Positions 1-24,000 are shown, counted from the stretch's first letter. The stretch is 24,000 bases of DNA from Bacilli bacterium (GCA_044346305.1 JBIIZK010000001.1:15525-39524); one strand, 5' to 3'. Notes: generated from the sequence alone by a model not told the origin. Program-made: numbers and translations.

Positions 1-1503
1 TGGGTTCAACGTGGATTGGATTTGGCTTGCTATCTTGTTAAAAACCGGATTGGTGATTTGTTTCAAGGAATACCCATAATCACCAAAACCAAAAGCGATG
101 ACATTTTTTTCATTAAACAAGTGGCTTGTTTGAACATAATTGCGATTCGTTATTTGCACAAAGAGACGATAGTTAAGGATTCGTTTTTCAATTAAGTAGG
201 CAAGGACTTGTTGCAACACACGTAAGTTCATCACATCATCATCAAAAGCAATAATCAAAACGTGGTAAGGGTCATTTTTTTTAAGAAATTTATCAAGATA
301 GTACACAAACGAGGCATCGTGAAACGTTGTGTTAATCTCTTCAGTTGCGACGGAAATTGGTGGTGCCGGTAGATAATCTTTTTTCGATGTAAACGGAGTG
401 ATAAATTTGGGAATAGCAACCAAGGATTGGGTAGGGTCGCGATAAATGTTATATTCGATGGTTGGTTTGTTAAAAATGGCAACCTCTTTTCCGAAGAACC
501 TGGATGCTCTAGGTGGAAATTGGTTGGTGACAAAAAGATGTCGGTAAATTTCTAAGTTCGTTGGCCCAAAACCAAGAAGATGGTATTGAATGGTCACATC
601 ATCCAAAGTCGCTTTTTCTGTATCAATAAATTGTTGTGGTAAAAACGATGTCAACGGGTATTCAAGAATTAATTGTTGGGCAATCAATTGGTGATAAGAG
701 AAGAAGCGAATGTTGTGTTTCTCTTGCCGAAAGGATTCGTAAACAGGCAAGTGTTGCCTATCCTCATAAAGAATAAATGCTTTTAATTGACTGCTTGGAT
801 TGTGTTGGTAGTGCCGATTCAGTTTTTCAACCAACGTCATCACATCACGATGTTTGGTTAACAAACTCACAAAAATAACTTCTTGTTTACCATGACCAAT
901 CAAATGATTGATGGATTGATTCTCCACATCGAAGGTTATAACCCCTGGATGAAAACGATATTTTGTATTCAATTCTTTGTTAGCAAGAAATGTTTTTGGA
1001 ACGGCAATGTTCATTCCACGTCGAAACCTAAAGGCGTTTGAATTTTGGTTATCTTTGTCATATGCCTTTAATAAATAAGTTAATTTTTCATCATCACCAA
1101 GGATGAGAAAATGTGGTTTTCTCGATTGAAAATAAAACCTCATCCTTAAACCAAGATTTTTAAAGAAAATAGCAAAAATGAGAATATACGTGTAACCAAA
1201 GCCAATCACGTGAATGGCATAAGCAGACATTAAAAACAAAACATCGTTGTTGATTCGATCGCTAATGTCGGTGGTTCGAAAGATTCCCCTGAGAATGGCT
1301 GTGGTGTTACCAAATGCTTTTAAAATGAGATCAACAGAATTTAGAGTTTCTCCGTTAAACGACAAACCATAACTATAAATCGCTACACCCATGACCACAA
1401 TTCCAACAAAGAAATGGAATTTGTATTTGGCTAAATCCAAAAAAATCATCGCGGCGATAAGTGATAACGTTCCGATAAACAATAAGATAGAGATGATATC
1501 CAT
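1..1503 (-). CDS. Partial CDS (N-terminal 501 codons; the 3' end lies beyond the window start). Uncharacterised membrane-anchored protein with about 3 N-terminal TM helices followed by repeated Rossmann-like beta-alpha segments
   Basis: Absent from the supplied track, which omits ORFs open at the window edge. I hand-translated the reverse strand from the ATG at 1503..1501 (MDIISILLFIGTLSLIAAMIFLDLAKYKFHFFVGIVVMGVAIYSYGL...). It stays open with no stop down to base 1. Hydrophobic stretches sit at about res 3-21, 29-47 and 89-115. After them come HFLILGDDEKLTYLLKAY, YHLLGFGPTNLEIYRHL, HVLIIAFDDDVMNLRVL and VIAFGFGDYG. The start overlaps the stop of the upstream gene (TAATG). I do not recognise the product family. 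Confidence 0.6.
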   Translation of the reverse strand, partial: MDIISILLFIGTLSLIAAMIFLDLAKYKFHFFVGIVVMGVAIYSYGLSFNGETLNSVDLILKAFGNTTAILRGIFRTTDISDRINNDVLFLMSAYAIHVIGFGYTYILIFAIFFKNLGLRMRFYFQSRKPHFLILGDDEKLTYLLKAYDKDNQNSNAFRFRRGMNIAVPKTFLANKELNTKYRFHPGVITFDVENQSINHLIGHGKQEVIFVSLLTKHRDVMTLVEKLNRHYQHNPSSQLKAFILYEDRQHLPVYESFRQEKHNIRFFSYHQLIAQQLILEYPLTSFLPQQFIDTEKATLDDVTIQYHLLGFGPTNLEIYRHLFVTNQFPPRASRFFGKEVAIFNKPTIEYNIYRDPTQSLVAIPKFITPFTSKKDYLPAPPISVATEEINTTFHDASFVYYLDKFLKKNDPYHVLIIAFDDDVMNLRVLQQVLAYLIEKRILNYRLFVQITNRNYVQTSHLFNEKNVIAFGFGDYGYSLKQITNPVFNKIASQIQSTLNP

Positions 1504-2810
1504 TAGGTGAATAACCCAGCGATTTGAATACCTAGATACGCCAATAGGGAAATCACCAAGATGACCAACACAAGTTTCCAGTGACGAATAATCCAACCAA
1601 CTAATTTAATGATGAAGCCACTTGCTCCGAATAAAAACTTGATGGGTGTTACGAGTATCTTCCCGACAGTTCTTAAAAAACTTACTAGCCGATTTCTCAG
1701 TCTCGGTAAACGACTCTTCTTATCCGTTTCATAAACCAAACTTTGAACCGGTACAGAGTAACGATGACCGCGTTCTTGATAAGTGATATGGTAAACCTTA
1801 ATTTGGGACAAGGTTGTTTCTTCAAAATCAAAGTCAGTCAAAGATCCTCGTTTGAACATCACTTGGCTATGGCGATAACCTTGTTTTGGACCGATAACAA
1901 CGACATAGGTGTAGTTTGCAGCTTGTTTTTGTTTTAACTTAACTTGATCACTTAATCGATAAATCGATGTATAACGATAGTGCTTATAAGAAAAGAAGTT
2001 TTGAAGAATATTCCAATCAGATTTTTCACCTGATTCGATTTTTCGTGGCTCTTTTGCAATGGTTTCTTTTTTAGCTAGGGGGAATTTTTCTCCATCCACA
2101 AGAGGTTCGACATCTTCGATGTTTGCTATTTTTTTTGCTTGGTAGACATAACGACTTTCTTGATAAGAGACTTTCATTTCAATGATATCGTCAGGAACAA
2201 AAAACTTCTTTTGTTGATGGTCAAATAAATTAAAAGCAACGTAGTATAACTTAACCGCTTTAGCCTTTAATGATGAGACATCGCGATACGTAAAAGAACG
2301 ACCAACTAAATCTTGGAATTTTTGTTGGATGGTTGTCATATCGATCACATCGTAAAGCAGTTCGCCTTCAAGTTGGGTTTGATGATATTTTTTTGAGTCA
2401 TACATATAATGACCGTTGAGAAGGCCAAAAATGTGTTCTTCGTTGACTGTAGAAGTGGTTTTCTTTAAGACGTCATCAATAAATACATATTCCGTGACAG
2501 TCAATTTGCCAGGTTTAAATGGGGTTGGAATAACGTACTTGTGAACAAAACCATCCTCGTCCTGAATTTGAACCCCATAACGATTGTGATTAATCACCAC
2601 TTCTGATAAATATTGGCCGGCAACAGGAACATAAAAGAAGATGACGAGTTCTTTTTTGTTTTCAAACAAACCTAAAATTGTTGCATGGAACAAACTAGCT
2701 TGGGCTTGTCTATATTTTTTTAAATCAAGTTGAATTAAACGAGCATCCTCTATTAAAGGGGAAAATCGGTCTAATTTAAATTTAAGAAGGAGAACGGTTT
2801 CATCTTTCAT
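1503..2810 (-). CDS. Uncharacterised protein (about 435 aa) with a large soluble N-terminal region and a C-terminal hydrophobic membrane anchor
   Basis: Track ORF 1503..2843 begins at a TTG. I prefer the ATG at 2810 (MKDETVLLLKF...) because the TTG codon itself looks like the -35 hexamer of a promoter (next feature). The C-terminus GKILVTPIKFLFGASGFIIKLVGWIIRHWKLVLVILVISLLAYLGIQIAGLFT forms 1-2 TM segments. I recognised no family motif. The stop overlaps the downstream start by 1 nt. Confidence 0.6.
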   Translation of the reverse strand: MKDETVLLLKFKLDRFSPLIEDARLIQLDLKKYRQAQASLFHATILGLFENKKELVIFFYVPVAGQYLSEVVINHNRYGVQIQDEDGFVHKYVIPTPFKPGKLTVTEYVFIDDVLKKTTSTVNEEHIFGLLNGHYMYDSKKYHQTQLEGELLYDVIDMTTIQQKFQDLVGRSFTYRDVSSLKAKAVKLYYVAFNLFDHQQKKFFVPDDIIEMKVSYQESRYVYQAKKIANIEDVEPLVDGEKFPLAKKETIAKEPRKIESGEKSDWNILQNFFSYKHYRYTSIYRLSDQVKLKQKQAANYTYVVVIGPKQGYRHSQVMFKRGSLTDFDFEETTLSQIKVYHITYQERGHRYSVPVQSLVYETDKKSRLPRLRNRLVSFLRTVGKILVTPIKFLFGASGFIIKLVGWIIRHWKLVLVILVISLLAYLGIQIAGLFT

Positions 2811-2816
2811 GCTTTT

Positions 2817-2843
2817 ATTATACTTGATTTTTCTTTGGTGCAA
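2817..2843 (-). promoter_or_regulatory. Candidate sigma70-type promoter giving a leaderless or near-leaderless transcript for the 435-aa gene
   Basis: The minus strand reads TTGCAC-15 nt-TATAAT-aaaagc-ATG. The -10 lies at + coordinates 2817..2822, the -35 at 2838..2843 and the ATG at 2810..2808. There is no Shine-Dalgarno between the -10 and the ATG. The 15-nt spacer is shorter than optimal. Confidence 0.35.
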
Positions 2844-2922
2844 GGAGTGGTTTTTGAGATCCTATTTGTCATTCATTCGTAAGATTAATCAATATATCGT
2901 TATAATTAACTTGAGGTTGGAT

Positions 2923-3654
2923 ATGAAATTACAACACCAAACTAAAAATTTTATTGATGTTAAATGGCGCGACAATCAACCGAGACCGCTCTTGCTTATC
3001 CTTCCTGGTGGCGGTTATGAATATACATCCTGGCGCGAAGCAGAACCGGTTGTTAAAGCTTTTGATAGTGAGCTATATCATGCGGCTATTTTTTATTACC
3101 GGGAAGAAAAATTACTCCACCCCCACACTCATCAAGAAGCGAAAGCATTCTTAGATATGCTTCGAGTTGATCCACGTGTCAGTAAAATCTATCTGATTGG
3201 ATTTTCTGCAGGTGGCCACTTTGCTGCTACGCTTATGACCACCTACCCTACCTTCATCAACGCTGGGATTCTTGCCTACGCGCCAATCACTTCAGATATT
3301 AAATATCGACATCTTGGGTCTTTACTGAATTTATTAGGACCAAACATCACCAAAGAGATGGCTCAAGAAGTTTCCTTAGATTTACACGTGAGCAAAAAGA
3401 CACCACCTTGTTTTATCTTTCACACGCAAGATGATGCGATTGTTCATGTAGAAAACGCATTAATGTTTGCAGATGCGTTACGAAAACATCATGTTCCCTT
3501 TGCACTACATATTTATCCAGAAGGGTTACATGGATTTTCTGTTGGAACGGATGAGGTTGCGTATAGTGAATATTCACTCGACGAATTTCATCATCGCTTT
3601 ACCTACATGAAAGAATGGGTTGAACTAGCAAAACGGTTCATTAGGCAATACTAA
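2923..3654 (+). CDS. Alpha/beta-hydrolase fold esterase/lipase-like protein
   Basis: Track ORF 2809..3654, trimmed to the ATG at 2923, which is preceded by GAGG at 2914..2917. The upstream extension overlaps the divergent gene and promoter. Motifs seen: LPGGGY (oxyanion-hole region), GFSAGGH (GxSxG nucleophile elbow), HTQDDAIV (acid) and GLHGF (His). Confidence 0.8.
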   Translation: MKLQHQTKNFIDVKWRDNQPRPLLLILPGGGYEYTSWREAEPVVKAFDSELYHAAIFYYREEKLLHPHTHQEAKAFLDMLRVDPRVSKIYLIGFSAGGHFAATLMTTYPTFINAGILAYAPITSDIKYRHLGSLLNLLGPNITKEMAQEVSLDLHVSKKTPPCFIFHTQDDAIVHVENALMFADALRKHHVPFALHIYPEGLHGFSVGTDEVAYSEYSLDEFHHRFTYMKEWVELAKRFIRQY

Positions 3655-4118
3655 TGAAACTATCATTCACTCTATTTCCAAATCAACTTAATCCTAAAAG
3701 TATCTTTGTTAAGCTGAGTTTTGTTTTGATTTTTATTTTTACCCTTGTGGGTGTTGGTCGAAGTTTGTTGCATATCTTTCTATCTGATGGCGGGGCTCAA
3801 CTCATTGCTACGATACCTTTGGATTCATTTTCAGAAGAAGCCAAAGCAGTGGTTGTTAGCATGTTTGCGTTTTGGGGATTATCTCAATTACTGTCCAGTT
3901 TGGTTTATGTCTATATTTTGACAAAAAAGAAAGAATGGTTACCTTTTGCCTGGTTCCTATTATTGATTGAATATGCATCACGTTGGTTGATTGGTCAATT
4001 TAAACCATTTGAAACAGTTCAAACCGCACCAGGTGCATTTGGAAATTATCTCTTTGTGGTGTTAAGTTTAGGAATGTTAATTTGGTATATGGTCGATTAT
4101 AAAAAGCTAATCCTTTAA
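3654..4118 (+). CDS. Hypothetical polytopic membrane protein (154 aa, about 4 TM)
   Basis: Complete ORF. The start overlaps the hydrolase stop (TAATG), which suggests translational coupling. Four hydrophobic segments. No recognised motif. Confidence 0.5.
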   Translation: MKLSFTLFPNQLNPKSIFVKLSFVLIFIFTLVGVGRSLLHIFLSDGGAQLIATIPLDSFSEEAKAVVVSMFAFWGLSQLLSSLVYVYILTKKKEWLPFAWFLLLIEYASRWLIGQFKPFETVQTAPGAFGNYLFVVLSLGMLIWYMVDYKKLIL

Positions 4119-4514
4119 GGGTTTTCCATTTGCATCCACATTGATTTCACCAATTAAGATTTGAATTCCTTCGATCAACCCCCACACCCCAGCGATGATG
4201 GGTCCAATGATGACCAGTGACCCGACGGTACTTAATAACAACTGAAGAACACCACGGTTGGTATAACCTAAATAAAAATTATGGATACCAAGACTACCCC
4301 CAAAGATCGCAAGCAAACCAGCAACAAGTTTTGATTTAGGTTCAGATTGCGGGTTGAAGGATTGGGATTGATTTCGTTTCACATCTTTTTCATCTATGAC
4401 TTCTGGTTCAATGGGTTTGGCTTTTGTTTGAGAAGCTTTATTCATATCAGCACCACACCATCCACAAAATTTGGTTTGGTCTTGAGTTTCGCGCCCACAA
4501 TTTGGACATTTCAT
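4107..4514 (-). CDS. Zinc-ribbon plus TM2-domain membrane protein
   Basis: The N-terminal CPNCG...CGWCG is a zinc-ribbon. The C-terminal GLLAIFGGSLGIHNFYLGYTNRGVLQLLL matches the TM2-domain signature (GxxGxHxFYLG). GAGG lies 8 nt upstream of the ATG. The 3' end overlaps the convergent 3654..4118 gene by 12 nt. Confidence 0.8.
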   Translation of the reverse strand: MKCPNCGRETQDQTKFCGWCGADMNKASQTKAKPIEPEVIDEKDVKRNQSQSFNPQSEPKSKLVAGLLAIFGGSLGIHNFYLGYTNRGVLQLLLSTVGSLVIIGPIIAGVWGLIEGIQILIGEINVDANGKPLKD

Positions 4515-4535
4515 ACACGTTACCTCTAGAGAAAG

Positions 4536-4541
4536 TATAAT
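4536..4541 (+). promoter_or_regulatory. -10 box (TATAAT) positioned for a leaderless transcript of the EEP gene
   Basis: TATAAT at 4536..4541 is followed by 8 nt (atgaatgc) and then the ATG at 4550. The 35-nt divergent intergenic region has no SD-like purine run for this gene. Confidence 0.4.
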
Positions 4542-4549
4542 ATGAATGC

Positions 4550-5299
4550 ATGCAAATCAAAGTCATGACTTTTAATTTAAGAATCGATGTTCCGGTTGAT
4601 GGTGACAATCAATGGAGATTTAGAATTCCCTCCGTGAAAGCAATGATTGAAAAACACCAACCTGATATTCTCATGCTTCAAGAAACCACCCCAGCGATGT
4701 TAAAAGATTTAAAGCAACTTGAAACCGTTTATGGATATTACTACGTAGGTAGGAACGCAGACTCACAAGGAGAAGGTTGCCCGATTTATTATCGTAAACA
4801 AGATTGGCGTCTTAAACTTGCCGATACGATTTGGTTGAGTCAAACCCCGCGAACCCCTGGTTCGATGGATAACGAAGAAGGATTTCCTCGAATTGCGTCG
4901 ATGACGGTTTTACAACACACGAGTGGCCTTAGGTTCCGGTTTGTGAACACGCATTTAGCCTACCGATCCAAACGAGCGAAAGACCTCAATCAAAAAGTTC
5001 TCTTTGATTTTATTCAAAATTTTCCTGAAAGAATCCCAACCATCTTAGGTGGAGATTTTAATGAAGAAATTTCTGTGATCAATAAATACCGAACTCGTGA
5101 CTTTGCATTCGCGTTGAGTTCTGAACACGGACAAACCATCCACGATTTTAAAGGTGGACAAGGAACCGCCCAAATTGATCATTTGCTTTACCAACCATCG
5201 TTTCGCCTAACTGACGTTCAGGTAGATCGTCAATTGAGTTTAGGCCGTTTGCCATCAGATCATTACCCAGTGATAGGAGTATTTCAATATGAATCCTGA
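4550..5299 (+). CDS. Endonuclease/exonuclease/phosphatase (EEP) family protein
   Basis: The N-terminal VMTFNLR and ILMLQE, an internal NTHL, GGDFN and the C-terminal SDHYPV are the conserved EEP catalytic blocks. Confidence 0.85.
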   Translation: MQIKVMTFNLRIDVPVDGDNQWRFRIPSVKAMIEKHQPDILMLQETTPAMLKDLKQLETVYGYYYVGRNADSQGEGCPIYYRKQDWRLKLADTIWLSQTPRTPGSMDNEEGFPRIASMTVLQHTSGLRFRFVNTHLAYRSKRAKDLNQKVLFDFIQNFPERIPTILGGDFNEEISVINKYRTRDFAFALSSEHGQTIHDFKGGQGTAQIDHLLYQPSFRLTDVQVDRQLSLGRLPSDHYPVIGVFQYES

Positions 5300-6638
5300 T
5301 CGACACATCAAAGGCATTTGCACGGACTATACGCACGATGGTAAAGGTGTCATCAAACACGAAGGCCTGCCTATTTTTATTCCTTATTTATTGATTGGAG
5401 AAGAAGCAGAAATCGTCATCACCAATCACCGCGGCAAATATGCAGAAGGTCGGGTCACCAAACGCATCACCACCTCACCGCAACGGGTGACGCCACCTTG
5501 CCAATATTATGAAATCTGTGGTGGTTGCCAATTGCAACACTTGTCCTACCAAGAACAATTAAGAATGAAGAAAATGCGTGTCGCTGAAGTGTTAAGACGG
5601 ATTGGAGATTATAACGGGAAAGTCGATGATATTGTTCCTAGCCAACAACCTTTGCATTATCGAAATAAAGTTCAATTTCCATTTGGAAAAGATGAACGTG
5701 GCAATTTAATCGCGGGTCTTTATCAACAAGGTAGTCACCGCATCATTGATATTGATGAATGCTTGATTGAAAACGCAGAAGCGGATCACATTGTTCGTTT
5801 GATTAAGAAACTTTGTGTTGAACACAACATTGAGCCATACGAACAAAAATATCGTAAAGGGTTTATGCGAACCGTCATGGTCCGTAAAGGCATCGTCACC
5901 AATCAGCTAATGGTGGTCCTGGTCACAGGCAAAATTAATTTTCCTGAAAAACAAATATTTGTCGACGCCTTGGTTAAAGGTTTTCCAAACATTCGCACGA
6001 TTGTTCAAAACGTCAACCCAGAGTTTACGGATGTCGTTTTAGGTTATCGAGAACACATTCTTTTTGGGGATGGGTATATTGAGGATGAACTATCAGGATT
6101 AAAATTTAAAATTGCTGCAAAGTCATTCTTTCAAGTCAACCCTTATCAAACGGAAAAGTTATATGCAAAGGCGTTAGAAATTGCCAAACTTACCAAAGAA
6201 GATGTTGTTTTAGACGCTTATTCTGGTGTGGGTACGATAACCTTACTCGCGGCCAAGCAAGCCAAACATGTCACCGGGGTAGAGATTGTTCGTGATGCAG
6301 TATTAAACGCGATTGAAAATGCAAAGTTAAATGAGATTCGTAATGTTTCTTTTATTGAAGCCGATGCGGCACCATATTTAGTGGAACGCGCTGCCAAAGG
6401 AAAAAATTACGATGTGCTTTTTGTGGATCCTCCACGCAATGGATGCGAAGAACCTTTTCTTAAATCCATTAAAATCATCAAACCAAAAAGAATGGTTTAT
6501 ATTTCTTGTGAACCATCTTCATTAGCAAGAGATTTGAAGTATTTATCCGATACGTATGAAGTCAAATATGTTCAACCTGTGGATATGTTCTCACAAACCT
6601 ACCACGTAGAGACAGTGGCATTGCTTTCGTTAAAATAA
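5289..6638 (+). CDS. rlmCD: 23S rRNA (uracil-C5)-methyltransferase, RumA/RlmCD family (TRAM domain + [4Fe-4S] + SAM MTase)
   Basis: N-terminal TRAM-like region. Cys cluster C..CQYYEICGGCQLQH. SAM motif DAYSGVGT, then FVDPPRNG, the catalytic YISCEPSSLARD, and the family-typical C-terminus VDMFSQTYHVETVALLSLK. AGGAG lies 9 nt upstream of the ATG. The gene overlaps the EEP gene by 11 nt. Confidence 0.9.
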   Translation: MNPDRHIKGICTDYTHDGKGVIKHEGLPIFIPYLLIGEEAEIVITNHRGKYAEGRVTKRITTSPQRVTPPCQYYEICGGCQLQHLSYQEQLRMKKMRVAEVLRRIGDYNGKVDDIVPSQQPLHYRNKVQFPFGKDERGNLIAGLYQQGSHRIIDIDECLIENAEADHIVRLIKKLCVEHNIEPYEQKYRKGFMRTVMVRKGIVTNQLMVVLVTGKINFPEKQIFVDALVKGFPNIRTIVQNVNPEFTDVVLGYREHILFGDGYIEDELSGLKFKIAAKSFFQVNPYQTEKLYAKALEIAKLTKEDVVLDAYSGVGTITLLAAKQAKHVTGVEIVRDAVLNAIENAKLNEIRNVSFIEADAAPYLVERAAKGKNYDVLFVDPPRNGCEEPFLKSIKIIKPKRMVYISCEPSSLARDLKYLSDTYEVKYVQPVDMFSQTYHVETVALLSLK

Positions 6639-6662
6639 TTCAATTCTCCAAATATTTTGTAA

Positions 6663-6702
6663 AATTCCATTTAAAAAATGCAATTCCATGTATCATGGAA
6701 TT
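6663..6702. promoter_or_regulatory. Perfect 9-3-9 inverted repeat AATTCCATG-tat-CATGGAATT (6682..6702) plus a third upstream half-site AATTCCAT (6663..6670). Candidate operator or weak terminator
   Basis: Read directly from the sequence. The stem is AT-rich and no U-tract follows it on the + strand, so it makes a poor intrinsic terminator for rlmCD. Three copies of one half-site fit protein binding better. Confidence 0.35.
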
Positions 6703-6757
6703 AATACTTCCACAAACCATATTTAACGCTTTGATAGATAAGGTCTCATAATTTTAG

Positions 6758-6785
6758 TTATCAAGCGGAACTATCAAATGATAAT
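6758..6785 (+). promoter_or_regulatory. Candidate promoter of the XRE-regulator gene
   Basis: TTATCA (6758..6763), a 16-nt spacer, then GATAAT (6780..6785). It is embedded among three TTGATA(G/A) motifs: 6731..6737 forward, with reverse copies near 6757..6765 and 6771..6778. Confidence 0.3.
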
Positions 6786-6797
6786 CGAGCTAGATTT

Positions 6798-7394
6798 ATG
6801 AAAGGAATGGCCTACATGAACACACCATTACAAACGGGAGAACTCATCAGACAAAGACGAAAAGAATTAGGTTTAAGTCAAGGTCAATTGGCAGACCTAC
6901 TAAAGATTCAAAACACAACAATATCCCGATGGGAGACGGGTGAAGGTTACCCGGACATTTCAATTTTGGTTGAATTAACGAAAGTTCTTAAAGTAACGAT
7001 AACTGAGTTACTTGATTCAGAGGATCCGCTCATCACTTCCATACAGGCAATAAAAAAAGACTCTCGACCTTGGGTTAAATATTTATTGTTTGGCATCAAA
7101 ATAATTCTTGTTACGATTCCAATCAGCGTTCATGGATTGTTATACACATTGTCATTACAACAAACGATCGTTAGTTTGGGAACGAATTCTTGGATACCCT
7201 TTGCATTAAAAGCTGGATTTCTTTTTGTGACAACCATAGTCGTTTTATTTAATCGAATCTTTGATCATTGGTTAAAAAAGTTTGTTAATCGTTATGTGAA
7301 GAAATCGGAATCGGGTGAACTCATCCCGAAATATGGATTTTCTTTCTTCATCAAAATGGTAATGATCATGACAGCGTTTGTCATGGTCATCTAA
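6798..7394 (+). CDS. Membrane-tethered XRE-family helix-turn-helix transcriptional regulator
   Basis: The N-terminal LIRQRRKELGLSQGQLADLLKIQNTTISRWETGEGYPDISILVELTKVLKVTITELL is a classic XRE/Cro-C1 HTH. The C-terminal half has about 3 TM segments. The true start may be the ATG at 6816, which has AAAGGA 9 nt upstream. Confidence 0.8.
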   Translation: MKGMAYMNTPLQTGELIRQRRKELGLSQGQLADLLKIQNTTISRWETGEGYPDISILVELTKVLKVTITELLDSEDPLITSIQAIKKDSRPWVKYLLFGIKIILVTIPISVHGLLYTLSLQQTIVSLGTNSWIPFALKAGFLFVTTIVVLFNRIFDHWLKKFVNRYVKKSESGELIPKYGFSFFIKMVMIMTAFVMVI

Positions 7395-7407
7395 GGAGAA
7401 CCATCCC

Positions 7408-8328
7408 ATGGGACCAATCGGACTTGCTAGTTACCTCTATATTTTTGCCTTTTTCTTTTATCTTTGGATTAGCCATCGATTAACTAAGAAACACATTAAA
7501 CCAATAATTGCTTTTTATCCAGCTTTCATTACTCTTGGTATAACTTTAATCAGTGTATTTTTGATCTGGATAATAAGCATTATTTTCAATAACTCGGGAT
7601 TACTTTATCTTCTAGTTTTTATTCTCTATGTTGGTTTGATTCTTACGGCTGAATCTCTCATTGTCACGTTATTGATGATGTTTGTATTGAGAAGAATCAT
7701 TCATGCCTTTTTTATATTTTTAATCATCGTAATTCCGTTAACATCTTGCGGTCCACCAGAAGGTGGCTATGCGGATTCTTTTGTAGGGGTAGTTAAGTTA
7801 AACGAAGGGGAACCAACTAGTGTTTTAATTCCTAATATTGGTTTAGTCGAATTACCCGAATCCGATAGCACACATTTCCTAAATCAATTTGGGGAAGATT
7901 ATGACTATGAAGTACAGCAGGGTGATTTAGTCAATATCCTCATGAGTAAACGTAAGGATAGAGATTACTTTGAATTCGGGGAAGGGATACGCTTTAAGGA
8001 CACAGCTAGAAGCATTTCTGTTTATTACGAACGATCTCAAGGGGTAGGTTTTGAAGTATCTGATGACCAACATTACCTTTTCGGTATTCACCGAAACGAA
8101 GAATTAGACAATCTCGAAGCTGAAGATTTTGTTTTTGTCTATAAAAAATTCTATGAACAAGGAAATATGTATGTACGATTAGTGACTGCTTATCGCGTTA
8201 AGGCAATCGATGATGATTTAGTTTGGCTCCAAATACCTCATTCAATGATCGAGCCAATTTTACAGGGATATTCAACCGAGCAGTATCTTTTTTACGACTC
8301 ACCATTAACGAACACCTTTCTAAACTAG
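7408..8328 (+). CDS. Hypothetical membrane protein: about 5 N-terminal hydrophobic segments and a C-terminal soluble domain of about 190 aa
   Basis: Track ORF 7378..8328, trimmed to the ATG at 7408, which has AAGGAG 9 nt upstream (7393..7398). It starts 14 nt after the XRE gene stop. The last hydrophobic segment ends in LTSC, which is lipobox-like. I did not recognise the C-terminal domain. Confidence 0.6.
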   Translation: MGPIGLASYLYIFAFFFYLWISHRLTKKHIKPIIAFYPAFITLGITLISVFLIWIISIIFNNSGLLYLLVFILYVGLILTAESLIVTLLMMFVLRRIIHAFFIFLIIVIPLTSCGPPEGGYADSFVGVVKLNEGEPTSVLIPNIGLVELPESDSTHFLNQFGEDYDYEVQQGDLVNILMSKRKDRDYFEFGEGIRFKDTARSISVYYERSQGVGFEVSDDQHYLFGIHRNEELDNLEAEDFVFVYKKFYEQGNMYVRLVTAYRVKAIDDDLVWLQIPHSMIEPILQGYSTEQYLFYDSPLTNTFLN

Positions 8329-8386
8329 ATTAATTTGATAATCTCCAACATGAATTTTTTACTCAAAGGACGTATCCGAGTAAAAG

Positions 8387-8464
8387 ATGTTTCTTTACCC
8401 TATCAAAAAGCGTTTATCGTTGTTTGTGTAAACATAAAAGGCCCAAAATATATGTTTCTTTACC
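8387..8464 (+). repeat. 13-nt perfect direct repeat ATGTTTCTTTACC (8387..8399 and 8452..8464) with imperfect extension
   Basis: Read directly. The flanks continue imperfectly (ctatcaaaaag versus aaacacaaag). It lies in the 212-nt non-coding gap that also holds the methyltransferase relic. Confidence 0.6.
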
Positions 8465-8491
8465 AAACACAAAGTTGGATTTAATAGCAAT

Positions 8492-8539
8492 ATGTGGAAA
8501 ACCAAGCACGTGGAGACAGTTGTCCTTCTCGGTTTAAAA
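8492..8539 (+). pseudogene. Relic of the extreme 3' end of a second RumA-family methyltransferase gene
   Basis: Translation of 8492..8539 gives MWKTKHVETVVLLGLK. The C-terminus of the intact gene at 6583..6635 is DMFSQTYHVETVALLSLK. The DNA core cacgt(a/g)gagacagt is shared. No methyltransferase body lies upstream, only stop-riddled sequence. A weaker echo, PKYMFLYQT versus PVDMFSQT, sits at about 8443..8475 in another frame. Confidence 0.45.
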
Positions 8540-8540
8540 A

Positions 8541-9077
8541 ATGAAATCACTAAAAACCCATAAGATTATTCTTAATATCGGTACTTCATTCCTAAGCCTT
8601 GTACTTATCATTCACTATGGTTTTTATGCATTAACCGATGATAAGTATCTAAATTATGAATTGATCAATATTTTTCCTATCGTTCATATGGTCTGGGGTC
8701 TTTGGTTCATCACTTTTTCCTTATTTTTGATTATCATACTGAAGAGAAGTAAATACCTTGTTGTTCCTCTAGTCATCTTTTTTTCTCTTAGTAATCTCTT
8801 GGTAGGCATCCTACGACTTGATCGATATTACGAGTTTATAAGTAATCGTGATCACAAAATCTACGTTGAGCATTATCAGTTTTTGTGGGTAAGATCTTAT
8901 TACTTTTATTATGAGTTGAACTCTTTATATTCTGTTTACATAGGTTATATAAGTGAAGATGAAAATGAATCGTCGTATGAACTTGTAGGTGATCAACTTA
9001 TTTTACGTGAGTTTAATTCGGAACCCTATGAGCTTTATGAAGAAAAAATTATCTATTTGTTGTCATTAAAAGAATGA
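8541..9077 (+). CDS. Hypothetical membrane protein (178 aa, about 3 TM, Tyr/Glu-rich C-terminal tail)
   Basis: Complete ORF with no convincing SD. It is very AT-rich (two hand-counted 60-nt lines give 30-35% GC). No recognised motif. Confidence 0.45.
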   Translation: MKSLKTHKIILNIGTSFLSLVLIIHYGFYALTDDKYLNYELINIFPIVHMVWGLWFITFSLFLIIILKRSKYLVVPLVIFFSLSNLLVGILRLDRYYEFISNRDHKIYVEHYQFLWVRSYYFYYELNSLYSVYIGYISEDENESSYELVGDQLILREFNSEPYELYEEKIIYLLSLKE

Positions 9078-9096
9078 AACCAAAGAGGGTTAACAT

Positions 9097-9486
9097 ATGA
9101 GAAAATCAATTGAAGAATTCAAGGCGTTTATTAATAAGGGCAACGCGGTTGACTTGGCGGTAGGCTTGGTCATGGGGACAGCGTTTAATAACATCATTAA
9201 AAGTTTAGTCACCCATATCATTACCCCTTTTATCTCATTACTTGGGGGAACTTCGCTTGCCCAGTTGTTTATCTTGTTACGAGGTACCGCAACCTATGAC
9301 GAACTGTCAGGAATTTATGTTTTCTCAGAGAACGCGATTGTCTTGGAGTATGGTTTGTTCATTACGAGTGTTGTAGATTTCTTTATCATTGCTATTGCGT
9401 TATTTTTAACCCTAAAACTTCTCGTTTACCTTAATCAATCGGTCAAAAAGGTAAACATCGTTAAAAAAGAAAAAGTGGCTAAATAA
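9097..9486 (+). CDS. mscL: Large-conductance mechanosensitive channel MscL
   Basis: FKAFINKGNAVDLAVGLVMGTAFNNIIKSLVTHIITP is the conserved MscL TM1 region. There is a second TM and a charged C-terminal tail. The length (129 aa) is typical. AGAGGG lies 7 nt upstream. Confidence 0.93.
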   Translation: MRKSIEEFKAFINKGNAVDLAVGLVMGTAFNNIIKSLVTHIITPFISLLGGTSLAQLFILLRGTATYDELSGIYVFSENAIVLEYGLFITSVVDFFIIAIALFLTLKLLVYLNQSVKKVNIVKKEKVAK

Positions 9487-9513
9487 TCTTTTTTGTCTTT
9501 GATTAAATAAAAA

Positions 9514-9536
9514 AAGAGGATGACTACCATCCTCTT
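9514..9536. terminator. Bidirectional intrinsic terminator between convergent mscL and the heliorhodopsin gene
   Basis: 9-bp stem AAGAGGATG / CATCCTCTT with a 5-nt loop. An A7 run upstream becomes a strong U-tract for the minus-strand transcript. The + side tail (ttattg) is weaker. Confidence 0.7.
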
Positions 9537-9559
9537 ATTGTGTGAAATAAAAAAACCGA

Positions 9560-10321
9560 TTAAGCGAGAATGATGCCAAGGAAGACTAACCAGGCTAAGG
9601 TTGATTTTCCAATTAAACTTAACCAAACATAAGACTTTTCACCGTAGATATAATCTTTCCATTTGCCGATACGAGCATATTGCAAGATTTGATTAAAAGC
9701 AAAGAGATTAAAGACTAAGAAGTAGAAGGATAATCCTGGTAAGACAAACCAAGGTAAGAAGGATAAGTCACCAATATTAAGCATGTAGATAACGATAAGA
9801 ACCCAAGGAATTAAACCTGCAATCCAACCAATCCAGTGAGCTGTCCAATCGGTTTTTGTTCTGCTTGGTGGGTTCATTTTTTCCATGAGTAAACCAAGTA
9901 AGTTCATAACTGCGTTAATGCCAAACACACTTAATAAACCTTCGATGGTGGTAATACCAAACATGATGGATAAAAGCACGATCATGATGGATGAAGACAA
10001 TGCATATTCATACCAACGTAATGGGTTAATGCCTTTTTCAACGTTAGCTAAGTATTGTTTCTTAAAAGGAATAGAGATTAAGAAGTGGAAGATGGCACTT
10101 AATAAAATAAAAGAAGCAGCAAGGATGGCAACCGGAAGTTCAAACATCACTTCTGCGGTTGGAGCGTATAAACCTCCTCCAACTGGTCGAAAGAATCGGC
10201 CAACAATTTCTGGCGTAAAATCTCGAAATAAAGGCACGGTCAAGGCGAGAATGAGCAAGGCAATCCCTTGGATAAGGTGAACAACACCCATCTTAAGATT
10301 AAAACTAACTAATTTATTCAT
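9560..10321 (-). CDS. Heliorhodopsin (7-TM retinal-binding protein, inverted topology)
   Basis: 253 aa with 7 hydrophobic helices. Family hallmarks are all present: GVVHLIQ (His15), AIFHFLI (His79), PLRWYEYALSSSIMIVLL (Glu105 counterion, codon 10007..10009), GINAVMNLLGLLMEK, IAGLIPW, and GEKSYVWLSLIGKSTLAWLVF (Ser235 and the Schiff-base Lys239, codon 9605..9607). The TM1-TM2 loop is long (FRPVGGGLYAPTAEVMFELP). The sequence is collinear along its whole length with the 48C12 heliorhodopsin as I recall it. GGAG lies 7 nt upstream of the ATG. Confidence 0.9.
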   Translation of the reverse strand: MNKLVSFNLKMGVVHLIQGIALLILALTVPLFRDFTPEIVGRFFRPVGGGLYAPTAEVMFELPVAILAASFILLSAIFHFLISIPFKKQYLANVEKGINPLRWYEYALSSSIMIVLLSIMFGITTIEGLLSVFGINAVMNLLGLLMEKMNPPSRTKTDWTAHWIGWIAGLIPWVLIVIYMLNIGDLSFLPWFVLPGLSFYFLVFNLFAFNQILQYARIGKWKDYIYGEKSYVWLSLIGKSTLAWLVFLGIILA

Positions 10322-10339
10322 GATAAATCTCCTGAAAGT

Positions 10340-10368
10340 AATATACCATTTTTCTTGAATTGAGTTAA
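10340..10368 (-). promoter_or_regulatory. Candidate dedicated promoter for the heliorhodopsin gene (extended -10)
   Basis: The minus strand reads TTAACT-17 nt-(TGg)TATATT. The -10 is at + coordinates 10340..10345, the TG at 10347..10348 and the -35 at 10363..10368. About 12 nt further on comes AGGAG, then the ATG at 10321. Confidence 0.45.
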
Positions 10369-10383
10369 AGAAAAAACACTCAA

Positions 10384-10400
10384 CGAGTAGGGACTACTCG
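10384..10400 (-). promoter_or_regulatory. Short hairpin spanning the ABC gene stop codon. Possible weak attenuator or terminator
   Basis: CGAGTAG-tcc-CTACTCG on the minus strand (7-bp stem). A T6 run begins only 7 nt after the stem, so this is not a canonical terminator. Read-through into the heliorhodopsin gene is plausible. Confidence 0.3.
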
Positions 10401-12400
10401 ACTCTTGTTTTGATTTGAGAACGATAAATATTGGCGTAAGTTTGGTTGTTATTAATCAATTGAAGATGCGTTCCTTCTTCAACCTTTAGTCCATTTTCTA
10501 ACACAACAATCTTGTCAGCCTTTTTAATGGTAGATAACCGGTGAGCAATGACAATTAAAGTTCTTCCTTTTCTCGCTTTTTCTAATGCAAGTTGAATGCG
10601 TTGTTCGGTTTCCGTATCAATGTTGGCAGTCGCTTCGTCCATGATTAAAATCGCTGGATCATGAACAATGGCTCTAGCAAAGGAAATCATTTGTTTTTCC
10701 CCTACACTTAAATTGGTTCCGTTTCGTGAGACGGGTTGATGGATTCCTTTTTCTAATTTATCTAGTAAAGGACCGCCGCCAATATCACGAAGGATGGTTT
10801 CTGCTTCTGCATCCGTTACTGAACTAATCCCGAAGCGAATATTATCGGCAACCGTTCCTTTAAACATCACAGGATCTTGAATGATGATACCAATATGAGA
10901 ACGGAACGTTCGTTTCGGATATGTGGTGATATCCACGCCATCAACAAAGATTTTCCCCATATCGCCATCTTTAAAATCATAAAACCGTAACAACAAATTG
11001 GTTAATGTGGACTTGCCTGATCCTGTGTGGCCAACCAAACCCACCATTTGCCCAGCCTCAATCTTTAAAGTAATTCCTTTGATAATTGGATGTCCTTTTT
11101 GATACGAAAACCAAACATTATCAAACAAGATATTTCCTTGATAACGAGGAATCTCACTTAAGCGATTGTCTTCTTGTTGACCATCGATGATGGTAAAGAT
11201 GCGTTCGGTTTTGACTAAAGCGTGTTGGAGGTTTCCAATTTCTCTAAACAGTGTCCCAACTGGTTCTACTAAGCGCGATAAATAATCGTTATAAGCATAA
11301 ATGACCCCAGCGGTGATGACCACGCCACTAATGGTGAGGTAACCATAACCAAAGAAGACAACAATCAGTGCGGTTACTAAAGCCCCAACCAAGCGAATCA
11401 TGTTCCACCCTATCGAAAGATGCAGATGTTGTTCTTTCAGGATTTCTTTTTGAGTATCAAAAGACAAACGATCAAATTTATCTTCGATGGTTTTTCTAAA
11501 ATTAAAGATTTGAAGGATGGAAATTCCATTAATAATTTCATTGAGTTGAGCTGTGATCATCGAAGAGTTTTCATTTACTTTCACTGCAAGTTTATTTAAA
11601 CGCTTCACAAAAAAACGCAACCATACGTAAACCAGTGGAAAGAAGACAAAGGTAAAGAAAGCCAAGGTGGCATTTAAATAAAACATCCCGATGTAAGCAA
11701 AGATAACTGCCAAAGAAGCGTTCACCAATAGATTCATGATGGTCGAAAATAAACCCATCATCCCACCAACATCACTGATGACGCGGTTGGCGATTTTCCC
11801 TGATGGTTCGCTTTCAAAGTACGACATCGGCATTCGTTGTAAAGATCGAACCGCATCTTTACGAGCATCTCTCACCATATTCACTGTGATCATCGCTGAA
11901 CTGACACGTTGAATGTAAGTAAAGATGATTTGAAGAATCAATCGAATAAACAACAGCGCAACTAACCAAATCAGAGGATCAACACTGGGTTGATAAAACG
12001 CAAACACTTCATCTCGCGATAACAATGTGACGTCATAGGTAAATACTTGATTTGCTGGTGTGGTGATTGTTAATTGACTTCCGTTCAATGTTTTTTGACC
12101 AATGGCAACGACGTCTTCAGATAAATAATAATTCGTTCCAATCACAACGATAGAAATGGCGTCCCCTGTGGGTTGATCTTGTTGGAAATATCGGCCTTGA
12201 TACTCAACCGCTTCACTCACTTCATTGGTTTGATACCAAGGTCTTTCAATCCCAATCAAATAATCATCCATGATAGATTTAATGAGCAAGGGAGCGAGTA
12301 AACCCAAAACCTGAATCACCAACATCGCTGAGATTGTTAATGTTAACAACCCCTTATATGGAAGGATGTATCGAAATACTTTTTTGATAGTTTTAAACAT
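10394..12400 (-). CDS. ABC exporter half-transporter (TMD-NBD fusion), the consensus-Walker subunit of a heterodimer, with an extracytoplasmic insertion of about 95 aa in loop 1
   Basis: Walker A GHTGSGKST, Q-loop IIQDP, deviant signature LSVGE (10697..10711), Walker B ILIMDEA and H-loop IAHRL. The TMD has six helices. It is 668 aa, against about 580 for typical family members. The extra residues 46-142 fall between TM1 and TM2. Confidence 0.92.
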   Translation of the reverse strand: MFKTIKKVFRYILPYKGLLTLTISAMLVIQVLGLLAPLLIKSIMDDYLIGIERPWYQTNEVSEAVEYQGRYFQQDQPTGDAISIVVIGTNYYLSEDVVAIGQKTLNGSQLTITTPANQVFTYDVTLLSRDEVFAFYQPSVDPLIWLVALLFIRLILQIIFTYIQRVSSAMITVNMVRDARKDAVRSLQRMPMSYFESEPSGKIANRVISDVGGMMGLFSTIMNLLVNASLAVIFAYIGMFYLNATLAFFTFVFFPLVYVWLRFFVKRLNKLAVKVNENSSMITAQLNEIINGISILQIFNFRKTIEDKFDRLSFDTQKEILKEQHLHLSIGWNMIRLVGALVTALIVVFFGYGYLTISGVVITAGVIYAYNDYLSRLVEPVGTLFREIGNLQHALVKTERIFTIIDGQQEDNRLSEIPRYQGNILFDNVWFSYQKGHPIIKGITLKIEAGQMVGLVGHTGSGKSTLTNLLLRFYDFKDGDMGKIFVDGVDITTYPKRTFRSHIGIIIQDPVMFKGTVADNIRFGISSVTDAEAETILRDIGGGPLLDKLEKGIHQPVSRNGTNLSVGEKQMISFARAIVHDPAILIMDEATANIDTETEQRIQLALEKARKGRTLIVIAHRLSTIKKADKIVVLENGLKVEEGTHLQLINNNQTYANIYRSQIKTRVE

Positions 12401-12401
12401 A

Positions 12402-14147
12402 TTAATCTTGACCTTCTAAGCCCGTTAACTGGGTAATGTATTGCCGTTTATACCAACCCTCTTCTCGAATCAAAGATTCATGGGTACCTCGTTGAGTAAT
12501 TTCTCCAGCTTCAAGAACAAGAATTAAGTCTGCTTCTTGAATCGCGGAAAAACGATGGGTGACAATGATGTTCGTTTTATCTTTTCTTAAATCCTTTAAG
12601 TGTTGGATAATCGTTCGTTCGGTTTTCATGTCGACCGCACTTAAGGAGTCATCCAAGATTAGGATTTGTGGATCCTTAATTAATGCTCGGGCAATCGATA
12701 AGCGTTGCTTTTGACCACCAGATAAATTAACACCAGTTTCACCCATCATTGTTTGTAGACCAGATTGTAAGTACGGTAAATCCTTTTCAAAGTCCGCCAT
12801 TTTGACCGCGCTTTTTACCACGTCCACACTTGCGTTTGGATTTCCAATTTTAATGTTTTCATCGACCGGAAGTTTAAATAAGATGTGCGATTGCGGAACG
12901 TAACCAACCAATTGGCGAATATCTTCAATCTTAAAGCGTTCAATCGGTGTGTTGTCGATTAACACAGAGCCTTTTGATACATTGAATTCTCTAAGCAATT
13001 GGCGAATCAAGGTTGATTTACCAGCACCAGTTGGTCCAACCACGCCAATGGTTTGGCCTTTTTGAATAGTGAAGGAAATGTTTTTAATCACCGGTTGTTT
13101 ATCAAATGGATATTGAAAGGTGACACCCTTAAAATCAATGTTCTTAAACCCAATAATCTTTTGTGAACTCGGGGTGTCTTGGACAGTCGGGATATGATTG
13201 AGAACGGTTTCCAAACGATCAACGGCAATCGTTGCCTGATTCAATTGAGCAAAGATGCCAGAAATAGAAATAAATGGACCATAAAGCATCCCAATATAAG
13301 TCACAAAGGTAATCAATCCACCCAAGGTCATGGTTTGTTGGATAATAAAATAAATGCCAAAAGAAAAGGCGAGGGTATAGGCAATACCGTAGATGACTTC
13401 AAAAAGAGGGTTAAACCAGTTTTCAAATTTGACAATGTAACGCCAGGATTCAATGTCATTGTTAATTTCTTGATGTTGTTTCTTTAAATCAATGTCTTCT
13501 TGAACATACGCGCGGATTGCCTTTTGACCTTCGACCGATTCCAACATTTTTTCTGTAAATGCCGCATAAATATCCCGATGTTTTTTAAAGTATTGACGTT
13601 TGCTTTCACGAATTAGATTAAGAATGGTTAACCCTATCGGCATAATCAACACCGAGATGAGAGTGAGTTGCCAACTGATGGTGATCATCATCAAACTTAA
13701 GGTGATCATGATAAAACCAATATTGAAAACAAGTCCTTCAAGTAATCCGGTTGCTGATTGAATGATGGAATCTAAATCACCGGTAACACGAGAAATTAAA
13801 TCCCCCTTGGGATAGGTTTCAAAAAAACTAGAGTCCATGTTAAACAAATGACTTAAGTATCTTTTGCGAAGTGTGTGGGCAAGTTGCTGAGATTTTTTTA
13901 CCGTGGTGTAGTTATAAAGATAACTCAATCCATAACGAACAATAGGAAAGGCAATAAGGGAACCCCCAAGCCACCACAAACTTTCTGTGGTGAGTCCTCC
14001 GGAGATAATGGTGTCAATTGACAACCCTAATAACCAACCAGGGATGAGTGCAAAGACAGCGATACTTACCAACAACACAAACATCAAAAGGTAAGTTTTC
14101 CACTCTTGAATCACATACCAACGAATATGTAAGAATAATTTTTTCAT
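12402..14147 (-). CDS. ABC exporter half-transporter (TMD-NBD fusion), the degenerate-site subunit of a heterodimer
   Basis: Walker A GPTGAGKST, canonical signature LSGGQKQ, and Walker B ILILDD, where Asp500 (codon 12648..12650) replaces the catalytic Glu. H-loop VTHRF. The stop lies 1 nt from the partner's start. Confidence 0.92.
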   Translation of the reverse strand: MKKLFLHIRWYVIQEWKTYLLMFVLLVSIAVFALIPGWLLGLSIDTIISGGLTTESLWWLGGSLIAFPIVRYGLSYLYNYTTVKKSQQLAHTLRKRYLSHLFNMDSSFFETYPKGDLISRVTGDLDSIIQSATGLLEGLVFNIGFIMITLSLMMITISWQLTLISVLIMPIGLTILNLIRESKRQYFKKHRDIYAAFTEKMLESVEGQKAIRAYVQEDIDLKKQHQEINNDIESWRYIVKFENWFNPLFEVIYGIAYTLAFSFGIYFIIQQTMTLGGLITFVTYIGMLYGPFISISGIFAQLNQATIAVDRLETVLNHIPTVQDTPSSQKIIGFKNIDFKGVTFQYPFDKQPVIKNISFTIQKGQTIGVVGPTGAGKSTLIRQLLREFNVSKGSVLIDNTPIERFKIEDIRQLVGYVPQSHILFKLPVDENIKIGNPNASVDVVKSAVKMADFEKDLPYLQSGLQTMMGETGVNLSGGQKQRLSIARALIKDPQILILDDSLSAVDMKTERTIIQHLKDLRKDKTNIIVTHRFSAIQEADLILVLEAGEITQRGTHESLIREEGWYKRQYITQLTGLEGQD

Positions 14148-14215
14148 ACGAGGATATTTAATTGACCAACAGCATTATACAGCAAGAAAAAACCAAAAGA
14201 ATCATGTCAAGGTTA

Positions 14216-14224
14216 TGTTAAAAT
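14216..14224 (+). promoter_or_regulatory. Extended -10 element (TGtTAAAAT) positioned for a leaderless transcript of the MORN-variant gene
   Basis: TGtTAAAAT at 14216..14224, then 9 nt (actttcgat), then the ATG at 14234. No SD lies in between. Confidence 0.4.
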
Positions 14225-14233
14225 ACTTTCGAT

Positions 14234-14494
14234 ATGGTCAAGGCAAAGAAAGCAATCAAAGAAGCTGGTTCTTGGGTGACAAAGTATCACGCCAACGGCA
14301 AGACTGTCTGGTCAAAAGGCCAAATCATTAACGGATTACCGGAAGGTGATTGGCAATGGTTTCGTATTGATGGAACCTTAAAGCGTTCTGGTACTTTTTT
14401 AAAAGGAGAACCGATAGGGACTTGGATTACTTATGATCAATCCGGCAAGCCTTATAAAACCACAAAGAAGGAGATCAACTATGGAAAAAAATAA
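14234..14494 (+). CDS. Small MORN-variant repeat protein (YwqK-like)
   Basis: 86 aa with repeated G-x-W-x-x-(Y/F)-x-x-(N/D)-G units: GSWVTKYHANGKTVWSKGQIINGLPEGDWQWFRIDGTLKRSGTFLKGEPIGTWITYDQSGKP. Confidence 0.65.
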   Translation: MVKAKKAIKEAGSWVTKYHANGKTVWSKGQIINGLPEGDWQWFRIDGTLKRSGTFLKGEPIGTWITYDQSGKPYKTTKKEINYGKK

Positions 14495-15035
14495 AACATT
14501 ATCAAAAGAAGAAATCTTAGTGATTTTAGAAAAGAGATTTGACGCCAATCCGCATCGTCATCGTCAATTGACGTGGCAATCGGTTCTACCAAAATTAAAA
14601 ACCAGTAAAAAAATTGAATCCTTAATTCAAATGGAACTTACCGATGGCGAACCTGATGTGGTTGGCATCGAGGAAGCAACAGGTAAAGTTATGTTCATGG
14701 ATTGTGCGCAACAATCACCCAAAGCAAGACGGAGTGTTTGTTATGATCAAGCAGCGTGGGATTCTCGAAAAGAATTTAAACCAAAAGCAGGCAATGCTGT
14801 CTCCCTTGCAGAAGCGATGGGAACAACCCTTCTCAACGAAGAGCAATACCACTATCTTCAGTCCTTACAAGATGTTGATACAACCACATCGTCATGGGTG
14901 TTAACCCCAAAGAAAATTCGTAGTTTAGGTGGAGCTTTATTTGGAGACAAACGTTTTGATCGAGCTTTCATCTTCCATAACGGCGCAGAATCTTATTACG
15001 GTGAACGTGGATTTCGTACTGTTCTCTTTATCTAA
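14481..15035 (+). CDS. DUF4256-family protein
   Basis: Track ORF 14433..15035, trimmed to the ATG at 14481, with GAAGGAG at 14466..14472. MELTDGEPDVVG, MDCAQQSPKARRSVCYD, TTSSWVLTPKKIRSLGGALFGD and FHNGAESYYGERGFR match the DUF4256 pattern as I remember it. It overlaps the upstream gene by 14 nt. Confidence 0.75.
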   Translation: MEKNKTLSKEEILVILEKRFDANPHRHRQLTWQSVLPKLKTSKKIESLIQMELTDGEPDVVGIEEATGKVMFMDCAQQSPKARRSVCYDQAAWDSRKEFKPKAGNAVSLAEAMGTTLLNEEQYHYLQSLQDVDTTTSSWVLTPKKIRSLGGALFGDKRFDRAFIFHNGAESYYGERGFRTVLFI

Positions 15036-15050
15036 AAAACATAACAAAGA

Positions 15051-15077
15051 AAAAGGATTTGCATCGCAAATCCTTTT
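15051..15077. terminator. Bidirectional intrinsic terminator between the convergent DUF4256 and DUF975 genes
   Basis: AAAAGGATTTGC-atc-GCAAATCCTTTT is a 12-bp perfect stem. A/T runs flank it on both sides. Confidence 0.75.
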
Positions 15078-15090
15078 CAATTGTAAGAAA

Positions 15091-15750
15091 TTAACGGGTG
15101 ACAGGTTGAACAACATCTGCAAAAAATAAGGTTCTTGCAGTTTGATGCCACGGGATGACCCAAGCCAAGAGAACCCCAAAAGTAAATATTGATAAAACAT
15201 ACCAACCAAGATATCCAAGATCAAGCATGAACAGATCAAGTTTATGTCCATCCATGAGTTTCCTTGATTTGGTGATGGCGTTGATTGGTGAAAGAAGGCG
15301 ATCTTGAACAATTAAATAAGACGTCAATGCATAACTATAACTTTTGATAATTCCAGGAATAATAAATAGTAAAGTCCAGAATCCTAAAAAGAAACTTTGA
15401 ATTAAATTTAACAAAGGTGCGCGTAGAGGTTGATCTTTGATACCCGCTAACAAAGCATCTTCAATGATGGGTTGTTCGTTTTTCGTGATCCCAATATACG
15501 TTTTTGTCATGCCAAATAAAACATATCCACCTAACATCACACCGATGAGATTAAACAATTGGTATAAGCCTGGATTACCAGGGTTAATGACTGCAAATGT
15601 GGTTTCATCAAGCGTGGGAGCAAAAGGCGAACCAATCCCAACCACCGTACTAACTATCACTGAAAACACCAAACTGATTAAAAATAGATTGAGAATTTTC
15701 CCTTTGGTTAGCTCTCGACCAAGACGACGATATTCAATATTTTTATTCAT
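15091..15750 (-). CDS. DUF975-family integral membrane protein
   Basis: AITKSRKLMDGHKLDLFMLDLGYLGWYVLSIFTFGVLLAWVIPWHQT resembles the conserved DUF975 C-terminal block. Multiple TM segments. AAGGAG lies 7 nt upstream. Confidence 0.75.
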   Translation of the reverse strand: MNKNIEYRRLGRELTKGKILNLFLISLVFSVIVSTVVGIGSPFAPTLDETTFAVINPGNPGLYQLFNLIGVMLGGYVLFGMTKTYIGITKNEQPIIEDALLAGIKDQPLRAPLLNLIQSFFLGFWTLLFIIPGIIKSYSYALTSYLIVQDRLLSPINAITKSRKLMDGHKLDLFMLDLGYLGWYVLSIFTFGVLLAWVIPWHQTARTLFFADVVQPVTR

Positions 15751-15801
15751 GATAAAACTCCTTGTATCTTTAACATACTACATGCCTGTTGGATTATGAC
15801 A

Positions 15802-16233
15802 TTACTCAAGTGTAATTTGAAATGATTTTAGTTTCATTTTAATGTCTTCAGAAATTGGTGTTGACGTTTTGGTCTTATTGCTAACTTGAACCACAATCGT
15901 TTCAGAAGTCGCGACCAATTGTCCGTGTTGATAAAGATTAGCCGCAATCACCAATGAACTATTGCCTATTCGAGAAATCCCTGTGCCAATATCAACGTTA
16001 CCGGGCCAATTGATTTCGGCAAGTAGCTCTACCGTGGACTTGGCGACGACAAAAGAACAATCATTAGAAAGGAACTGGTTGGAAGGTTTGTACAACATCT
16101 CGACGCGACCAGTTTCAAAATAAGAAGCAAACACGGCGTTATTGACGTGGCCTTGTCGATCTGTGTCTCCATAACGAACTTTATCAAAGGTTACAAAAGG
16201 GAAGGCGGTCATTGGTAATTGTTTTTGTCTCAT
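15802..16233 (-). CDS. Acyl-CoA thioesterase, 4HBT/YbgC-like hotdog fold
   Basis: VRYGDTDRQGHVNNAVFASYFETGRVE is the typical 4HBT catalytic-Asp N-terminal motif. The length of 143 aa fits. AAGGAA lies 7 nt upstream. Confidence 0.85.
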   Translation of the reverse strand: MRQKQLPMTAFPFVTFDKVRYGDTDRQGHVNNAVFASYFETGRVEMLYKPSNQFLSNDCSFVVAKSTVELLAEINWPGNVDIGTGISRIGNSSLVIAANLYQHGQLVATSETIVVQVSNKTKTSTPISEDIKMKLKSFQITLE

Positions 16234-16311
16234 ATAAATTTCCTTAAGTTAAGCATAATCGATTTTTATTATTTTAAAATAGTTTATATTGTACCTAAGG
16301 AAATAAAATCT

Positions 16312-16710
16312 ATGAAAACAGACAACGTTCAATTGCAATTCTCAAATACCTTTGTTGGATCGATGACCTCACCAAGTGGCCGTGTGGTTCTTGGATCTCA
16401 ACCAGACGGTATTGCTCCTTATCATTTACTTTATGGAGCGGTTGGTTCTTGCTTCTATTCCACCTTTCTAAGTGTTGCCAATAAGAAAAAATTAATCTTT
16501 AAAGATGCGAATCTAGACATTAGCGGAACCAAAAGAGACACAATCCCTGCTACCCTTGAATACTTAAAAATTGTCTTAACCATTCGTGGTGGTCAAGACG
16601 AAGCGCAATTAAAAACCTCTGCAGAATTAGGGGCAAAGTATTGTTCTATTCACGAAACCATTAGCAAAGTAGCAAAGATTGATTTAGTCGTTAATTTTGT
16701 TCGTGGATGA
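16312..16710 (+). CDS. OsmC/Ohr-family protein
   Basis: Track ORF 16219..16710, trimmed to the ATG at 16312, with AAGGA about 10 nt upstream. GIAPYHLLYGAVGSCFYSTF and LGAKYCSIHETI carry the two conserved Cys of the OsmC fold. Confidence 0.78.
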   Translation: MKTDNVQLQFSNTFVGSMTSPSGRVVLGSQPDGIAPYHLLYGAVGSCFYSTFLSVANKKKLIFKDANLDISGTKRDTIPATLEYLKIVLTIRGGQDEAQLKTSAELGAKYCSIHETISKVAKIDLVVNFVRG

Positions 16711-18038
16711 AGTTACCTGAACTATTTTTAAAACGGATGGAAAAAAACCTTCCCAAGGAAGGTTTTTCTTCATTTGTAGCAAGTTTATTAAAACCCGCTG
16801 TTCAGGGCATAAGGATTCATCAAGATCCTAAACAATTGCTCCATCAATTAGCTCCCAAACCCATCCCATGGCACCCTATCGGTCGTTATCTTGGCGAAAG
16901 TTTAATCAATGGAAACCATCCCTACCATCATGCAGGTGCATTTTATTTTCAAGAACCATCCGCAATGGCAGTGGTGCCAATGATGGACGTTCAACCTGAT
17001 GACATGGTTTTGGATCTAGCGGCAGCACCGGGAAGTAAAACCACTGATATCGCACGGCAACTATCACAAGATGGGTTCTTGGTTGCAAACGATGTTGACA
17101 CAAAACGTTCACAAATTTTAATGCACAACGTCGAACGAATGGGATTAACCCAAGTGGTCGTTACTCAACATGACCCTCACCATCTAAGCAATATCTTCCC
17201 TCACTTTTTTAACAAAATTCTTATTGATGCTCCGTGTAGCGGAGAAGGCATGTTTCGTAAAGATCCCCAAGCCATTGAGGCTTGGTCAATGGAACATGTT
17301 CAAATGTGCGCGGTCCGGCAATCGATTCTATTAAATGCTGCAACAAAATTACTTAAGTCGGGTGGCACCATTGTTTACTCAACCTGTACTTTTTCATTAG
17401 AAGAAAACGAACAATTAATACAAAACTTTATTCAACTTAACCCAATGTTTAAAGTAATCACACATCCAATTCAAACGATGTTTGATTCGCAAACCACCCA
17501 AGGTATTGGCGTCAAACTTTGGCCTCATCAACTCGAAGGAGAAGGTCATTATGTGGTGATCTTACAACACCAAGGCGTCAAAGAACCAAGAATGAAGTTT
17601 CAACATCGGATGCGAAACCCTATGCCTTCACCGTGGCGAACGTTTGCAAAAGAGACTTTAACCAATCAACGAATTGAACCCAACTTTATGTTAGACGATC
17701 GTTTTTTTATGATTCCAACTCGGTATGCGTATCACCCCGCGTTGCACACCTTACGCGCCGGTGTTTTTTTAGGAGAAATGAAAAAAGATTATTTTTATCC
17801 TTCTCACCACCTTGCTCATGTATTAACCAACCTAGATGTCAAACGATGGGTTAATTTCCGTCATGATGAACAACAACTTATTGCCTACATGCGCGGAGAA
17901 GAAATACAAGTTTCTTTATCAGAAGGTTGGGCACTTGTCACCGTGGATGGATTGTCACTGGGCTGGGGAAAAATCTCCCAAGGGAGAATGAAAAATCATT
18001 ATCCGAAAGGGTTAAGATTAACCCAATCGCGAGTATAA
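16707..18038 (+). CDS. rsmF: rRNA cytosine-C5 methyltransferase, RsmF/RsmB (NOL1/NOP2/Sun) family with a C-terminal PUA-like extension
   Basis: FYFQEPSAM, LDLAAAPGSKTT, DAPCSGEGMFRKDP and YSTCTFSLEENE, which hold the two catalytic Cys motifs. The start overlaps the OsmC stop (ATGA). Confidence 0.88.
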   Translation: MKLPELFLKRMEKNLPKEGFSSFVASLLKPAVQGIRIHQDPKQLLHQLAPKPIPWHPIGRYLGESLINGNHPYHHAGAFYFQEPSAMAVVPMMDVQPDDMVLDLAAAPGSKTTDIARQLSQDGFLVANDVDTKRSQILMHNVERMGLTQVVVTQHDPHHLSNIFPHFFNKILIDAPCSGEGMFRKDPQAIEAWSMEHVQMCAVRQSILLNAATKLLKSGGTIVYSTCTFSLEENEQLIQNFIQLNPMFKVITHPIQTMFDSQTTQGIGVKLWPHQLEGEGHYVVILQHQGVKEPRMKFQHRMRNPMPSPWRTFAKETLTNQRIEPNFMLDDRFFMIPTRYAYHPALHTLRAGVFLGEMKKDYFYPSHHLAHVLTNLDVKRWVNFRHDEQQLIAYMRGEEIQVSLSEGWALVTVDGLSLGWGKISQGRMKNHYPKGLRLTQSRV

Positions 18039-19445
18039 ATCCAAGTAGGCACCACTAGAAGCATCCCAGTCATGGTTTGCATCATAGGCGTTCGTTTGTA
18101 ATTTTTTTAATTTGTTTGGTTGTTGATAAATATCCATCGCTTGATTCATTGCCCAACCCAAAGCATCCCCTGTGTAATGTGAAAAACTAAAACCTGTAGA
18201 TTGCTCACCGTTCATCGGGTAACCTTGAACTGTATCGATTAAACCACCCGTTTCACGAACAATCGGAAGAGTTCCATATCGCTTGGCAATCATTTGGGAA
18301 ATGCCACAAGGTTCAAACAAAGATGGCATTAAGAAAAAATCACTACTCGCATAAATTTGGTGTGCGACCGGATTGTTGTAACCTAGAATTACTCTGACAG
18401 CTTTTGGATACTTATTCTCAAAGTATTTCAATTGGTTTTCAAGATGAGACTCACCGGCTCCAAGGAACATAAATTTTGCTCCAGCTTGAACGAAGTGATC
18501 AAGATTATCTAAAACCAATTGAATTCCTTTTTGGAAGGTAAGGCGACTGACCAAACCGAACAAAGGATATTGAGGATGTTCTAATCCGAAGGTTTTAAAG
18601 AGTTGAGCTTTATTTTTTTCTTTGGTGGTTTGTAATTGTTGACGAATGATCGGGGTGGCTAGGTGAGGATCGGTGAGTGGATTCCATTCATCGGTATCGA
18701 TGCCATTAAGGATGCCACTAAACTTATCACGGTAAAGATACAAAATGGCATGAAGCCCAAAACTTCCCTCATACGTTAACAATTCATTCGCGTGTGTTTT
18801 GGAAACGGTGGTAATCTGATCACAATACACAATCGCTGCCTTTAATGTTGAAGCTTTATCTTGAAAACGCAAGGCACCATTGTCATAAAGTTCGTGACTT
18901 AAACCATAAAAGTCTTCAACAAGGTTACTAGAAAAATCACCATGAAATGCTGGGCTATGAATGGTGAGCACAAACTTCATCTTTTGATAAAAAAGATTAT
19001 GTTTTTCTTTTTCTCTGATTAACACTGGCAACATTCCTGCTGGCCAATCATGGAGATGAACGATGTCTGGTTGGAAACCAATCACCGGCATCATGTGGCG
19101 AACCGCGTGGACAAAGGCAGCCCAACGTTCATGTTCATCAGGATATCCGTACACACCGTCCCGATCAAAATAATAAGGGGCGTCAATTAAATAATACGTA
19201 ATTCCATCGATGATGGTTTTTAAAATGCCAACGGTATGTTTCCGCCATGATAAAAAGACATCGATATGGCCTAAGAACGTGGTCACAATATTTTTTTGAT
19301 ATTTTAAGGATTTGTATAACGGTAAAACGATTGCAACGTCGTGTTTTTGTTTAACATAAGCTTTAGATAGGCTATACACCACATCACCCAATCCACCAAC
19401 TTTGATTAACGGGTTGGCTTCAGAGGCGACCATCAGAATCTTCAT
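18018..19445 (-). CDS. glgA: Glycogen synthase (ADP-glucose type)
   Basis: MKILMVASEANPLIKVGGLGDVVYSL (KxGGL motif), the HDW block and FLMPSLFEPCGISQM. 475 aa. The 3' end overlaps convergent rsmF by 21 nt. Confidence 0.95.
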   Translation of the reverse strand: MKILMVASEANPLIKVGGLGDVVYSLSKAYVKQKHDVAIVLPLYKSLKYQKNIVTTFLGHIDVFLSWRKHTVGILKTIIDGITYYLIDAPYYFDRDGVYGYPDEHERWAAFVHAVRHMMPVIGFQPDIVHLHDWPAGMLPVLIREKEKHNLFYQKMKFVLTIHSPAFHGDFSSNLVEDFYGLSHELYDNGALRFQDKASTLKAAIVYCDQITTVSKTHANELLTYEGSFGLHAILYLYRDKFSGILNGIDTDEWNPLTDPHLATPIIRQQLQTTKEKNKAQLFKTFGLEHPQYPLFGLVSRLTFQKGIQLVLDNLDHFVQAGAKFMFLGAGESHLENQLKYFENKYPKAVRVILGYNNPVAHQIYASSDFFLMPSLFEPCGISQMIAKRYGTLPIVRETGGLIDTVQGYPMNGEQSTGFSFSHYTGDALGWAMNQAMDIYQQPNKLKKLQTNAYDANHDWDASSGAYLDLYSRLG

Positions 19446-20557
19446 TAAATGTTTTCTCCCTGTTTAATATAAAGGGGGATATCTTTGCCTGCAAGAAGTT
19501 TTGTTTTTTCTACACGGACATATTTATCAATGATCGCATGCTGGATGCTGACATCTTTGCCAACTCGTGAATCTGTAAAGATAATGGCGTCTTTGACGGT
19601 TGCTCCAACCTCAATAGTAACGTTACGAGAAATGATTGAATTGATCACGGTGCCATAGATTTTTGCGCCATTGGCAATCATGCTATTTTTAACGATTGAA
19701 GAAGAACCAAAACGAGCAGGGGGTGTGTTGTGTGAAATCGTGTAAATAGGCCAATCATCAGTAAAAAACTTATTTCGGAATCCGTAATCAAGAAACGCCA
19801 TTGAGTTTTCAAAATAACTTTCCAAGCTATCAAAGGGTCTGACGTAACCGGTGTAACGATAAGAGGCAAATGTCTGCTTTTCTTGGGTTAACAAGAAACG
19901 AAGAATTTCTTTAATCCCAAAAGTTGCTGAAATTTTAGGACCCATCTCCATGATTTGATTAAGGAATGATTTTGAAATCACATAAGTATCTAAACTAATG
20001 TCTAGCTCTTCTTTTGTCCCTTGATTCTGAATCATATGACTGACTCGTCCTTGGGTCAACGTTACTGCGTCTGCAAGTAAAAATTGTTTCTTGCCTTGTT
20101 TGACTTTGGTGACAACCAAGGTAATCGGTTCTTGGTTTTCAAGATGCTCTTTGATAATGGGTTTAAAGTCGAGCGTATACAACAGATCGATAGGAGCAAT
20201 CACGATCACGTCTGGTTTATGATCAAGGATAAGCCAGTCATTGGCTTTTAAGTTATTTAAATCGTGATTATATAAAGGGTTGTTTGCGTTCTTTTCGTTA
20301 TACAAGACTTGTTCAAATCCAAGTTTGGTGTTGTTATTAAAGACATTGGTGGACCCTAAGTGTTTCATAATCGAACGTGGCTGGGTTTCAATTAGAATCC
20401 CTACTTTATCAATGCCTGAGTTAGAAAAATTAGAGAGCGTTAGATCCATTAATCCATATCGACCAAGAAAACTTGTTGATCCAAGTGGTCTATTTTCTGT
20501 CAATGGGCCAAGGTTTTTGTTGCCGTGGAGGTTAGCAAACCCCATGATTTTTGCCAT
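19445..20557 (-). CDS. glgD: Glucose-1-phosphate adenylyltransferase, GlgD (non-catalytic/regulatory) subunit
   Basis: It is a paralog of GlgC but lacks the GGxGxRL motif (it has NLHGNKNLGPLTENRPLGSTSFLGRYGLMDLTLSNFSNSGI). It sits between glgC and glgA, as in Bacillota glg operons. C-terminal left-handed beta-helix repeats are present. Confidence 0.9.
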   Translation of the reverse strand: MAKIMGFANLHGNKNLGPLTENRPLGSTSFLGRYGLMDLTLSNFSNSGIDKVGILIETQPRSIMKHLGSTNVFNNNTKLGFEQVLYNEKNANNPLYNHDLNNLKANDWLILDHKPDVIVIAPIDLLYTLDFKPIIKEHLENQEPITLVVTKVKQGKKQFLLADAVTLTQGRVSHMIQNQGTKEELDISLDTYVISKSFLNQIMEMGPKISATFGIKEILRFLLTQEKQTFASYRYTGYVRPFDSLESYFENSMAFLDYGFRNKFFTDDWPIYTISHNTPPARFGSSSIVKNSMIANGAKIYGTVINSIISRNVTIEVGATVKDAIIFTDSRVGKDVSIQHAIIDKYVRVEKTKLLAGKDIPLYIKQGENI

Positions 20558-20559
20558 GG

Positions 20560-21666
20560 TTATGGTTGAACCAACACAATGTTGGTGCCTCCTTGAACAG
20601 ACCGATCAACTTTCATGTTGGGCGAAACAACGACCCGTGAAAGTATGGTGCCACTTTTAATAGTCGCACCAGGCATAATCACTGAATCGGTGACGGTAGC
20701 ACCTTCTTCAATAATCACATCATGGAAAATCACGCTGTGATTAACTGTGCCAAAAATAACCGCCCCTTGATTTACCAAAGAATTTTTAACCTTGGCATGT
20801 TCGCCTAGATATTGAGGTAGACTTCGGGTGTCTTCTGTAAACAATTTTAAATCATCGTTCAGTAATAATGATTTAGCATCGGTTTGATCAATCAAATCCA
20901 TGTTTGCTTCCCAAAGAGAATCAATCGTGCCAACATCTCGCCAATAACCTTTAAATGGATACGCTAATAATCGTTTCTTCTGTTTAAGTAAGTTTGGAAT
21001 AATGTTTTTTCCGAAATCGTGTTCTGAAGATTCATCTTTGGCGTCTGCGATTAACGCTTGTCGAAGGTCTTTGTAATTAAAAATATAAATCCCCATCGAT
21101 GCCAAGGTAGATGTTGGTGAGGATGGTTTTTCTTCAAACTGAACAACAAAGTTTTCTTCGTCTACAGTCATTATTCCAAAACGAGAAGCTTCTTTTTTTT
21201 CAACGTTAATGACAGCCACGGTTAAATCAGCCTTAGCTTGTTTGTGTGCTTCTAACATGAACTGGTAATTCATCCGATAGATGTGATCACCAGATAAAAT
21301 GAGAACATAAGATGGTTTTAAGTTATCGAGAAAATCAATATTCTGATAAATGGCATCCGCAGTTCCACGGTACCAAACATTACCTTCTTCGGTTTGCCGA
21401 GGTGGCAACGTTGCGGTTAAAGAATGGATACCATTCAAACCCCATTTTTCTCCATTGCCAATATAGTTATTTAGCAAGATAGATTCGTACTGGGTTAAAA
21501 CTCCAACGGTATCTATGCCGCTATTGGCGCAATTTGACAAAGGAAAATCAATAATTCGATATTTACCACCGAAGTTAACAGCGGGTTTTGCTATTTTCTT
21601 GGTTAAGGTTTCGAGGCGTGTGCCTTTACCACCTGCAAGCAACATGGCTACAAATTCTTTTTCCAA
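20560..21666 (-). CDS. glgC: Glucose-1-phosphate adenylyltransferase catalytic subunit
   Basis: VAMLLAGGKGTRLETLTKKIAKPAVNFGGKYRIIDFPLSNCANSGIDTVGVLTQY. TTG start at 21666 with AGAGGTGA 6 nt upstream. Confidence 0.95.
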   Translation of the reverse strand: MEKEFVAMLLAGGKGTRLETLTKKIAKPAVNFGGKYRIIDFPLSNCANSGIDTVGVLTQYESILLNNYIGNGEKWGLNGIHSLTATLPPRQTEEGNVWYRGTADAIYQNIDFLDNLKPSYVLILSGDHIYRMNYQFMLEAHKQAKADLTVAVINVEKKEASRFGIMTVDEENFVVQFEEKPSSPTSTLASMGIYIFNYKDLRQALIADAKDESSEHDFGKNIIPNLLKQKKRLLAYPFKGYWRDVGTIDSLWEANMDLIDQTDAKSLLLNDDLKLFTEDTRSLPQYLGEHAKVKNSLVNQGAVIFGTVNHSVIFHDVIIEEGATVTDSVIMPGATIKSGTILSRVVVSPNMKVDRSVQGGTNIVLVQP

Positions 21667-21720
21667 AGAATCTCACCTCTTTGAATTTATTTTACCACGA
21701 ACAGAACAACCCTTTGCCGT

Positions 21721-21726
21721 TATAAT
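21721..21726 (+). promoter_or_regulatory. -10 box (TATAAT) positioned for a leaderless transcript of the amidase gene
   Basis: TATAAT at 21721..21726, then 9 nt (aaaatcacg), then the ATG at 21736. No SD. It lies in the glgC/amidase divergent region. Confidence 0.4.
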
Positions 21727-21735
21727 AAAATCACG

Positions 21736-23097
21736 ATGATTAAAGCATTACAACACCAACTCTTTAAAGGTGAAAAGACCTCTGTTCAATTAGTCAGAGA
21801 CGTTATTGAAAAGAATCATCAATGTAAGGATAAAAACTCAATCGCGATGATTTCTCCTTCGGCGTTAACTGTTGCGCGTCAACGTGATCTTGAAAGAAAA
21901 CAAGGAAAGATCAAAGGATCCCTTCACGGGATTCCTGTCTTAATCAAAGACAATATTTTGTTTGCCGATGGCACCCCAACCACAGCCAATAGTTTTGCCC
22001 TCAAAGATTTTATTCCAAGCAAGAATGCACCTTTAATTGATGGTCTACTTGCCGCTGGTGCAATCATTGTTGGCAAAGCCAACTTGTCAGAATTTGCTTA
22101 TTTTATGGGTGATGAAAAGATGCCTTCTGGGTACGGTTCCATGTATGGACAAGTTAAACATCCAGTTGATGAATCCATTGATCCCTTAGGGTCAAGCACA
22201 GGAAGTGCAGTTGCCGTTGCCTTGGGGGTTGTTGCCATAGCGATTGGCACAGAAACCAATGGATCATTGATGGCCCCAGCGTTTCAAAATCAAATCGTCT
22301 CGTTTAAACCAACCGTAGGGATGGTGTCAACCAACGGCATCATTCCCATTTCTCCAAGCCAAGATACGGCTGGACCGATGGCAACTTCCGTGGAAGATTG
22401 TGCAATTTTAATGGATGCAATGAGCTTAGCACAACCCAAAGATATCAACCAACAACCTATCCAACGACCTGCTAGTTTCCTTGAAAACATTCATCATCCA
22501 CTTGGGCAACAACAAATAGGTATTGTTATCTTTGATCAACACCCTTATGACAAGAATGATAAAAAAATCCTGAATCAAACAAAATCAGCATTAAAAAAAT
22601 TAGGGCACAACGTTAAAGACATTCATATGACTTTACCTAAGTTAGACAATTATCCAACGTTATTAAGAGAGTTTAAAGTTAGTCTTAATGAATTCTTAAG
22701 CCAACATCGTCAAGAGGGTTGTCCATCTTCACTCGCATCCATTATTTCAATCAATCACGCCAATCCAGATCGCTGCCTTCGTTATGGCCAAGCAACGTTA
22801 ATCGCAAGTGAGGCGATGCCAAACAAACTCGATGAAGAATTTAACCAACTTCACGCTAGCCTAAAAACCGAAGCTGCAGGATTTCAAACGTGTCTTGAAC
22901 AAGAAAACCTTGATGCATTAATCACGCCAACTTGGTTAGGTTTTGCTCCAATTTATGGAAACCCATCGCTTTGTTTACCTATGGGATATCATGAAAAAAA
23001 ACCAAAAGGAATTGTCTTGGTTAGTAAATTCGGCCATGATGCAGAATTACTCCAATTGGGTTATCAATTGGATGAACTCCTTAAACAGGTAAAGTAA
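21736..23097 (+). CDS. Amidase-signature (AS) family amidase
   Basis: GIPVLIKDN (catalytic Lys) and the Gly/Ser-rich signature GSSTGSAVAVALGVVAIAIGTETNGSLMAPA (cis-Ser/Ser). 453 aa. Confidence 0.88.
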   Translation: MIKALQHQLFKGEKTSVQLVRDVIEKNHQCKDKNSIAMISPSALTVARQRDLERKQGKIKGSLHGIPVLIKDNILFADGTPTTANSFALKDFIPSKNAPLIDGLLAAGAIIVGKANLSEFAYFMGDEKMPSGYGSMYGQVKHPVDESIDPLGSSTGSAVAVALGVVAIAIGTETNGSLMAPAFQNQIVSFKPTVGMVSTNGIIPISPSQDTAGPMATSVEDCAILMDAMSLAQPKDINQQPIQRPASFLENIHHPLGQQQIGIVIFDQHPYDKNDKKILNQTKSALKKLGHNVKDIHMTLPKLDNYPTLLREFKVSLNEFLSQHRQEGCPSSLASIISINHANPDRCLRYGQATLIASEAMPNKLDEEFNQLHASLKTEAAGFQTCLEQENLDALITPTWLGFAPIYGNPSLCLPMGYHEKKPKGIVLVSKFGHDAELLQLGYQLDELLKQVK

Positions 23098-23137
23098 AAA
23101 GAAAGCAATTCATTGATTTTTATCATAAAATTAAACC

Positions 23138-24000
23138 ATGCAAGAAGAAATTAAACTCATCACCCCAATTCCCACCCGTTGGGTTGGCCCTATGACGTTT
23201 GCTCAAGTGACAACACTTGGGAAAAAGCAAACCATTCAACCGGTTGAAGTTCCATTAGCTACTTTAGAAACAACCTTATTTTTTTCTGTTCAACGCGGCA
23301 GTCGAGTGATTAAGAAATCTGGTGGGATTCAATCCACTTTGATTAGTGATACGATGACGCGTTCTTTTACCTTACAAACGACCCATGCGAATGAAGCAGA
23401 ATTGATTGCCCGTTTTGTTAAAACTAATCATAAAATTTTACAAGATGATGTGGTCAGCAAATTAAGTCGATTTGCTCAGTTACAAACCATTGATGTTTAT
23501 CAAGTGGCAAACTTACTCTATTTACGGATTGCGATTTTCTCTGATAATGCCAGTGGTCATAACATGGTGACCTTGGTTGCGGATGGCGTTGGCGATTATT
23601 TATTAAAGAAGTTCCCCTTTGCTACCTACGTTTCTGTGTCTGGAAATATGTGCGTTGATAAAAAAGTAAGTGTGATTAACGCGATCAAGGGTCGGGGAAA
23701 ACATATCATTGCTGAAATCGTCATTCCCAACACCATCGTTGAAAGTGAATTAAAAACCACCCCAGAAAAAATGGTTGACCTTAACATCAAAAAGAATTTA
23801 CTTGGGTCAATCATGGCTGGGTCAGTCCATAGCGGTAACGCTCATTATGCCAACATGTTGCTTGCAATCTATTTGGCAACAGGGCAAGACGCGGCCAATA
23901 TTGTTGAAGGGTCACAAGGGATTACTTTTGCAGAAGTAAAAAATGGTGATCTTTATTTTTCTGTAACCATTCCAAATATTATTATTGGCACCGTTGGCAA
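23138..24000 (+). CDS. hmgA: Partial CDS (5' 287 codons): hydroxymethylglutaryl-CoA reductase, class I-type, soluble (no membrane domain)
   Basis: Absent from the track because it is open at the window end. Hand translation from the ATG at 23138 gives MQEEIKLITPIPTRWVGPM...VPLATLETT...SDNASGHNMV...VSGNMCVDKKVSVINAIKGRGKHIIAEI...NLLGSIMAGSVHSGNAHYANMLLAIYLATGQDAANIVEGSQ...IIGTVG. The SGNxCxDKK...GRGK and GQDAA blocks are class I HMGR signatures. The class II blocks (EPSVVAAAS, DAMGANM) are absent. Confidence 0.85.
   Translation, partial: MQEEIKLITPIPTRWVGPMTFAQVTTLGKKQTIQPVEVPLATLETTLFFSVQRGSRVIKKSGGIQSTLISDTMTRSFTLQTTHANEAELIARFVKTNHKILQDDVVSKLSRFAQLQTIDVYQVANLLYLRIAIFSDNASGHNMVTLVADGVGDYLLKKFPFATYVSVSGNMCVDKKVSVINAIKGRGKHIIAEIVIPNTIVESELKTTPEKMVDLNIKKNLLGSIMAGSVHSGNAHYANMLLAIYLATGQDAANIVEGSQGITFAEVKNGDLYFSVTIPNIIIGTVG

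Follow-up and report, generated by a model that had tools for sequence, protein, structure and literature searches.

A canonical heliorhodopsin gene with its own conserved promoter beside a BmrCD-type exporter in a variable locus of a Bacilli bacterium

Heliorhodopsins (HeRs) act by binding partner proteins (PMC11109279). In Ornithinimicrobium cerasi, OcHeR binds the OmrDE pump, and light raises the catalytic efficiency of the pump and its drug transport 2–3-fold (PMC11109279). HeRs with ABC-transporter neighbours make up a group of 7 among 448, which includes Candidatus Izimaplasma sp. ZiA1 with the arrangement MarR-ABC-ABC-(73 nt)-helR; photolyase and SDR genes define other published neighbour groups, and the gene for 48C12 adjoins that for glutamine synthetase (PMC11109279). 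Most HeR-only genomes have no de novo retinal synthesis, which leaves uptake or the conversion of carotenoids or retinol as sources of the chromophore (bioRxiv 10.1101/2021.02.01.429150). According to the same preprint, which cites Shihoya et al. 2019 on this point, exogenous retinal is captured efficiently by HeRs.

The window analysed here, a stretch of 24,000 nucleotides of DNA from a Bacilli bacterium, carries a gene (Table 1; hereafter HeR) that the original prediction had described as a canonical heliorhodopsin on the strength of its motifs. All of these are present in the translation at the residue numbers given (VVH15LIQ, AIFH79FLI, RWYE105YALSSS and LS235LIGK239STLAW), and the open reading frame had been described accurately, with only its strand, minus, left unstated. 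The protein has a single match in Pfam, PF18761 Heliorhodopsin (E = 3.4e-79; 266 bits against a cut-off of 26.7), in which residues 5–250 align to profile positions 2–241 of 242. It also scores 263 bits, against a cut-off of 100, with the NCBIfam equivalog model NF038020 'heliorhodopsin HeR', so that heliorhodopsin, and not another 7-TM family, is indeed the best family. A sequence search of the PDB at E ≤ 1 returned six matches, every one a heliorhodopsin (E = 3e-48 to 4e-42), among them TaHeR (6is6), 48C12 (6su3 and 6uh3), 9ljj and 9vfc.

Table 1. Positions of the heliorhodopsin gene, its expression signals and neighbouring genes in the window.
Feature	Position	Strand	Evidence or detail
Membrane-anchored XRE-family regulator (198 aa, HTH_3 + 3 predicted TM) overlapping 316-aa membrane protein	6798..8328	plus	Pfam HTH_3
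mscL, convergent with HeR	9097..9486	plus	Pfam MscL 2e-28
HeR intrinsic terminator, 9–10 bp GC-containing stem (9514–9536) then U7	9504..9536	minus	Terminator scan
HeR coding sequence, 253 aa	9560..10321	minus	ORF listing; ATG start; TAA stop 9560–9562
Shine-Dalgarno sequence GGAG, 7 nt before ATG	10329..10332	minus	Invariant in 10 orthologues
Extended -10 element TGgTATATT	10340..10348	minus	Promoter scan and 10-orthologue alignment
Weak -35-like element TTAACT	10363..10368	minus	Upstream of the extended -10
Small hairpin CGAGUAG/CUACUCG over the stop codon of the 668-aa ABC gene	10384..10400	minus	U-rich run 7 nt later
ABC half-transporter, 668 aa, BmrD/YheH-like	10394..12400	minus	ABC_membrane + ABC_tran (Pfam)
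ABC half-transporter, 581 aa, BmrC/YheI-like	12402..14147	minus	ABC_membrane + ABC_tran (Pfam)

A search of sequence databases yielded 814 homologues at E ≤ 1e-20; those most similar to HeR are 93–96% identical, and some have been named 'heliorhodopsin HeR' by NCBI. Among species-representative genomes, a scan recovered at least 587 relatives. Two ENA metagenome contigs encode the identical protein and share the gene order around it. Its nearest relatives come from metagenome-assembled genomes (MAGs) labelled Bacillota, Bacilli or 'Bacillales' with isolate names that refer to rivers or lakes, and more remote ones from Acholeplasmatales and Izemoplasmatales; the sequence groups with this bacterial Bacillota/Mollicutes clade and not with the viral clade. 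Our literature search found no publication on a heliorhodopsin in freshwater Bacilli. HeR is thus a genuine and ordinary heliorhodopsin, a further orthologue in a family with hundreds of members, and the NCBI annotation model would name the gene automatically. Inside the gene, the plus strand has a 131-aa ORF (9885–10280), with a similar one in the orthologous locus L008; we take it for an antisense artefact that arises from the conservation of the coding DNA.

The likeness to 48C12 and TaHeR extends over the full length of the protein and comprises the Schiff-base lysine, a single glutamate counterion, a His/His/Ser cluster and the fold. Over aligned residues, HeR is 45% identical to 48C12 and 41% identical to TaHeR. 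Alignment to these two proteins bears out the proposed register of the lysine, glutamate and histidine residues: H15, H79, E105, S235 and K239 correspond to H23, H80, E107, S237 and K241 of 48C12, and the residues of TaHeR at all five positions match as well, with K239 equivalent to chain position 244. The equivalents of N16, Q26, N101, R104, W105, Y108, E149 and E230 of 48C12 are also kept, R102, W103, Y106, E147 and E228 of HeR being among these further positions. None of the five hallmark residues varies among 28 aligned relatives, which reach down to 49% identity. Unlike 48C12, which has a 6-residue deletion in the TM1-ECL1 region, HeR retains these residues, and it belongs to a low-GC freshwater lineage of Bacillota/Bacilli, whereas 48C12 and TaHeR come from an actinobacterium and an archaeon, respectively.

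An AlphaFold2 model built on the alignment of 28 relatives (mean pLDDT 85, pTM 0.78) contains seven helices (residues 2–28, 64–83, 100–120, 126–149, 160–181, 193–215 and 224–252) and, in the TM1-TM2 loop, a two-stranded sheet formed by residues 38–48 and 51–61. The long loop with an extracellular β-hairpin that had been foreseen from the sequence is therefore seen in the model, at residues 38–61, as the ECL1 hairpin, and the whole model superposes on solved heliorhodopsins. The top ten Foldseek matches in the PDB are all heliorhodopsins (TM-score 0.85–0.89, r.m.s.d. 1.9–2.8 Å), with TM-scores of 0.88–0.89 to TaHeR (6is6) and 0.87 to 48C12. We rejected an identity as a type-1 microbial rhodopsin, since the type-1 structures are only remote fold matches (E ≥ 2e-3, TM-score 0.49–0.66, 8–15% identity) and the Pfam family Bac_rhodopsin gave no match at E ≤ 1. 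The N-terminus had been called Lys-rich, which overstates it, as only K3 and K10 fall in residues 1–10. The count of basic residues over the whole protein does fit an N-in orientation, because 13 lysines and arginines lie on the N-terminus and ICL1–3, the cytoplasmic side, versus 3 on ECL1–3. Those of the intracellular loops are K86, K87, K95 and R102 in ICL1, K148, R154 and K156 in ICL2, and R217, K220, K222 and K229 in ICL3. As modelled, HeR has the 7-TM heliorhodopsin fold in the inverted, N-in topology.

The coding sequence points to strong purifying selection on HeR: dN/dS is 0.04–0.11 against six orthologues, with synonymous sites saturated (dS ≥ 1), and HeR is 93% identical to orthologues whose adjacent RsmF, DUF4256, DUF975 and GlgA proteins are 60–76% identical to those of the window.

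HeR also carries expression signals of its own. The predicted Shine-Dalgarno sequence and extended -10 promoter were both found, the latter as the only TG-extended match in the region, and both are conserved in ten orthologues: their alignment shows no variation in the TG, the TAT--T core or the GGAG, whereas the DNA farther upstream differs too much to be aligned and comes from different genes. The -10 box ends 7 nt before the Shine-Dalgarno sequence, from which a very short leader of ~12–14 nt would follow. Downstream, the terminator folds with -13.1 kcal/mol (z = -3.0 versus shuffles). It had been proposed as a strong terminator shared with mscL; the HeR terminator is real, and the sharing is only partly borne out. 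On the mscL strand the stem is followed by the tail AUUGUGUG, which has no U-tract. Because U7 follows the stem only on the HeR strand, we assign it to HeR as its terminator, at best weakly bidirectional. The 72-nt spacer between the 668-aa ABC gene and HeR holds both the conserved -10 box and the small hairpin over the ABC stop codon. This hairpin is suggestive of a weak terminator of the ABC operon, and we leave it at 'possible' because the fold of the whole spacer has z = -0.6, the same as shuffles. In combination, these elements suggest that HeR forms its own transcription unit with a conserved promoter, Shine-Dalgarno sequence and terminator.

Directly upstream of HeR on the same strand lie the genes for two ABC half-transporters, one with a degenerate and one with a canonical ATP site. 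Each matches over its full length a subunit of the YheI/YheH transporter, the B. subtilis BmrC/BmrD: the 668-aa protein matches YheH (8t1p_D, E = 1e-128) and the 581-aa protein YheI (8t1p_C, E = 6e-125). In the 581-aa protein the catalytic site is degenerate (Walker B ILILDD, Glu to Asp) and the LSGGQ signature canonical; in the 668-aa protein the Walker B glutamate is canonical (IMDEAT), the signature is degenerate (LSVGEKQ), and TM1 and TM2 are separated by an extracellular insert of ~100 aa. The same features characterize the OmrD-OmrE-helR arrangement, in which a heterodimeric exporter pair precedes helR directly, in the same order and on the same strand, the first subunit having the Glu-to-Asp exchange in Walker B and the second being canonical with an extracellular insert. 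The 668-aa ABC gene ends, with its stop codon, 72 nt upstream of the HeR ATG; the corresponding spacer of Izimaplasma is 73 nt long, and that of Ornithinimicrobium 37 nt or, in O. pekingense, 103 nt. As the gene order of the window equals that of an experimentally validated trio, the partner of HeR could be next door in this strain.

We recovered the Izimaplasma ZiA1 locus independently (L073). Its ABC proteins are only 31–34% identical to those of the window, for which reason we consider that the ABC-ABC-helR order arose independently in the two. By the definition that the authors of PMC11109279 apply, a 72-nt spacer would count as that of an operon; the type of context is therefore not new, and the arrangement of an ABC exporter followed by helR is already published. 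There are also differences from the Ornithinimicrobium system: pump binding and light stimulation were measured for OcHeR and OmrDE, whereas the trio of the window is known from its genes; HeR has its own conserved promoter; and the adjacency is not kept among HeR orthologues that are 86–93% identical. The expectation that a new genomic context would be informative is accordingly only weakly borne out, the context being published and not conserved among close orthologues.

HeR lies between two arms of a genomic backbone that the close relatives share. One arm comprises glgC-glgD-glgA, rsmF and the genes for OsmC, a thioesterase, DUF975 and DUF4256; the other encodes a TrmA-like methyltransferase, an EEP nuclease, a TM2 protein and a hydrolase. 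What accompanies HeR between the arms differs from locus to locus. In L003, L004 and L005, whose HeR is 93% identical to that of the window, the ABC pair is absent from the locus: L003 and L005 have a 104-aa HTH_3 gene and a 42-aa ORF upstream of HeR, and L004 has two large single-TM HTH_3 proteins and DUF4287 upstream and GrpB downstream. In L008, L010 and L086 the ABC pair is present 3.5 kb from HeR (86–90% identical to that of the window in L008 and L010), with DUF1801 on the opposite strand, two HTH_3 proteins and DUF4287 in between. A more distant orthologue (84% identical) is found in an unrelated locus, between MarR/acetyltransferase and a GATase1-like gene, and in one of 77% identity a glyoxalase gene lies upstream in divergent orientation, while a 306-aa protein and a 195-aa HTH_3 regulator are encoded downstream. 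HeR is thus kept whether or not the pump occurs at the locus. From these gene orders we conclude that the adjacency of pump and HeR in the window results from insertion or deletion in a variable region, and that its place beside an efflux pump probably reflects no fixed link in function.

We clustered every ORF that lies up to 4 kb from HeR in each of 83 loci; no neighbour was universal, and no family occurred in more than 14 of the loci. The commonest were TrmA-like methyltransferase (14), ABC-F (11), SDR (10) and photolyase (8); in the Bacillota loci, photolyase lies within 4 kb upstream of HeR in 8 and SDR is co-directional in 10. The SDR and photolyase contexts recur, as does that with GrpB, in other Bacillota clades and are absent from the window. 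The TfHeR-photolyase type and the SDR-linked heliorhodopsins belong to the same protein family as HeR. The 24-kb window holds no gene for photolyase, SDR, glutamine synthetase (the neighbour of 48C12), MerR, TerC, DUF2177 or DUF2238. We rejected mscL as a functional neighbour: it adjoins HeR in no other orthologous locus, only in L001 and L002, which have the window's version, and is thus confined to the window and two identical metagenome contigs.

The window's 198-aa XRE gene and the 316-aa gene that it overlaps, whose product has no Pfam match, are among the genes that vary around HeR. The XRE regulators recur there in three forms: the 198-aa protein of the window, with three TM segments predicted from hydropathy, which has an orthologue at 47% identity in L090/L091 and a related 195-aa form in L090; proteins of ~420–490 aa with a single TM (L004, L008 and L010); and a 104-aa protein without the membrane and extracellular part (L003 and L005). 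The last shares its end position with a ~420-aa gene, of which it is apparently an internal-deletion remnant.

Because the flanking genes differ between relatives, the partner of HeR is not fixed by gene order at its locus, and HeR is for the same reason regarded as a stand-alone light-sensor or regulator, a reading that rests on synteny in MAGs. We put the probability that HeR is a functional canonical heliorhodopsin, transcribed on its own and acting in this stand-alone manner, at about 85%. Its mode of action can be outlined by analogy with 48C12, TaHeR, AbHeR, TfHeR and OcHeR. HeR would bind all-trans-retinal at K239, with E105 as the single counterion. The 24-kb window holds no carotenoid or retinal biosynthesis gene, and retinal is therefore probably taken up or synthesized from a precursor. 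On absorbing green light, the chromophore would photo-isomerize to the 13-cis form and the protein would enter a long-lived O-like state with no net ion transport. The output may then pass to other proteins by direct contact through the basic cytoplasmic loops. Seen in this way, the adjacent BmrCD-type exporter would be only one candidate target.

That exporter is the centre of an alternative with a published precedent, in which HeR would be a light-dependent activator of the upstream heterodimeric multidrug pump, as OcHeR is of OmrDE. The gene order, the Glu-to-Asp subunit, the canonical subunit with its insert and the 72-nt spacing all match the published system, whose ABC group includes Izimaplasma ZiA1 with its 73-nt gap (PMC11109279), and the same pump occurs within 3.5 kb of HeR in the close-lineage loci L008, L010 and L086. 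In those three loci, however, pump and HeR have four genes between them, one in the opposite orientation, and the 93%-identical orthologues of L003, L004 and L005 have no pump at the locus; the 84%-identical orthologue stands in an unrelated locus altogether. The conserved promoter of HeR and the hairpin over the stop codon of the pump gene also argue against this reading. Exporter TMD genes are, moreover, not enriched near HeR across 90 loci (2/371 ORFs at ≤1.5 kb versus 3/338 at >5 kb; 0.5–0.9% of ORFs within 3 kb versus ~1% farther), and the published ABC group is as small as 7/448 HeRs. We consider activation of the pump possible, if unlikely, and are equally doubtful of its proposed detail, that the cytoplasmic loops of HeR bind the TMDs of the pump and that light lifts ATPase efficiency and export ~2–3-fold. 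A relay to the membrane-anchored XRE (HTH_3) regulators nearby, for which HeR would provide the sensory input and which would carry the signal from light to transcription within the membrane, draws on a local association: of the 17 loci of the close lineage (HeR ≥75% identical), 11 have HTH_3 genes within 3 kb of HeR, and these genes account for 18/109 ORFs within that distance versus 0/97 farther, and the regulators recur in non-identical forms. Yet these loci share ancestry, so their counts are not independent; the association is absent in the 60–75% clade and found in 2/59 loci of the <60% clade, as judged with a jackhmmer profile built from a single seed domain, whose reach is probably narrow. 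A general enrichment of XRE HTH genes near HeR was accordingly rejected, being real only within the close, non-independent lineage. The apparent deletion remnant in L003 and L005 suggests that the XRE gene is dispensable, regulators of the XRE family abound in the variable parts of Bacillota genomes, and we found no precedent for such a relay in the HeR literature consulted. We therefore hold the relay to be improbable, and no less so the step it requires, in which the TM segments of the regulator sense a light-induced change in HeR and alter transcription. What probability of a partner remains beyond the pump and the XRE regulators belongs to partners encoded elsewhere.

Two further readings deny HeR a light-dependent regulatory role. 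It could be a retinal-less relic, or have a light-independent role, in an organism unable to obtain retinal; the window lacks carotenoid and retinal biosynthesis genes, and the full pathway is missing in most HeR-only genomes (bioRxiv 10.1101/2021.02.01.429150). This is very improbable in our view, given that Lys239, Glu105 and the histidine pair are invariant and dN/dS is low (0.04–0.11), that the closest MAGs, to judge by their isolate names, come from the surface water of rivers and lakes, and that HeRs capture exogenous retinal efficiently, on the evidence of Shihoya et al. 2019 as cited in the same preprint. It is extremely unlikely that HeR is an ion transporter and not a regulator. To our knowledge, neither 48C12 nor TaHeR, the closest characterized relatives, pumps ions. 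The shared fold and the conserved counterion would speak for transport, as would a viral heliorhodopsin that transports protons according to work cited in PMC11109279; OcHeR shows no ion pumping (PMC11109279), and HeR falls in the bacterial Bacillota/Mollicutes clade, not the viral one.

As a member of a known family in a published type of context, the HeR gene would not surprise a specialist. What the comparison adds is the view, within one lineage, of a near-invariant HeR with an invariant promoter inside a small region of gene turnover, where mscL and the genes for a BmrCD-type pump, membrane-anchored XRE regulators and GrpB are among the changing neighbours. The locus thereby offers a caution that function is not readable from a single adjacency. 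If true, a light-tuned BmrCD-type pump would be the third independent recruitment of such a pump, and an XRE relay would be a two-protein, in-membrane link from light to transcription that is undescribed for any heliorhodopsin. The natural variants with and without the pump could be used to test, outside Actinobacteria, the model in which a heliorhodopsin tunes an ABC exporter.

The heliorhodopsin gene and its promoter are constant across an otherwise variable region. We compared the part of the window that is flanked by the TrmA-like methyltransferase gene and DUF4256 with its equivalent in six loci carrying heliorhodopsin relatives (L003, L004, L008, L010, L086 and L090). Its gene content varies among genomes whose heliorhodopsins are 86–96% identical, and the variable genes comprise the ABC pair, DUF1801, HTH_3 genes, DUF4287, GrpB, a methyltransferase, mscL and a 178-aa membrane protein. 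Copies of the latter, 76–77% identical, adjoin the heliorhodopsin gene in L004 and L010. The occurrence of mscL is restricted to the window and the two metagenome contigs from ENA that carry the identical heliorhodopsin. The glgC-glgD-glgA cluster belongs to the conserved backbone common to the window and related MAGs. Coordinates are listed in the table.

Features of the window and of related heliorhodopsin loci (L013 and L090 in coordinates of the respective locus)
Feature	Position	Strand	Remark
Variable region	6640-14430		Bounded by TrmA-like methyltransferase gene and DUF4256
Membrane-anchored XRE-family (HTH_3) regulator region	6798-8328	+	
178-aa multi-TM protein	8541-9077	+	No Pfam match
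mscL	9097-9486	+	
131-aa ORF	9885-10280	+	Antisense, inside heliorhodopsin gene
ABC gene pair	10394-14147	-	BmrCD (YheI/YheH)-type heterodimeric multidrug exporter
86-aa ORF	14234-14494	+	Overlaps DUF4256 gene start
glgC-glgD-glgA	18018-21666	-	Glycogen synthesis cluster; NTP_transferase x2, Glyco_transf_5
XRE-family (HTH_3) regulator, L090	9142-9729		
Heliorhodopsin paralogue, L013	3673-4443	-	
Heliorhodopsin paralogue, L013	8001-8756	+	

In the close lineage (heliorhodopsins at least 75% identical to that of the window), membrane-anchored HTH_3 regulators are repeatedly encoded no more than 3 kb from the heliorhodopsin gene and take three different forms: a 198/195-aa protein, the window copy of which has three predicted TM segments; a protein of ~420–490 aa that combines a single TM segment with a large extracellular portion; and a truncated version of 104 aa. 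In L004, L008 and L010, the regulators sit upstream of the heliorhodopsin gene. None was found near the gene in the 60–75% clade, and only 2 of the 59 loci in the <60% clade have one.

One ATP site of the upstream exporter is degenerate, with ILILDD in the 581-aa subunit and the signature LSVGEKQ in the 668-aa subunit. This second subunit also carries an extracellular insert of ~100 aa between TM1 and TM2.

MORN–heliorhodopsin fusions are known from other Firmicutes. No such link was found in the window, where the MORN_2 repeat match of the 86-aa ORF is sub-threshold (22 bits versus a cut-off of 29.6); an 88-aa gene upstream of DUF4256 in L003 and L004 is its positional counterpart. The 131-aa antisense ORF, similar to one present in L008, is most likely not a gene but a side effect of the conserved heliorhodopsin coding sequence.

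Some Bacillota MAGs contain two divergent heliorhodopsin paralogues. In L013, the two share 43% and 68% identity with the query and are encoded on opposite strands, with 3.5 kb between them; L019 and L046, both from one MAG, likewise represent two divergent paralogues.

A short-chain dehydrogenase (adh_short) gene, absent from the window, is found ~3 kb or less from the heliorhodopsin gene, always on the same strand, in 10 loci (L014, L017, L018, L020, L025, L026, L029, L031, L065 and L079). Following a suggestion in the literature for such neighbours, we consider it a candidate retinol dehydrogenase.
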